IMG/VR virus record: IMGVR_UViG_3300022179_000487
Span: 1 to 61,418 of that record
From: a virus
Taxonomy: Duplodnaviria > Caudoviricetes
DNA length: 61,418 nucleotides
Strand: one strand, 5' to 3'
Within the stretch, counting starts at the first letter, position 1; each line of letters opens with the position of its first letter. The translations under genes were made by a program, and so were the position numbers. The notes beneath the pieces are model-generated. The model did not search any database. It had not been told where the DNA came from and worked only from the letters and a program-made list of their open reading frames with translations. Shown one piece after another: positions 1-61,418 of this stretch.

Positions 1-127
1 CGGCACAGGATACCAGCCATCTTGACAGCATGGTCTCCCGGGAACTCGTTATTGCGGTTCATGGGTTGCTCATTCTCGTCGAGTCGCACCATTACAACAA
101 CATACCGGGAGCCAACAAAGTCACGAA
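1..127. repeat. Terminal direct repeat identical to 61292-61418 (circular assembly overlap)
   Basis: CGGCACAGGATACC...AAAGTCACGAA is present at both ends; 127 nt is a common assembler k-mer; an ORF reads continuously across the join. Confidence 0.95.
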
Positions 128-239
128 CTAGATCGTCAGGGATTTCATCTGGGTGAACAGCCAAAGTCAGGATATATCCATCCTTAGACTGTTTCAACCC
201 AGCCTTGACGCCTTCAAATTGAATCGTTGGCTCGGTCAA
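1..239 (-). CDS. 5' part of a hypothetical protein spanning the circular junction (continues to 61105)
   Basis: TTG at 239 after GGAGG; reads (M)TEPTIQFEGVKAGLKQSKDGYILTLAVHPDEIPDDLVRDFVGSRYVVVMVRL, in frame with ORF 61105..61383. Confidence 0.75.
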   Translation of the reverse strand, partial: MTEPTIQFEGVKAGLKQSKDGYILTLAVHPDEIPDDLVRDFVGSRYVVVMVRLDENEQPMNRNNEFPGDHAVKMAGILC

Positions 240-468
240 GTTTTTCCTCCAGTAATTCAACCACGGCGGTCAGGCCGACGACCTGCTTCTCCAGCTCGTG
301 TGCCATCTTGATGATGCGTGCCTTTGCCTTGGTCAGATCGTTGTTCTCCTTGACGCTGGACTCCAGGGCCTCCTGCAGCTGCTTGGCCAGCTTCTCCCAG
401 TCAGTCACGGGGCTCTTGCGGGGACGGCCACGCTTGGGGCGGGCAGATACAGTAATGGTATTAGTCAT
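214..468 (-). CDS. Hypothetical protein with AT-hook-like KRGRPRK motif and coiled coil
   Basis: ORF overlaps both neighbours in the operon; motif PKRGRPRK. Confidence 0.75.
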   Translation of the reverse strand: MTNTITVSARPKRGRPRKSPVTDWEKLAKQLQEALESSVKENNDLTKAKARIIKMAHELEKQVVGLTAVVELLEEKLDRANDSI

Positions 469-721
469 CCCAGGGATCCTTTCCAGGTGCAGATGCTGCG
501 GGTTTCTTGTAGGTGTTGACCTTCAGGCCAACCTTGCGATTGCCATCCTTGTCCTTGCTGACCCAGCCGTCGAGCTTGATCACGACATGATCTGACTCGG
601 CCTCTTTGATGAGCTCGCGTATCAGGTCGATCTCGATCTTGATGTCCCCCTTCATGTCAGGCTGGGTGTCTGTCTTCTTGTACTGGTTAGACCAGAGTGT
701 TCCGCGATTGGGATAGTCCAT
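461..721 (-). CDS. Small phage protein, putative ssDNA-binding (DUF736-like)
   Basis: G-x-L..N..K...PD..G pattern, acidic tail DPWDD, lies next to ERF; RBS AAGGAG. Confidence 0.6.
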   Translation of the reverse strand: MDYPNRGTLWSNQYKKTDTQPDMKGDIKIEIDLIRELIKEAESDHVVIKLDGWVSKDKDGNRKVGLKVNTYKKPAASAPGKDPWDD

Positions 722-723
722 GT

Positions 724-1401
724 TTACTCCTTGAATGAACCTTTGGTTTTCTTGAGCAGCTCGAGTGCGTCTGCGTAGATGGTGGGTGTCTCCTCCTTCA
801 GGCGGTCGAAGTGAACCTTGTTAACCCGGAAGATGTTGTTAACGTCTTCTGCGCTCTTGGCCAGCTCTAGGGCTACCTCAACAGCATCCATGATGGCCTG
901 CGCCCAGTCACCGCCCTCTTTCTCCTTGAGGACAATGTTCCACTCACCGCCTTTGCCCGAGGTCTTCTTCTCCTCCTTGGGCTTGACCTCTTCTACCTTA
1001 GCCTCAGGCTTCTTACGCTCGTTATAGGAAGCCGTAGCCTTGTTGGCGTCGTCGTCTTCTGGTGCGATGCCACACGCTGCTTGCAGGCTGTACCGGCGTG
1101 CATAGGTAAGCGCGCCACCGAAACCCTGGGGGTCGTGCTTGGCTGCGGGAATGTGCAGTTTACCGGCGCTGAACTGCTGGCCAGACTCGTGCAGGAACGT
1201 GGTCTCAACAATCACCCCGTCATCACACAGGTGGGTCTGTTGCATGAGCATGATGCCGTTGTTGTTCAAGGCGTCAATCACTGCCTCGATACATGCATCC
1301 AGTGCTGCGTACTTGGTACGGAAGTGCGGGTTGCTGCTCGTCTTGAGAGCAGGCCCGAACTCCTTCTGGGCCTTGGTCAGTGCTGCGAAGATCTCTTTCA
1401 T
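724..1401 (-). CDS. ERF-family single-strand annealing protein
   Basis: NPHFRTKYA and QGFGGALTYARRYSLQAACGIAPEDDD are ERF signatures. Confidence 0.92.
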   Translation of the reverse strand: MKEIFAALTKAQKEFGPALKTSSNPHFRTKYAALDACIEAVIDALNNNGIMLMQQTHLCDDGVIVETTFLHESGQQFSAGKLHIPAAKHDPQGFGGALTYARRYSLQAACGIAPEDDDANKATASYNERKKPEAKVEEVKPKEEKKTSGKGGEWNIVLKEKEGGDWAQAIMDAVEVALELAKSAEDVNNIFRVNKVHFDRLKEETPTIYADALELLKKTKGSFKE

Positions 1402-1571
1402 TTTGTTCCTTCTCGGTTCTTGGCGAACTCATAGTCATTGCGATACTCAGTAGGTGGGGTCCACCCGTGCTTGCGCCACAGGAGATGGACGTCTGATCCC
1501 TTCTTGTAAACAAAGAACGGGTTCATCAGGCCGGCGGGCTTGGTGTGGTGGACCATGGGTTCTTGTTTCAT
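1398..1571 (-). CDS. Hypothetical protein, 57 aa (not in ORF track)
   Basis: MKQEPMVHHTKPAG...KNREGTK; fills the gap and overlaps the ERF start (ATGA). Confidence 0.65.
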   Translation of the reverse strand: MKQEPMVHHTKPAGLMNPFFVYKKGSDVHLLWRKHGWTPPTEYRNDYEFAKNREGTK

Positions 1572-1793
1572 TTAGGCCCCCTTACTCATGCTGCCAAAGC
1601 GGGAACGCGGCCAGAGCAACAACGTAGAAGGAGTGGCCCCTGCATCGATGAGCTCCTTCTCTGCGTACACATCACGGTGGAACTTGCCATACCCAGGCCG
1701 CACAAATGCCGTGGCATCTTGATAGTGCGGGACATAAATGATCTGGCCTAGCTTGTAGACCTTGGTAACGAACTTGTCTGCTATGTCTTTCAT
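1572..1793 (-). CDS. Hypothetical protein
   Basis: ATGA overlap with upstream gene; RBS GGAG. Confidence 0.7.
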   Translation of the reverse strand: MKDIADKFVTKVYKLGQIIYVPHYQDATAFVRPGYGKFHRDVYAEKELIDAGATPSTLLLWPRSRFGSMSKGA

Positions 1794-2674
1794 TCGACTT
1801 CTCCTTGCGCCAGGTAGGATTGATATTGATCACAGAACCTGCTGACCTGGCAAAAGGTTTTGCAGCGGGTTCTTTCTCCGGGGCGGACCTCAACTTCATA
1901 GTCCTTCCCGTACTCGGCCAATTTAATATTGGCTTCTTCTAAGGTAGAGCAGACGTTGCGTGCCTTGACTCCACCCTTCTTCTTGACGGCGTATGTGGTT
2001 GGTTTCTCCCACATCTCGTCGGCATTGCACTGGGTCAGGTCGTCCCCAGTGTCAAACTGAAACTCTGCTTCTGAATGCTTGATCAAGCGCTCGCGGATGA
2101 ACGACTCTCTCATCTCGTACGGCCACAGCTGGATCGGGATTGTCTTGATGGGGGCGTCAGGATACGACTCTTTAAGAGCTGCGTCACGCCGGCTCCAATC
2201 CCTGATGATGGCCACGATCTCTAAATTCTTGACCGGGACTTGCTTCACCGTCTCAACCAGCCATGCGTAGATGTTGAGCTGGTACTCCCAGTCGATCTTC
2301 TCATTCATCACTGACCATGCGCCCGTGGTCTTGTAGTCGTTGATGGTGATGCTGCCGTCCTCGTTCACGATCTGCAGATCAATAGCACCAGAGATATTCC
2401 AGCCATCGAGCTGTGCGTGCAGGCGCTCTTCGACTAAGTGGTTGTCATCCTTGCCGTGTTCCAGCACGCCGTGGATGGCCGTGCCGAAGATAGACCAGAC
2501 CATGTCGGCCACGTCTGTCTCAAGCTCTTGCTCGTGGGCCTTACGCAACTGGACAATGCGGGGCGAGTTAATGAGCTCGGTCACAGACAGGTGAGCCTTA
2601 CCCTTAGAATAGGTCGGGCGCTTCGTGATGTTGACGAAGGTCTGGGGTAGGTTGTATTTATTGGTTATGCGCAT
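1790..2674 (-). CDS. PD-(D/E)XK superfamily (Cas4/RecB-like) exonuclease
   Basis: GTAIHGVLE, ISGAIDL, INDYKTT, QLNIY motifs; C-terminal CxxxC..C; near ERF. Confidence 0.85.
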   Translation of the reverse strand: MRITNKYNLPQTFVNITKRPTYSKGKAHLSVTELINSPRIVQLRKAHEQELETDVADMVWSIFGTAIHGVLEHGKDDNHLVEERLHAQLDGWNISGAIDLQIVNEDGSITINDYKTTGAWSVMNEKIDWEYQLNIYAWLVETVKQVPVKNLEIVAIIRDWSRRDAALKESYPDAPIKTIPIQLWPYEMRESFIRERLIKHSEAEFQFDTGDDLTQCNADEMWEKPTTYAVKKKGGVKARNVCSTLEEANIKLAEYGKDYEVEVRPGERTRCKTFCQVSRFCDQYQSYLAQGEVE

Positions 2675-3183
2675 TTGATTGCCCTCAGCACAAACATGAA
2701 TGTCTCCGGGCCTTCATTAACGAAGGACGGCTCGAAGTTAGCCTTGTAGATATTGCGGAAGTCAGACATGGAAGTCTTACCCACCTGATCTGCATAGGCT
2801 TGCTGGCTCAAGAACACCAGGTTCTCTTTCACCAGGATGCGTGTGTGGCTCGGGTCACCCAGGGCCCAGATCGAGTTCTTGCTCGGGCATGTGGCCAGCA
2901 GGTGTCCGTTAGGCTTGAGCACGCGCCAGAAGTCAGAGAACTGACGGAAGAAAAACTTGTAGTCGCCCTGGCTACCCGTATGCTCGAGCACCTCGTATGC
3001 ATGGATCTCATCGAAGGAGTTGTCTTCGAAGGGGAGGGAGTCTTGCATAAGATCCCAGACAATGTCAGGCTTGTGATCTGGGTTGTAGTCCAGCGTGGTC
3101 AGGTTAGACCATTCCTTAGACCCATCACAGGTCAGGCGCTTAGTCCTCTCAGACCCGCAGCCGATCAGTAGTTCACGCTTCAT
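2665..3183 (-). CDS. Class I SAM-dependent methyltransferase (Methyltransf_11-like)
   Basis: LLIGCG, LPFEDNSFDEIHAYEVLEH, RVLKPNG, GDPSH; start moved to MKRELL. Confidence 0.85.
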   Translation of the reverse strand: MKRELLIGCGSERTKRLTCDGSKEWSNLTTLDYNPDHKPDIVWDLMQDSLPFEDNSFDEIHAYEVLEHTGSQGDYKFFFRQFSDFWRVLKPNGHLLATCPSKNSIWALGDPSHTRILVKENLVFLSQQAYADQVGKTSMSDFRNIYKANFEPSFVNEGPETFMFVLRAIKCA

Positions 3184-3431
3184 TTTTGTCCCCTTGCTCG
3201 GATGCGTTTCGCCAAGAATTCTGCGCAATCAGTCCAGACTTGATGTTCATCTTCGTCCTTCGCCTGTCTTTCACAAATTCTTGCGCAGAGTTGGCGTTCA
3301 TAATTGGCGGAGTACTGCGCAAATTTCTTCAATACTTTTACAACTTCATCATTGATAGTAGGCAAATCGTCGCCAATGTAAATGTTGATTCCGCTTTTTC
3401 GTGCCCAGTCGGTGATGTGACTTGTGTTCAT
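3180..3431 (-). CDS. Hypothetical protein, ERxxCA...IRAR paralogue 4
   Basis: YERQLCARICE...KRIRARGQK. Confidence 0.75.
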   Translation of the reverse strand: MNTSHITDWARKSGINIYIGDDLPTINDEVVKVLKKFAQYSANYERQLCARICERQAKDEDEHQVWTDCAEFLAKRIRARGQK

Positions 3432-3661
3432 GCTTGCCCCCTTGCTCGAATGGCTTTCATGGCGTTTTCTGCCACAACCGAGTAAATAGGTTTCACTCGA
3501 TTAATCTCGTCTTGGCAAACATTTGCACACGCCTCACGTTCTGCGGCGGCGACAAGGGCGGCAAAGCGTTCAAGTTGTTTCAAATAAAGAATACGTCCGG
3601 TGTCGTACTCATAAGGTAATTTAGCCTCTTGCGCCATCTTGATGATGTCATCTCGGTTCAT
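3428..3661 (-). CDS. Hypothetical protein, ERxxCA...IRAR paralogue 3
   Basis: MNRDDIIKMA...AAAEREACA...AIRARGQA; RBS AAGGAG. Confidence 0.8.
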   Translation of the reverse strand: MNRDDIIKMAQEAKLPYEYDTGRILYLKQLERFAALVAAAEREACANVCQDEINRVKPIYSVVAENAMKAIRARGQA

Positions 3662-3947
3662 GTTTGCTCCTTGCTCGGATGTAATAGGCAATCGTTTTGC
3701 ACATGTTCTCGACAATTTGTGCCTTGGTGAAGTTGTTCTCGGGTAGGTACCGCCACCCCTCCGCCAATTGAGCACACGCCTCACGCTCTGCTGCGGCGAC
3801 AAGGTTGGCGAACTGGATTAGGCAAGTAAGATCGCCGTCAAGCCCCTCATCTGTTGATGAAAATCTTTTGCCGCCGATGTATTCGAGTCTTTCCCACGGC
3901 GTAATACCAGCCTCATCTGCCATGCGGATGATGTCATCTCGATTCAT
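3648..3947 (-). CDS. Hypothetical protein, ERxxCA...IRAR paralogue 2
   Basis: MNRDDIIRMA...AAAEREACA...YIRARSK. Confidence 0.8.
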   Translation of the reverse strand: MNRDDIIRMADEAGITPWERLEYIGGKRFSSTDEGLDGDLTCLIQFANLVAAAEREACAQLAEGWRYLPENNFTKAQIVENMCKTIAYYIRARSKHEPR

Positions 3948-4218
3948 TCTTTTCCCTTTCTCGAATGGCTAAAGCGCAGTCCATCATGGTCGCCAATTCG
4001 GCTTGTGCTATGTTGGGCTGGTCTTCCCATTCAATTGGAAGAGACTCACACAACTTCGCGCATTCCTCTCTCTCAGCCTTCATGCCGGCAAGATAAGCTG
4101 CCACCCAGATCTCTTTGGCCACGTCAATATCAACAAGGCCCAGGAGATCGTTCTCGTCAGACTCCCACCACTCGTCAAAGTGAGGAACCCTTCTTTGTTC
4201 ATACTGCGTGCTTGACAT
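3934..4218 (-). CDS. Hypothetical protein, ERxxCA...IRER paralogue 1 (first gene of left operon)
   Basis: MSSTQY start with GGAG RBS; AEREECAKLCE...AIRERE. Confidence 0.75.
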   Translation of the reverse strand: MSSTQYEQRRVPHFDEWWESDENDLLGLVDIDVAKEIWVAAYLAGMKAEREECAKLCESLPIEWEDQPNIAQAELATMMDCALAIREREKNESR

Positions 4219-4239
4219 TTTTTCTCCGTCAACTAAAAT
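4212..4239 (+). promoter_or_regulatory. Putative sigma70 promoter for ruvC
   Basis: TTGACA (4212-4217), 16 nt spacer, TAAAAT (4234-4239). Confidence 0.5.
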
Positions 4240-4248
4240 CTGTGACAC

Positions 4249-4278
4249 ATTGTACCCACAACAATTCATGTGTTGCAA
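4249..4278 (-). promoter_or_regulatory. Putative sigma70 promoter for the leftward operon, overlapped by operator 4261-4276
   Basis: On the minus strand TTGCAA, 18 nt spacer, TACAAT. Confidence 0.55.
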
Positions 4279-4285
4279 GAACTTT

Positions 4286-4777
4286 ATGAAATATTTTTTA
4301 GGTGTTGACCCGGGAGCTCTTGGCGCGCTGGCTGTCATCAATGAAGACGGGGTACTTGTCGCTGTACACGACATGCCGTTTGACCTGGTGAAGATCGGCA
4401 AGACAAACAAGAAGCGGATCAACGCTGAAAAGATTCAGAAGATCCTGTCAGAAATGCAGAGTAATCTGTTTGGGAACCAGTGTTGTGCTTGGGTCGAGAA
4501 GGTTGGTGCCAGACCCGGCCAGGGAGTCAGCTCGTGCTTTGCCTTTGGCGAGGCATACGGGCTCGTTAGAGGCGTTATGGCGGGGCTTTGCATCCCTACC
4601 CATACCGTGGCACCAGCCGTGTGGAAAAAAGCGCTCAAACTCGGTTCTAGCAAGGAATCCAGCCGTCTCATGGCCATGGAGATATGGCCTGAGGATGCTC
4701 GTGTGTTCAAGCGCGTGAAAGATGACGGCCGTGCAGAGGCTGCGCTGTTAGCCCTGTATGGAAAAACTAATACTTAA
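4286..4777 (+). CDS. RuvC-like Holliday junction resolvase
   Basis: LGVDPG, WVEKVGARPGQGVSS, F.FG..YG, P.VWKK, DDGRAEAALLA. Confidence 0.88.
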   Translation: MKYFLGVDPGALGALAVINEDGVLVAVHDMPFDLVKIGKTNKKRINAEKIQKILSEMQSNLFGNQCCAWVEKVGARPGQGVSSCFAFGEAYGLVRGVMAGLCIPTHTVAPAVWKKALKLGSSKESSRLMAMEIWPEDARVFKRVKDDGRAEAALLALYGKTNT

Positions 4778-4813
4778 GTTACGTTTTGTAACTTGTTACA
4801 CCCTGGAGGAGAT

Positions 4814-4906
4814 ATGACCTGGCCTTTCCCACCTTTTCCCTTACCCCCTTACAAAGAACCTAAGGGGCCCATTTATCCTTCCGATGCAGAAGATGCTCCG
4901 GTATAG
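4814..4906 (+). CDS. 30-aa proline-rich microprotein (MTWPFPPFPLPP...)
   Basis: Strong RBS GGAGGAG before ATG; followed by a terminator. Confidence 0.6.
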   Translation: MTWPFPPFPLPPYKEPKGPIYPSDAEDAPV

Positions 4907-4924
4907 TAAAGGCGCAGTTGCTTT

Positions 4925-4952
4925 ACCCCGGTCTGGTGCCGGGGTCTTTTTT
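4925..4952 (+). terminator. Intrinsic terminator
   Basis: ACCCCGG-loop-CCGGGGT followed by CTTTTTT. Confidence 0.7.
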
Positions 4953-5153
4953 ATGATTGATTACGCATACCCAACCATGCTGGCCGAGCGGGCTCTTGAC
5001 GAGCTACACCGCGCCATGCTCAGACGTGACTACGACACAGCTCTTGAACAGGCTCTCGAGGCGGCGACCCAGTGTCGGCTGATTTCAGTGTCTATCAGGG
5101 ATATGGCTGAGAAAGAACTGGAGAGAGTCAATGCTCACAGGAATACTGTTTAG
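4953..5153 (+). CDS. Hypothetical protein
   Basis: MIDYAYPTML... helical ORF that overlaps the next gene. Confidence 0.65.
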   Translation: MIDYAYPTMLAERALDELHRAMLRRDYDTALEQALEAATQCRLISVSIRDMAEKELERVNAHRNTV

Positions 5154-5337
5154 CAAGTACCCATTCTTGCAAATCAATTGGACCCAGGACGTCGAGCCAT
5201 GGCCGGCGGATATCGGGACGGCCAAGGTGACGAGCTGCCTGAATCGCTTCGAGATGTTGCTCGAGGGGGATATTCCCTCTGATGCCGTAAGGACTTGGGC
5301 GCACGAGCAGTTGGATGCCTGGCTGGACGAGCGATAG
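5131..5337 (+). CDS. Hypothetical protein
   Basis: GGAG upstream; overlaps previous ORF. Confidence 0.55.
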   Translation: MLTGILFSKYPFLQINWTQDVEPWPADIGTAKVTSCLNRFEMLLEGDIPSDAVRTWAHEQLDAWLDER

Positions 5338-5346
5338 AATTTTTAG

Positions 5347-5422
5347 ATCCAGGCGGTCCAACGGGTTAGCGCCGTTGCTCTGAATTCAAACAGTCACACT
5401 GCTTTATGTGAGCCGCTTGGAT
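5347..5422 (+). ncRNA. Putative structured small RNA, copy 1
   Basis: Closing stem ATCCAGGCGG/CCGCTTGGAT; boxes CGGGTTAGCGCCGT and CACTGCTTTATGTGAGC shared with copy 2; TAGAAT -10 at 5335-5340. Confidence 0.7.
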
Positions 5423-5430
5423 ATCTTTTT

Positions 5431-5515
5431 TGCCTGGGCTGAACCGGGTTAGCGCCGTGGTCACTTTTACAAGTGTTGTTCAAGCCGCCACTGCTTTATG
5501 TGAGCAGCCCAGGCA
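5431..5515 (+). ncRNA. Putative structured small RNA, copy 2
   Basis: Closing stem TGCCTGGGCTG/CAGCCCAGGCA; same two boxes with a different core. Confidence 0.7.
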
Positions 5516-5520
5516 CCCTG

Positions 5521-5551
5521 TTGACAAACAAATAAAAACATGCTGTATAAT
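5521..5551 (+). promoter_or_regulatory. Putative sigma70 promoter
   Basis: Consensus TTGACA (5521-5526) and TATAAT (5546-5551), but with a 19-nt spacer. Confidence 0.65.
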
Positions 5552-5559
5552 TGAGACAT

Positions 5560-5721
5560 CGACGGATTGGTAACCCGTCGTAGCTCTGTGTAAGTGACCT
5601 CCTGAGAGCCTTTTAGTGGGTGCTCGGGCTTCGTCAAAGCTATCTGCAAGTGGCACAGCACTGCAGGTAAGCGGCAACCAAGCCCAAAGCTCGATCCCCG
5701 ACTAAAGGGCTTTTTGCTTTT
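5560..5721 (+). ncRNA. Structured leader or antisense-type RNA ending in a U-tract
   Basis: Hairpin CGACGG/CCGTCG; long-range stem AGCCTTTTAGT (5607-5617)/ACTAAAGGGCT (5701-5711); inner GGGCTT/AAGCCC; then TTTTTGCTTTT. Confidence 0.55.
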
Positions 5722-5754
5722 CTGGCCGCTGTTACCTTAACTTGAGGAGCAGAT

Positions 5755-6045
5755 GTGCCACGCGACTTTAAAACAGATCCCAAGCCGGGAACAAACAGGT
5801 TCAGGATTCAGCAATTGAATCAAGCAACTGATCCTAAGTTCGCAGTATTCCTTCGTGCTCCATCAGGACAGAGTGCCAGGTTCCAGGCGCTTCACGAAAC
5901 ACCAGAGTCTGCCCTTGATGCAGCTCGATTCCACGCCGCAGAAGCAGCCGGCCACGGAAACACAGATTTCACCTACTACGTCATAGAGATCAAGCACCGC
6001 GTTGGCATTGAGCACGGCAAGCTGGTAGATGAGCCTATGGCGTGA
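5755..6045 (+). CDS. Hypothetical protein
   Basis: GTG start after GAGGAG; isolated between structured non-coding tracts. Confidence 0.75.
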   Translation: MPRDFKTDPKPGTNRFRIQQLNQATDPKFAVFLRAPSGQSARFQALHETPESALDAARFHAAEAAGHGNTDFTYYVIEIKHRVGIEHGKLVDEPMA

Positions 6046-6055
6046 TGGTTACCCT

Positions 6056-6425
6056 CCCGGCGGGTAGCCGGGCGTAAGGCTGCGTTAACCAAATGGCTCA
6101 GAAATCAGGCCATGACCGTAAGAACCCGAAAGGGCTGACCGACCCACACAGCGTTAAGGTGGTAGATAAATAGTGCTGGCTCTCGGTGGCCCGATCCAGC
6201 GACCTGACAAAACTCGGTACGTCCCCCTATGGCTAATACCCACGAAAGCCGTCGTCATAGGGATCAGTCAGCCGGAAATGACTGAGGGACACACAGGTAC
6301 GGGAATCCTGTGGCCGGTAAGCCCACAAGGCCTAGCCGGAAGCGAAGCTGGAGATCTAAAGCGCCTTGCTTGGCGCGCTGACACCCTAAGACCCTGGTCA
6401 AGGGGCACGTCAGGGATCAAAAGCC
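6056..6425 (+). other. Hairpin-dense non-coding tract (candidate large ncRNA or replication origin)
   Basis: At least seven consecutive inverted repeats including a GAAA tetraloop; no credible ORF. Confidence 0.5.
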
Positions 6426-6452
6426 ACCAAGTTAGAAATGAGAATACAACAC

Positions 6453-6482
6453 TTGACTTTGTTAGAATTCATGAGTTACATT
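6453..6482 (+). promoter_or_regulatory. Putative promoter of the replication operon, containing operator 6464-6479
   Basis: TTGACT, 18 nt spacer, TACATT upstream of RBS AAGGAG. Confidence 0.5.
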
Positions 6483-6508
6483 TCAAAAACCTTAACAAGG
6501 AGAACAGC

Positions 6509-6823
6509 ATGAGCGAGGAAAAGGATTTGCACGCTAAGGTCAAGTCACCCTATGTGGTGATCTATGGCCAGCCTTTGTGCTTGACCAGGGGCTTTGACAA
6601 CCTGAGGAAGCAGAAGCACAAGATCATCAAGCGCCGGGTGAATACGTCGTTTGAGATCCTCGAGCGCCCAATGAAGATGGTGGACGTAGAGATTTTCTAC
6701 CCGGTGCTTAACCGATACGAGGAGATGGGTGAGTACTGGGCGGACGTGGACACTGGAACGCTCTATGACCCGTTCGATGGCAAGTGCATGTCCAGCACCT
6801 CAATGACCCTGATTCTGGAGTGA
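6509..6823 (+). CDS. Hypothetical protein
   Basis: Start MSEEKD with AAGGAG; C-terminal WADVDTGTLY...GKC. Confidence 0.75.
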   Translation: MSEEKDLHAKVKSPYVVIYGQPLCLTRGFDNLRKQKHKIIKRRVNTSFEILERPMKMVDVEIFYPVLNRYEEMGEYWADVDTGTLYDPFDGKCMSSTSMTLILE

Positions 6824-6825
6824 AA

Positions 6826-7059
6826 ATGGACACGCCGTACTACCCCGGGAAGTCGGTCGAGATTGCATCGATTGACAAGAATGGAAAACTAAATACTTTT
6901 CACACCAGTGGCCTCACGCTCAGGGATGCTATAGCTATGGACGTGCTGCGCCTGGAGCTAAAGGACCAGCTGTATCGCAACAAGATTCAAAAACCCCAGG
7001 ATATTGCCCGGTGGTGCTACGAGATGGCCAACGCAATGATTGAGGAGAGAAGCAAATGA
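6826..7059 (+). CDS. Small phage protein of the LRDxxA...YxxAxAM type
   Basis: GLTLRDAIAM...ARWCYEMANAMIEER; GGAG RBS. Confidence 0.75.
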   Translation: MDTPYYPGKSVEIASIDKNGKLNTFHTSGLTLRDAIAMDVLRLELKDQLYRNKIQKPQDIARWCYEMANAMIEERSK

Positions 7060-7271
7060 CACCGGAAGACGAAGCATTTGAGTCCATTGAGAAGGCCCAG
7101 GGCTGGCGCAAGCGGCAGATTGCAGACAAGGTGGATGTAGATCCATACACCACTAAGGTCAGGAACGACACCATCGATGAGGTAGCCCGGGCAGTGGAGA
7201 GGTTCCGGGGTGCCTTTGGTGATGACACTGTCAGTAGCTTTGCCATCTACATCAGGGGGATGAAGCGATGA
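7056..7271 (+). CDS. Hypothetical protein
   Basis: ATGA overlaps on both sides. Confidence 0.75.
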   Translation: MTPEDEAFESIEKAQGWRKRQIADKVDVDPYTTKVRNDTIDEVARAVERFRGAFGDDTVSSFAIYIRGMKR

Positions 7272-7621
7272 TCGAAGTCATGAAACAGGCGCTGGAGGCG
7301 TTGGAAGAACTTCACCGCACGGGGGACACGCAAGTATTTGATATGTGCTATGCCCCAAAAGTTATCCCCGCCCTACGCCAAGCTATAGACGCACATACGC
7401 TGTCCTCCAAACCGCCCGGGCTATGCATGTGCGGGGAGCCATGGCGTTTGGAATCCGTACACAGAAAGAAGTCCCCCTGCTTTGACTACATCGAGCGTGA
7501 ATGGGTTGGGCTGACGGATGAGGAGTTGTCAGCCATTTATAACCAGACCCATTGGAACATGCATTCGGACTGGAATTACGAACGCGCCATCGAGCAAGCC
7601 TTGAAGGAGAAAAATGCATGA
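7268..7621 (+). CDS. Hypothetical protein with QALEALE and WVGLTDEE...LKEKN modules
   Basis: Recurrent modular small-protein pattern; ATGA overlaps. Confidence 0.75.
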   Translation: MIEVMKQALEALEELHRTGDTQVFDMCYAPKVIPALRQAIDAHTLSSKPPGLCMCGEPWRLESVHRKKSPCFDYIEREWVGLTDEELSAIYNQTHWNMHSDWNYERAIEQALKEKNA

Positions 7622-7848
7622 CCCAATACGAACTGAGCCAGTATTACTTTGCCCTGTCAGAACAGGCAGAGTGGATGGATGCGGCATTGAAGCACTACCA
7701 GTTTGGAAACGAGGAGAGGGTTTGGTATGCCATGCTCCGCTGGGCTGAGAGCAAACACCAAGCAAGAGAGATAGCCGATGCCCACGACACCATGTCGTTT
7801 GCCAAGGCTATGGGCGTATCAGATGGAATCAGAAAGGCGTGGGAATGA
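7618..7848 (+). CDS. Hypothetical protein
   Basis: AAGGAG RBS; ATGA overlap. Confidence 0.7.
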   Translation: MTQYELSQYYFALSEQAEWMDAALKHYQFGNEERVWYAMLRWAESKHQAREIADAHDTMSFAKAMGVSDGIRKAWE

Positions 7849-8051
7849 CCAACGACATCAACCGTGGCATGGAGGCGCTGTGGCGTTACGTCCGTAGCCT
7901 GGGGCGGATGGACAAGGGCAGGCCGGGCTGGATCGGTCTAACCGAGCATGAGCTAAACAAGGAAGCCAACCTGTCTGCCGACTACTACACTTTCAGGGCT
8001 GGTGCAGAGTGGGCAGCACAAAGATTGAAGGAGAAGAATACTAATTCCTGA
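7845..8051 (+). CDS. Hypothetical protein with WIGLT...LKEKN module
   Basis: C-terminal module paralogous to 7268..7621. Confidence 0.7.
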   Translation: MTNDINRGMEALWRYVRSLGRMDKGRPGWIGLTEHELNKEANLSADYYTFRAGAEWAAQRLKEKNTNS

Positions 8052-8104
8052 CTTCACAAACCGGCCAAACAGTAATAAAACCACAACCCCAAAGGAAAAT
8101 AAAA

Positions 8105-8911
8105 ATGCAACTAAAACTACAAGAGATCCGCCTCGACGGTAACACCCAGCCAAGGTCACGGGTCTACGATGAAACTGTAACAAGTTACACCGAGTCACTC
8201 TTAGACGGTGCCAAGTTCCCCCCGGTAGATGTGTTCTTTGACGGCAAGCATTACTGGCTTGCTGACGGGTTCCACCGCTACCATGCCCACCGCCGCAACA
8301 AAGTCCCGACCATCGAGGCAACCATCCACAAGGGCACCAAGCGCGATGCCTTCATCTTTTCCAGGGGTGCCAATGCTGAGCACGGCATGCCCCGGACAAA
8401 CGAAGAGAAGCGCGCCGTGGTCATATCCCTGCTGGAAGACCCCGAGTACGAAGAGGAAACCGATCGCACCATAGCCAAGATCTGCAAGGTCTCATCGATG
8501 ACTGTGGGCCGTATCAGAAAGCAACGCGAGCTCAACAAGAAAGAATCTCTGCCCGCCCCTCCCCCTCCCAAGCCCAGCATCAAGCCAGTACCCTCGCCGG
8601 TCCTGGGTGAGCAGGCCCTGACCGAGGACGACAAGATCCAGGAGCTGGCCACGGAGATGCAGGCTATCGCTGAGGAGAACGCCAAGCTCAAGGACAAGCT
8701 GGCCATCCAAAGCATGGATGACTCTGACGAAGCCAAGGCCGAGGTGGAGCAGACCATCGAGGAGTTGCGTGATCAGGTCAAGCGGCTCGAGCGTGAGCTG
8801 GCGTCCGTCACCAAGTCCCGTAACGAGTTCCAGAACAAGGCCGCAGAGGCTATCAAGCAAGTTCAGTATTGGAAGCGCCGCGCAGAAAAGGCAGAACGTC
8901 AGGCAGCTTAA
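8105..8911 (+). CDS. ParB/Srx N-terminal domain protein with HTH and coiled coil
   Basis: FPPVDV..DG..YWLADGFHRYHA, NAEHG, DRTIAKICKVSSMTV. Confidence 0.8.
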   Translation: MQLKLQEIRLDGNTQPRSRVYDETVTSYTESLLDGAKFPPVDVFFDGKHYWLADGFHRYHAHRRNKVPTIEATIHKGTKRDAFIFSRGANAEHGMPRTNEEKRAVVISLLEDPEYEEETDRTIAKICKVSSMTVGRIRKQRELNKKESLPAPPPPKPSIKPVPSPVLGEQALTEDDKIQELATEMQAIAEENAKLKDKLAIQSMDDSDEAKAEVEQTIEELRDQVKRLERELASVTKSRNEFQNKAAEAIKQVQYWKRRAEKAERQAA

Positions 8912-8947
8912 ACCCGAAGCCGGGCGGTTTCCCGGTAGGAGAATTGA

Positions 8948-9433
8948 ATGAAGCCAGCGATTGTAAGAACGCTAGAAAGAGTCGTTCGCATCCCTTTTTC
9001 GGGGTGTTGGATTTTTACAGGTGCGCTCAATGAAGCAGGATATGGGATGGTTGGATTGGGCGCACGCGGCGAACGAAACGACAGAGCCCACAGAATTACT
9101 TACAGACATTTCAAGGGTGAGATACCCAAGGGGATGTTAGTTTGTCATGAGTGCGATACCCCGTCTTGTTGCAACCCGGATCATTTGTTCTTGGGTACGC
9201 ACAAGGACAACACCAGGGACATGATCAACAAGAAGCGCAACAGTCCGCCCCCGCGCAATCCTCATGTCGTAGGGTCTGTTCATCCTGGGGCAAAGTTAAA
9301 TGAGGAGCAAGTCCTAGAAATCAGAAGTCTTTACGAACAAGGTTGGACACAGCAAGCCTTGGCAGTCAAGTACGGAGTTGTCCGTCAATCTATTTCCAAG
9401 ATTGTGAATCGCCAAAGGTTTAAGCATGTCTGA
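8948..9433 (+). CDS. HNH homing endonuclease (HNH_3-like) with C-terminal HTH
   Basis: CWIFTG, AHRITY, VCHECDTPSCCNPDHLFLGTHKDN. Confidence 0.9.
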   Translation: MKPAIVRTLERVVRIPFSGCWIFTGALNEAGYGMVGLGARGERNDRAHRITYRHFKGEIPKGMLVCHECDTPSCCNPDHLFLGTHKDNTRDMINKKRNSPPPRNPHVVGSVHPGAKLNEEQVLEIRSLYEQGWTQQALAVKYGVVRQSISKIVNRQRFKHV

Positions 9434-10901
9434 ATTGCAACTTAGACCTCACCAGGCGGAAGTAATTGAAAAGATCGATCAAGGATTTGCAGATGGCCAT
9501 CGTTGCCAGCTACTGTATGCCGCGACTGGTTTTGGAAAAACTGAAGTAGCCATGGCCATCATGCGCGAGGTATCTAGGAAGTACAAGCGCACGGCCATGA
9601 TGCTAGACCGTATCGTCCTGGTCAACCAAACGTCAGCCCGGCTATCCTCTTATGGGATAGACCACGGGGTGATGCAGGCAGACCACTGGCGGTACAAGCC
9701 TCACGAACGTATCCAGATCGTGAGCGCACAGACCCTGGAGAAGCGCAAGAACAAGCTCGACCTGGATCTCTTGATCATTGACGAGTGCCATGTGCAGCGC
9801 GCCAGCATTGTTAAGCTCATCAAAGCAAACCCCGACCTGAAGGTTATCGGACTCACGGCCACGCCTTTTACCAAGGGCCTGGGCAACGTCTATACCAATA
9901 TCGTCGGGGCCAAGGCTACGGGTGAGCTGATCAGGGATGGCTGGCTCACGCCTCTCAGGGTCTTTATAGCCAAAGAGATCGACATGACCGGGGTTACCAA
10001 GGTTGCTGGCGAGTGGGCGCAGGACCAGGTGACTGAGCGCGGCATGAAGATCACGGGCGATATCGTTGATGAGTGGGTCAAGCAGACCTTCAGGCTATTC
10101 AACAAGGCCGTCAAGACTGTGGTGTTCTGTGCGGGGGTGGCTCACGGCAAGGATCTCGAGCGCCAGTTCAAGGAGCGCGGTTACAACTTTGTCTCGATCT
10201 CATACCTGGAGGAGGACGAGTTCAAGCGGGAGGCCATCGAGGAGTTCTCAAAGCCTGATTCGACGATTCATGGGTTGATAGCCACGGACATACTGACCCG
10301 GGGATTTGACGTGCCTGACGTGCTTATAGGCGTGTCTGCGCGGCCGTTCTCCAAGTCTTTCAGCTCGCACGTCCAGCAGATGGGGCGGATCATGCGCCCG
10401 TCACCAGGCAAAACCCACGGCGTGTGGCTGGATCACTCAGGAAACTACCTTCGATTCCAGAAAGACTGGGATCAAGTCTTCAACGAGGGCGTGACCGAGC
10501 TCAGTGAAGGGGGTGAGAAGGCCAAGAAAGAACCAACAGAGAAGGAAAAGAAAGAGTCCAAGTGCCCAGGTTGCGGGGCTTTGTGGGTCTGGAAGTCCAA
10601 CGTCTGCGGATCTTGTGGGCATGAGCGTCCTATTCGAGGGGTAGCCTCGGTTGCAGGCGAGCTCCATGAGCTGGGGGCGGGGATGGGTAACTTCCGCACC
10701 GAGCAACAGCAGTTCTACAGCCAGCTTCTCTACTACTCACGCATGCGCGGGTACAAGGATGGTTGGGTAGCGCACAAGTACAAAGAGAAGTTCAACGTCT
10801 GGCCCAGGGGTCTGCAGCAGGTTCCCATCCCGACTGAGCAAAAGACTGTCAGGTGGATTCAATCACGCAATATCGCGTGGGCAAAAGCGAGGGCACAATG
10901 A
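9426..10901 (+). CDS. SF2 DExH helicase with Zn finger
   Basis: LRPHQ, ATGFGKT, IIDECH, GLTATP, TRGFD, QQMGRIMR, CPGC...CGSC. Confidence 0.92.
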   Translation: MSELQLRPHQAEVIEKIDQGFADGHRCQLLYAATGFGKTEVAMAIMREVSRKYKRTAMMLDRIVLVNQTSARLSSYGIDHGVMQADHWRYKPHERIQIVSAQTLEKRKNKLDLDLLIIDECHVQRASIVKLIKANPDLKVIGLTATPFTKGLGNVYTNIVGAKATGELIRDGWLTPLRVFIAKEIDMTGVTKVAGEWAQDQVTERGMKITGDIVDEWVKQTFRLFNKAVKTVVFCAGVAHGKDLERQFKERGYNFVSISYLEEDEFKREAIEEFSKPDSTIHGLIATDILTRGFDVPDVLIGVSARPFSKSFSSHVQQMGRIMRPSPGKTHGVWLDHSGNYLRFQKDWDQVFNEGVTELSEGGEKAKKEPTEKEKKESKCPGCGALWVWKSNVCGSCGHERPIRGVASVAGELHELGAGMGNFRTEQQQFYSQLLYYSRMRGYKDGWVAHKYKEKFNVWPRGLQQVPIPTEQKTVRWIQSRNIAWAKARAQ

Positions 10902-11200
10902 AAAAGTTACTTCTATCTCTGATCCTGGCCGTGTCGCCAGTCCTGGCCGATACAGTGGCCACCATGAATAACGACGGGGGCGGCATCATGGTGCTCACCG
11001 ATGTTCCCTGTAAAGAGGGTGGCGGGTATCACATGTATTCACAAAGCCCAAACTTCCGCACGCTGTTTGGGTGTTGGTGGTCTGATAGCTCGATGGTCCA
11101 CGTTACCTGGTATGACGGGGAGGTTCGGTCTTACCCGTTGGCCCTGTGGCGTGTGAACCTGGAAGTCGCCCGGCGCATGAGAAAAGGGGCTAATTTGTGA
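10898..11200 (+). CDS. Small exported protein with signal peptide
   Basis: MKKLLLSLILAVSPVLA followed by a beta-rich domain with two Cys. Confidence 0.7.
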   Translation: MKKLLLSLILAVSPVLADTVATMNNDGGGIMVLTDVPCKEGGGYHMYSQSPNFRTLFGCWWSDSSMVHVTWYDGEVRSYPLALWRVNLEVARRMRKGANL

Positions 11201-11985
11201 ATTTCCAGCAGTTTGCCGAGCAGCATGGGTTGATGATCGATAGCCTCATACTAGACCGCTGGGTCAGAGTACCGACTGTCGATCACCCGAAGAAACGTAA
11301 CGGCGCATACATCTGGGATGGCCGAGAGGGTGCGCTGATCAACTTCGCGGTGCATGACAAGCACGTCCTGTATCGATCGGATGAGCCCTGGAAGCCAGAC
11401 CCTCAGGCTGCAGCCAAGCGCAGGCAGATGGAGCAGGAACGCCTCAAGCGCCAGGCTTCTGCAGCAAACAAGGCCGCGTGGATTCTCAACCAGGCTAGCC
11501 TCATGCAACACCCTTACCTTATCCGCAAGGGGTTTGATGACAAGGGGTATGTGTGGCGCGGTAGCCTCGTGCTTCCGATGCGGGTAGCCGACCGGCTGGT
11601 TGGTTGCCAGCTGATCGATGCCGATGGAACCAAGCGTTTCCTGTCTGGGCAGGTCACCAAGGGTGCTAGCCTCATGCTGAACAACAAGGGCCAGAACATA
11701 CTCGTCGAGGGGTTTGCGACTGGCCTGTCGGTGCGGCGTGTGCTCAGGCACCTGCGGCAGCGGTACTGCATCCATGTGTGCTTCTCGGCCGGGAACATGA
11801 TCGAGGTGGCTAGGGGCATGGATAATCCCTTGGTGATAGCTGACCATGACCCGACCGGGATTCGTGCAGCCAAAAAAATATCCTCCCGGGTGTGGCTCGA
11901 TGGTGAACCTGGGGAGGATTTCAACGATGCCGAGATGCGGTTAGGAACCCCGGCAGCGGCAGTCACACTTGCTCAGTTACTGTAA
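11197..11985 (+). CDS. Toprim-domain DNA primase (TraC/P4 alpha-like)
   Basis: HPYLIRKG, LPM, QLIDADGTKRFL, VEGFATG, FSAGN, IADHD, DFND. Confidence 0.85.
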   Translation: MNFQQFAEQHGLMIDSLILDRWVRVPTVDHPKKRNGAYIWDGREGALINFAVHDKHVLYRSDEPWKPDPQAAAKRRQMEQERLKRQASAANKAAWILNQASLMQHPYLIRKGFDDKGYVWRGSLVLPMRVADRLVGCQLIDADGTKRFLSGQVTKGASLMLNNKGQNILVEGFATGLSVRRVLRHLRQRYCIHVCFSAGNMIEVARGMDNPLVIADHDPTGIRAAKKISSRVWLDGEPGEDFNDAEMRLGTPAAAVTLAQLL

Positions 11986-12182
11986 TGAATCCCCTTGTTT
12001 TGCAAAAGTTTCTCAAAGTCAGCGAGTACCTGTTGACGGGTACCCTTGAGGCCGAACTCGGATTTGATGATCTGAAAGCAGCTGCGCCCAGTCTTTCGCA
12101 TACCCTTGATCTCAAGTTGCAGCCCTTTACGCAGGGTCAAGAGTCGAAAGTCTAGGATTTGTTGTCCTGTCAGCGTAGTCAT
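11973..12182 (-). CDS. Hypothetical protein
   Basis: GAGGAG RBS; last gene of the leftward cluster. Confidence 0.7.
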   Translation of the reverse strand: MTTLTGQQILDFRLLTLRKGLQLEIKGMRKTGRSCFQIIKSEFGLKGTRQQVLADFEKLLQNKGIHYSN

Positions 12183-12184
12183 TC

Positions 12185-12364
12185 TCACTCCTCGATTGGT
12201 TCGTCAACGTCAGCCTGGGTGTAACCCGCCAGGATTTCGGGTCTGTATTGGGCTAGCCTGAATTTGACGCAACGGTCACAAACCTTGGCTAGTTCGATGC
12301 CCTGGCCGTCATATTCCCACCAGGAATACCCATCGTGTCCGTCCATGCAGGGGTCATCATTCAT
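12185..12364 (-). CDS. Small acidic Cys/His-containing protein
   Basis: AAGGAG RBS; C...H and CDRC. Confidence 0.7.
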   Translation of the reverse strand: MNDDPCMDGHDGYSWWEYDGQGIELAKVCDRCVKFRLAQYRPEILAGYTQADVDEPIEE

Positions 12365-12381
12365 TTTCTTTCTCCTTGTGG

Positions 12382-12519
12382 TTAAAGTTCGTTGCCCATC
12401 CGATAGCACGCATACCATTGCGGGTCGATGTTGCGGTCACGCCAGTAGGCGAGTGAGTCGTAGTGCTTGGCGCAGAACCTAGCCTCCTCCAAACACGCCC
12501 ACAGATAATCCCAGTGCAT
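12382..12519 (-). CDS. Hypothetical protein, 45 aa (not in ORF track)
   Basis: MHWDYLWACLEEARFC...; fills the gap in the operon. Confidence 0.55.
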   Translation of the reverse strand: MHWDYLWACLEEARFCAKHYDSLAYWRDRNIDPQWYACYRMGNEL

Positions 12520-12521
12520 AT

Positions 12522-12833
12522 TCATTTGCTTTCTCCTGTTGCTTTGGAAATGGCGGCACGGGCAGCTTTCATCAAATCGGCTTGAATCCCGTCTTCATTC
12601 GGGTCGAGGAATTCTCCAGGCGTGCCGAGGTCATCAACCAGTTCGATCAGTGCTTTCAACAGGTCAGGCGCAGCGGCAATCAGCCGCGCGTCATCTGCGT
12701 CTACAACACGGGCAATCAGCCCTTTGCCACCCGCATAGCGGGGAGTCGTGGTGAATACATCCATGTCGGCATCAATGCCGGGTTCAGTTTCCATCAAATG
12801 CCACGGGCTTGGTGTGTGGTTAATCATTTGCAT
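12522..12833 (-). CDS. Phage protein of the HTPxPW...ARLIAAAPDLL type
   Basis: HTPSPW, DARLIAAAPDLLKAL, ARAAISKATGE. Confidence 0.8.
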   Translation of the reverse strand: MQMINHTPSPWHLMETEPGIDADMDVFTTTPRYAGGKGLIARVVDADDARLIAAAPDLLKALIELVDDLGTPGEFLDPNEDGIQADLMKAARAAISKATGESK

Positions 12834-13513
12834 ACTCCTTTAGCGATTGGGATTACTTTGCGTGCGCGTGCGTCTGCGATTTTGGCCTTGCTGCCGTGGG
12901 CGCGGAACCCAACGATCACGGCTCGGTCACGGCGTTGGCACAGTTGGCAGGTGTAACAAGTTACATCGTCTTTTAGCTGCGCGGGACAGACAACGATGCT
13001 GCGCCCGGCAGGGGTGGTAGCCTTGGGTGGGGTGTCCATGGGCACAACGCACACTACAGGCCCGGCTTGCAGGTCTGCCAGGGTGTCAGCTTCACCCGCA
13101 TCGTCTGCCGATAGGTTGATGGTGTAGCCCCATTCGTTCGCGTGACGTATCCACTTGATAGCTTGGGGGGATTTCTTATGGGTGTAGGTGAACCCTCTGC
13201 GCCCGATGTTGGCCTTGACTACTTCGCCCAGGGCGGCAGGGTCAACGCGCTCACCCTCCCCAGGCAGGTCACCTGCAACCTTATCGCGCCATAGCTGACC
13301 CTCGGGCATGGATTGGATGAAGTTGACTAGTCCCGGCAGCGGGACACCATCACGATCAACCCGATTCCAGGCCAAGCTAGTGTGGAAATCTTCGCCATAG
13401 CAGTCATCCTCGTAGTGTGGGCAGGATGGTGGGCAGGTTTTGCGTGAACCATAGGTAACCGGAATGGGCCCGGTTTTGCGGTTTGCTGATTTCTTGATGG
13501 TTAAGAAGTTCAT
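12824..13513 (-). CDS. Cys-rich phage protein, possible Fe-S/radical-SAM-like (gp88/DUF7227-like)
   Basis: N.KTG, TCPPSCP...CYG, AGDL, FTYTH, INLS, CPAQ...TCYTCQLC, FRAHG. Confidence 0.65.
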   Translation of the reverse strand: MNFLTIKKSANRKTGPIPVTYGSRKTCPPSCPHYEDDCYGEDFHTSLAWNRVDRDGVPLPGLVNFIQSMPEGQLWRDKVAGDLPGEGERVDPAALGEVVKANIGRRGFTYTHKKSPQAIKWIRHANEWGYTINLSADDAGEADTLADLQAGPVVCVVPMDTPPKATTPAGRSIVVCPAQLKDDVTCYTCQLCQRRDRAVIVGFRAHGSKAKIADARARKVIPIAKGVCK

Positions 13514-13677
13514 TCTTCGACCTCAGTTTCTTCAAGTGTTCCCGCATCACTTTCAAGGGCAACCAAGTTGTTGTCCTGGGAGAAGTGGTAATCCACTTCG
13601 TCATGCAGTTCTTTAAATGCTTGTTCCGCGCTCTCTCCGCGAACCCAGACAACGCATTCAAAACGATAGGTGTTCAT
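13510..13677 (-). CDS. Small acidic protein, 55 aa (not in ORF track)
   Basis: MNTYRFECVVWVRGESAEQA...EETEVEE; AGGAG RBS; ATGA overlap. Confidence 0.65.
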   Translation of the reverse strand: MNTYRFECVVWVRGESAEQAFKELHDEVDYHFSQDNNLVALESDAGTLEETEVEE

Positions 13678-13678
13678 G

Positions 13679-14176
13679 TCAGTCTCCTATGCGAACAAAG
13701 GTCATGTGTTGGCTAATGAATTTCTTGATATCGTTTCGTGCAGCGGCTCGTGCGCGGCGGCTTGCGGCTTGTTGGGCAGCTTGCTCACGACACTTAGCGC
13801 GCCAACGATACGCACCGCTAGATGGTTCGGTCACAGGGGCTAGCTTGTCCAGTTTGTCGAGCAACCGGATGGGGCAGTCGTAGTAGAACGGATGCATGTT
13901 CTCATCCATGTGCTTGTAGCCGAATTCAATGTACTGGCTAGCAGGGAATACGTTCTTGCGCTCAGTCAGGCACACAACCCCATAGACCTGCTTGCGCTCG
14001 GTAGAGTCTAGCCAACTAGTCAGTTCCATCACGCCATAGAACGTAGCACCGCGCATGACCCCGTCAAGCAGCTTGAATCGGGCGCGGGTCTGCCCCTGGT
14101 CGTCCTGCTCCAGTTCTTTGCGAAGAACATCGATTGTCTTGGTGGTCTTGTGAATTTGAAAAGAAGTCCAGCCCAT
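13679..14176 (-). CDS. Hypothetical protein (DUF6927-like)
   Basis: MGW start; FGYKHMDENMHPFYYDCP...WRAKC. Confidence 0.7.
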   Translation of the reverse strand: MGWTSFQIHKTTKTIDVLRKELEQDDQGQTRARFKLLDGVMRGATFYGVMELTSWLDSTERKQVYGVVCLTERKNVFPASQYIEFGYKHMDENMHPFYYDCPIRLLDKLDKLAPVTEPSSGAYRWRAKCREQAAQQAASRRARAAARNDIKKFISQHMTFVRIGD

Positions 14177-14179
14177 GAT

Positions 14180-14632
14180 TTACTCTCCTGTCAGTTGAAG
14201 TTGCTTTGCTTGGTTAAGTTCTTTCGCTAGCCAACCCAGTTGCTGCCCGATGCCCAGGCCGCGCAGGGGTGTGTCGATCTGCTCGAACATATTTCCCCCC
14301 AGGCGGTCTGCCAGGATGGGCACAACGTAGGCGCGTGGTGCAAGGATTACGCAGCGCTCACCGCGGTAACCCCTGGCGTGCAGGGCGGCGGATACCCTCG
14401 CACCCCAGGCGCGGCGTTTCTCCAGGCTAGCGTCACGCAGGGCTAGGTCATAGGGCTCGACCTGGGTGTCTGGCTCGACTAGGCCGTGTTTAGCACTCAG
14501 GATTGCCCATCGGGTTGAGCGTAGCTTGGCTATCTCGCTAGCTAGCTTGAAGGATTGGCCGGTGTACAGGTCTGCTGCCGGTGCGGGGTGGGGTAGCTTA
14601 CGGGCGCTACAGGCCACAAGGTAGATGGTCAT
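14180..14632 (-). CDS. DUF6884-like protein
   Basis: LVACSARK, PAADLYTG, ILSAKHGL, EPYD, GIGQQLGWL. Confidence 0.75.
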   Translation of the reverse strand: MTIYLVACSARKLPHPAPAADLYTGQSFKLASEIAKLRSTRWAILSAKHGLVEPDTQVEPYDLALRDASLEKRRAWGARVSAALHARGYRGERCVILAPRAYVVPILADRLGGNMFEQIDTPLRGLGIGQQLGWLAKELNQAKQLQLTGE

Positions 14633-14781
14633 TCTTCTTCTCCAAAATCCTCGGGGTCGCCCGGGTAGTCGGGGTCACGTGGGTTGGGGTTACGGATGTA
14701 CTCTGCAAGGCGGCGGCGTTCGAAGCGAACCTGGGCGGCAAGTTCTTCGCGCTCGGATTCGTATGGGTCATAGTCGATCAT
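14629..14781 (-). CDS. Small acidic protein, 50 aa (not in ORF track)
   Basis: MIDYDPYESE...PRDPDYPG...EEE; ATGA overlap. Confidence 0.65.
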   Translation of the reverse strand: MIDYDPYESEREELAAQVRFERRRLAEYIRNPNPRDPDYPGDPEDFGEEE

Positions 14782-14783
14782 GG

Positions 14784-14954
14784 TCAATCCCCCAGGACGA
14801 AGGCTGCGCCCATCACGACAAACGCGAACAGGGACACCAGGGCAAGGCCGACAGAGATAGTCCCGGCAAGCAGGGCTATCGATGTGGTCAGGGTTCCCGC
14901 AAACCCGATCAGGGCGGCAGCGACACGCAGGGTGGTGATTACTGGGTCAGTCAT
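14784..14954 (-). CDS. Small two-TM membrane protein (not in ORF track)
   Basis: MTDPVITTLRVAAALIGF...; almost entirely hydrophobic; GGAGG RBS. Confidence 0.6.
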   Translation of the reverse strand: MTDPVITTLRVAAALIGFAGTLTTSIALLAGTISVGLALVSLFAFVVMGAAFVLGD

Positions 14955-14956
14955 GG

Positions 14957-15082
14957 TCAACCCCTCCAGGCCAGGATGATGCCGATCACGGCGGCAGCTA
15001 CCAGGGTGAGAAGGAAATCAACGGCAGCGCGGCGTTTGGATTCAACGCGCTCGGGTGTGTAGTGTTGTCTGTATTTGCTCAT
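14957..15082 (-). CDS. Small single-TM protein (not in ORF track)
   Basis: MSKYRQHYTPE...FLLTLVAAAVIGIILAWRG. Confidence 0.6.
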   Translation of the reverse strand: MSKYRQHYTPERVESKRRAAVDFLLTLVAAAVIGIILAWRG

Positions 15083-15157
15083 GGAAACCCTTTCGGTTAT
15101 TAGCGATACGAAGGCCGTATCCCTCAACCCCGGCTCGCGGGGCTGAAGGCTAGGGTC

Positions 15158-15376
15158 TTACAGGCGGGACACATCCAACAGGCAGTCGTGGCCACCATTT
15201 GCAACGGCCCCGATCAGGAACATGATGGGTTGTGCGTGGCCGACAACGATCGTGCTCTTGTCATCGTATTTGCAGGGCTCGACCAGGAAGGGGTATTCGC
15301 GCTCGGAACCCTCGTTAGCTTTGCCGAGGAAAAATTCGATCTCGTTACGGGTCAGGGTGAATTTAGCTTTCAACAT
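15158..15376 (-). CDS. Hypothetical protein
   Basis: AAGGAG RBS. Confidence 0.7.
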   Translation of the reverse strand: MLKAKFTLTRNEIEFFLGKANEGSEREYPFLVEPCKYDDKSTIVVGHAQPIMFLIGAVANGGHDCLLDVSRL

Positions 15377-15394
15377 GGTTGGTTCTCCTTGGGG

Positions 15395-15526
15395 TTAAAA
15401 AAAGTAGTGCAGGGCTCGCTGCCAGGAATTGATCTCTAGTGGAATCAATGTGCCGAAGTCATCCATCACAAACAGGTCGAGATGGTCGTCAAGCACATAC
15501 ACGCCCAGTCGGTAACTGTGGGTCAT
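15395..15526 (-). CDS. Hypothetical protein, 43 aa
   Basis: GAGGAG RBS before MTHSYR. Confidence 0.6.
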   Translation of the reverse strand: MTHSYRLGVYVLDDHLDLFVMDDFGTLIPLEINSWQRALHYFF

Positions 15527-15536
15527 GCGGTTCTCC

Positions 15537-15755
15537 TCAGAATGCTGAATTACGGGCATCAGCTTGGCGGTCTGCGTACACGGCGGCAACGTCTTTGAGG
15601 GTCTTCCAAGCGGCCTTAGCAGAGAGGGGTTTGCCATCGTGGTTGGTGAACAAACGTGCGTAGTCTTCGTCAGCCCAACACTCAACCATTGTGTCTGCGC
15701 CGTTCTCGTAGTTGTCCAGGCACCATTGCTTCATTTGCTCGATCACTTCTTTCAT
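15537..15755 (-). CDS. Hypothetical protein, first of the leftward early cluster
   Basis: AGGAG RBS; WCLDNYENGADTMVECW. Confidence 0.75.
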   Translation of the reverse strand: MKEVIEQMKQWCLDNYENGADTMVECWADEDYARLFTNHDGKPLSAKAAWKTLKDVAAVYADRQADARNSAF

Positions 15756-15946
15756 GTTTCACTCCTAGAGGAAAGGTTGTTCGCAACACATGAATTGCGT
15801 TGCGTCTATGTAATGTATTCGATTGTCAACCCCCTCCCATGTCACAAACGCGACAACTACCAGGGAATCAAGTTGCAGCTGCAGGGGATTGATTGCGCGG
15901 CGGCTCGGTGGTATCTTCGCGTAGTCCGAATTTGTACCCATGCAAC

Positions 15947-16738
15947 ATGAACCAAGAAACAAAAGACAACGCCCGGCCAACAGGTAGTGCAAGGCCGATA
16001 AAGAAGCTAACCAGGAAGCAGATCGAGCAGGGGTTTGATCAGTTCCCGGTAGAGGTATTGCTATCGTCCGGCCCAGGGAAGAAGGCCGACCTAACACCAA
16101 GACAGAGAGAGTTCGCCCGGCAGCTGGCATTGGCACCAAGTAAGGCCGAAGCGTACAGAAGGGCATATAACTCCACAGGTAAACCCAAAACACAGGGTGA
16201 CCAAGCGTCCAGGTTGTCACGCGATTCCAGAATACACGCTGAAATGGAGGCCTACAAGCTAGCGATAGAGGCAGAGAAACATAGAACCCCTGCACAATTG
16301 AAGTCCCTGCTCGTCCAACAGCTTGTCCAGCACTCCCTTGATGAGGAGTTTCCCCCTGCTCAGCGTGTGCAATGCCTGAAGCTACTGGGCTCACTCTTCG
16401 AGGTCGGTGCGTTCGTTGAGCGCAAAGAGATCACGACCATCAAGCGATCGGAAGACATACGCGCGCGCATCCTGGAGACACTGAAGGACGTAACAGACGT
16501 CCAGGCCATCGATGTGGATGACGGGCTCAGCCTGCTCGCCGAGCTCAGGCCGCGGGACGATGACGAAATCCTGGGTTCTGGCGACCCCACCGCAGGGGCG
16601 CCCCCACAAAAAAGTTCCGGGGGGTCGGGCGAGGATACGCATACTATTCCACTCGAAGGATCCCAATCTAAATCTATTCCACTCGAACGATCCAATCAAA
16701 ATCCTGAGAACACCCCCCCTATCGATTCCGGGGAATGA
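15947..16738 (+). CDS. terS: Terminase small subunit (putative)
   Basis: LTPRQREFA...AEAYRRAY HTH pattern; upstream of terL. Confidence 0.75.
   Translation: MNQETKDNARPTGSARPIKKLTRKQIEQGFDQFPVEVLLSSGPGKKADLTPRQREFARQLALAPSKAEAYRRAYNSTGKPKTQGDQASRLSRDSRIHAEMEAYKLAIEAEKHRTPAQLKSLLVQQLVQHSLDEEFPPAQRVQCLKLLGSLFEVGAFVERKEITTIKRSEDIRARILETLKDVTDVQAIDVDDGLSLLAELRPRDDDEILGSGDPTAGAPPQKSSGGSGEDTHTIPLEGSQSKSIPLERSNQNPENTPPIDSGE
16644..16702 (+). repeat. Imperfect 30-nt tandem repeat CTATTCCACTCGAA... (two copies)
   Basis: Copies start at 16644 and 16674. Confidence 0.8.
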
Positions 16739-16899
16739 GGGGTGGGGGGTATATATTTAGCCAAAACCAAAAGTAGTACTAAAGTTACGTTTTGTAACAA
16801 GTTACATTCCGTGACTAAAGTATTACAAAACATACTAGGGTTAACGTGAAGAAAGTAAACAAAAGTGTTACGGGATTTGAGGAGGGGATGGGTAGGTGT

Positions 16900-17124
16900 A
16901 TGACTGAGAAGCAGAAGACTATTTTTCTTGTGATAGATGAGTGGTGGAAGAGGTTTGGGTATGGGCCGTCTGTAGATGATGTGATGAGGTTGACTGGGGA
17001 CAGGGGCCGGGGTAATGTGGTGCGGACGATGAAGGCTTTGTGTGATTTGGGGATATGTAAGAGGGTTCCTCGTCGGGCTAGGAGTATCCGGCCGGTGTAT
17101 ATCAAGTTTAGGAACATTGAATGA
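16900..17124 (+). CDS. LexA-like winged-helix DNA-binding protein lacking the peptidase domain
   Basis: MTEKQ..IF..I..WW.RFGYGPSV.DV...G...ARSIR. Confidence 0.8.
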   Translation: MTEKQKTIFLVIDEWWKRFGYGPSVDDVMRLTGDRGRGNVVRTMKALCDLGICKRVPRRARSIRPVYIKFRNIE

Positions 17125-18635
17125 AGCTAGACGAGATTGTTTCGGCGATAGAGAAGTTACCTGCTGAAGTTCAAGAGCGGGTGTATGAAGACTTGACGGA
17201 CCTGAAGCGGGCGAAGAAGAGAGAAGAGGCCCAGGTCAACTACATGAAGTATGTAAAGGCAATGTGGCCTGGGTTTGTTCATGGGAGACATCATGCTTTG
17301 ATGGCTAAGAAGTTTGAGGCCATTGCTGAGGGGAAGTTAAAGAGACTGATCATTAACATGCCGCCCCGGCATACAAAGTCTGAGTTTGCGAGTTATTTAC
17401 TGCCTAGTTGGTACTTAGGAAGAAACCCTAATAAGAAGGTGATCCAGTGTTCTAACACAGCGGAACTGGCTGTGGGGTTTGGGCGCAAGGTTAGGAACCT
17501 GGTGGACTCTGAGCACTATGCTGAGATTTTCCCAAATGTGAGCTTGAGGGTAGACAGTAAGGCGGCGGGGCGCTGGGCGACCTCGGGAGGTGGGGAGTAC
17601 TTTGCTATCGGTGTGGGTGGTACGGTGACGGGTAAGGGGGCGGACTTACTAATCATCGACGACCCCCATTCCGAACAAGAAGCGGCGTTGGCGGCTGGAG
17701 ACCCCTCTGTTTACGATAAGGTATATGAGTGGTACACGTCTGGTCCTAGACAGCGTTTACAGCCGGGCGGGGCGATTGTGATCGTGATGACCCGTTGGGG
17801 AGACAGAGACCTGACGGGGCGGGTGATTAAAGATGCCGCGATGAGAGAGAAGGGGGAAGAGTGGGAGGTGATTGAGCTCCCGGCAATCCTCCCGAGTGGA
17901 AATCCCCTGTGGCCAGAGTTCTGGAGCAAAGAAGAACTAGAGGCCCTGAGAGACGAACTCCCCCCGAGTAAGTGGAACGCCCAGTATCAACAAAGCCCGA
18001 CGGGGGAAGAGGGGGCGCTGGTTAAGAGGGAGTGGTGGAAGCTGTGGGAGAAGGATGACCCCCCGAAGATTGAGTACCTGATACAGAGCTGGGACACGGC
18101 GTTTACGAAGAATGAGAGGAGTGACTACTCGGCCTGTGTGACGCTAGGGGTGTTCTATATGAATGAGAACACGAATGATCCTAATATTATCTTGTTGGAC
18201 TCGTTCCAAAAGAGGATGGAGTTCCCTGAGCTGAAGGACAAGGCGATGAGTCACTATCAGTATTGGGAGCCAGATACGTTACTGGTGGAAGCCAAGGCGG
18301 CGGGAGCTCCTTTGGTGTTTGAGCTGAGGCAGATGGGGATCCCGGTGACGGAGTACACGCCCAGTCGAGGGACGCGGCAGGTGAGTAATGACAAGTTTGC
18401 CCGATTAAATTCTGTGACTGATTTGTTCAGGTCGGGTAAAGTATGGGCACCGGACACCCGATGGGCGTATGAGCTGATTGAGCAGATGGCTGCTTTCCCG
18501 AATGCTGAGCACGATGACTTAGTAGACGCGACGGTTCAGGCGTTATTGAGGTTCAGACAAGGTGGGTTTTTGCGTCTTCAGACTGATGAAGCGGACGAGC
18601 CTATAAGTTTCAAGCGGAAACGCGCTTACTATTAA
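17121..18635 (+). CDS. terL: Terminase large subunit
   Basis: MPPRHTKS, LIIDDP, VMTRW, AQYQQSP, QSWDTA, HDDLVD. Confidence 0.95.
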   Translation: MKLDEIVSAIEKLPAEVQERVYEDLTDLKRAKKREEAQVNYMKYVKAMWPGFVHGRHHALMAKKFEAIAEGKLKRLIINMPPRHTKSEFASYLLPSWYLGRNPNKKVIQCSNTAELAVGFGRKVRNLVDSEHYAEIFPNVSLRVDSKAAGRWATSGGGEYFAIGVGGTVTGKGADLLIIDDPHSEQEAALAAGDPSVYDKVYEWYTSGPRQRLQPGGAIVIVMTRWGDRDLTGRVIKDAAMREKGEEWEVIELPAILPSGNPLWPEFWSKEELEALRDELPPSKWNAQYQQSPTGEEGALVKREWWKLWEKDDPPKIEYLIQSWDTAFTKNERSDYSACVTLGVFYMNENTNDPNIILLDSFQKRMEFPELKDKAMSHYQYWEPDTLLVEAKAAGAPLVFELRQMGIPVTEYTPSRGTRQVSNDKFARLNSVTDLFRSGKVWAPDTRWAYELIEQMAAFPNAEHDDLVDATVQALLRFRQGGFLRLQTDEADEPISFKRKRAYY

Positions 18636-18643
18636 GGTAGAAC

Positions 18644-21136
18644 ATGGCCACAAACAGCATGACACCGAGTTTGTATCAGGCTCCCGAGGGGCTAGAGTCG
18701 ATTGCAATGGAACCCGCGATCGAAATTGAGATCGAGAACCCTGAAGGCGTGAAGATCGGGATTGATGGGATGGAAATTGACCTGATGCCTGATAAGGAAG
18801 AGGGTGAGTTTGATGCCAACCTGGCCGAAGATATGGACGAAGGGGCTCTTCAGTCGGTTGCCGAAGACATCATGGGATTGGTTGACGCAGATATCTCGTC
18901 CAGAAAAGACTGGGTTGAGATGTATGTGAAGGGTTTAGAAGTTCTCGGCATGAAGTATGAGGAGAGAACTGAGCCTTGGAACGGGGCGTGTGGAGTTTTC
19001 TCGACGTTATTGACAGAAGCGGCGGTTAAATTTCAGAGTGAGACGATTATTGAGACGTTTCCCGCAGCCGGGCCGGTCAAAACTGAGATTATTGGAGCGA
19101 TCGACCGCTTGAAAGAGCAAGCCGCAGAGCGAGTTCGTGAAGATATGAACTACCAGCTCACTGAGGTGATGACTGAATACCGCCCTGAGCACGAGAGAAT
19201 GCTGTTTAACCTGGGTTTAGCGGGTGCGGCGTTTAAGAAAGTTTATTTTGATCCTGGGATGGGGCGTCAGACCTCGATATTTATCCCGGCAGAAGACATC
19301 ATTATTCCCTACGGATCGACGGGAGTGCGCAATTCAGAGCGTGTAACGCATCTGATGAGGAAAACCAAGAACGATGTGAAGAAACTGCAGGTTGCAGGGT
19401 TCTATCGAGACGTTGATCTGGGTGAGCCGGTGATGATTCACACGGATGTGGAGAAGAAAAAGGCTGAGGAGCAGGGATACAGCCTGACTGATGACGATCG
19501 GTACCAGATTGCCGAGGTTCATATTGATTACGACATGCCTGGGTATGAGGATAAGGACGGAATTGCTCTTCCTTATGTGGTGACGATTGACCGGGCGTCG
19601 ATGGAAGTGCTGGCCATCCGCAGAAACTGGAATCCTGACGATGAAAACAAGCTCAAGCGCCAACATTTCGTTCAATATGACTATATTCCTGGCTTTGGCG
19701 CTTATGGCTTTGGCTATATTCACCTTATTGGTGGTTATGCTCGCGCCGGTACTGTTCTTATTCGCCAGCTTGTGGATGCTGGTACGCTTTCTAACCTTCC
19801 TGGGGGTCTTAAATCCCGAGGTTTGAGGGTTAAAGGCGACGACACTCCCATTGCCCCGGGTGAATTCCGCGATGTTGACGTACCCAGTGGTGCGATCAAA
19901 GACAACATCATGGCTTTGCCCTATAAAGAGCCGAGCCAGGTTCTGTCTGGGCTGTTAGACAAGATCACTAACGAAGCACGACGCCTGGGATCTATTGCTG
20001 ACATGAACATCAGCGATATGAGTGCCAATGCCCCGGTGGGAACGACGTTGGCTCTCTTAGAGCGCCAGCTCAAGACGATGAGTGCGGTCCAGGCGCGTGT
20101 GCATTTCTCGATGCGCCAGGAGTTCAAACTCCTAAAGTCGATTATCAGAGACTATGCTCCGACGGAGTATGACTTTGATCCTGAGAGCGGCGACCGCATG
20201 GCCCGCCAGTCAGACTATGACTCGGTAGACGTGATCCCGGTAAGTGATCCCAACAGCTCGACGATGGCTCAGCGGATCATGCAGTACCAAGCGGTCATGC
20301 AAATGGCCCAAGGTGCTCCTCAGATCTATGACCTGCCGTATCTGCACCGCCAGATGATTGAGGTGTTGGGTGTTAAGAATGGAGAGAAGCTGGTTCCCAT
20401 GTCTGATGACATGAAGCCGCGTGATCCGATCAGCGAGAACATGGCGTTCTTGAATGGTAAGCCTACCAAGGCGTTTATCTACCAGGACCATGAGGCCCAT
20501 ATCGCTGTTCACACGTCGATGTTGCAGGATCCTATGATCATGGGACAGATTGGCCAAACGCCGATGGCCCAGCAGATGCAAGGTGCGATCATGGCCCACG
20601 TTGCGGAGCACATGGCGTTCCGCTACCGCGATCAGATCCAAGAGCGCATGGGTGTGACGATGCCCGCCCCTGATGTTGAGTTGCCTGAGCAGGTCGAGGT
20701 CCAGCTGTCGAAGATGGTGGCCGAAGCCGCGAAGCAGTTGTTGCAGTTGCACAAAGGTGAAGCCGCCCAACAGCAGGCCCAACAACAGATGCAAGACCCG
20801 ATCATCCAGATGCAGCAACAAGAGCTCCAGCTCAAGGCGCAAGAGGTGCAGACCAAGGCTCAGAAGGTGCAGGGAGACTTGCAGATCAAGCAGGCCGAGC
20901 TTCAGCTGAAGGCTCAGCAGGCTCAGAACAAGGATCAGGGACCGATGATCGCGGCGCAGGCTGCAGCTCAAAAGGCCCAGATGGACATGCAGATGTCCCA
21001 GGAAGAACATGCGTTGAGGATGCGTCAATCTCAGCAAACGCATGAGCAGAAGTTGGCCCAGCAACAAGAAGAGGCGGCTCTTCGGGTGCGTGACCAGCTG
21101 ATGGCTTCATTGTCAAAACGCAACAAAGGAGATTAA
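18644..21136 (+). CDS. Portal protein with long Q-rich C-terminal coiled coil
   Basis: Follows terL; 830 aa; helical Q-rich barrel-like tail as in P22-type portals. Confidence 0.88.
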   Translation: MATNSMTPSLYQAPEGLESIAMEPAIEIEIENPEGVKIGIDGMEIDLMPDKEEGEFDANLAEDMDEGALQSVAEDIMGLVDADISSRKDWVEMYVKGLEVLGMKYEERTEPWNGACGVFSTLLTEAAVKFQSETIIETFPAAGPVKTEIIGAIDRLKEQAAERVREDMNYQLTEVMTEYRPEHERMLFNLGLAGAAFKKVYFDPGMGRQTSIFIPAEDIIIPYGSTGVRNSERVTHLMRKTKNDVKKLQVAGFYRDVDLGEPVMIHTDVEKKKAEEQGYSLTDDDRYQIAEVHIDYDMPGYEDKDGIALPYVVTIDRASMEVLAIRRNWNPDDENKLKRQHFVQYDYIPGFGAYGFGYIHLIGGYARAGTVLIRQLVDAGTLSNLPGGLKSRGLRVKGDDTPIAPGEFRDVDVPSGAIKDNIMALPYKEPSQVLSGLLDKITNEARRLGSIADMNISDMSANAPVGTTLALLERQLKTMSAVQARVHFSMRQEFKLLKSIIRDYAPTEYDFDPESGDRMARQSDYDSVDVIPVSDPNSSTMAQRIMQYQAVMQMAQGAPQIYDLPYLHRQMIEVLGVKNGEKLVPMSDDMKPRDPISENMAFLNGKPTKAFIYQDHEAHIAVHTSMLQDPMIMGQIGQTPMAQQMQGAIMAHVAEHMAFRYRDQIQERMGVTMPAPDVELPEQVEVQLSKMVAEAAKQLLQLHKGEAAQQQAQQQMQDPIIQMQQQELQLKAQEVQTKAQKVQGDLQIKQAELQLKAQQAQNKDQGPMIAAQAAAQKAQMDMQMSQEEHALRMRQSQQTHEQKLAQQQEEAALRVRDQLMASLSKRNKGD

Positions 21137-21328
21137 TTGGACGAGTATGAATATCTAAACTCTAAGCTCGAAGAGCGGAGAAAAGAACTTGTCGAGTTTT
21201 TGGGTGATGGTGGTGCTAAGTCCTACGATCACTACAAAGAGGTGTGCGGGATTATCCGAGGTCTCCTGACCGCACAGTCTGAAATAGGTGACCTCGTGCG
21301 AAAAATGAAAGACTACGACAATGACTGA
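21137..21328 (+). CDS. Small head-module protein
   Basis: TTG start with AAGGAG; YKEVCG.IRGL. Confidence 0.7.
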   Translation: MDEYEYLNSKLEERRKELVEFLGDGGAKSYDHYKEVCGIIRGLLTAQSEIGDLVRKMKDYDND

Positions 21329-21722
21329 GTTTGATGTGAGTGCTGTTGATTTGTCTGGGATATTAAACACCCCGGCAGAGGAAAAGGCAAAACAAGTGCC
21401 TGATCCTGCGACGTACCATCTCCTGTGCGTTCTTCCAGAGATTGAAGAAGAATATGGAGATACTGGTTTGGTGAAAGCCGGCCAGACGATGCATTACGAG
21501 GAGCTTTTGTCCCCCGTACTGTTTGTTGTAAAGATGGGTCCAGACGCCTACAAGGACGAGAAGAGATTCCCGAGTGGTCCTTCTTGTAAGGTAGGTGACT
21601 TTGTATTGGTCCGACCCAATACTGGGACTCGAATCAAGATTCACGGCAAAGAATTCAGGATCATTAACGATGATTCTGTCGAGGCTGTGGTTCAAGACCC
21701 CCGGGGTATTTCCCGTGCGTAA
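21321..21722 (+). CDS. GroES/Cpn10-like co-chaperonin
   Basis: VVKMGPDAY, CKVGDFVL, G.RIKIHGKEFRIINDDSVEAVV. Confidence 0.85.
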   Translation: MTEFDVSAVDLSGILNTPAEEKAKQVPDPATYHLLCVLPEIEEEYGDTGLVKAGQTMHYEELLSPVLFVVKMGPDAYKDEKRFPSGPSCKVGDFVLVRPNTGTRIKIHGKEFRIINDDSVEAVVQDPRGISRA

Positions 21723-21731
21723 GGAGTAAAT

Positions 21732-22667
21732 ATGGAAAAAGTTGAATTTGAATTTCCTGATGAGGCTTCAGAGAATCCTCGTAAGGGTGGTGCTGTGGTC
21801 AAGGCCCAGGATGATGAGATTGAGATCATTGACGACACGCCTGAGCAAGACCGCAACAGAAAACCGATGGAAGAGCCTCCCAAGGAGTTTGAGGAGGACG
21901 AGATCGCCAAGTACGACGAGAGCGTACAAAAGCGAATCAAGCATTTTACGAAGGGCTACCACGAGGAGCGCCGGGCCAAAGAGGCGGCGTTGCGCGAGCG
22001 TGAAGAGGCTATTCGTATTGCCCAGGCCATTGCCGACGAGAACAAGAAACTGAAAGGCTCTTTAAGTGCCAATCAGAATGTGTTACTTGAGCAGGCCAAA
22101 AAGACTGTAAGCGGGGAAGTGGAAGAGGCTAAGCGCAAGTACAAGGAAGCGTACGAAGCTGGGGACTCTGATGCTTTGGTAGCGGCTCAGGAGGAGCTGA
22201 CTTCTGCCAAGATGAAAATGGAGAGAGTTAATAACTTTCGGCCTGCCCCTTTACAAGAAGATCAAACTAATGTACAAATCGCCCAACAGCCCCGAGCGGC
22301 TCCTGTTGACAACAAACTACTTGCTTGGCAAGAACGCAATCAGTGGTTTGGTGCTAACAAGAAAATGACGGCCTATGCTTTAGGACTTCATGAGGATTTG
22401 CTCGAGGAAGGAATTTCTGCAGGCAGTGATGAATACTATCGACGTATTGACGCTGACATGCAGGGACGTTTCCCAGATGCGTTTGAGTCTGGGAAGCCTG
22501 CTGATGCTACATCTCGGCAGACAAAATCAAACGTTGTCTCACCGGCAACGCGGAGTACTGCGCCTAAGAAAGTCGTACTTACCAAATCGCAGGTGGAAAT
22601 CGCCAAGCGGCTAGGAGTTCCTTTGGATCTTTATGCTCGTAAGGTTGCGGATGAAATGAGGAAATGA
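21732..22667 (+). CDS. Putative capsid scaffolding protein
   Basis: Acidic N-terminus, long coiled coil, located before capsid genes. Confidence 0.65.
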   Translation: MEKVEFEFPDEASENPRKGGAVVKAQDDEIEIIDDTPEQDRNRKPMEEPPKEFEEDEIAKYDESVQKRIKHFTKGYHEERRAKEAALREREEAIRIAQAIADENKKLKGSLSANQNVLLEQAKKTVSGEVEEAKRKYKEAYEAGDSDALVAAQEELTSAKMKMERVNNFRPAPLQEDQTNVQIAQQPRAAPVDNKLLAWQERNQWFGANKKMTAYALGLHEDLLEEGISAGSDEYYRRIDADMQGRFPDAFESGKPADATSRQTKSNVVSPATRSTAPKKVVLTKSQVEIAKRLGVPLDLYARKVADEMRK

Positions 22668-23119
22668 AAATGACACAGATTCGTGAAAAACGTGAGATTG
22701 GAAGTCGTGAAAAAGCTGAGCGTCCTAAGCGTTGGATGCCGCCCCAGCTTCTGCCTGATCCGAACCCGGAGCCAGGTTATGCGTTTCGTTGGGTCCGACT
22801 GAGCACTCTGAATTCACCTGATGCCACAAACATCTCTTCAAAATTCCGCGAAGGTTGGGAACCTGTAAAGGCTTCGGAACACCCCGAGGTGGTTCTTCTG
22901 GGCAACCAAGAAGGTCGCTTCAAGGACTCCATCGAGATCGGTGGTCTGCTGCTTTGCAAAATTCCAGTTGAGTTTATTGAGGATCGTGAAGCGTATTACC
23001 TGGATCAGGCTAACGCGCAGATGAACTCGGTAGATAACAACTTCATGCGTGAGAGTGACGCTCGTATGCCTCTCTTCAATGAGCGGAAGACGAAGGTTAC
23101 TTTCGGTAAAGGTATGTAA
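22664..23119 (+). CDS. Conserved head-module protein
   Basis: FRWVR, REGWEPV, IGGLLLCK. Confidence 0.7.
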   Translation: MKMTQIREKREIGSREKAERPKRWMPPQLLPDPNPEPGYAFRWVRLSTLNSPDATNISSKFREGWEPVKASEHPEVVLLGNQEGRFKDSIEIGGLLLCKIPVEFIEDREAYYLDQANAQMNSVDNNFMRESDARMPLFNERKTKVTFGKGM

Positions 23120-23135
23120 CTTTTAGGAGTCCAAA

Positions 23136-23741
23136 ATGGCTTATCCCACAGTAAGCGCTCCTTACGGCCTAAAGCCTATCAACCGAGTTGATGGCATGCC
23201 GTATGCAGGCGCGATTCGCCAGATTCCCATTGCTTCAGGCTACGCAACCGCCATTCTGAATGGCGCGACCGTGAAACTAAGTGGTGGTTATCTTGTTGCT
23301 GACACCGCTACCAACAATGCCACTCCCTGTGGTGTTTTGGTTGGTTGCCAGTATGTCAACTCTAGCGGTCAGACCGTGCAGGGCCAGTACTATCCGGCCA
23401 GCCAGTCTACTGCTACCAACCCGGCTTATGCCTACGTTGTGGATGATCCGAACGCTTTGTTCAAAGTGGCCGTTGTGTCTTCTGGCACCACGATCACCTA
23501 TACGGATCGTACGGTTGTCGGTTCTAACCTGCCCCTGGTTCAAAACGGCGGCTCGACCACCACTGGTGACTCGACCATCGGTGTGACCGCAACGGGCGGC
23601 GGCACAACCGCTACCATCCCTCTGCGTGTGATTGATGTTGTTCCTGACACCTCGGTTGTCGTTAGCGGTACCACGTACTACTACGAACTGCTGGTCAAGA
23701 TCAACACGCACCAGTACAACAACACCACTGGCGTGTCTTGA
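23136..23741 (+). CDS. Putative head decoration/cement protein
   Basis: Beta-rich, Thr/Gly-rich, directly upstream of the major capsid gene. Confidence 0.6.
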   Translation: MAYPTVSAPYGLKPINRVDGMPYAGAIRQIPIASGYATAILNGATVKLSGGYLVADTATNNATPCGVLVGCQYVNSSGQTVQGQYYPASQSTATNPAYAYVVDDPNALFKVAVVSSGTTITYTDRTVVGSNLPLVQNGGSTTTGDSTIGVTATGGGTTATIPLRVIDVVPDTSVVVSGTTYYYELLVKINTHQYNNTTGVS

Positions 23742-23755
23742 TAAGGAGCTAAATC

Positions 23756-24667
23756 ATGGCTATTTCACGCGCACAACTACTTAAAGAACTGCTCCCCGGC
23801 TTGAACGCCCTGTTTGGCCTGGAGTACGCCCGTTATGGCGAGGAACATAAAGAGATTTATGAGACCGAAACCTCCGAGCGTTCGTTCGAAGAAGAAACCA
23901 AGCTGTCTGGCTTCTCCGCCGCTCCGGTGAAGAACGAAGGCTCTGCCATTGCTTATGACAATGCGCAGGAAGCCTGGACGGCTCGCTACACCCACGAGAC
24001 CATTGCTATGGGCTTCTCGATCACTGAAGAGGCGATCGAAGATAACCTGTACGACAGTCTGTCCAGCCGCTACACAAAAGCGCTGGCTCGTGCGATGGCG
24101 TACACCAAGCAGGTCAAGGCCGCTAACGTGCTGAACAACGCGTTCAACACTGGCGTTACCTACGGCGACGGCGTTTCCCTGTGTAACACCGCTCACCCGC
24201 TGATCTCTGGTGGCACCAACAGCAACCGCCCCACCACTGGCGCTGACCTGAATGAAACGTCGTTGGAAAACGCCGTGATTCAGATCGCCGCTTGGACGGA
24301 TGAACGCGGTCTGCTGATTGCAGCCAAGCCCAAGAAGCTGGTCGTTCCGCCGGCACTGATGTTCGTGGCTACCCGCCTGCTCGAGACCGAGCTGCGCGTT
24401 GGTACGACCGACAACGACATCAACGCCCTGAAGAACAACGGTTCCATCCCCGATGGCTACTGTGTCAACCACTTCTTGACCGACACGAACGCCTGGTTCC
24501 TGACCACGGACGTGCCCAACGGCTTGAAGCACTTCGTGCGTACCCCGCTGTCTAATTCAATGGATGGTGATTTCGACACTGGAAACGTTCGCTATAAAGC
24601 ACGTGAACGTTATTCGTTTGGTGTTTCGGACCCCCTGGGTATCTTCGGAAGCCCTGGTTCGTCCTGA
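23756..24667 (+). CDS. Major capsid protein
   Basis: MAISRAQLLKELLPGLNALFG, KNEG, KLVVPPAL, RERYSFG; strong codon bias; terminator follows. Confidence 0.92.
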   Translation: MAISRAQLLKELLPGLNALFGLEYARYGEEHKEIYETETSERSFEEETKLSGFSAAPVKNEGSAIAYDNAQEAWTARYTHETIAMGFSITEEAIEDNLYDSLSSRYTKALARAMAYTKQVKAANVLNNAFNTGVTYGDGVSLCNTAHPLISGGTNSNRPTTGADLNETSLENAVIQIAAWTDERGLLIAAKPKKLVVPPALMFVATRLLETELRVGTTDNDINALKNNGSIPDGYCVNHFLTDTNAWFLTTDVPNGLKHFVRTPLSNSMDGDFDTGNVRYKARERYSFGVSDPLGIFGSPGSS

Positions 24668-24689
24668 AATTAGTACTAAAAGTACTACT

Positions 24690-24719
24690 AAGGGGCCCTT
24701 CGGGGCCCCTTTTCTTTTT
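24690..24719 (+). terminator. Intrinsic terminator
   Basis: AAGGGGCCC-TTCG-GGGCCCCTT followed by a T-tract. Confidence 0.9.
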
Positions 24720-24766
24720 CTGGCTATTTGTGGTACATTACCTGTAACTAAGTCACAGGAGCAATC

Positions 24767-25387
24767 ATGGACACCACAAACTTACCCAAGACCAGGTCAG
24801 AGGCTAAAGCTGTTGGAGCTGCGTACTACTTCACAGGGGATCCTTGCAAGCATGGCCACATTGCTCCGCGCAAGACCAAGGGATCCTGCGTCGAGTGCTT
24901 GAAGATCGAGTGGGCCAAGGGCAATGAAACCCGGGCGGAGTACTTTCGGCAGTACAACCAGCGGGAGGACATTAAAGAGCGCAAGCATGAGTGGTATCAG
25001 GAGAACAAAGAGCAGGTTATGCAGGCTGCTGCTACCCGCCCCGCCGAGCGTCTCCGGGCCTACAGGAATGCGTGGAAAGAAGCCAACAAAGTACAGGTCC
25101 GTGCGGATACAAAAGCCCGACGTAGGAAGCATCGTGACGCAACACCGCCTTGGATTAGCAGGCGGCAAAAATCTGATATCCGGCAGCTGTACCAGATTGC
25201 CATAACCATGACACAAACTACCGGTGAGCAGTATGTTGTGGACCACATTTACCCGCTTCGCTCAGATGTTGTGTGCGGGCTTCACGTGCCATGGAATTTG
25301 AGAGTAGTTACGCGCGAAGAGAACCAGCGTAAATCAAATAGTTTGCCTGATGATTCAGAAGCTATTGCATTTCCGCCCACCTCATGA
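24767..25387 (+). CDS. Free-standing HNH endonuclease
   Basis: PCKHGH..CVEC; VDHIYPL...CGLHVPWNL.....EN..KSN. Confidence 0.9.
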   Translation: MDTTNLPKTRSEAKAVGAAYYFTGDPCKHGHIAPRKTKGSCVECLKIEWAKGNETRAEYFRQYNQREDIKERKHEWYQENKEQVMQAAATRPAERLRAYRNAWKEANKVQVRADTKARRRKHRDATPPWISRRQKSDIRQLYQIAITMTQTTGEQYVVDHIYPLRSDVVCGLHVPWNLRVVTREENQRKSNSLPDDSEAIAFPPTS

Positions 25388-25401
25388 TACAAATAGGCAC
25401 T

Positions 25402-25467
25402 CCGGGCTTTCCGGTGTGTCAAACGGTCCCGGCCGACGTCATGCAGATTGGCACACTACAACGCATG
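25402..25467 (+). ncRNA. Putative kissing-hairpin cis-regulatory RNA
   Basis: Three crossing helices directly upstream of the RBS of 25481. Confidence 0.5.
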
Positions 25468-25480
25468 AAAGGAACCCATC

Positions 25481-25954
25481 ATGGGAATCGCAACTCATCT
25501 TGGCCCGTGGCTTTTGGGTACCAACCGTTATACGACTGGTACTGCCGCCGCCGACACCCGTAACACTGGCGCAACTCAAGTTGTTCAAGTTGACACCATC
25601 AACTTTAATGACGCTGACAACAGCAACGCCTTTGTTCTTCCCGCTGGCTCGTTGATTACGAATCTTCGGTTTATTACGACCACCACTTTTGACGCTGCTA
25701 CTACGATCACGTTGTCCATTGGTGGCACCGCAATCACTGCTGCTTTGACTGTGACCAACCCTGGCGTGTACTCGTTTACTGCCGCCGCTACTGAAGCCGC
25801 CGCTGCTCTGTGGGCCAATACTGGCACGACCGACAAGTTTGTAACCTACACGGTTGCACAAGGTGCTTCTACTGCTGGTGTTGGACAGATTGTTGCTGAG
25901 TACGTGGTTCGCAACTCTGACGGCACGATGTATCAGTCTGCTGGTCAGGTCTAA
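25481..25954 (+). CDS. Putative minor virion structural protein
   Basis: Thr/Ala-rich beta protein; LPAGS.I motif. Confidence 0.65.
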   Translation: MGIATHLGPWLLGTNRYTTGTAAADTRNTGATQVVQVDTINFNDADNSNAFVLPAGSLITNLRFITTTTFDAATTITLSIGGTAITAALTVTNPGVYSFTAAATEAAAALWANTGTTDKFVTYTVAQGASTAGVGQIVAEYVVRNSDGTMYQSAGQV

Positions 25955-25962
25955 TTAGTCTC

Positions 25963-25978
25963 GGGGGCTTCGGCCCCC
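25963..25978 (+). terminator. GC hairpin with UUCG loop (weak terminator or stabiliser)
   Basis: GGGGGC-TTCG-GCCCCC; short U-tract. Confidence 0.5.
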
Positions 25979-25997
25979 ATTTACAAGGAGATTAGTT

Positions 25998-26270
25998 ATG
26001 GCAATGCAAACTGATGTCAAAGGCGTTAGTTGCCCGGCAAGTACGGACACCACTGCGTACAACGGGCGTACCCGTTTGAAGGGCCTGTATTACAGCGCCT
26101 CTGCTGCAAGCTCTGTTGCTGTTAAAGACGGCGCAACAACCCTCTTTACGTTCACGATCGCCGCCGCTGACTCTAGCTACGTTATCCTCCCTGGAGAGGG
26201 TGCCGTGGTTCAGACCAGCTTGGTGATTACTGTTGGCGCAAACTGCACTGCGGTGGCATTCTATGGCTGA
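25998..26270 (+). CDS. Small virion structural protein (putative)
   Basis: AAGGAG RBS; beta-rich; ends FYG. Confidence 0.65.
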   Translation: MAMQTDVKGVSCPASTDTTAYNGRTRLKGLYYSASAASSVAVKDGATTLFTFTIAAADSSYVILPGEGAVVQTSLVITVGANCTAVAFYG

Positions 26271-27015
26271 AGAAAAGCGTCCCGTCGATTTGAATGGTCG
26301 TAAGTTGATGATTGCTATCCCGGCGTATGACGGGCGAGTAAACATCAAGACGGCTATTGCCTTGGCAAAACTAACGCCCGAGACAAACAAGTTTGGCGTG
26401 ACGCTTTATATCAGCCACATCTCTGGCTGTTCCCTGATTACCAAGGCTCGCAATGCTTTGGTTGCGGACTTCCTCGAGACGGACGCGAATACCCTGCTGT
26501 TTGTAGACTCTGACGTCATCATCACACCTGACGCTGTTCTTCGTTTGCTGGCTGTGAGCCAGGGTAAGGACATTACGGCTGGTGTTTATCCCCGCCGTGG
26601 GGCGGACCGTTGTTTCTTTATGGACATCCATACTGACGAAGAGACAAACCAGTTGGTGTTTGACGAAAACGGGATGCTACAGATCCGCCGTATTGGCACT
26701 GGGTTCATGATGATCCAGCGGCATGTGTTGGAGACGATGGTCAAGAACCACCCTGAGTGGCGCTACATCAACGATACAAAGAATCGTGATGAGTATGCGA
26801 TTTTCGACTTTGGGGTTTACAACGGCAAGTATTACGGCGAGGACTATCTGTTCTGCGACCGTGCAACTGCTGAAGGTTTTACCGTGTTTCTGGACCCGAC
26901 TATCAGCTTGCCGCACGTAGGGACTCAGGAGTTTGAGCGTAACTTTGAAGAAGATGCACTGAAGCCCCTTATTGAAGAATTCTGCACGCCCAAACTGAAA
27001 GTCGCATATGGCTAA
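26263..27015 (+). CDS. GT-A fold glycosyltransferase-like protein
   Basis: IAIPAY, ARNALV, LLFVDSD (DxD), GTGFMMI.R, GEDYLFC, LPHVG. Confidence 0.8.
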   Translation: MAEEKRPVDLNGRKLMIAIPAYDGRVNIKTAIALAKLTPETNKFGVTLYISHISGCSLITKARNALVADFLETDANTLLFVDSDVIITPDAVLRLLAVSQGKDITAGVYPRRGADRCFFMDIHTDEETNQLVFDENGMLQIRRIGTGFMMIQRHVLETMVKNHPEWRYINDTKNRDEYAIFDFGVYNGKYYGEDYLFCDRATAEGFTVFLDPTISLPHVGTQEFERNFEEDALKPLIEEFCTPKLKVAYG

Positions 27016-27253
27016 GACACCTGCATGGCAACGCAAGGAAGGCAAGAATCCCAAGGGCGGACTGAACGCCAAGGGGCGCGCCTCTGCGAAAAAGCAGGGC
27101 ATGAACTTGAAACCTCCCCAGCCGGAAGGCGGCAAACGCCGAGACTCTTTCTGCGCCCGTATGGAGGGGATGAAGAAGAAGCTCACGTCCGAGAAGACGG
27201 CAAAAGACCCGAATTCACGGATTAACAAAAGCCTGCGGGCATGGAATTGTTAA
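27008..27253 (+). CDS. Small basic protein (DUF6321-like)
   Basis: KNPKGGLN..GR, RRDSFCARM, SLRAWNC. Confidence 0.75.
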   Translation: MAKTPAWQRKEGKNPKGGLNAKGRASAKKQGMNLKPPQPEGGKRRDSFCARMEGMKKKLTSEKTAKDPNSRINKSLRAWNC

Positions 27254-27261
27254 GGACTGAT

Positions 27262-27636
27262 ATGCCAAATCCTAAGTACCTAGAGAACCTGAAGCGTTAT
27301 GGTCCTAAGGCCCGTGACCGTGCTGCTGATCTGGAAGAGATGGCGGCATTGGCCAATGCACGTCCTTCTCGTTCTGACATGCAAGAGTCCAACTTCCGAG
27401 CCATTGTTGGCCAGCCTTCAGCTCGTAAAGAATCGGCCCGCCTGGCTCAAGAGGTAAGCGAGCTGGGTGACCAGTACAAGCGTGAAGCTCGTGGAGTTGG
27501 GGCCCCTGATGACGATGGAATCATTAGCAAGATTAAGTCTGCTGCCGGCATGAAAAAGGGTGGTAAGGTTGGATCTGCCTCTAAGCGCGCTGACGGTATT
27601 GCCCAGCGTGGAAAGACTAAGGGTCGGATGATCTGA
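27262..27636 (+). CDS. Small protein with MKKGG and ASKRADGIAQRGKTKG tail
   Basis: AAGGA RBS; motif shared with 28274..28555. Confidence 0.75.
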   Translation: MPNPKYLENLKRYGPKARDRAADLEEMAALANARPSRSDMQESNFRAIVGQPSARKESARLAQEVSELGDQYKREARGVGAPDDDGIISKIKSAAGMKKGGKVGSASKRADGIAQRGKTKGRMI

Positions 27637-27638
27637 TC

Positions 27639-27887
27639 ATGGAAATGATGTTGTGGAACGCCTTGCTGACTACATTGCTCGGGTTGCTAGGTTGGAATCT
27701 GAAGGAAAAGTCGGAGGAAATATCCCGGCTACAGATTCTGCTGAACCGGACAAGGGAAGAAGTCGCCAAGGAATATGTGACGAAAGTGGATGTCCACCAC
27801 GACATCAATCGGGTTCTGGACCGGATAGACCGTCTGGAAAGCAAGATTGATACGTTTATCAGGGAGCAAAAAAGTGCCCTCGGTTAG
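27639..27887 (+). CDS. Small protein with N-terminal TM and coiled coil
   Basis: Hydrophobic N-terminus then heptad pattern. Confidence 0.75.
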   Translation: MEMMLWNALLTTLLGLLGWNLKEKSEEISRLQILLNRTREEVAKEYVTKVDVHHDINRVLDRIDRLESKIDTFIREQKSALG

Positions 27888-28263
27888 CAAGAAACAACAT
27901 AACTTCATGGAAGCCGTGGCCCATAACCCGGCATTTGCGAAGAAGGTAGGCGTCCCTCAATCTGTGGGGCAAGAGTTCAGCAAGGCGGACAAAGGCCGCA
28001 AATTTTCTAAAGGTGGTGACATGAAAGAGTCCAAAGCAATGATGAAAAAAGAAGTTGGCTTTATGAAAGCCAAGGGCGCACCCAAGTCCATGATCAAACA
28101 TGAGATGGCCGAGGCGGGCATGAAAAAAGGTGGCTCTGTGTCCCCGTCCAAAATGGGCAAGGTAATGGCCGGTGGTAAGCGTCCGCATGGTGAGCACTCT
28201 GTACAGCAGAAAGGCCACACCAAGGGCAAACAGATCACCATGAAGCGCGGCGGGAAGTGCTAA
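27874..28263 (+). CDS. Basic Met/Lys-rich protein with repeated KGG motifs
   Basis: GTG start (MPSVSKKQ) after GGGAG; FSKGG, MKKGG, MKRGG. Confidence 0.75.
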   Translation: MPSVSKKQHNFMEAVAHNPAFAKKVGVPQSVGQEFSKADKGRKFSKGGDMKESKAMMKKEVGFMKAKGAPKSMIKHEMAEAGMKKGGSVSPSKMGKVMAGGKRPHGEHSVQQKGHTKGKQITMKRGGKC

Positions 28264-28273
28264 GGAGGCCATC

Positions 28274-28555
28274 ATGGCAACCAAGAAACAAGCTGGTGCT
28301 GGTAGGGGATTTGTAAACCCACAGCGCACTGATGAGTCTGATGCTGAATACGTGACGCCCAAACAGCGTTACGACATGGAAAAGCAGATGGAAGAAGAGA
28401 AGGCTTCTGCTCAAGCCGAGAAAGCCTATAACAAGGCCACTGGCTATGCTAAAGGCGGCATGACTGCTTCCAAGCGTGCAGATGGTATTGCTCAACGCGG
28501 CAAGACCCGTGGCACGATAATCATGTGCGGCGGCGGTTACGCCAAGGGGAAATAA
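28274..28555 (+). CDS. Small protein with YAKGG and ASKRADGIAQRGKTRG
   Basis: AAGGAGG RBS. Confidence 0.75.
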   Translation: MATKKQAGAGRGFVNPQRTDESDAEYVTPKQRYDMEKQMEEEKASAQAEKAYNKATGYAKGGMTASKRADGIAQRGKTRGTIIMCGGGYAKGK

Positions 28556-28556
28556 C

Positions 28557-28811
28557 ATGATGGCCAGTCGCGGCATGGGGGACATTGCCCCCTCTAAGAT
28601 GCCCAGCGGAAAGCGTAAAGCTCGCCGGGACAACACTGATTTCACTCAGTATGCCAAGGGTGGTGAGGTCTGGAGCAAGCCGCGTCCTGAAAGCCTGGGT
28701 GCTCCCAAGAAGCTAAGCTCTGCCAAGAAGGCAAAAGCTAAGGCTGCGGCCAAAGCTGCTGGTCGGCCCTACCCCAACATGATTGACAATATCCGGGCTG
28801 CAATGAAATGA
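28557..28811 (+). CDS. Small basic protein with YAKGG
   Basis: MMASRGMG...GRPYPNMIDN. Confidence 0.7.
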   Translation: MMASRGMGDIAPSKMPSGKRKARRDNTDFTQYAKGGEVWSKPRPESLGAPKKLSSAKKAKAKAAAKAAGRPYPNMIDNIRAAMK

Positions 28812-29743
28812 GTTACACGACTGGCACAACCCTATTTAACCTGGACTTCACGGAATTAGCCGAGGAAGCGTGGGAGCGTGCTGGTCGTGAAATGCGTTCC
28901 GGTTATGACTTGCGGACTGCCCGCCGGTCTATGAACCTGATGACCATTGAGTGGGCTAACCGTGGTCTGAATATGTGGACGATTGAGGAAGGCAGTATCA
29001 CGCTAACGCCTGGATTAAACACCTATCCGCTGCCGCTGGATACGATTGACCTGCTAGACCATGTGATTCGTACTGGGGGTAACGTATCTTCCACCCAGGC
29101 CGACCTTACCATCTCTCGCATTAGTGTTTCGACCTATGCGACGATCCCAAACAAGCTCACCCAGGCCCGTCCTATTCAGGTGTGGATCCAGCGTCTGTCA
29201 GGGGAAACAAATCCAACTACCCTGAAGCTGGATGGGAACATTAACTCAACCGTAACTACGATCAATCTGACATCCACGGTGGGCCTTGCGGCCGCTGGCT
29301 ACATCAAGCTGGATTCAGAGGTTATCTATTACGGCTACATCGACGGCAACTCGCTGGGCGGGTGTTTCCGGGCTCAGAACAATACGACGGCGGCATCTCA
29401 TACGGATCAGACTCTGGTCTACGTGCCCCAGTTGCCAGCTGTCACGGTCTGGCCAACCCCGGACAGTTCTACGACCTATCAGTTTGTGTACTGGCGTATG
29501 CGTAGGATCCAGGACACTGGAGCTGGTGTGCAGGTTGGTGATGCAAACTTTCGTTTTTTACCTGCCGCCGCCGCTGGTTTGGCGTACTACATCGCTATGA
29601 AACAGCCCGAGCTGATGCAACGTGTGGAAATGCTGAAAGCCGCTTACGACGAGCAGTTTGCCCTGGCCGCTGGTGAAGATCATGAGAAAGCGCCGATCCG
29701 GTTTGTGCCGCGTCAGCAGTTCATCGGAGGGAGTACTCCGTAA
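28808..29743 (+). CDS. Putative head-tail adaptor protein
   Basis: Helical N-terminus (EEAWERAG, EWANRGLN), VWPTPD, inserted beta domain; synteny. Confidence 0.6.
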   Translation: MSYTTGTTLFNLDFTELAEEAWERAGREMRSGYDLRTARRSMNLMTIEWANRGLNMWTIEEGSITLTPGLNTYPLPLDTIDLLDHVIRTGGNVSSTQADLTISRISVSTYATIPNKLTQARPIQVWIQRLSGETNPTTLKLDGNINSTVTTINLTSTVGLAAAGYIKLDSEVIYYGYIDGNSLGGCFRAQNNTTAASHTDQTLVYVPQLPAVTVWPTPDSSTTYQFVYWRMRRIQDTGAGVQVGDANFRFLPAAAAGLAYYIAMKQPELMQRVEMLKAAYDEQFALAAGEDHEKAPIRFVPRQQFIGGSTP

Positions 29744-30126
29744 TGGGCGAGAGGTTCTCATCCGGCAAATTTGCGATCTCCCAGTGCGATCGCTGTGGCT
29801 TTCGTTTCAAATTGAAGCAGCTCAAGTTTGAGGTCATCAAGACCAAGCTGTACCAGTTGAAAGTCTGTCCAGAATGCTGGGATCCAGATCAGCCGCAGTT
29901 GCAGCTTGGAATGTACCCAGTTGACGATCCGCAGGCCGTGCGCCAGCCAAGACCGGATACGACGTACTACACTGCTGGATTGGATGCCAATGGGTTCCCA
30001 TCTGGTGGTTCTCGAGATATTCAGTGGGGATGGGCCCCGGTTGGTGGATCTAGCTTTTTTGATGTCGGTTTAACACCAAACTACTTGGTGGCGACGACAA
30101 GTGTTGGTACAGTGTCAGTATCTTAA
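29743..30126 (+). CDS. Zn-ribbon-like protein in the virion module
   Basis: CDRCGF...VCPECWD. Confidence 0.7.
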   Translation: MGERFSSGKFAISQCDRCGFRFKLKQLKFEVIKTKLYQLKVCPECWDPDQPQLQLGMYPVDDPQAVRQPRPDTTYYTAGLDANGFPSGGSRDIQWGWAPVGGSSFFDVGLTPNYLVATTSVGTVSVS

Positions 30127-30137
30127 AGGAGCCAGAA

Positions 30138-30329
30138 ATGGACAAGAAAGACTTGAAACAAGACAAGAAGATGATCGCATCTGCTGTGCATAAGCATGAA
30201 GCCAAGATGCATCCTGGCAAGCCCATGACCAAGCTGGCCAAGGGTGGTGTTACCTCTGCGAACATGAAGAAGTACGGACGCAACCTGGCCCGTGCCATGA
30301 ACCAGAAATCCTCGACCCGTGGAGGTTAA
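30138..30329 (+). CDS. Small basic protein with LAKGG
   Basis: AAGGAG RBS. Confidence 0.7.
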   Translation: MDKKDLKQDKKMIASAVHKHEAKMHPGKPMTKLAKGGVTSANMKKYGRNLARAMNQKSSTRGG

Positions 30330-30330
30330 T

Positions 30331-30597
30331 ATGGCCAAGTTCAGCAAAAAGATGATGGGTAAAGAAGTTGGCCAGGCCAGCGTCTATGCTGAGCCCCACA
30401 CCATGAAGGGTAAGGCCGTGAAGATTGAAGAGAACCCTGGCAAGAGCCCCAATCGTAGCAAGCTGGACACGTACAATCTGTCTGTTGGCGCGGTTAGCAA
30501 AGCTGCAGGGGATCAGCCGGTCAAGACGGATGGCATCAAGATCCGTGGCACTGGTGCGGCTACCAAAGGTGTGATGGCACGAGGCCCGATGGCCTGA
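30331..30597 (+). CDS. Small basic protein ending RGTGAATKG..ARGPMA
   Basis: GGAGG RBS. Confidence 0.7.
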   Translation: MAKFSKKMMGKEVGQASVYAEPHTMKGKAVKIEENPGKSPNRSKLDTYNLSVGAVSKAAGDQPVKTDGIKIRGTGAATKGVMARGPMA

Positions 30598-30604
30598 GGT
30601 TAAT

Positions 30605-31264
30605 ATGACCTACGATGAGCTGGTTACCCAGGTTAATGATTACATCGAGAACTCGTTCCCGACGAGTAACATTGACACCTTCATTAAACAAGCTGAGTCC
30701 CGTATATACAACACGGTGCAGCTGGCGTCTTTGCGTAAGAACGTGACGGGTACAGCTACCGTAGGGAATAAGTATCTTCAATGCCCCACTGACTTCCTGT
30801 CGGTGTATTCGATTGCCGTTATCTCAGACAGCGAGTATCTGTATCTGCTCAACAAAGACGTGAACTTCATCCGTGAAGCCTATCCGAGCACGGCCGCTGC
30901 TTACCGCGGTAAACCCAAGCATTACGCAATCTTTGGCCCCCGGTCAGATAACGAGGATGAGCTGAGCTTTATCCTGGGCCCCACGCCTGATCTGTCTTAT
31001 GAGGTTGAGTTGCATTACTTCTACCTGCCCGAATCCATTGTGGACGCGGCGGATGGTCGTACGTGGCTTGGCGACAACTTCGACTCTGCTCTGCTGTACG
31101 GCACCTTGATGGAAGCCGCTACCTATACCAAGGCAGAGCAAGATATGGTTAAGCTGTACAGCGATCGGTATGTGCAGGCAATTGCTCTCTTGAAGAACCT
31201 TGGCGACGGGAAGCAGAGGGCCGACGCATACAGAGACGGCCAAGTTAGGGTGCCGGTGTCATGA
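30605..31264 (+). CDS. Putative tail tubular/adaptor protein
   Basis: FIKQAESRI, P.DFL, GPTPD, ALLYGTL.EA. Confidence 0.65.
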   Translation: MTYDELVTQVNDYIENSFPTSNIDTFIKQAESRIYNTVQLASLRKNVTGTATVGNKYLQCPTDFLSVYSIAVISDSEYLYLLNKDVNFIREAYPSTAAAYRGKPKHYAIFGPRSDNEDELSFILGPTPDLSYEVELHYFYLPESIVDAADGRTWLGDNFDSALLYGTLMEAATYTKAEQDMVKLYSDRYVQAIALLKNLGDGKQRADAYRDGQVRVPVS

Positions 31265-31674
31265 GCATTGTTCAAACCCAGACCACCAGCTTCAAGGCCG
31301 AGCTCTACGAGGGGGTCCACAACCTTCTCGTGGACGATATTTACATGGCTTTGTACACGGCCAATGCGACTTTAGACGCAGACACGACCGTGTATTCCTC
31401 TACCAACGAGGTGACTGGTACGGGCTATGTGGCTGGCGGGGTTCAGATGACGGGCATTACTATCCAGACGTCTGGGTATACGGTCTATGTCAATTTTGAC
31501 AACGTTGCGTTCAATGCCAGTCTGACGGCGCGGTGTGCGCTAATTTACAACGCATCCCAGGGCAACAAATCAATTGCCGTGCTGGACTTTGGGTCTGACA
31601 AGACATCCACCAACTTCACGGTCACGATGCCGCAGAACACGGCAACGTCGGCTTTAATACGTTCATCTAACTAA
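31261..31674 (+). CDS. Putative tail structural protein
   Basis: SFK.EL, ALYT, NEV.GTGY.AGG, VLDFG. Confidence 0.65.
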   Translation: MSIVQTQTTSFKAELYEGVHNLLVDDIYMALYTANATLDADTTVYSSTNEVTGTGYVAGGVQMTGITIQTSGYTVYVNFDNVAFNASLTARCALIYNASQGNKSIAVLDFGSDKTSTNFTVTMPQNTATSALIRSSN

Positions 31675-31684
31675 GGAGCGGTCC

Positions 31685-32254
31685 ATGACCACCGAATTCT
31701 TGAAAGCCACAGACAAAATCGAAGGCGGCATGATCGCCAACACCGGCTCGGGCGAGACCGCCAAGGCTACGGGCCAGTACTTTATTGAGTGCTTTGACAA
31801 AGACGGCAACCTGAAATGGCGTGACGAGACCCACAACCTGGTTGTGAACGTCGGCCTGCAGTACATGGCCGGTGTGGCTCTAACCTCGACCACCCAGATC
31901 ACGACTTGGTATATTGGTCTGTACGGTGCTGGCGCATCTAACACCCCTGCGGCTACTGACACCCTGGCTCTCCACGGTGGCTGGACTGAGATCACCCCTT
32001 ACTCTGGCAACCGCCCTGCGGCTACGTTTGCTGCGGCTACTAACGCTAACCCGTCTGTGGTGACCAACTCGGCTTCTAAGGCCAGCTTCAGCATCAACGC
32101 TACGGCAACGGTGGGCGGGGCTTTCCTGGCTTCGGCAGCTTCTGGTACGAGTGGCACGCTGTTCTCGGCCGCTGACTTCCAGTCTCCTGGCGACCGCTCT
32201 GTGGTATCGGGTGATGTTTTGACAGTTACTTACAGTTTCTCTCTTAGCGCTTAA
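31685..32254 (+). CDS. Putative tail structural protein
   Basis: NLVVNVG, WYIGL, GTLFSAA, VVSGD.L.VTY. Confidence 0.65.
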   Translation: MTTEFLKATDKIEGGMIANTGSGETAKATGQYFIECFDKDGNLKWRDETHNLVVNVGLQYMAGVALTSTTQITTWYIGLYGAGASNTPAATDTLALHGGWTEITPYSGNRPAATFAAATNANPSVVTNSASKASFSINATATVGGAFLASAASGTSGTLFSAADFQSPGDRSVVSGDVLTVTYSFSLSA

Positions 32255-32284
32255 TTTAATGGCGACGTACTCACGAGATGAATA

Positions 32285-33436
32285 ATGGCAGAAGGCGGCT
32301 GGGGGTCCGGTACATGGGGTCAAGCTGGCTGGGGTGATTCGGTTTATGACCGTGACCTGGCCGAGACTGCCACGGGCGCTGACAGCATATCGTCTAATCC
32401 CACCTTTGCCTCTAGCATCTCTGAGACCGCCACGGGGGCTGATACTGTATCGGCCCTGGCTTCGTTTGAATCTAGCATTGCTGAGACGGCGAGTGGGTCT
32501 GACTCCATAAATGGCAACGTAGACTTCCAGGTCGCTGTAGATGAGACGGCAAGCGGTTCTGACAGCATTGAGGCAAGCCAAGACTTTGGGGTGGCGGTAA
32601 CAGAAAGCGCCAGCGGGTCAGACTCAATAGAGGCTACGCCTACCTATTCCACGGTTATCTCTGAGACTGCCACGGGTGCGGACAGCGTAGAGGCCCAGGC
32701 GGCGTTTGACTCGGCTATTAGCGAGACAGCTACTGGGGCGGACTCGATTGACTCCAATGTCTCGGTCTTTGCCTCTGTGGCGGAGACGGCTTCTGGGTCT
32801 GACGAAATATCGGCCAATGCCAATTTCGGGGTGGGTATCAGTGAGAGTGCGTCTGGATCGGATACTGATGCGTCAAATCCAGATTTCCAGGGTGTAACAA
32901 GTGACACTGCCACGGGCGCGGATACCATATCTGCCACGCCAACATACCCCGGCGAGGTGTCTGAAACGGCCACGGCAGCTGATGAGACGGCTTCTCAGTT
33001 TGAGTTTTTTGGCAACATTCTTGAGACCGCCACGGCCACGGATGAGGTATCTGCCAGTGTGAATTTCCAGAGCTCGGTGAGCGAGACGGCTACGGGTACG
33101 GATTCTGATGTTGGGTTCTTGACCATGATGGCCGAAGTGCTGGAGACGGCTACGGCGGCAGCTCAGTTTGTGGCGGCTATGAACTACATGGCTGCTATAT
33201 CCGAGGCAGCGACGGCGGCAGACTTTATCTACGCCGAGTATCTCTGGAACCCGATCGACGACACTCAGACGGCCAACTGGGGGAATATCAACAATGAACA
33301 GACGCCTGGCTGGACCCAGGTCACGGATACGCAGTCGCCGGGGTGGACGGCTGTGGGGACAACTCAAACGCCGGGGTGGGCTAATGTGGATGACACGCAG
33401 GCTCCTAACTGGCAAAATATCAACACGAACTCGTAG
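32285..33436 (+). CDS. Acidic repeat fibre-like protein
   Basis: About 15 x 20-aa ETAxGxD repeats, then 11-aa Trp repeats. Confidence 0.75.
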   Translation: MAEGGWGSGTWGQAGWGDSVYDRDLAETATGADSISSNPTFASSISETATGADTVSALASFESSIAETASGSDSINGNVDFQVAVDETASGSDSIEASQDFGVAVTESASGSDSIEATPTYSTVISETATGADSVEAQAAFDSAISETATGADSIDSNVSVFASVAETASGSDEISANANFGVGISESASGSDTDASNPDFQGVTSDTATGADTISATPTYPGEVSETATAADETASQFEFFGNILETATATDEVSASVNFQSSVSETATGTDSDVGFLTMMAEVLETATAAAQFVAAMNYMAAISEAATAADFIYAEYLWNPIDDTQTANWGNINNEQTPGWTQVTDTQSPGWTAVGTTQTPGWANVDDTQAPNWQNINTNS

Positions 33437-33444
33437 GAGTCTTT

Positions 33445-35502
33445 ATGACGACAGCAGCAACATCTCTCTTGGGCCTAGCCCTTCCGGTCACTGGCGAACT
33501 TGCAGGTACGTGGGGGACGACGGTTAATGACTCCATTACCTCTCTCCTGGACACTGCCGTTGCCGGTACGACCACGCTTAGCACGGACGCTGACGTCACG
33601 CTGACTACCACGACTCTTGCGGCAAACCAGGCTCGTCAGGCTATTTTGTTATGTTCAGGCGCACGCACGGCGCTACGGACCATCACGGCCCCGGCTCAGT
33701 CCAAGATCTACACGATCATCAATGCGACGACGGGTGGTTTCTCTGTCAAGCTAGTGGGTGTTGGTCCTACGACGGGTCTGACAATCCCTAACGGCGCGTC
33801 GGCTGTTGTTGCTTGGAATGGCTCTGACTTTATTGAGATTGGCTCGGCCACTGTTGGTAACCTGACGGTTAACGGGAACCTGTCTGTCACGGGAACTACA
33901 TCCCTTACTGGCGTGGCTACGCTTACTGCAAATCCGGTCTTATCAGGCGGCACAGCCAACGGAGTAGCGTATCTCAACGGCTCCAAGGTAGTCACTACTG
34001 GTTCTGCGCTGACGTTTGATGGGACGACTTTTAAAGTACAAAACAATAACGCAGTTACACCTGTTTTTCAGATTCAAAGTTATGCGTCTGTTGGTACTGC
34101 AATTGCAAACATAACGTATGACCAAGGCACAGACATCTACAAACTATCAAATCCGTCAACTTTTGCCGGGTCTGGAATTGACTTTGGTACTGGCGCTTCA
34201 TCAACAACTCGTTATCACATTGATACAAGCGGCGTTCATATTTGGACTGTAGCTTCTGAAGGAATGCGCCTAACCAGCACAGGGCTGGGTATTGGGACGA
34301 GTTCTCCTGCTGCGAAGCTGGACGTTTTAGGCTCTTCTGGCGATCAAATCCGAGTTCGTACCGCTGGAACGGAGTTTTATCGTTTTGGACGTAATAGCGG
34401 CACTGGATTCTTGGATTTCTACGGAAGTCAGACTGGCTATCAGGGTTACACCTTTGGTGGAGTTGACGGCACTTGGATGACAATTAACTCCTCCGGTAAC
34501 CTCGGATTGGGGGTTACGCCGAGTGCTTGGGGTAGTGGTCGTACAGTAATTGAAATGCCAACATCGGCATACATAATGTCGCAAAATGTGCAGATCAACT
34601 TGCTTCAAAACGCCTACTATGACGGCTCTGCGTGGAGATATAAGAACACCAACTATGCTGCGTATTTTCAAGTGGCAAACGGCGCTCATATTTGGTACAA
34701 CGCCCCCTCCGGCACAGCAGGTAACGCCATATCCTTCACCCAAGCAATGACGCTGGATGCGAGTGGGAATTTGGGGTTGGGTATAACTTCTCCCACGGTT
34801 AATTTGCACGTTTACAACGCAAGTTCAGCAGAAACAAGGATTGCTTCGGCAAACATTGGATTGCAGCTGTATTCCTCTGAAGGCGCAGGAACTTCAGTTA
34901 TCGGTACGTACACTAACCATGCGTTAGTTTTTAGGACAAACGCCACAGAACGCGCCCGTATCGACACCAGCGGGAATTTGCTGATTGGACGTACTGCAAC
35001 CGGCCTTACAACGGCAGGTGCAGGCATTAACAAAAATGCGGGAGGTGCTTACTTTGAGGTAGTTCAAGGGGGCAACGGCGTTGCATGTATGTACGCAAAC
35101 CAATCCTACGGGAGTGGGAGTCAGACCGCTTTTGATATTCGGTTTAACAACACACAAGTCGGAACTATTAACGTAACGTCAACAACATGCACGTTTAATA
35201 ATTTATCTGACTATCGTTTAAAAGATGTTATTGGGCCTGTTGCTGGCCATGGTGACAGAATTGATTTATTGGAGCCTATTGAATACGCATGGAAGTCTAC
35301 TGGAGAACTAACACGAGGATTTTTAGCTCACAAGTTCCAGGAGATTTATCCAACTAGCGTTAGTGGGAAAAAAGATGATGTTGATGATGAAGGCAATCCT
35401 AAATACCAAACCATGCAGGCAAGCACGGCAGAAGTTATTGCAGACTTGGTTGCAGAAATCAAATCTCTCCGCGCTCGTGTGGCGCAACTTGAAGCCAAAT
35501 GA
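33445..35502 (+). CDS. Tail fibre with C-terminal peptidase S74-like intramolecular chaperone
   Basis: Repeated SGNLGLG/GLGIG spacers; SDYRLK, GFLAH, coiled-coil end. Confidence 0.88.
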   Translation: MTTAATSLLGLALPVTGELAGTWGTTVNDSITSLLDTAVAGTTTLSTDADVTLTTTTLAANQARQAILLCSGARTALRTITAPAQSKIYTIINATTGGFSVKLVGVGPTTGLTIPNGASAVVAWNGSDFIEIGSATVGNLTVNGNLSVTGTTSLTGVATLTANPVLSGGTANGVAYLNGSKVVTTGSALTFDGTTFKVQNNNAVTPVFQIQSYASVGTAIANITYDQGTDIYKLSNPSTFAGSGIDFGTGASSTTRYHIDTSGVHIWTVASEGMRLTSTGLGIGTSSPAAKLDVLGSSGDQIRVRTAGTEFYRFGRNSGTGFLDFYGSQTGYQGYTFGGVDGTWMTINSSGNLGLGVTPSAWGSGRTVIEMPTSAYIMSQNVQINLLQNAYYDGSAWRYKNTNYAAYFQVANGAHIWYNAPSGTAGNAISFTQAMTLDASGNLGLGITSPTVNLHVYNASSAETRIASANIGLQLYSSEGAGTSVIGTYTNHALVFRTNATERARIDTSGNLLIGRTATGLTTAGAGINKNAGGAYFEVVQGGNGVACMYANQSYGSGSQTAFDIRFNNTQVGTINVTSTTCTFNNLSDYRLKDVIGPVAGHGDRIDLLEPIEYAWKSTGELTRGFLAHKFQEIYPTSVSGKKDDVDDEGNPKYQTMQASTAEVIADLVAEIKSLRARVAQLEAK

Positions 35503-36059
35503 AATCTTGCACGCATTGCAACCAAGTAAAGCCTTTTGAGGCTTTCTACGCAAGCTCGACCCACAAGTCGGGCTATACGTCTTGGTGCAAAGTTTGTGAG
35601 TCCGATCGCAACAAGGCCAAAAACCAAACAAACCGTGATGCTCGACTTGCCAAAGCAAAGCAATGGCGCGATGCAAACAAAGACAAGCAGGCGGTTTTAA
35701 CCAAGGCTTGGCGTGAGCAAAATGCAGAGCGTGTGTCATCAATGTACCGTGACTGGGCTGAGCGCAATCAGGACAAGGTAAATGCCAAGTGGATGAAGCG
35801 TGCGGCGGGAAAGAAAAGCAGAACACCGCCTTGGTTAACCAGTGATGATTTATGGATGATTGAGCAGGCTTACGATATTGCCGTGCTCAGAACCAAAATG
35901 CTTGGTATAGAGCATCATGTTGACCACATTATTCCGCTGCAAGGAAAATCCGTTTCTGGCCTTCATGTGCCTTGGAATTTACAAGTCATCACAGCAAGGG
36001 AAAATCGTATGAAATCAAATCAACTCAAGGCTGACGTAGCCGCACTGAAAGGAAACTGA
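35499..36059 (+). CDS. Free-standing HNH endonuclease
   Basis: CTHC...CKVC; HVDHIIPLQG..VSGLHVPWNLQ.....EN..KSN. Confidence 0.9.
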   Translation: MKSCTHCNQVKPFEAFYASSTHKSGYTSWCKVCESDRNKAKNQTNRDARLAKAKQWRDANKDKQAVLTKAWREQNAERVSSMYRDWAERNQDKVNAKWMKRAAGKKSRTPPWLTSDDLWMIEQAYDIAVLRTKMLGIEHHVDHIIPLQGKSVSGLHVPWNLQVITARENRMKSNQLKADVAALKGN

Positions 36060-36060
36060 A

Positions 36061-36393
36061 ATGACAACAACTTATAACTGGGTAATCTCTGCCCTTGATT
36101 GCATCCCCAATACGCCTGAAGGCGCAGACTATGTTGTGACCGCCCATTGGTCATGTAACGGTACTGATGGCACTTATAACGGCAGCGTCTACTCGACCTG
36201 TTCGTTTCCTGTTGTCCAGGGGTCTTCTTTTATCCCTTATTCTTCGCTAACAGAACAGACTGTTCTAGGCTGGATTTGGGCTAACGGAGTAGACCAAGCC
36301 GCTACGGAAGCCGCTGTTCAGCAACAAATAGAAAACCAGATTAACCCCCCGGTAGTTACGCCGCCGCTACCTTGGGCAACCCCTGCGGCATAA
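36061..36393 (+). CDS. Tail fibre-associated protein (putative)
   Basis: FIPY..LTE..VLGW, PLPW; typical position after the fibre gene. Confidence 0.65.
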   Translation: MTTTYNWVISALDCIPNTPEGADYVVTAHWSCNGTDGTYNGSVYSTCSFPVVQGSSFIPYSSLTEQTVLGWIWANGVDQAATEAAVQQQIENQINPPVVTPPLPWATPAA

Positions 36394-36402
36394 GGAGCAC
36401 TA

Positions 36403-36573
36403 ATGGACGACAAAAAAATTGAACTAAGCCTAAGCCTGGTGAACGCCACTCTGCAGTATTTGGGTACGCGCCCGTACGGCGAGGTGTTCCAGCTGGTTCA
36501 AGCCATTCAGGAGCAGGCAATCCCTCAGGTGCCGATGCCTGAGACCAAGCCGGACGAAGCTACGGTTCAGTGA
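36403..36573 (+). CDS. Small protein, 56 aa (not in ORF track)
   Basis: AAGGAG RBS; LQYLGTRPYGEVFQLV. Confidence 0.75.
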   Translation: MDDKKIELSLSLVNATLQYLGTRPYGEVFQLVQAIQEQAIPQVPMPETKPDEATVQ

Positions 36574-36580
36574 GGCTGAA

Positions 36581-37129
36581 ATTGACCCAATAACCATTGG
36601 CGTTGCATTTGCCGGGGCCAAAGCGGCGGTAGCCACCATCAAGGAGGTTATCAAGCTCGGCAAGGACGCCAATGAGTTAACCAAGAGTATCGTCGGGTAT
36701 TTTGATCAGAAGGCCATCATTGAGAAGGCCGAGGCGGTCAAGGAGCGAGAGAAGCGCGAGGCGCTGTGGGACAAGGCCAACGGGGTCAAGCCCAAGAAAA
36801 CAGATGCAGAGCTAACGTCAGAGGCGATGGAGATTGTCCTCAAGCGACGGGAGCTAGAGAGGCAGGAGTACGAGCTGTACGAGATGCTGGTGTGGTCTGG
36901 CCAGGGGAAGATCTGGGATGACATGGTCAAACTCAGAGAGAGCATGAAGCGGCAGATTGCCAAGGAAGAGGCTGAGGCGGTCAAGCAAAAGATCATTGAT
37001 GCCGCCAAGGCCCAGGACCGCAAGGAGATGATTCAGGACATCCAGCTCTCAGTGGCAATCATTGCGGCGTTTAGTCTAGCGATGTACTGGCTGGTTCAGT
37101 GGGGGATTTCAAAAGGATTGTGGAGATGA
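36581..37129 (+). CDS. Coiled-coil protein with C-terminal TM; probable ATT start
   Basis: Frame is open upstream of the 36827 ATG (DPITIGVAFAG...); no ATG/GTG/TTG in frame; GAGG at 36572. Confidence 0.65.
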   Translation: MDPITIGVAFAGAKAAVATIKEVIKLGKDANELTKSIVGYFDQKAIIEKAEAVKEREKREALWDKANGVKPKKTDAELTSEAMEIVLKRRELERQEYELYEMLVWSGQGKIWDDMVKLRESMKRQIAKEEAEAVKQKIIDAAKAQDRKEMIQDIQLSVAIIAAFSLAMYWLVQWGISKGLWR

Positions 37130-37740
37130 GTGAGCAGGACAAGACGCTGGGAGTACTAGACAGGGTGCTGACCTACGTGGATAGCCCGTTCAAGCTAATT
37201 GCCTTGCTCATCATGTTTGTGTTTGGTTTCTGTGCCTGGTTTGTCTATGCCAACCATGACCTATTGGTCGGGGCTTACAAAGAGAGCCAGAAGCTACCGA
37301 GCATTAACGAGGCCAGGGTGGAGGATGCTGCGGCAGTGCTAATTAAGTACGGCGGTGCCCAGACTGTGTCTATATTTAAGGTAAACCCGTTGTTTGGTAC
37401 GAGGGTTCTTTACCGGGCGTATACCAAGGATGGACGGGATAAACGACTGGAGGGTATTGATGTTGGTCTCTTCACAACTAATCAGGCGAACAATGCGGAC
37501 GTTGTCAAACTCATGGCAGGAGAAACGCCGTGTGGAGACTACCATAAGCCACAAAGCGAAATCGGCCTGTGGTACGTCGAAGTTGGGGTCACCTACGGCT
37601 GTCGAATCTCTGTACCACCGGACGCAACGCGTTTCATCGGTCAAATTACCGTCGGGTTCAAAGATCGACCTGAGAGCATAGAAGACGTGCAATCCCTTAT
37701 GTCGATTGCTTCATCAATGTTAACCAAAAAGAGTTACTAA
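37126..37740 (+). CDS. Single-TM membrane protein with soluble C-terminal domain in the lysis cassette (holin or regulator candidate)
   Basis: TM LIALLIMFVFGFCAWFVY; position before holin and endolysin. Confidence 0.5.
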   Translation: MSEQDKTLGVLDRVLTYVDSPFKLIALLIMFVFGFCAWFVYANHDLLVGAYKESQKLPSINEARVEDAAAVLIKYGGAQTVSIFKVNPLFGTRVLYRAYTKDGRDKRLEGIDVGLFTTNQANNADVVKLMAGETPCGDYHKPQSEIGLWYVEVGVTYGCRISVPPDATRFIGQITVGFKDRPESIEDVQSLMSIASSMLTKKSY

Positions 37741-38255
37741 TGCTGACACTATTCTCTACCCTGATATCCTTCCTAATGGGCGGATTGCCCAAGATTTTGG
37801 ACTTTTTCCAAGACCGCAGCGACAAGAAGCACGAGCTGGAGCTGGCCCAGATGCAGATCGCCCGGGAGCTTGAGATGCGCAAGCTGGGCTTTGAAGCCCA
37901 AGAACGGGTTGAGAACATCCATACCCAGCAACTTGAGATTGAGACCAAGTCCAACGAGAAGGTCTCCATGATTGCCGCCCAGCAGGCTGAGATGCAGGCC
38001 ATCTACGCCCACGACACGGCGCTCAACGAGGGCACTAGCCAGTGGATGAAGAACTTCCGGGCCAGCGTGCGCCCCGCTATCACCTATGGTTTCTTCCTGT
38101 TGCTGGTTGGTATTGACTGCGCCTTGGTTTACCACGGCCTGAGCACCGGCGTTGGTTTCCAAGACATGGCTGACCAACTGTGGGACGACGAGACCCAGGC
38201 GCTGTTTGCCAGCATCATTGCGTTCCATTTTGGCGGTCGGGCATTTGGTAAATGA
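37740..38255 (+). CDS. Holin-like membrane protein (3TM/GTA-holin-like)
   Basis: DKKHEL, SVRPAITY, TM segments, FHFGGR; overlaps endolysin. Confidence 0.7.
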   Translation: MLTLFSTLISFLMGGLPKILDFFQDRSDKKHELELAQMQIARELEMRKLGFEAQERVENIHTQQLEIETKSNEKVSMIAAQQAEMQAIYAHDTALNEGTSQWMKNFRASVRPAITYGFFLLLVGIDCALVYHGLSTGVGFQDMADQLWDDETQALFASIIAFHFGGRAFGK

Positions 38256-38728
38256 ACGTCAGCCCTAAAGCCGTGGCTATGATCAAACACCATGAAGGTG
38301 TAAGACAAAAGCCTTACAGATGTCCAGCAAAGTTATGGACGATTGGCGTTGGACATGTGTTGTACCCGGAGCAGGGGAAGTTGCCCATCGATCAGCGGGA
38401 TGGGTTTGCCTTGAAGATCGAGGATTTCAGGGTCTTCAGCATGGAGGAAGTTGATGGAATACTTCGCGCAGATCTGGCTCGCTTTGAGCGAGGGGTTCAC
38501 ACCTACATCACTGCTCCTCTTACACAAAGCATGTTTGACGCTCTTGTGTCTTTCAGTTTTAACGTCGGTCTTGGAACACTCCAGCGTTCGACGCTTCGTC
38601 AAAAACTCAATAGGGGCGACAAAGAAGGCGCGGGTCAAGAACTGTTGAAGTATTGCATGGCTGGTGGCAAAATACTCAAAGGGTTGCAGAACCGTCGGCT
38701 TGACGAACACGCCCTGTTCATGTCGTAG
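38252..38728 (+). CDS. GH24 lysozyme endolysin
   Basis: HEG....Y.C....WTIGVGH, FDALVSFSFNVG, GLQNRR..E. Confidence 0.93.
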   Translation: MNVSPKAVAMIKHHEGVRQKPYRCPAKLWTIGVGHVLYPEQGKLPIDQRDGFALKIEDFRVFSMEEVDGILRADLARFERGVHTYITAPLTQSMFDALVSFSFNVGLGTLQRSTLRQKLNRGDKEGAGQELLKYCMAGGKILKGLQNRRLDEHALFMS

Positions 38729-38736
38729 GGATCGAG

Positions 38737-41106
38737 ATGCCGCTCAAGAAAATAATGTTCCGGCCGGGCGTGAACCGGGAAAACACCAGATACGCTTCTG
38801 AGGCCCTGGGTTCGGTCAATGCTGGCACCGAGGTAGTTGGTGGTTGGTACGACTCTGAGAAGGTTCGTTTCCGCGCTGGCACCCCTGAGAAGCTCGGCGG
38901 TTGGGTTCAGATCTCTGCCAATTACTTTAAGGGCGTGTGCCGGTCTCTATGGAACTGGGTAACTCTTACCTCGCTTAACCTGATTGGCGTTGGTACAAAC
39001 CTAAAGTTCTACATATCCAACGGCGGTGCGTACTACGACATTACGCCTATTAGGGCTACTACAACCCTGACAAACCCGTTTGGGACCACATTAAACTCGT
39101 CTACTGTCCTGGTGACTGATGCGGCCGGTGGGTTTGCTGACGGCGCGTATGTAACGTTTAACGGCTCTTCTGCCATAGGTGGCCTGACGTTGCTTGGGGA
39201 ATACAAGATCTCCTTGCAGTCTGCCACTACCTACAACATAACTGCAGAATCCACGGTAAGCCTGGTCCTCTCGACAGGCGTATTTACGGCCCAGTTTCAG
39301 CTGGCCAACAACGTTGAAGTGGTGTTATCCACCACGGGCGCTTTGCCTACAGGTTTTGTGGCAGGCACGACCTATTATGTTGTTAATACTTCAGGGTACA
39401 CATTCCAGCTTGCCGCCACTTCTGGGGGCACGGCGATCGTTCCGACCGGCACACAGTCTGGAATCCATACGGCCACTGCCAAAGCCACGTCTACCACGGC
39501 TAGCGGGGGAGGCACGGTGTACGCTATGTACCAAATCAATACCGGCCCTGAGTACACGGTGGCCTTGACGGGCTGGGGTGCAGGCGGTTGGGGCTTAGGA
39601 GCCTGGGGCGTTGGAGCTACTGGTACAGATGCGTTGCGCCTGTGGAGCCAGTCTAACTTTGGTGAAGATCTAGTATTTGGTCCCCGTGGTGGGGCTATGT
39701 ACTACTGGAATGCCACTTACAACGTGAATGGCGCTCCTGTCACCATCACCATAGCCACCCCTGGCGTGCTGACGGCCAGTGTGAACTTTGCCAACGGGGA
39801 CGCCATCATGCTGACCACGACCGGGGCGTTGCCGACTGGTCTGACTCCTGGCACTGTGTATTACGTTGTCAATGCGTCTAGTGGGACATGTAACCTTGCG
39901 GCTACAGCTGGTGGTACGCCAATCACCACTTCTGGTTCTCAGTCTGGCACGCATACTATTGCGGCTCGGGGTATACCTGTCACCTCTCTGTCTGGCGCGT
40001 CTGGTGTTCCAACGATTCAGAATTTGATCTTTGTGTCTGACATCAGCCGGTTTGTGTTTGCCTTTGGCTGTAATGACTACGGGGCTACCGCCCAAGACCC
40101 CATGTTAATCCGCTGGTCGGACCAAGAATCTGTGGTGGAGTGGACCCCTGCCGCTACCAACCAGGCTGGCAGTTTGCGCCTATCCCATGGCTCAGAGATT
40201 GTGACGTGTCTGCAGACCCGCCAAGAGATTGTGGTGTTTACGGATTCCTCGGTGTATTCACTGCAGTACTTGGGCGCTCCGACTGTTTGGGGTAGCCAGA
40301 TCTTGGGAGACAACATCTCCATCATGGGTCAGAACGCTACGTCTGTTGCATCTGGTGTGGTGTACTGGATGGGTGTGGACAAGTTCTATAAATACGACGG
40401 CCGTGTCTCTACCTTGCGTTGTGACCTGCGTCAGTATATCTATAGCAATATCAACCTGGCTCAGGCTCAGCAGGTGTATAGCGGGACTAACGAGGGCTTT
40501 AACGAGGTCTGGTGGTTCTACTGCTCGGCTAATTCAACCCAGATAGATAAGTACGTGGTTTACAACTATCTTGAGGATATTTGGTACTACGGCAACATGG
40601 CTCGCACGGCGTGGCTAGACTCTGGTTCCTTGGACTATCCGCTGGCTGCTCCGTATATCAATTCAACATCTAATAATCTGGTGTACCACGAGAACGGTAA
40701 TGACGACAACATAACCGGCGTACCTGCGGCCATTGACTCGTATATCTCGTCCTCAGAATTTGACATCAGCGACGGCCATAACTTTGGCTTTATCTGGCGT
40801 ATCCTGCCTGACTTGACGTTTAGAAGTTCTACTGGGGAGACGACTCCTCAGGTCACTATGACCTTGATCCCGTTGCAGAACTCTGGGTCGGGATATACCA
40901 ATCCAGCCTCTGTTGGTGGTTCGGACAACGCTACGATCAGCCGTATTGCATCGGCCCCGGTTGAGGAGTTCACTGGCCAGGTTTATGTGCGTGTACGCGG
41001 GCGTCAGCTGGTGTTTAAGGTTCAGGGTAACCAGTTGGGATTGCAGTGGCAACTTGGAGCGCCTCGTATTGACATCCGGCCTGATGGTCGTAGAGGCAAC
41101 TCATGA
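38737..41106 (+). CDS. Tail nozzle/stabilisation protein (P22 gp10-like, putative) with two inserted beta domains
   Basis: 789 aa; IRWSDQE, EVWWFY; duplicated LxTTGALPTG..xGTxYYVVN module. Confidence 0.7.
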   Translation: MPLKKIMFRPGVNRENTRYASEALGSVNAGTEVVGGWYDSEKVRFRAGTPEKLGGWVQISANYFKGVCRSLWNWVTLTSLNLIGVGTNLKFYISNGGAYYDITPIRATTTLTNPFGTTLNSSTVLVTDAAGGFADGAYVTFNGSSAIGGLTLLGEYKISLQSATTYNITAESTVSLVLSTGVFTAQFQLANNVEVVLSTTGALPTGFVAGTTYYVVNTSGYTFQLAATSGGTAIVPTGTQSGIHTATAKATSTTASGGGTVYAMYQINTGPEYTVALTGWGAGGWGLGAWGVGATGTDALRLWSQSNFGEDLVFGPRGGAMYYWNATYNVNGAPVTITIATPGVLTASVNFANGDAIMLTTTGALPTGLTPGTVYYVVNASSGTCNLAATAGGTPITTSGSQSGTHTIAARGIPVTSLSGASGVPTIQNLIFVSDISRFVFAFGCNDYGATAQDPMLIRWSDQESVVEWTPAATNQAGSLRLSHGSEIVTCLQTRQEIVVFTDSSVYSLQYLGAPTVWGSQILGDNISIMGQNATSVASGVVYWMGVDKFYKYDGRVSTLRCDLRQYIYSNINLAQAQQVYSGTNEGFNEVWWFYCSANSTQIDKYVVYNYLEDIWYYGNMARTAWLDSGSLDYPLAAPYINSTSNNLVYHENGNDDNITGVPAAIDSYISSSEFDISDGHNFGFIWRILPDLTFRSSTGETTPQVTMTLIPLQNSGSGYTNPASVGGSDNATISRIASAPVEEFTGQVYVRVRGRQLVFKVQGNQLGLQWQLGAPRIDIRPDGRRGNS

Positions 41107-42494
41107 CGTTGATTGTCACATCAGATGCTGAACTGCTACGGGTTACTCCCCCGAACTTGCCTCTTGCCCCGGGACAATACAGCTCCCAATATCAAGAGCA
41201 GTTTAACAATGTGTTACGGCTGTACTTCAACCAGCTCAATAAGATCGTAGGACAGCTTATGGCCTCCAATACAGAAGTACCAATCTCATTCCCGCCCACA
41301 GCCCTGGATGCGTTTGGTCGCCAGCGGGTTAGCCAGCCCTATACCCTGTTTGATAGCCAGAACCGTTACGCTGCTGATAACCAGTTTGACTCTTCGACGA
41401 CAGGCACAGGGTCCACCACGTTCAATACAAACCAGGCCAGCGTCAGCATGAGCGTGACGGCCGGTGGCGTGGGTTCTGTAGTGCGTCAAACCTACCGGAG
41501 CTTCCCATATCAGCCCGGTAAAGGGCTGTTGGTGCTTGCTACCTTTGTGATGGATGCGAGTAACAGCGTCAACCTGTCCCAGCGCGTGGGCTACTTCAAC
41601 ACTGACAACGGCGTGTTCTTCCAGAAAGTAGATGGGGTCAATAGCTTTGTCTTGCGCTCTAACACCTCAGGAACTCCCAGCGATGCCCGTACAGTCAACC
41701 AGGCTGATTGGAACGGCGATCCCTTAGATGGGACGGGCACCAGTGGGTATACTTTAGACTTAACAAAACCGCAGATTCTGTGGATGGACTTTGAATGGTT
41801 GGGTGTAGGCTCGGTCCGTTGTGGGTTCATCATTAACGGTGAATACATTGTTTGCCACACATTTAACACTGCAAACGTCTATGGCACCACGGTCTACATG
41901 ACCACGGCCATTCTGCCTGTAAGGTATGAGATTACAACCACGACCTCGGCGGTGGCCGCAACGTTGACCCAGATCTGTTGCTCTGTTGTATCTGAGGGCG
42001 GGTTTGAGCAGACGTCAATTGACCATGTGGCACGTCGCACCACAATATTTACGACCATTAACACGGCGGCTACGTTCTACCCGATTGTGTCTATTCGATT
42101 GGCTTCTGGTCGGACTGGCGCGGTGGTACTACCAAACCGGGTACAGTTTCTTCCCACAACCAGCCAGAACTACGAAGTGGCTTTGCTGAAGAACCCGACT
42201 TTGACGGGAGCAACCTGGGCGGCTACAGTTCCATCTGACAGCAACGTGGAATATGACGTTGCAGCCACGGCTATTAGCTCTATTGGGACCATTGCTCAGA
42301 CAGACTATGTCACTTCCTCAGGTAGTGCTGGCGTTAGCGAAACAAGTGTTCCGACCGGGTACAACTGGGACTTGCAGCTGGGGGTGTCCTTGGCTGGGGT
42401 GAGCGATATCTACACACTTGCTGTACGCACGGTGTCTGGCGCAACAACGGGGGATGGATTGGGGTCCATCTCTTTCTACGATCTGACGCAGTAA
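41103..42494 (+). CDS. Virion tail-associated protein
   Basis: N-terminal LRLYFNQL module, then DAFGR, YQPGK, FEWLGVG.VR.GF. Confidence 0.65.
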   Translation: MTLIVTSDAELLRVTPPNLPLAPGQYSSQYQEQFNNVLRLYFNQLNKIVGQLMASNTEVPISFPPTALDAFGRQRVSQPYTLFDSQNRYAADNQFDSSTTGTGSTTFNTNQASVSMSVTAGGVGSVVRQTYRSFPYQPGKGLLVLATFVMDASNSVNLSQRVGYFNTDNGVFFQKVDGVNSFVLRSNTSGTPSDARTVNQADWNGDPLDGTGTSGYTLDLTKPQILWMDFEWLGVGSVRCGFIINGEYIVCHTFNTANVYGTTVYMTTAILPVRYEITTTTSAVAATLTQICCSVVSEGGFEQTSIDHVARRTTIFTTINTAATFYPIVSIRLASGRTGAVVLPNRVQFLPTTSQNYEVALLKNPTLTGATWAATVPSDSNVEYDVAATAISSIGTIAQTDYVTSSGSAGVSETSVPTGYNWDLQLGVSLAGVSDIYTLAVRTVSGATTGDGLGSISFYDLTQ

Positions 42495-42503
42495 GGATTC
42501 AAC

Positions 42504-42908
42504 ATGGCAGACATGAGTATTGAAGAGATTCTCAGTAACGACCTAAAGAATAACTATCCAGAGGGGTATGCCACTGTGGAGGAGTATGCTGCCGGTCTAG
42601 AAGATGCCATAAATAACGGAATGAAAATTATTCGGTCTGGCGACGCGTTGCTTATTTATGACGATGTTGCTGAAGGTGTCGCTGAAGCACACGTTATTAA
42701 CGGCGGTGTCTCTGTCATAAAAGGTATTCAATATCTTTTCAAGGCATTGATGCAGCTTCGTGAGGATGGTTACAAGGAAGTGCAGATTCCTTACGACAAG
42801 AAAGAGTTTGCCGGCATTCTTAGTAAGCTCCCAATCTTCCAGGTAACAACTGAGAAGATAGACGATGGAGAAGGTAGAACCTACCTAACAAAAGTGAGGT
42901 TAGCATGA
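42504..42908 (+). CDS. Hypothetical protein preceding the ejection genes (possibly GNAT-like)
   Basis: Position and alpha/beta pattern only. Confidence 0.55.
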   Translation: MADMSIEEILSNDLKNNYPEGYATVEEYAAGLEDAINNGMKIIRSGDALLIYDDVAEGVAEAHVINGGVSVIKGIQYLFKALMQLREDGYKEVQIPYDKKEFAGILSKLPIFQVTTEKIDDGEGRTYLTKVRLA

Positions 42909-45199
42909 GCGGCGCAAAGAAGGTAGCAAAAAAAGGCCTTGCAGCAGTACGCAAGGTTACGGGCGATACGTATGACGCGATTGGGAGAGTTGCTCAGAAG
43001 GTTGGTGATGCCGTAGAGTCGGTATTAGAAAACCCAAAAGCACTTGCCGCTGTTGCCATTAGCATGGCATTTCCAGCTGCCGCACCGTCTATTGGTAATT
43101 GGATTCTTGGCGCTGAGCTAGCCGCTGCATATCCGGCCGCTGCAGCCGCTGTGGGTAATATGTGTCTCAACACAGCCATGAACGGTGGCGATGTTGGACA
43201 AGCTGTTAAGACCACGGCTCTGCAGTACGTTGGCAACATTGGTTCTCAAAAGCTGACCGAGATTGTTAAGAATGCTGATATTGTTCCTGATGCCTTCGCT
43301 AAGAACATTGGGACCACAACAACCTATGCAGCCATCCAAGCTGCTCAAGGTAAGGATCCGACGGTTGCTTTGCTAACTGGCGGTGCTAACGCTTGCGCCC
43401 AAGTTATTGCTCAGGAGATCCCTGGGTTTACAGAACTTCCGAAGACCACTCAAGAGCAGATTACCCGTGCTACTGCAGCTGCGATCCAGGGTAACAGCAC
43501 CGGCGTTCTGAATGCGGCCATTGACTTTGGAGTCAAGTTTGCCAAGGACGAGTACAACGCTTACAAAGAAGCTAACAATAACGGGTTTGGTTATGATGCC
43601 GCCGCTTGGAAAGACGCTAAGGCAATTGGAGTTACTGATCTAAAAGATTACCAATATGCAAAAGAGATCGGGGCAGATAACCCATACGATCTTCAGGTTG
43701 GCAAAGCAATTGGAGCCAAAGATAACTTTGATTTGCAGTTGGCTAAAGACATTGGTCTTAGCACTGCTGACGATTTTAATTATGCCAAGCAAATTGGTGT
43801 TAGTAACAAAGAAGATTTTGACTTAGCCAAAGATATTGGTGCTCAAAACGCACTTGATATTGACTTTGCAAAGCAGCTTGGTATTGATACGTCCCAGGAC
43901 TTTGGTTATGCCAGAAACTTGGGCGTTAATAATGCTGAAGACTTTAATTTTGCCAAGCAAGTTGGAGCTCAGGACTTAACTGATTTGAATGTTGCCAAGC
44001 AATATGGCATTACAGACAAAGACACGTTAGATCAATATTCAGATTTCCTTGGGCGCGGTACTGAGATAGCATCGACCAACACAATCCAGGGTGCAAATGG
44101 CGATGAACTGACAATTGATAACGAGGGTAACGTTGTCAAGTACACCTATGGCACTGGTGAGAATCAGGTTGATTTGACCGAAGAGGTTGCTAAAGCAGCT
44201 CGCTCAGGTGGCTACACTTTGCGCGGAGATGATGGAAGCACAATTACCATAAATCCCAATGGCACTGTCTCTGCGACTGAAGCACCGGAGGATGAGTTCC
44301 TCCCAGGTGGTCAAAAGAGACCGTCAGTTTCTTATGCTCGTCTAATTAACCAAGCTGCTCAAAACCGGGCTATTACCCAAAAGAGTGAGCAAGGCGGTAT
44401 TAACGAAGCAACAATTGCTGCCACCGAGCGCATGAAGGCTAGCCCTCTTAACAAGACAGGCTACCAAGTTACTCAAGAAGATATTGCCGGCCTGATCCCC
44501 TTGCTTTTGGGAGATGGATCTCAACAGCAGGTTACGGAAGAAGGTGAAGACGGTCTTGCCAAGGTTGAAGTTGGCGGTCCTGAGGATGCTGACATTAACT
44601 ACTTGGCCAACTTAGGTGAAAGACCAAGTTACCTGGGATCTTTGGAGAAGGGTCGTCCTACTGAGGGAGCCCAGGTTGAGCCTGGCAAAGATGCTGGTGC
44701 TGTTACGCGAGGTGCAACGTTTGGCCCTCCGGTTGGGGTTGGTGGTGGTGGAGCTGGTTTTGACCGCTACACATCAAGTGGCCCGGTTGATCCGTTCGGT
44801 GGTGGTGCTGGGTCTGGCCAATATGGGCTTCCCAGTGGTGGCGTTGACATAATCAAGACTTTGCAATCCGCCGGTCTACAAGATCAAAGCAATGCAGAGA
44901 CCCAGCGATTGCTGAATGCTCAGGGCCCTGTGGCGATTGGTCGGATCCCACCTCCAGTTAAGCCCACTGGGTTGCCGGTTCCTGTGGCACCTGTTGCAGC
45001 TCCCGCAGCTCCGGCTCTTGCTGCTCAAGCCAATGCGCCTGTTGATCCTTTGAAGCAATTGCAGGAGTACGCAGGCTTGGCGGGTACGGCGGGAAGTGAA
45101 ACTGTCAACTCGTTATTGAAGTACCTTTTGTCCACGGGCAGCAAGCCCAGAGGAACAGAGGCGTACAAAGACATGTTCGGAAATATCCGTACCCGATAA
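42905..45199 (+). CDS. Putative internal virion/ejection protein with 14-aa repeats
   Basis: Ala/Gly-rich hydrophobic N-terminus; ten AKxIG repeats. Confidence 0.7.
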   Translation: MSGAKKVAKKGLAAVRKVTGDTYDAIGRVAQKVGDAVESVLENPKALAAVAISMAFPAAAPSIGNWILGAELAAAYPAAAAAVGNMCLNTAMNGGDVGQAVKTTALQYVGNIGSQKLTEIVKNADIVPDAFAKNIGTTTTYAAIQAAQGKDPTVALLTGGANACAQVIAQEIPGFTELPKTTQEQITRATAAAIQGNSTGVLNAAIDFGVKFAKDEYNAYKEANNNGFGYDAAAWKDAKAIGVTDLKDYQYAKEIGADNPYDLQVGKAIGAKDNFDLQLAKDIGLSTADDFNYAKQIGVSNKEDFDLAKDIGAQNALDIDFAKQLGIDTSQDFGYARNLGVNNAEDFNFAKQVGAQDLTDLNVAKQYGITDKDTLDQYSDFLGRGTEIASTNTIQGANGDELTIDNEGNVVKYTYGTGENQVDLTEEVAKAARSGGYTLRGDDGSTITINPNGTVSATEAPEDEFLPGGQKRPSVSYARLINQAAQNRAITQKSEQGGINEATIAATERMKASPLNKTGYQVTQEDIAGLIPLLLGDGSQQQVTEEGEDGLAKVEVGGPEDADINYLANLGERPSYLGSLEKGRPTEGAQVEPGKDAGAVTRGATFGPPVGVGGGGAGFDRYTSSGPVDPFGGGAGSGQYGLPSGGVDIIKTLQSAGLQDQSNAETQRLLNAQGPVAIGRIPPPVKPTGLPVPVAPVAAPAAPALAAQANAPVDPLKQLQEYAGLAGTAGSETVNSLLKYLLSTGSKPRGTEAYKDMFGNIRTR

Positions 45200-45236
45200 A
45201 TGACCAATTGAATAAAATGCCCCCAAGGAGCTAAAA

Positions 45237-47054
45237 ATGGCACTCGTAATGACTGGTGAGTTTGATCCCGAGACTGGGGAACCGTTATGGTCTTATGAAG
45301 AAGATCCCCCGATCACAACCACCCCTGATACTTCAACAAGCGATTATGTAACAGAGATCCCTAATACGACCAAGCCTGGCGAGATTGGGTATAACTGGAA
45401 GTACTATTCTGACGGCACAGCCATTTCTCCTGAAGGCAAGTACTTTTACCAAGGGCAGCCTGTCTATGACCCCAACAGGGCAACGCTCAACGATCTGGTT
45501 TCTCAGATCAGCAAAGGCAATCTGTCTGCTGCATCAGTTTCAAAATATATCTCGCAAAACCCTGCTCAGGCCGCTGGTCTGGTCGGTGGTTTGATGAATT
45601 TGAACACCCAGCCCACGTACAACCGGGTTGGTTATCAAGGTTCTATCCCTCAGTTGACGGCCACTCGAGCTGCTGTGCCGTACCAGAACGATCCCAATCG
45701 TCGTCCTGGCAGTGCGGGCCGTCAGTACTTTACTGATGTGCAATACACCGCCCCTGGCAACGCTGCAGCCGCTCAACAGCAGGCTGTGGAGCAGGCTAAG
45801 CAAATTGCCGCGCAACCCGTAAAGGCTGCTCATGGTGGCTTGATGGCTTTGGCCAAGGGTCGTTACCTGCAAGGATCTACTGATGGAATGTCGGATGAAC
45901 TACCGGCTGAAATCGATGGAGATCAACCGGCCGCTTTAAGTCATGGGGAGTTTGTTGTGCCTGCTGACGTTGTATCTCACCTGGGTAACGGTAATTCTGA
46001 TGCTGGTGCCAAGAAGCTCTATCAGATGATGGACAAGATCCGTATGGCTCGTACTGGGACTAAGCAACAAGGCAAGCAGATCAACCCAGACAAATACATG
46101 CCTGGCGGCTCGGTGGGCTATGCCGCTGGCGGGGGCATCAAAGGCTATTCCGGAGGTAATTTGGTTGATACTTCTACCAGGCCGGCTGGCACTTCCTACG
46201 AATCCAACCTGTCTACTTGGGCTGGTCCTTATGTGACCGGAATGCTGGGTAAGGGGCAGGCTCTGTCTGAGATGCCTTACCAGGCTTATCAGGGGCCACT
46301 GACTGCCGGCACTTCTGGCTTGCAGCAACAGGCTTTCCAGACCGCTGGTGGCCTTCAGGTTCCTGGCGCTGTGACCCAAGCAGCTCAGACCGCAGGCAAC
46401 ATTACTGGTCAGATGCAGGGCTTGGCTGGTGCTGCCTTTGGTGCTCCCCAGGCTCAGCAATACATGAACCCGTACCTGCAGGCTTCGCTTGATCCTCAGA
46501 TCGCAGAGGCTCGTCGTCAAGCTCAGATCACCAACATGGCCAATATGTCCAAGCTGACTCAAGCTGGGGCATATGGCGGTGGTCGTCAGGCAATTATGCA
46601 GTCTGAAGCCGATCGTAACTTGGCTACTAACCTGGCCAACATTACGGGCCAGGGTTACAACACCGCCTACCAACAAGCCATGGCTCAGTACAACGCTGAC
46701 CAGACCCGTAAGCTCCAGGCTTTGCAGGGTGCTTTGAGTGGCACCCAGGCTCAAGGTTCTCTGGGGGCTCAGGAAAGCCAGATCGGATTGCAGAACCTGG
46801 CTCAGCAGGCTGCTCTTGGCCAGACCCAGCGTGGCATCGAGTCCGAAGGCATCGCCGCAGACAAGGCTCAATTCGAAGAGGCCCGCGACTACCCGTACAA
46901 GATGGTTCAGTACCAGCAGTCGCTGCTCAGTGGCTTGCCGTTACAGACGCAGGCCCCGATCACGCCTCAGAGTTCTGGCCTTACAAACTTCTCGCAGGGC
47001 TATACGGCTTTGCAGAGTTTGTTGAATAATTTGGGTATCAAGGGCACGCCCTAA
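45237..47054 (+). CDS. Putative ejection (DNA transfer) protein
   Basis: Q/G/A-rich; GSTDGMSD..PA, LSHGEFVVPADVV, YMNPY. Confidence 0.7.
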   Translation: MALVMTGEFDPETGEPLWSYEEDPPITTTPDTSTSDYVTEIPNTTKPGEIGYNWKYYSDGTAISPEGKYFYQGQPVYDPNRATLNDLVSQISKGNLSAASVSKYISQNPAQAAGLVGGLMNLNTQPTYNRVGYQGSIPQLTATRAAVPYQNDPNRRPGSAGRQYFTDVQYTAPGNAAAAQQQAVEQAKQIAAQPVKAAHGGLMALAKGRYLQGSTDGMSDELPAEIDGDQPAALSHGEFVVPADVVSHLGNGNSDAGAKKLYQMMDKIRMARTGTKQQGKQINPDKYMPGGSVGYAAGGGIKGYSGGNLVDTSTRPAGTSYESNLSTWAGPYVTGMLGKGQALSEMPYQAYQGPLTAGTSGLQQQAFQTAGGLQVPGAVTQAAQTAGNITGQMQGLAGAAFGAPQAQQYMNPYLQASLDPQIAEARRQAQITNMANMSKLTQAGAYGGGRQAIMQSEADRNLATNLANITGQGYNTAYQQAMAQYNADQTRKLQALQGALSGTQAQGSLGAQESQIGLQNLAQQAALGQTQRGIESEGIAADKAQFEEARDYPYKMVQYQQSLLSGLPLQTQAPITPQSSGLTNFSQGYTALQSLLNNLGIKGTP

Positions 47055-47069
47055 AAGTAAGGATCAATC

Positions 47070-48776
47070 ATGATGCAACCCAGCGCAAATGGCATTGCCT
47101 CCCTGTTTCAAGGGAATCCTGCGGCCTTGCAGCAACGCGTTCAAAAAGAGGAACAGGCCAAGCCTGGTTTGCCTCCTGACCTGACAGAGTTGATGGCTCT
47201 TCAGATCCTGACTGAGGAGAATGACGCAGCCCAACGCCAGATGGCCATGAACCAGCTCCAGCAGGCCGGTGGTGCCAACATGCCTACGGTGGCTCAGACC
47301 CTCCAGGAGCGGGCTAAGCAAGCCCTGCAAGCACGCATGATGCAGGCGCAACAGCAAGCTCAGCAACCGCCCCAACCCCAGCCTATCCCCACTGCTCCAC
47401 CGGCAGACCAGCCTGAGGCTAGCCCTGAGATGTTGCAACAACTGGCTGCTTTGCAAGCCCAGGGTAAGGGTGGCTTGGATCAATTGCCATCGAATGTGGG
47501 TAATTATGCTGGTGGTGGAATCATTGCATTCCAAACAGGTGGTGATACTCCACGTCTAGATAAAGAAGATCCAGAAGAGCGTGATCGTCGAGAGCGTGAG
47601 ATGGAAATCCAGCGGCTTATCGCAAGAGCAGAGGCTGACAAGCAAGACCGCCCCCGCGTTGTTAGCCAGGTTCCTCCTGGAGGCCCTGATCTACCCCAAG
47701 GTATTGCTGGTGCTCGTAGATATCCCAAGCCGCCTGAGGCTCGGATGGAGCCCCCTGCACCTCCCGCTGCTCCGCCTACTGCTCCGCCTGCAGCGCCTCC
47801 TCAGCCCCGGCCTGCGCCCATGGGCATTTTGACTCCGGAGCAGGCATCTCAGGTTAAACAAGTTCAACTGGACCGCCTGAACCTGAATCCGTATGAGCGG
47901 GAGCGTTTGGCCCGGGAAGAGGCTGAGAAGTTTGTTGGTGCTCCTGAAACTGCTAGCCTGCAATCTTTGGCCGATGAGTTGGCAGCAAAACGTCAACGTA
48001 TTGCACAACGTCAGCAAGAGAACAAGGGATTTGATGCTTTGATGCGAAACATTGCTGCAGCTCCTCGTGGTCTTACCTCGGCAGCAGCTGGTGTGTTTGG
48101 CAGCGAACGTATGCGCGCTACAGAACGTGAGCTTGAAACGCAAGACTTTGAGACTCTTAAGAGCATGCTTGATACCCAGGCCAAGATCTCTGACGTCAAG
48201 CGTGGCTGGAAGAAAGACCTGTTTACGATTGGTAAAGCAGAGTTTGACAAAGTGTACAAAGACAATCTTGAAGCAGCACTTGCTTTGGGTAAATCTGATT
48301 CTGAAGCCAAGAAGCTGGCCCAAGAGGCTGTGCTTGAGGCTGACAGACAAGCTAATGCCGTTAAAGTTGCGAACATTTATGCCGGCCCGCAACAGGCCGC
48401 TAACGCTCGTACTGAAAGGGCAATTCAAGCTATGCTCAAGAAGCCTGGCAACGAGAAGATGACCTATGACGAGGCTCTTCTGGCCGTTACTAACCCGACT
48501 TCTTATTTGTCATCAGACAAGCAAAACCTTGCAACCATTAAGTCTGCTGCTGACAAATTAGCAATTTTGGCAGATCCTAGCAAGAGCCCTCTTGATCCTG
48601 AAGGTCAGAAGCAAGCTGCTCAAGATTTAGTTAAATTGACCAAAATAATGGCGCAAATGGGTGGGGCAGAAGTTGGTGGTTATGAACCAGTTACAGTTAC
48701 TGCTGGGGGTAAAACTTACTCCTTCCCAAATCAAGCCGCTGCTGATAAATTTAAGGCTCAAGCAGGAATCAAATAA
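47070..48776 (+). CDS. Putative ejection protein
   Basis: Helical, Q/P/A-rich; YAGGGIIAFQTGG. Confidence 0.65.
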   Translation: MMQPSANGIASLFQGNPAALQQRVQKEEQAKPGLPPDLTELMALQILTEENDAAQRQMAMNQLQQAGGANMPTVAQTLQERAKQALQARMMQAQQQAQQPPQPQPIPTAPPADQPEASPEMLQQLAALQAQGKGGLDQLPSNVGNYAGGGIIAFQTGGDTPRLDKEDPEERDRREREMEIQRLIARAEADKQDRPRVVSQVPPGGPDLPQGIAGARRYPKPPEARMEPPAPPAAPPTAPPAAPPQPRPAPMGILTPEQASQVKQVQLDRLNLNPYERERLAREEAEKFVGAPETASLQSLADELAAKRQRIAQRQQENKGFDALMRNIAAAPRGLTSAAAGVFGSERMRATERELETQDFETLKSMLDTQAKISDVKRGWKKDLFTIGKAEFDKVYKDNLEAALALGKSDSEAKKLAQEAVLEADRQANAVKVANIYAGPQQAANARTERAIQAMLKKPGNEKMTYDEALLAVTNPTSYLSSDKQNLATIKSAADKLAILADPSKSPLDPEGQKQAAQDLVKLTKIMAQMGGAEVGGYEPVTVTAGGKTYSFPNQAAADKFKAQAGIK

Positions 48777-51700
48777 TGGACTACGACGCTCTGGCAAAAC
48801 AGTTCGGTGGGGTCGAAACAAAGCCAGAGAATCTGGATGCTTTGGCCAAACAGTACGGTGGTACTTTAGTCAAGGAGCCAGGCTTCTTATCCAACGTAGG
48901 AGAGCTCTTAGTCAAGGGCGGCAAGCAAGCCCTAACGTCAGCTGAGGTTGCCCCGGCCGTCATCTCTGGTGGTGATGTTGCGGCCAAGTCTCGCGTGATT
49001 GCCGAGCAGTTGGCCACGCCCACAGCCAATGAGCCTAGAGAGCTAAAAGAGATTAAGGGTGCCTTCAAAGAAGAGGGCAAAGCCTGGGAAGAAGCTCAAG
49101 GGTTCATGCAGGGCTCCAAGGCTATTGGCGAGATGCTCTATGAGGTGGGGCGTCAGGCCATTACCAATCCCAAGGGCTTGATGTACATGACCGCTGAACA
49201 GGCGGCAAACATGGTTCCCTCTATCGTCGGCATGCTGGCTGGTGGTAAGGGTGGTGCTGCTGTTGGCGCGCTTGGTGGTCCCGGTGGTGCGGCCATTGGT
49301 GCTGGTATTGGAGCTATCGGCGGCGCATTCACTGGCCAAGCCCCTGTTGAGATTGGCTCTGAGTTCATTGGCTTGATTGGTAAAGAGCTTCAAAAACGTG
49401 GGCTAGAACCCACCGAGCGTAACGTCCAGGCCCTGATGCAGGACAAGGCGTTCGTGCAACAAGCCATCTCTGACGCCCGTACCAAAGGCGCTACAACTGC
49501 CGCTATCGACGCGGCTACTACGCTTGCCGGCGGTAGGTTTGCTGGCGGGGCTAAGAACGCAGCTATCAAGGCAGCTCGTACTGAGCTTGGTGCTGGCGCT
49601 GATCTGACTCAAATAGCCAGCCGGGCTAACGAAATCATGGCTAGCCGCACGCTTGCCCAGAAGGTTGGCCGTGGCCTGGGTGGTGCTGGCATCGACATTG
49701 CCGGCGGTGGTATCTCTGAAGCCGGTGGCCAGCTCGCGGCCTATGGCAAGGTGGATCTAGAAGATGTTGCCTTGGAAATGTTGGGCGAGCTTGGAGGGGC
49801 GGCTGTTGAGGTTCCCTTGGCAGCACGCTCCCTGCGTACTCCTGGCCTTCCTGGGGCGCTTAAACAGCCTGCACCTACCGTTACCCCTCCTGAGGCTGTT
49901 GCGCCTCCCACAGAGCCTTCTGCGGCCCCGCCTGCTCCGCCTGCCGAACCCATGGCACAAGCAGCCCCGTCAGAGGCCCAAGATACTTCCGAAATGCTGA
50001 GGGAGATCCTGGCTCAAACAGAGGAAAGACCTGCTGCACAACCGCCTGTTTCTACTGGTAAACCCGTAGAACCAAAGGTAACACCAGGGCCTGTTACACC
50101 CCCAGAAGTGAGTACTTTTGGGACAGAAGTGAAACAAGTTACACGCACTCCACAGCCCCCTGTTGCAGCGGCTGAGCCTGCGGTAACGCCTGCCCCTGAG
50201 CAACCAACTACTCCTCCTACCGCGCCTGCAGTAACGCCTACTGCTGCGCCAACAAACACGTTGGATCAGCTGCTAGGCGGCGCATTTGCAGACTCAGAAA
50301 TCGGTATTACGCGGGCATCTACAGTTAGAGATGCAATTAACGCTATTGCTAAGATTCCTGGCGCAAGATTGAATAAAAATGAACTTAGTTATCCGCAAAA
50401 AATTGCTGGCGCGTCAAACGCTTTAATCCTAAAAACACCAGAACAACAAGAATACGCAAAAACACTTCTAGAACAACAGCGCAAGCCAGCGGCTACTGAA
50501 GACTGGTGGAATGAACTTCCAGAAATAAAAAGTGAGAATATTATTGCCCCGGCTGGTGAATACAAACCAGGGCAAAAAGTTGAACTTAATGGCCGCACAT
50601 GGATTGTTACCGCTGTTAGCCATACCGGAAATCAAATTACCGTTAAGTCTGCCGATGGTGCATTTGAAGAGCGCCGAATTGAAGTAGCCAAGGTTGCACC
50701 TACCCCGCCTGCAGCAGTAACCCCGACACCAATCCAGGTCTACATGGGTCTGGAAGATGCTTCAACCGAGTCGTTGAAAGATGGCCCTGTCAAGGATGTG
50801 TTGTTAGCGAGTGGCATGATTAACGGCAGAGGAATCTTGACGCCATCTGGCCGTGATTTGCTTACCAAAATTAAGCCACCCGGGCTCAGTGCAAGACAGC
50901 CGACCGGCGAAGAAGCCGAGGCGATGATTCGTGAAAACGTGTTGCAACCTGCCGCAAAGGCACCTGCCATTGCTCCTGCTCCTGCCGCCCCTGTAACGCC
51001 TGCCAAACCGGCCGCTGTTGAGATCGTCGAGCGTTTCCCCATGGGCGAGAACACCGAGTACCGGGTGGTTAAGACGCAGGTTGGATACGCTGCCAACCTA
51101 TATGACGCAGATGCCGGCAAGTACGTGCCTGGATCTGCCCGTATATTCAAGACCGAAACCTTTGGCGATCAGGCTCGGGCCAAGGCTACTGAGTTTGCCC
51201 GTGGCGAGTTTGAGAAGACACAGCCCAAAGAAACTCCCAAAGCAGTAGAGCCTGAAGCCAAGCCTACCGAAGCTGACGAGAAAGCCAAGGCCAAGCAAGA
51301 CCTGGAAGACGCCCTGGGTGATCTGTCCATGCTGTTGACCAAGCCTGGTCGCATGAACATCGTCCCTGAGGATGAACAAAAGCTCATGCCGATCCTGACC
51401 AGGATTATGGATGCAGCCTTCCGCCTTGGAAAGATCAAGTTCAAGGAAGCTGCCCGGTTTGTAATGGACACGATCCGTTCCAAGCTGGGTGACGAAGCTG
51501 CTGACCAGATCACCCTAGATCACCTGCAGGGTGCCTACATTGGAATGGCCGGCAAGTACCAGGATCAGGGTGCTAGCTCCAAGAAGGAAGTTATCGCTGT
51601 TGAGTCTATGGAAGGTCTGGCAGAAGCTCCTGCCGTCGATCCTCAGGCGATTGCTGACCACTTCCTGGAAGGAAATGAGTTTGGCAACATCAATGCTGCG

Positions 51701-54700
51701 CGCATGTTCTTGACCAACAAATTTAATGTTGATGCACGTCCGGGCACAGAGGGTGCCAAGAAAGCTGATGAAGCCATTGAGGCAGGGATAGTTATTGCCG
51801 CTCGTCAGATCGTCAAAGACGGCAAGAATCCTCAAGACATTTTTGATAAGTTGGTGGACCTTTATGATCGCCAGCCCAACCTGTCTGTACGCAGCTCAAC
51901 CAGCGTAGCCAACCAGGCTTACTCCACGCCCGCCCCTCTGGCCTATGTGGCGTCTGAGCTGGCTGGCATCACCAACAAAACCAGCGTGCTTGAGCCCACT
52001 GCAGGCAACGGTATGCTGTTGATCGCGGCTAACCCGGACAAAGTTACAGCCAACGAGCTGGACAAGGGTCGCTTTGAGGCTTTGAAATCCATCATGCCTG
52101 GCGCAGACATTACCCAGGGTAATGCTCTGGAGATGGACATTGAGAACAACGCCTTTGACGTTGTGATTGCCAACCCGCCGTTTGGCAAGGCTGGTGAGAT
52201 CAGCAACATCGACCACGACATTGTCCTGAAGTCCTTGGTTGGGATGAAGGAAGACGGCCGCGCTGTCCTGATTGTTGGCGGTGTCCAGGCAACGACCGAA
52301 GAGGGACGCCGCGAGGGTTACAGAGGCCGTGCCAAGCGTGATTTCTATTACGAGCTGTACAACCTGTACAACGTCGTGGATCACTTTACTGCCGGCGGCA
52401 ACATGTACGCCAAGCAGGGCACCACCTATCCCGTTGATGTGATCGTGATTGATGGGGTTGGCAAGTCATCCCGCGATCTGCCTGCAGCTGACCTGCCAGA
52501 GCTCATCACCACATACGAACAACTGAAGGAGAAGCTAAATGAACCCATGGTATCCCGAGAAGATCGTGGCACCGCCGGAGCTGACGTCGGTGTTAGTGCC
52601 GAGCGGGAAGCTGAGCGAGAAGCAGTGGGTCGAGGCGCTGAGCGACCGAGTGGCGGACCTAGCGCTGAAGGAAGAGAACCCGCTGGAGGCGGCGAACGAG
52701 GCGTGTCGGAGGCTAGACCTACCGAGCGTGGACAACGCGAACCAAGTGGGCGAGGCGCTGGTGAAGTACAACCTAAACCTGCTGACGTATCTGAGCGTGG
52801 AGCAAAGGGAGAACCAGTGGCCGGCGCAGGTGAGCGGGCCAAGCGAGCCGGCGAAGAAGGCGCTGAAGGACGTGGACTTCCCAAGCTGGGTGGAGTTAGC
52901 GTTGTCTCAGGTGAACGTGTCGGATCTGGCCTAGCAGAGCGCCGTGGCCTGGAGACCGAGACAGAAAACCAGGTTGCTTACTATCCCCACTCTAAAGCCA
53001 GCTCTGTTGGAACCCTGGTTCCCAAGGCTATGGCTGAATCGATCGAGAACTCTCTAGCCAAGATTGAGAGCTCGGTCGGAGACCTGGATAACTACGTTGC
53101 TGAGTCTTTGGAAATGGATCCTGAGACGGTGCGTGAGCTGTTCTCTGCTGAGCAGGTTGATGCTCTAGCCCTGGCCATCTACAACGCAGAGGCCGGCAAA
53201 GGCTTCATCATTGGCGACCAGACCGGCGTGGGTAAGGGCCGTGTTGTGGCTGGGATGATCCGTTACGCGTTGATCAACAACAAGATTCCGTTCTTTGTGA
53301 CCGAGAAGCCCAACCTGTACTCGGACATGATCCGGGACTTGGACGATATCGGGATGACCAAAGAGCTTGGCCTGGATACAGCTAAGCCCAATATCCTGAT
53401 TACGAACAATGACGAAACGATTCCCTATACCCTTTTGCGAGAGGTTAATGGGGAGATTGTTGAGAACAACTTAACCCTCAGACCTCCAAAAACTGGCGGT
53501 GCAGAGATGGATGCTGTTCTCAAGAAGATGCAGCAAAACGATAGCCTGGGTGATTACAAAGTAGTTTTCACTACGTATAACCAGTTACAAACGGTTAGAG
53601 GCAAAGAGACCGAGCGTCAGAGATTTATCAATCAGTTTGCCACTGGCAACTACATGATCTTTGACGAGAGCCACAACGCTGGCGGTGCTGGTGAGACTCA
53701 GGCTCGTACCAAAGAACAAAGAGAGAAGGCTAAAGCAGGTGAAAGCCTGGTGACCGGGCGTGCATCATTTGTACGTAATCTGGTTAACAAAGCCTACGGC
53801 ACGTTCTTCTCCTCGGCCACGTATGCCAAACGCCCTGACGTGATGGATCTTTACTCCAGCACGGACATGAGCCTGGCTGTGGATAAGATTTCTGATCTGG
53901 CAGAAGCCATCAAGTCTGGCGGCATTCCGATGCAGCAGACCGTGGCCCGTATGCTGACTCAGGTTGGCCAGTACATTCGCCGCGAGCGCACGTTTGCAGG
54001 TGTCTCGTACAACACGCAGGAAACCAGCGTAGATAAGCAAACAGCCGAGAACATGGCCACGTCTATGCGGGACATCCTGGCCTTCTCTCGCGCCAAGGAA
54101 GTAGTTGTCAAAGACTTACAAAAAGAGTTTGACAAGCAAGGTGCCAAGCTGGCCATAGAAGGCGAAAAGACCAAGGTGCAGAGTGCGAACTTTGGTTCAA
54201 CCATGCACAATCTGATTAACCAGATGTTGTTGTCTTTGAAGGCGCAGGACTCTGTACGTCACGCCATCGAGAGATTGAAGGCTGGCGAGAAGGTTGTCAT
54301 GACCGTATCTAACACCATGGGCTCTTTCTTGAAGAGCTATGCTGATGATATGGACTTGAACGTTGGCGATGCCGTTGAGCTGTCATTCAAGGATCTGTAC
54401 AACCGCTATCTTGAAAAGCAACGCACTATCACGATCAAACCACCCAAGGGTAAGGGCGAACGTAAAGAATATCGTTTGACGGACGCCGACCTTGGGCCTG
54501 AATTGACCAAGCAATTCAATGATATTCAAAAGTTCATTGAGAACGCTGGTTTTGGTTCTGCACCCATGTCTCCGATCGACTACATGCACGCTGAGTTGCG
54601 TAAGGCAGGCTACAAGACTGAAGAGATCACGGGTCGTACCATGACCCTGAACTACGAGAGTGGCCGTCCCATTCTGACTAGCCGATCTGCCAACATCAAG

Positions 54701-57700
54701 CAACGTGTTAAGGCTGTCAAAAACTTTAACAGCGGCGCAGTTGACGTAATTATCCTGAACCAAGCTGGTTCTACCGGACTGTCGTTGCACGCCTCTAGCA
54801 AGTTCAAGGATCAGCGTAAGCGTCACATGATCATTGTTCAACCAGAGGCAAACATCGACACCCACATGCAGATGCTGGGCCGTGTTCACCGTACTGGCCA
54901 GGTGATCCCGCCTGCGTACTCTCAGATGATGGCTGACATCCCTGCTGAGATGCGCCCTGCCGCCATCCTGCTCAAGAAGATGGCCAGCCTGAACGCCAAC
55001 ACCACGGCTTCACGCAAGTCCGCTGTGACGGCTGAAGGCGCTGTTGACTTCATGAACGAGTACGGTGGTCAGGTTGCCCAGGAATACCTGCGTGACAACC
55101 CAGAGGTTTATGAAGCCCTGGGCGGCGAGAAGATTATGGAGATTGCAGAGGATCCGTCCGGGGCCGGCGAAGAAGACATTCGCAAGCTGACTGGGTATAT
55201 CCCAATCCTGCCGATCAAGCAGCAGGAAGAGGTATACAAGGATCTGGTTGAGCGCTACAACGATCTGATTGAGCGCGAAGACAGCATGGGCAGCAACAAG
55301 CTGGAATCCAAGGCTGCTGACCTGGACGCCAAGACCCTTGCTTCTGTGCCCATCACCGAGGACAAGGGTGATCCGTCTATCTTTGCCAAGCCTGCCATCA
55401 TGGAGAAGGTGGACGTCAAGCGCACGGTCAAGCCTTACTCCAAGGAAGAGGTTCAGCGCCAGGTTCAAAACAGCCTGAACGGGGAGAAACCCAGCGAGAA
55501 GTCTTCTCGTATGTGGCACGACCTGAGCGACCGCACCAAAGCATATGGCAAGTCTATTATCGAGAAGATGGAAGCCGAGGCTGAGCCAGACCGGGTCAAG
55601 ATCGAATCTATAAAGGGCCAGATCAACGCCCAGTACACCCACATCAAGACGGTCCTGACTGAGTTTCCGATCGGTACTCCAGTGGTGGCCAAGAACTCCA
55701 AGGGCATGCTGGTCAAGGGCGTTGTGACCGACATCCAGAACAAGCAGAAGACCAAGAACCCTGCGGCCGGCTCTGATTGGCAGATGACGATTGCCCTGGC
55801 TGACGGGGAATCCAAGTCCACCTCGATGCCGTTCTCTCAGATTGGTAGCGTGTACCAGCTGAAGCGAGAGCTCGAGACGCCTTGGTTCAACCAAGAGACC
55901 GACAAGTTCGAATACATCCCCATGCTGGATCTGTTCGACAAGGGTGCAACTGTGCGCCGCGAAAATCGTTGGATGGTGACCGGCAACATCCTGGCTGGGT
56001 TTGCTGCTGTCAACAACATGGGCCATATCAGAACCTATACCAAGGATGATGGCACCACGGCCCAGGGTATCTTGATGCCCCGCACGTTTGACTTTGAGAA
56101 AGCTCAGAAGAACGCAGATGTTCGCCTGAAGAACCTTGCCGCGGTAATGGACTTCTTCAACACGTTTGGCCGTAATGCTGAGGTCAGCACGCCGGATGGG
56201 AACCTGAGAATCGCCTACATGGGCGGGACTGAGTACCGCTTTGTTACACCCAGCTCCAAGCGTGAGGGCGGTTCTTTCTATCTGGACAAGGGCCTGACCG
56301 ACATTACTGGTGACTTGTACAAGTCTGGTCAGATCATGCGTACAACGGTCTATGACCAGGATAAAGCCAACGAAGCTATCCAGTACCTGTTGGCTGACCG
56401 GGGCGAGACTCTGATTGCTTACAACCACAAGGACGAAGCTCGGGAGATGTTTGCTCCCAAGATGCCTCTGGCTAACGTCCAGCCTGATGTTGAGCGTGAG
56501 AGTCTCAACACAACGGCCAACTTTGTTGCTGACCGTGAGACGTTGATCCGCAAGTACCAGAGTATGCGTCAGAAGCGCGGCATGATTCTGCGTAAGTTTA
56601 AGAAAGGCCAAGCCGGCCTGGATGAACAAGAGGCAATCAATACGATTGATGATGTTGCTAGCCAGCTCAAGGATGAGATCGCTGCAAGCAAGGTCAAGCG
56701 CACAGACGCCAAGAACTTCTTTGCCCAGGCCACCAAGCAGTGGAACGAAGGCAACATCAGCGATGACGTGTACGCCGCCATCAAGACGATGTACGAGAAG
56801 TTCCCCTTCGTGCTGGAAGGGCTGAACCTGTCTGTGAAGCAACAGCCGGCAGACAGTAATGCCGCTGGTCAGTTCTTCTCTCTGGCTCGTCTGGTCCGTC
56901 TGTACAAAGGAACCAACGGCGTCCAAGATCCTGTGACCATTCGTCACGAGGTCACCCATGGCCTCGAGCAGATGATGACTGCTGATGCTGCGGCAGACCT
57001 GATCATGGATTGGACAGACAAGCTGGGTAAAGCGATCAAGAAAGAGAAGTCTCCCAAGGCCCGTGCTTACTTCCAGGCAATCCTTGAGTTCTTTGAGAAC
57101 CCGTCTATCGAGGCATATAACAATGCCATGGGCTTGATGCCTAGCTACGACTATTACCAGTACATCAACCCGTCTGAGTACTGGGCTGTCAATGCTGAGA
57201 AGTTGATGGCACGCAAGCTGGGTACTGGCTGGGATAAATTCGTCCTGGCCGCTAAGCGCCTGTTCGAAGGTCTGAAGTACATGTTCGGTTTTGACAACCA
57301 GTACGTTGTGCATCGGATCTTCAACGACATCATGACGTCTAAGGGTGAACGCTTTACCAAAGCGGCCCTGAATGACTACGTCGAAGCCAGCGTGATGGGC
57401 ATGCTCAACCTGGATGAGAACACCCGTCGCAACTACAAGGGCAAGCCTGCTCCTCTGTCTGTGTGGGATTCTCCTGAGAAGTCCAAGATGGACGACTGGG
57501 CATACCGCTGGCAGGACAAGCACGTTGATACCAAGCGTGTTGTGCAGGCTGTGGTCAAAGGCATTGGCGAGATTGCTGACCGCTTTGATGCCTACTTGAA
57601 AGAGACGCTGTACCACGGTCGTGTTTCCAAGCAGACCATGGACTTCCTCAAGCGTGACTTCCGTCCGTTCATCGAGAAGATGGGCAAGATGGGCGTCAAG

Positions 57701-60175
57701 GTTGACGAGTTTGAGTTCTACCTGCAGAACCGCCACGCCCAGGAATACAACGACCTGATCGCGGCCCGTAACCCTGGCATGCCTGACGCTGGTTCTGGCA
57801 TCCCCACGGATGATGCAATTGCTTATCTCAACGGCCTGAGCAAGGAAGAGAAAGCTAAGTACGAAGAGCTGGCCAAGGACATCGACAAGTTTGTCGAGGG
57901 CACCCAGGACATGCTGGTGGCCAACGGGCTTGAAACCCAGGAGCGTATCGATTCTTGGCGTGACATGTTCAAGCACTACGTCCCGCTCAAGCGCGATCCC
58001 AACGAGCTGGACTTTGTGAACCCGAGCTTTGGCATGGGTAAGGGCTTTGCCATCAAGGGTGACTTCTCCCGTACGGCTACCGGCTCGCTGAAGACGGTTG
58101 TGGATATCCTAAACAACATTGCCCTCCAGCGTGAGATGGCGATCGTCAGGTCTGAGAAAGCCCGCGTGGGTCGTGCTCTGTACGGCATGGCTCTGCAGGC
58201 TCCCAACCCTGAGTTCTGGATGCCCATCAATCCTGATGCGGTCAAGAACAAGAAGAAGCTGATCGCCGAGCTCCAGGCTATGGGCTTGGATCCTGACACG
58301 GCAGAGAACATCTTCCAGCAACCACGCAGTCCTAGCATCGATAAGAAAACAGGACTGGTTCAATACCGAATCAATCCCAACGTTCTTAATGCAGAGAACG
58401 TGTTCCCGGTTCGTATCAATGGCAAAGACCGGTTCATCATCTTTAACCCGGCTGATGAGCGTGCCAAACGTATGGTCAAGGCTCTGAAGAACCTGGACGC
58501 CAACCAGCTTGAGAACGGGCTGGACACGGTTGCTGAGCTGACCCGCCTGATCGCGGCCATGAACACTCAGTTCAACCCCGTGTTCGGTGCCTGGAACTTT
58601 GTGCGTGACGTGGAGTCTGCAGCCGTCAACCTGACTGGCACTCCGATCGCAGACAAGCGCATGGAAGTTGTGGCTGGGGCTATCCCCGCGCTCAAGGCAA
58701 TCTACCGTGACCTGCGCGGCAAGACCCCGGCAGATGCCGAGGCTAAGGAGTGGATTGACCTGTATGAGCGCTTTGCCAACGCTGGTGGCCAGACTGGTTA
58801 CCGCGAGCAGTTCACCCGCGCCAAGGACAAGGCAACCCTGGTTCAACGTGAGATGGCCCGTTTGGACCGATCTAATGTGCGCCGTGTTGCCCAGTCTGTG
58901 GCTGACTGGTTGTCTGACTACAACGACGCCATGGAAAACGCCGTGCGTCTGTCAGCGTTCAAAGCTGGCCTGGAGTCAGGCATGTCCGAGGATCGGGCTG
59001 CTGAGTTGGCCAAGAACCTTACGGTTAACTTCAACCGTAAAGGATCCTGGACTACCAATGCTAATGCCTTCTATGCCTTCCTGAACGCCTCTGTGCAGGG
59101 CTCTGCCCGTATGGCTCAGCTGCTCTTCAAGCGTGATGACAATGGCAAGATCAGCCTGACAAAGGGTGGTAAGGCTGTTATCGCTGGCGGCATGATGATT
59201 GGTGCCATGCAAGCTGCGCTCCTGGCCTTCGCAGGCTTTGACGCAGACGAGCCCCCTGAGTTCTTGAAGAACAAGAACCTGATCATCCCCAACCCGTTTG
59301 GCCAGGGCTATGCAATCATCCCCATGCCACTGGGTTTGAACGTGTTCCCCAACGTGGCACGCCTGGTAACCGAGTATGCGCTGACCCAGGCCGGAGCTAT
59401 GACGGGTAAGCGTGATCTGCCTAAGACCATCCTGAGCATGGCCTCTGCTGTGCTGGATGCCTTCAACCCGCTGGGTTCTAGCGGCCTGATCCAGACCCTG
59501 TCGCCCACGTTGTCAGATCCATTTTTTGCTATCGCTGAGAACAAGGATGCCTTTGGCCGGCCGATCTCCAAGGAGAACCGTGCTACCAATCCGTCGCCTG
59601 GATGGGAGCGCAGCCGGGACAATGCATCTGCCATCAGCCAGGGTTTGGCCTACGGTATCAACTACTTGACGGGTGGTGGTAAGTACGGCATCGGTGCATT
59701 CAGCCCGACCGCTGACGACATTGACTATGCTTTCTCCCAGTACGTGGGTGGCCTGGGTCGTGAGATCTCCAAAGCAGCTGGCTTCGTCAAGGCTAAGGTC
59801 GAGGGTGAAGAGACACCGCCGTACAAGGTGCCGATCCTGGGCAAGGCTTATGGTGAGACGGAGACCCCGTCAGCTGTGTCGGACAAGTTCTACAAGAACG
59901 TCACGATGCTGGCTGAGCTCGAGGGTGAGATGAAGCGCATGCGGGAGAAGCGTGAGAATCTCTCAGAGTTCATGAAGGATAATCCCGAGTACCGATTCAT
60001 CCAGAACGCCAACAACCTGGAGAATCAGATTTCCAAGATTAACAAGACGATCAAGGAAATACAAAAGCGCCCGGAGACTGAGCAGACCAAGGCCCAGATC
60101 GAGCGCTACAAAGAACAAAAGCAACGGATGATGAATAACTTCAATGAACGTATCAAGGCTTTACAACGTCAATAA
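48776..60175 (+). CDS. Giant polyvalent virion protein: N6-adenine MTase, Strawberry-notch SF2 helicase, HExxH peptidase, LPD38-like C-terminus (DarB-like)
   Basis: VLEPTAGNG (about 51986), NPPF (52172), GDQTGVGKGR (about 53213), DESH (53663), QMLGRVHR (about 54869), HEVTH (56945), VNFNRKG/FLNASVQG. Confidence 0.88.
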   Translation: MDYDALAKQFGGVETKPENLDALAKQYGGTLVKEPGFLSNVGELLVKGGKQALTSAEVAPAVISGGDVAAKSRVIAEQLATPTANEPRELKEIKGAFKEEGKAWEEAQGFMQGSKAIGEMLYEVGRQAITNPKGLMYMTAEQAANMVPSIVGMLAGGKGGAAVGALGGPGGAAIGAGIGAIGGAFTGQAPVEIGSEFIGLIGKELQKRGLEPTERNVQALMQDKAFVQQAISDARTKGATTAAIDAATTLAGGRFAGGAKNAAIKAARTELGAGADLTQIASRANEIMASRTLAQKVGRGLGGAGIDIAGGGISEAGGQLAAYGKVDLEDVALEMLGELGGAAVEVPLAARSLRTPGLPGALKQPAPTVTPPEAVAPPTEPSAAPPAPPAEPMAQAAPSEAQDTSEMLREILAQTEERPAAQPPVSTGKPVEPKVTPGPVTPPEVSTFGTEVKQVTRTPQPPVAAAEPAVTPAPEQPTTPPTAPAVTPTAAPTNTLDQLLGGAFADSEIGITRASTVRDAINAIAKIPGARLNKNELSYPQKIAGASNALILKTPEQQEYAKTLLEQQRKPAATEDWWNELPEIKSENIIAPAGEYKPGQKVELNGRTWIVTAVSHTGNQITVKSADGAFEERRIEVAKVAPTPPAAVTPTPIQVYMGLEDASTESLKDGPVKDVLLASGMINGRGILTPSGRDLLTKIKPPGLSARQPTGEEAEAMIRENVLQPAAKAPAIAPAPAAPVTPAKPAAVEIVERFPMGENTEYRVVKTQVGYAANLYDADAGKYVPGSARIFKTETFGDQARAKATEFARGEFEKTQPKETPKAVEPEAKPTEADEKAKAKQDLEDALGDLSMLLTKPGRMNIVPEDEQKLMPILTRIMDAAFRLGKIKFKEAARFVMDTIRSKLGDEAADQITLDHLQGAYIGMAGKYQDQGASSKKEVIAVESMEGLAEAPAVDPQAIADHFLEGNEFGNINAARMFLTNKFNVDARPGTEGAKKADEAIEAGIVIAARQIVKDGKNPQDIFDKLVDLYDRQPNLSVRSSTSVANQAYSTPAPLAYVASELAGITNKTSVLEPTAGNGMLLIAANPDKVTANELDKGRFEALKSIMPGADITQGNALEMDIENNAFDVVIANPPFGKAGEISNIDHDIVLKSLVGMKEDGRAVLIVGGVQATTEEGRREGYRGRAKRDFYYELYNLYNVVDHFTAGGNMYAKQGTTYPVDVIVIDGVGKSSRDLPAADLPELITTYEQLKEKLNEPMVSREDRGTAGADVGVSAEREAEREAVGRGAERPSGGPSAEGREPAGGGERGVSEARPTERGQREPSGRGAGEVQPKPADVSERGAKGEPVAGAGERAKRAGEEGAEGRGLPKLGGVSVVSGERVGSGLAERRGLETETENQVAYYPHSKASSVGTLVPKAMAESIENSLAKIESSVGDLDNYVAESLEMDPETVRELFSAEQVDALALAIYNAEAGKGFIIGDQTGVGKGRVVAGMIRYALINNKIPFFVTEKPNLYSDMIRDLDDIGMTKELGLDTAKPNILITNNDETIPYTLLREVNGEIVENNLTLRPPKTGGAEMDAVLKKMQQNDSLGDYKVVFTTYNQLQTVRGKETERQRFINQFATGNYMIFDESHNAGGAGETQARTKEQREKAKAGESLVTGRASFVRNLVNKAYGTFFSSATYAKRPDVMDLYSSTDMSLAVDKISDLAEAIKSGGIPMQQTVARMLTQVGQYIRRERTFAGVSYNTQETSVDKQTAENMATSMRDILAFSRAKEVVVKDLQKEFDKQGAKLAIEGEKTKVQSANFGSTMHNLINQMLLSLKAQDSVRHAIERLKAGEKVVMTVSNTMGSFLKSYADDMDLNVGDAVELSFKDLYNRYLEKQRTITIKPPKGKGERKEYRLTDADLGPELTKQFNDIQKFIENAGFGSAPMSPIDYMHAELRKAGYKTEEITGRTMTLNYESGRPILTSRSANIKQRVKAVKNFNSGAVDVIILNQAGSTGLSLHASSKFKDQRKRHMIIVQPEANIDTHMQMLGRVHRTGQVIPPAYSQMMADIPAEMRPAAILLKKMASLNANTTASRKSAVTAEGAVDFMNEYGGQVAQEYLRDNPEVYEALGGEKIMEIAEDPSGAGEEDIRKLTGYIPILPIKQQEEVYKDLVERYNDLIEREDSMGSNKLESKAADLDAKTLASVPITEDKGDPSIFAKPAIMEKVDVKRTVKPYSKEEVQRQVQNSLNGEKPSEKSSRMWHDLSDRTKAYGKSIIEKMEAEAEPDRVKIESIKGQINAQYTHIKTVLTEFPIGTPVVAKNSKGMLVKGVVTDIQNKQKTKNPAAGSDWQMTIALADGESKSTSMPFSQIGSVYQLKRELETPWFNQETDKFEYIPMLDLFDKGATVRRENRWMVTGNILAGFAAVNNMGHIRTYTKDDGTTAQGILMPRTFDFEKAQKNADVRLKNLAAVMDFFNTFGRNAEVSTPDGNLRIAYMGGTEYRFVTPSSKREGGSFYLDKGLTDITGDLYKSGQIMRTTVYDQDKANEAIQYLLADRGETLIAYNHKDEAREMFAPKMPLANVQPDVERESLNTTANFVADRETLIRKYQSMRQKRGMILRKFKKGQAGLDEQEAINTIDDVASQLKDEIAASKVKRTDAKNFFAQATKQWNEGNISDDVYAAIKTMYEKFPFVLEGLNLSVKQQPADSNAAGQFFSLARLVRLYKGTNGVQDPVTIRHEVTHGLEQMMTADAAADLIMDWTDKLGKAIKKEKSPKARAYFQAILEFFENPSIEAYNNAMGLMPSYDYYQYINPSEYWAVNAEKLMARKLGTGWDKFVLAAKRLFEGLKYMFGFDNQYVVHRIFNDIMTSKGERFTKAALNDYVEASVMGMLNLDENTRRNYKGKPAPLSVWDSPEKSKMDDWAYRWQDKHVDTKRVVQAVVKGIGEIADRFDAYLKETLYHGRVSKQTMDFLKRDFRPFIEKMGKMGVKVDEFEFYLQNRHAQEYNDLIAARNPGMPDAGSGIPTDDAIAYLNGLSKEEKAKYEELAKDIDKFVEGTQDMLVANGLETQERIDSWRDMFKHYVPLKRDPNELDFVNPSFGMGKGFAIKGDFSRTATGSLKTVVDILNNIALQREMAIVRSEKARVGRALYGMALQAPNPEFWMPINPDAVKNKKKLIAELQAMGLDPDTAENIFQQPRSPSIDKKTGLVQYRINPNVLNAENVFPVRINGKDRFIIFNPADERAKRMVKALKNLDANQLENGLDTVAELTRLIAAMNTQFNPVFGAWNFVRDVESAAVNLTGTPIADKRMEVVAGAIPALKAIYRDLRGKTPADAEAKEWIDLYERFANAGGQTGYREQFTRAKDKATLVQREMARLDRSNVRRVAQSVADWLSDYNDAMENAVRLSAFKAGLESGMSEDRAAELAKNLTVNFNRKGSWTTNANAFYAFLNASVQGSARMAQLLFKRDDNGKISLTKGGKAVIAGGMMIGAMQAALLAFAGFDADEPPEFLKNKNLIIPNPFGQGYAIIPMPLGLNVFPNVARLVTEYALTQAGAMTGKRDLPKTILSMASAVLDAFNPLGSSGLIQTLSPTLSDPFFAIAENKDAFGRPISKENRATNPSPGWERSRDNASAISQGLAYGINYLTGGGKYGIGAFSPTADDIDYAFSQYVGGLGREISKAAGFVKAKVEGEETPPYKVPILGKAYGETETPSAVSDKFYKNVTMLAELEGEMKRMREKRENLSEFMKDNPEYRFIQNANNLENQISKINKTIKEIQKRPETEQTKAQIERYKEQKQRMMNNFNERIKALQRQ
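52539..52934 (+). CDS. Nested 131-aa gene in the +1 frame of the giant gene
   Basis: AAGGAG at 52526-52531, 7 nt before ATG; globular-looking sequence; coincides with the low-complexity linker of the host frame. Confidence 0.7.
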   Translation: MNPWYPEKIVAPPELTSVLVPSGKLSEKQWVEALSDRVADLALKEENPLEAANEACRRLDLPSVDNANQVGEALVKYNLNLLTYLSVEQRENQWPAQVSGPSEPAKKALKDVDFPSWVELALSQVNVSDLA

Positions 60176-60449
60176 GACCGCGAGAGAAGAGCTCACCTAT
60201 AGTCCCCCGGTGAGCCTCTTCCCATACTTCCTTACGCTCTTCCTTGCTCATCTTGCTGCCCTGATCCAGGTCTGCATGGCACCGATAGCATAGAGCCGCG
60301 ATCCTGAAGTCGTGGGCCTTGATGCCCTTACCCTTGCCGTCCCTTAGTTGGTTTGAGTGGGCGGCTACCACCGTGCCATCCTGGATGCCGCACTGCTGGC
60401 AGGGTAGCTGGCGCACGGCCTCGGTGAGCTTGGAGTTACGGTAGTTCAC
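60153..60449 (-). CDS. DUF1364/DUF968-like Zn-binding putative nuclease
   Basis: LPCQQC, VAAHSN, GKG.GIK..D, LCYRCH. Confidence 0.8.
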   Translation of the reverse strand: MNYRNSKLTEAVRQLPCQQCGIQDGTVVAAHSNQLRDGKGKGIKAHDFRIAALCYRCHADLDQGSKMSKEERKEVWEEAHRGTIGELFSRGLIDVVKP

Positions 60450-60633
60450 TTTTCTTTCTTTTCTTGATGGCTACGATACCCACTTCTTCGACGGGTTTCC
60501 TGGCCTCCATGAATTGATCAGCTATCTCAAAGGCGTGTGGGGCTATGCGGTCATACGCCCCTTGCTTGGTGAGAAGACCGCACATAGCGAACATGGCCGC
60601 TAGGTCTCTTAGGTTTTCTTCATGTTCAGTCAT
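60436..60633 (-). CDS. Small phage protein of the LRDxxA type (distant paralogue of 6826..7059)
   Basis: LRDLAAMFAM...AFEIADQFMEAR. Confidence 0.7.
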   Translation of the reverse strand: MTEHEENLRDLAAMFAMCGLLTKQGAYDRIAPHAFEIADQFMEARKPVEEVGIVAIKKRKKSELP

Positions 60634-60839
60634 TAGTGCCTCGTTGTATCCATGTTCTGAGCCTCAAAGTAATCGATAGCACGCTCCATATGCGCCCGGA
60701 TCATGTTGTCTGACATGCCAAGCTCTAGCGATGTCCCAACTACTGCCAGGTACATCCCGGCCAGCAGTGGGATCATCTCCTGCTCATCATGTTCATTGAT
60801 AAGCTGGACAAACTTATAGGCGTACTTCTCTTTGTTCAC
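60633..60839 (-). CDS. Hypothetical protein
   Basis: Overlaps neighbours in the operon. Confidence 0.65.
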   Translation of the reverse strand: MNKEKYAYKFVQLINEHDEQEMIPLLAGMYLAVVGTSLELGMSDNMIRAHMERAIDYFEAQNMDTTRH

Positions 60840-61108
60840 GGCTCTAGTTGTTCCAACTGGTCAACCAAGACCTCGCTCAAGTACTTGCCCTTGATAGCGA
60901 TGTGCTCGATCTCCTTGCAGGCGTCAATGACCTTGATGCAGTCTTTCACGGCCTTGCGGTAGCCGGCGTCGTAGCTGCCGTCACCATCCAGAATCATCTG
61001 GATAGCATCACGTACAGTGCTCGATGCCTTGCGTTCCTTGGCCAGTTCCTTGATCTGGTCGTGGTACTCGGGCGGCAAGTACACGCTGTAGGGGATGAGT
61101 TTCTTCAT
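60836..61108 (-). CDS. Putative ribbon-helix-helix DNA-binding protein
   Basis: IPYSVYLPPEYHDQIKELA....SSTVRDAI; GGAGG RBS. Confidence 0.6.
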   Translation of the reverse strand: MKKLIPYSVYLPPEYHDQIKELAKERKASSTVRDAIQMILDGDGSYDAGYRKAVKDCIKVIDACKEIEHIAIKGKYLSEVLVDQLEQLEP

Positions 61109-61418
61109 GAACGCCTCCATGCGTCAAAACTGTTCTTTAGTTTTACAAATAGCTCGCGTGCTTCCTGATCTGTCTTGAGCTCCTTCCTGGACTCAATGCC
61201 CAGGTAAGAGATTAGCCATTCAGTGCAAGCCTTTTCGTTCTTCTCAAATAACCATTCTTTAGCGTGGAGCCATTCCCAGAAGTCTGGGTCACGGCACAGG
61301 ATACCAGCCATCTTGACAGCATGGTCTCCCGGGAACTCGTTATTGCGGTTCATGGGTTGCTCATTCTCGTCGAGTCGCACCATTACAACAACATACCGGG
61401 AGCCAACAAAGTCACGAA
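61105..61418 (-). CDS. 3' part of the junction-spanning hypothetical protein
   Basis: AGILCRDPDFWEWL...GIESRKEL; in frame with 1..239. Confidence 0.75.
   Translation of the reverse strand, partial: RDFVGSRYVVVMVRLDENEQPMNRNNEFPGDHAVKMAGILCRDPDFWEWLHAKEWLFEKNEKACTEWLISYLGIESRKELKTDQEARELFVKLKNSFDAWRRS
61292..61418. repeat. Terminal direct repeat identical to 1-127
   Basis: Exact match by inspection. Confidence 0.95.

Follow-up and report, generated by a model that had tools for sequence, protein, structure and literature searches.

Two tandem RNA units in this phage genome belong to an RNA family that is real and widespread and that seems not to have been described before; it adds to a known general kind, the phage leader or small structured RNA. 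Its members are three- or four-way junctions of 70–100 nt on the plus strand, and they are carried by many uncultured Burkholderiales phages and by a few Burkholderiales chromosomes. To judge from their genomic context, they mostly form the 5′ leader of early (replication and recombination) operons, usually behind a predicted sigma-70-type promoter of their own from which the transcript would start at the first base of the closing stem, P1. The explanation we favor, at a little short of an even chance for the whole of it, is a leader module with two invariant loops that would serve as the docking site for an inferred, conserved host factor. Well-supported new RNA families that covary strongly and count over 100 independent members seldom come to light, and most such families in phages are still without a function. 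Cataloguing this one would stop these intergenic regions from being annotated as empty.

The window, meaning the whole stretch of DNA that was analyzed, covers a virus record that is complete at 61,418 bases and has direct terminal repeats. Its genes show a podovirus-like phage. The early region, for replication and recombination, encodes Erf, an exonuclease, a Holliday-junction resolvase, a ParB-like protein, an HNH nuclease, a helicase, and a primase; the phage also has SU10-type adaptor proteins, a capsid, a lysozyme, and a polyvalent protein of 3,799 amino acids in which LPD38 and SNF2-type helicase domains are found. No RNA polymerase family turned up when 77 ORFs of the window were scanned with Pfam, and the phage thus presumably depends on the host enzyme. 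The large terminase is nearest to those of the freshwater phage DSL-LC04 (58% identity) and of the Pelagibacter phages HTVC027P and HTVC023P. In DSL-LC04, the nearest cultured relative by terminase, the family RNA is absent (best model score of 11.3 bits).

A first-pass annotation of the sequence had described two units with different but fully paired closing stems, two shared boxes, and unrelated cores of 21 and 30 nt, and the coordinates of the units and boxes and the lengths of the cores agree with the window sequence (Table 1). Both units carry box 1 (CGGGTTAGCGCCGT) and box 2 (CACTGCTTTATGTGAGC). The closing stem of unit 1 (ATCCAGGCGGT/GCCGCTTGGAT) has 11 pairs, wobbles included, and that of unit 2 (TGCCTGGGCTG/CAGCCCAGGCA) is a perfect 11-nt inverted repeat with 11/11 positions complementary. 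The cores differ in length and sequence as described, but they are not wholly unrelated, since TTCAA[AG]C stands directly before box 2 in both. A covariance model built from relatives has exactly two matches in the 61,418 bases, namely these two units, both on the plus strand. Unit 1 folds at −29.9 kcal/mol (z of −3.44), and unit 2 has a folding z-score of −2.9. By these model matches and z-scores, the two-unit observation is beyond chance. The register of P3 in unit 1 was taken from the family covariation. In the model match of unit 2, two P2 pairs are marked as non-standard, and the minimum free energy (MFE) fold of this unit on its own lacks the P2 and P3 hairpins, which are backed by the family covariation and not by the MFE fold. 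Neither unit is followed by an ORF.

Table 1. Features of the two units and their surroundings, in window positions.
Feature	Positions	Strand	Description
−10-like hexamer TAGAAT	5335–5340	+	6 nt before the first P1 base of unit 1
Unit 1	5347–5422	+	covariance model 58.2 bits, E 3.4e-16
Unit 1 P1	5347–5357 with 5412–5422		
Unit 1 box 1	5362–5375		
Unit 1 P2	5359–5364 with 5372–5377		loop GUUAGCG at 5365–5371
Unit 1 middle	5378–5396		inter-box stretch of 21 nt
Unit 1 box 2	5397–5413		
Unit 1 P3	5397–5399 with 5408–5410		loop UGCUUUAU at 5400–5407
Run of six T	5426–5431	+	directly after the unit 1 closing stem
Unit 2	5431–5515	+	covariance model 48.6 bits, E 2.9e-13
Unit 2 P1	5431–5441 with 5505–5515		
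Unit 2 box 1	5445–5458		
Unit 2 P2	5445–5447 with 5455–5457		only 3 pairs; loop at 5448–5454
Unit 2 middle	5458–5488		inter-box stretch of 30 nt; inner hairpin CACUU-UUAC-AAGUG
Unit 2 box 2	5489–5505		
Unit 2 P3	5489–5491 with 5500–5502		loop at 5492–5499
Promoter-like element	5521–5551	+	TTGACA (5521–5526), 19-nt spacer, TATAAT (5546–5551); directly 3′ of unit 2
Second structured RNA	5552–5722	+	about 170 nt; fold −66.2 kcal/mol, z −3.78

Box 1 searched alone gave mostly chance matches, and the box 2 14-mer was also present in 25 of 122 loci. The joint pattern GGGTTAGCGCC-N15-45-CTGCTTTATG was found in at least 120 loci of IMG/VR, with at least 121 matches and at least 114 distinct units. A covariance model, R1, was built on 114 sequences from among the IMG/VR matches listed, and it gave 83 matches in 80 loci among those from which the listed matches came. 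In species-representative genomes, the pattern occurs at 17 places, about 12 of which have the stems on inspection. The stem-bearing carriers are Variovorax (twice), Curvibacter, Achromobacter, Castellaniella, Undibacterium, Rhodoferax, and other Burkholderiales metagenome-assembled genomes, along with one outside Burkholderiales, from Beijerinckiaceae. Strains with copies that can be grown include Variovorax paradoxus NBRC 15149, Curvibacter sp. CHRR-16, and Undibacterium strains. The other five genome matches, in unrelated phyla, are without stems and look like chance. Sampling the family of one carrier turned up the RNA in only 2 of 151 genomes, which marks it as mobile cargo rather than a core gene. 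Phage contigs that are at least 93% complete hold one copy each (5/5), so that the tandem pair in the window is a minority arrangement; it is also seen in four other loci and in an Achromobacter prophage.

Nearly all units among the IMG/VR matches listed have the same three helices. P1 is a closing stem of any sequence, with 75 distinct inner 7-mers. It reaches at least 7 bp in 122 of 128 units (median of 10), compared with 421 of 2543 controls (median of 4) in which each 5′ flank was paired with the 3′ flank of another unit. The distance from P1 to GGG is 5 nt in 80 of 128 units, and 3–4 nt separate box 2 from the return strand of P1. P2 carries a 7-nt loop, G-Y-U-A-G-Y-K, on two invariant G-C pairs, and P3 is a 3-bp hairpin, CNC/GN′G, with the loop UGCUUYAU.

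All three helices covary strongly. The in-register alignment consists of 49 members with equal spacing and a P1 of at least 7 bp, a choice that biases the paired fraction of P1 only. In this alignment, 97.1% of cells are paired, versus 65.2% when shuffled and 30–42% when the partners are slid. Cells with a double change number 235 versus 72 in shuffles, and the observed value was reached in 0 of 500 shuffles. Compensatory change is found in 12 of the 16 pairs, and the remaining four never vary. The middle pair of P3 is A-U, U-A, or G-C in the 49-member set and C-G too in a larger alignment, which fixes the register as CNC/GN′G. The innermost pair of P1 is U·G in 22 of the 49 sequences. Across P1 and P2 of 129 units, G·U pairs outnumber A·C combinations by 103 to 28, an excess that argues for RNA on the plus strand. 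The first-pass annotation had suggested an RNA family built as a fixed scaffold with a variable insert, and that suggestion is borne out.

Few changes are seen in the two loops. Targeted variant scans of the P2 loop (L2) found no genuine variants at position 5 (G) among five matches or at position 4 (A) among two. Position 6 can change from C to U (five genuine members of seven matches) and position 7 from G to U (23 genuine members of 30 matches, about ten sequence types), the P3 loop being unchanged in every genuine L2 variant. Bacterial copies add U2 to C in L2 and U6 to C in L3. For the possible AGCG/UGCU pairing between the loops, C6 to U keeps a wobble with G and G7 to U would break the fourth pair; the targeted scans found no compensatory double change. 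The first-pass annotation had reported no convincing target in the phage, and loop complements are indeed at chance level there (54 versus 42.6 ± 6.3 expected for one and 59 versus 55.5 ± 7.9 for the other). Mimicry of boxA by the P3 loop was considered and rejected, as the number of matches to the boxA consensus in five carrier genomes equaled the backwards control. A likely host boxA, TGTTCTTTAACA, occurs twice in identical context in one genome and bears no close resemblance to the P3 loop. Loops that are near-invariant across unrelated phages, together with a fixed place at the first base of the predicted transcript, point to a direct handle on a conserved host machine.

Between the boxes, 123 distinct sequences were counted among the matches listed. 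They share motifs in the forward direction: TG[TC][GA]CA occurs in 34 of the 123 distinct cores versus one backwards, GTGTTGT[TGC]C in 18 versus two, and TGTGCAAAT in 15 versus none, and 76 of 128 middles fold on their own into a hairpin. The middle of unit 2 recurs in five other loci, where its inner hairpin looks kept by eye. For unit 1, no close relative of the middle was found among the 123.

The main new finding is the position of the family in genomes, which suggests how it may be expressed. In 116 distinct upstream regions, the gap between a −10-like hexamer and P1 is 5 nt in 9, 6 nt in 28, and 7 nt in 8 (45/116), compared with counts of 0–7 at each other distance between 0 and 39 nt. 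A −35 element at 16–18 nt is also present in 19 upstream regions, often as a perfect TTGACA-16-TATAAT. Given this fixed spacing, the transcript start is predicted at the first base of P1. The TAGAAT from which a start at unit 1 had been proposed fits the family-wide spacing; it overlaps the stop codon of an ORF at 5131–5337. A generic promoter scan called no promoter at unit 1, because the best −35 (TTGGAT, 18-nt spacer) is weak. On the other side, a ribosome-binding site (RBS) and an ORF of at least 50 amino acids start within 40 nt after the unit in 36 of 86 cases. When 122 units were classified, 55 had a promoter, 47 had an RBS and ORF within 45 nt after P1, and 30 had both. The RBS lies 5–25 nt after P1 and is unpaired with the family RNA.

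Genes directly downstream, as judged by eye, include Gp157-like, Cro-like, winged-helix, glutaredoxin-like, and carrier-protein-like ones, and the wider neighborhood contains helicase, primase, exonuclease, resolvase, and replication-initiator genes. A search for a consistently linked protein gene, which had been suggested as a check on the family, found none, the best ORF cluster being present in 20 of 93 loci. Same-strand intrinsic terminators within 1 kb downstream were not enriched (17 of 67 loci versus 24, 29, and 25 of 67 in three control windows or strands). A T-rich tail (at least six T in 10 nt) follows 14 of 122 units, unit 1 included. In the window, the T-run after unit 1, whose last T is the first base of the unit 2 stem, could be a terminator tail; a terminator scan with a loop limit of 8 nt did not call it.

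Some copies sit among other structured elements. Among 122 units, 13 abut a conserved stem of a neighboring module upstream and 11 downstream. In eight array relatives, the RNA is one of several folded modules bracketed by two alternating semi-conserved stems, A (GTTGGTGG...CCACCAAC) and B (ACACG-CA-TGGGGATTG...CAGTCCCCA-GC-CGTGT). Genes for tRNA directly follow the RNA in L208 (Met) and L210 (Leu), with a partial one in L236 and two in L160, and one neighboring module of L236 has tRNA-like arms and a weak YrlA score (25.9 bits versus a cut-off of 69). There is no such array in the window. The earlier idea that the units are processed from an array thus applies loosely to these relatives, with their stem-bracketed modules and tRNAs, and not to the window, which holds two copies. 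One chromosomal copy (G123) has its own terminator, and the Achromobacter prophage carries its two copies at the 3′ end of an operon. In a Variovorax region where two divergent copies lie 1 kb apart, no phage or repressor genes were recognizable, and a putL/putR-like geometry could not be read from it. For one chromosomal copy, RtcB is encoded 3 kb away, beyond an unrelated gene.

The promoter-like element directly 3′ of unit 2 belongs to the neighboring RNA and not to the units, and relatives of this RNA have the same TTGACA...TATAAT in front. The promoter scan, with its upper limit of 18 nt for the spacer, did not call it. The neighboring RNA ends in a strong terminator at about 5700–5722, beyond which the replication genes start at 5755. 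It follows the family RNA in at least seven related loci, being 70–73% identical over 166–197 nt in seven of them, and had no Rfam match in a search of 5000–6000 at E up to 10.

No match to a known family was found. Rfam 15 gave none for the whole window at gathering scores and, for 5000–6000 at E up to 10, three chance-level matches, of which Phage_DGR scored highest (17.3 bits, cut-off 50), in agreement with the first-pass annotation, which could not assign the units to a family. BLAST of 5100–5800 against GenBank phages gave no match, and that of a consensus-like member at E up to 10 gave chance matches only, none of which spanned the boxes. A literature text search for the box strings returned unrelated primers only, and the motif is not described in the freely accessible literature covered on phage structured-RNA discovery and on tRNA-like or Burkholderiales RNAs.

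Several known phage RNAs provide points of comparison. HK022 is a lambdoid coliphage, and its put RNAs, cis-acting antiterminators known so far from a few coliphages, bind the zinc-binding domain of the polymerase beta′ subunit and suppress both termination and pausing. The published account describes putL as an RNA of about 70 nt that lies close behind the early promoter PL and whose pairing begins at transcript base 3; it works without any protein, binds the host polymerase, and folds as a V of two long bulged stems, with a triplex but no closing helix (PMC9378689). Our family is similarly a phage RNA of about 70–90 nt that comes directly after an early promoter and would pair from the first bases of the transcript onward. 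It also has two conserved stem-loops and no dedicated protein gene linked to it, would likewise act on a conserved host target, and, like putR, occurs inside operons as well. Unlike put as described there, it has a closing helix (P1), two short hairpins (6 and 3 bp), and a variable middle. The hosts are beta- rather than gammaproteobacteria. HK022 has two copies, whereas near-complete carrier contigs of our family hold one (5/5).

The c4 RNAs of P1 and P7 and the CI RNA of P4 are small cloverleaf-like immunity RNAs that come from the leader of an early operon and have functional hairpin loops. They act by pairing of loop to target, and their loops differ between heteroimmune phages. The present family resembles C4 (RF01695) in being a small cloverleaf-like leader RNA, but its loops are invariant and no complementary sites were found for them; the C4 model had no match in 5000–6000 at E up to 10. 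Phage T4 makes RNAC and RNAD, stable non-tRNA RNAs of its tRNA cluster. As with these and with YrlA (RF02553), some relatives adjoin co-oriented phage tRNA genes and tRNA-like modules and have a closing stem on a compact multi-hairpin body, but, unlike RNAC and RNAD, most family copies lie outside tRNA clusters. ARAGORN found no tRNA gene in the window, and RF00005 had no match at the gathering score or, for 5000–6000, at E up to 10; the same tools find the tRNAs beside relatives. Features that differ from a tRNA are a pyrimidine in the P2 loop where purine 37 would be expected and a P3 loop of 8 nt on a 3-bp stem, and no conserved CCA was seen by eye after P1 in the flanks of the matches listed. 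A link to Ro60 and Y RNAs was also rejected: YrlA had no match on any unit, and a TROVE gene was found in none of five carrier genomes by a search in which control genomes of Deinococcus and Bacteroides were positive.

In the reading that we favor, that of a leader docking a host factor, the two invariant loops would offer a docking surface to a conserved partner that belongs to the host and not to the phage. Identical loops without shared neighbor genes, carriers from one order, and the lack of a linked protein all point to such a partner, and a partner in the host would explain why unrelated phage lineages have the same loops and no linked phage protein. The most likely single mechanism, though a doubtful one when taken by itself, is a put-like action in cis on the transcribing host RNA polymerase. 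The nascent RNA would fold on leaving the polymerase and, once folded, would stay bound to it, leading to read-through of pause and stop signals into the early genes. A polymerase from 5347 would have such signals to pass in the window, namely the T-run at 5426–5431 and the terminator at about 5700–5722 before the replication genes, and one from the second promoter (5521–5551) would stop at that terminator and make only the 170-nt RNA. The downstream regions are not enriched in terminators and the fold is unlike that of put, both of which argue against this mechanism. In addition, copies that stand alone, at the end of an operon, or in tRNA arrays, along with the lack of an ORF after the window units, make a trans-acting RNA an equally good account. 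It is less probable again, and on balance unlikely, that the family forms a second class of antiterminator RNA that works without protein, unrelated in structure to put and occurring widely in both lytic and temperate phages of Burkholderiales. If the partner is RNA polymerase, RNA-only control of elongation would be a general phage strategy and not a single textbook oddity, and the family would offer a compact, portable leader part for gene expression in Burkholderiales.

The strongest rival, which we consider unlikely overall but nearly as likely as the put-like mechanism, is a trans-acting small RNA (a decoy, sponge, or tRNA-shaped mimic) that would titrate a conserved host protein such as a defense or RNA-processing enzyme. 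It would be made abundantly from a strong early promoter and freed by its own terminator or by host nucleases acting at the stems. Such an RNA would account for the stand-alone chromosomal gene with its terminator, the T-rich tails, the copies directly before tRNA-Met and tRNA-Leu or among stem-bracketed modules, some of which have tRNA-like arms, the cloverleaf-like topology with two loops that could touch, and the sporadic distribution within one bacterial family, as for mobile anti-defense cargo. However, tRNA hallmarks were sought with ARAGORN, the Rfam tRNA model, YrlA, and the CCA end and not found, and a Ro60 (TROVE) gene was found in none of the five carrier genomes searched. The ORF close behind 47 of the 122 units also speaks against it, as does the T-rich tail in only 4 of the 30 units that have both promoter and ORF, since the RNA would then stay joined to the mRNA unless cut. 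If the family is a decoy nonetheless, many freshwater phages would have to neutralize a still unknown host factor first, and the RNA would lead to it. The same arrangement of promoter, unit, and ORF could suit a simpler role, in which P1 would hide the 5′ triphosphate from the 5′-end-dependent decay enzymes RppH and RNase E and the compact fold would leave the RBS free, with no specific partner. Hairpins at the 5′ terminus stabilize E. coli mRNAs, P1 begins at the predicted first transcribed base, and the RBS after it is unpaired. Units next to an ORF have an anti-SD-like motif in the middle no more often (15/47) than the others do (30/75), and its frequency does not exceed the backwards control, as would be expected if the RBS were left free. 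A plain protector or booster would nevertheless need neither two invariant loops across more than 120 phage contigs nor the invariant G-C pairs below them, and the stand-alone and 3′-end copies have nothing to protect, so we regard this role as improbable.

A leader whose P1 adjoins an RBS might otherwise be a riboswitch-like sensor, adjusting early gene expression to a small molecule or ion. Purine riboswitches are three-way junctions with kissing loops, some riboswitch classes occur as tandem copies, and the family has a three-way junction, two possibly kissing loops, and, in the window, a tandem pair. Against a sensor, the junctions are short (0–3 nt) and variable and the middle is hypervariable, which leaves no conserved pocket, no expression platform is evident from sequestering of the SD or enrichment of terminators, and the downstream genes are functionally mixed; we consider it quite improbable. 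Very improbable, even when the two are counted jointly, are a new self-cleaving ribozyme and a structure acting at the DNA level, such as a single-strand origin or primosome site. Small size, covarying stems, and few invariant bases would fit either. Known small ribozymes are phage-borne, sporadic, and sometimes tandem, as this family is, and the helicase, primase, and replication-initiator neighbors would be in keeping with a DNA element. But no junction nucleotides are conserved that could mark a cleavage site, and no Rfam ribozyme family matched in the window (gathering scores), in 5000–6000 (E up to 10), or in the loci of 20 relatives (E up to 1); for a DNA element, the excess of G·U over A·C and the fixed −10 spacing argue instead for an RNA that starts at P1. 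The least probable account is one of the two raised by the first-pass annotation, programmable antisense guides whose variable core pairs with targets. The middles do differ between the two units and among members. That of unit 2 (5459–5471) can pair over 13 nt with the neighboring RNA (5587–5599), with 11 of 13 positions complementary (12 with G·U) and −16.5 kcal/mol. This pairing is not conserved, as cognate pairs average −9.7 and non-cognate ones −9.3 kcal/mol in eight loci, and together with loop complements at chance level it argues against guides. The recurrent, often self-folding core motifs, the unit 2 middle kept in five phages, and the single copies in the five near-complete genomes are further points against them.

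Metatranscriptome contigs from four riverine runs touch on this region. Contig cover is absent over 5513–6421 in all four, and the bin at 5412–5512 has the highest summed depth in each, in contigs that cannot show expression level, ends, or strand and among which DNA carry-over is possible; neither observation is given weight as evidence here. The contigs include unit-2-like sequences from several related phages.

Directly after unit 2, the second of the two copies of the family RNA in the window, we found another conserved RNA of approximately 170 nt, for which Rfam returned no match. This RNA has its own promoter (TTGACA...TATAAT), a hairpin with a conserved loop (AUUGGUAAC) at its 5' end, a variable single-stranded stretch, and a long terminator hairpin. 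The variable stretch of the window copy contains CCUCC, an anti-Shine-Dalgarno-like word. In at least seven other phage loci, the same RNA comes after the family RNA. Within the window, 13 nt in the variable middle of unit 2 (5459-5471) are complementary to the single-stranded stretch of its neighbor (5587-5599; -16.5 kcal/mol), with 11 of the 13 positions counted by the repeat finder, or 12 if one G.U is included. Across seven relatives, cognate pairs were not better than non-cognate ones. Consequently, this complementarity is probably due to chance or particular to the phage of the window.

Locations of the RNA features discussed
Feature	Location	Further location
Second conserved RNA, ~170 nt	window 5521-5722, promoter included	
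Innermost closing-stem pair of the family RNA	alignment A2, columns 7 and 99	window 5357 and 5412
Strings of 3-5 small folded modules	L127:2600-3000 (- strand)	L139, L149, L135, L185, L189, L178, L236
tRNA-like module	L236:534-645	L139, directly 3' of family RNA
Chromosomal copy of the family RNA	L329:3889-4010, G123 chromosome	

In the family RNA itself, 22 of the 49 members aligned in register (alignment A2), unit 1 among them, have a U.G wobble as the closing-stem pair that adjoins the junction. A wobble preference of this sort is often the sign of a recognition point.

In the module strings of related loci, two semi-conserved stems alternate as brackets around the modules, and the inserts vary. 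The first type of stem is GTTGGTGG...CCACCAAC; the second, ACACG-CA-TGGGGATTG...CAGTCCCCA-GC-CGTGT, has a 2x2 internal loop. Both types resemble signals for processing or recombination. Rfam gave no matches among the modules of the strings at the tabulated loci. In the tRNA-like module of L236 and L139, the closing stem is long and is accompanied by a D-arm-like stretch and a good T-arm (GTGGGTTCGAATCCCAC). ARAGORN did not call this module as a tRNA, its YrlA score (25.9 bits) was below the cut-off of 69, and it may represent a Y-RNA-like or degenerate tRNA module.

The bacterial genome G123 carries three copies of the family RNA, two with identical scores. The tabulated chromosomal copy has a loop variant (UGCUUCAU) and its own GC-rich terminator directly 3'. 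The gene for an RtcB ligase is located 3 kb upstream of this copy, separated from it by an unrelated gene.

Elsewhere in the window, a hairpin that resembles a strong terminator and carries a T-run (4925-4955) falls within a mechanically called ORF (4884-5153). Either the call of this ORF is in doubt, or the hairpin marks the end of a transcript just upstream of the RNA island. The 3,799-aa ORF at 48776-60175 does not encode an N4-type virion RNA polymerase; its domains are LPD38, a Strawberry-notch-type helicase, and a P-loop, and its product is a "polyvalent protein." Polyvalent proteins of this kind are thought to be injected together with the phage DNA.
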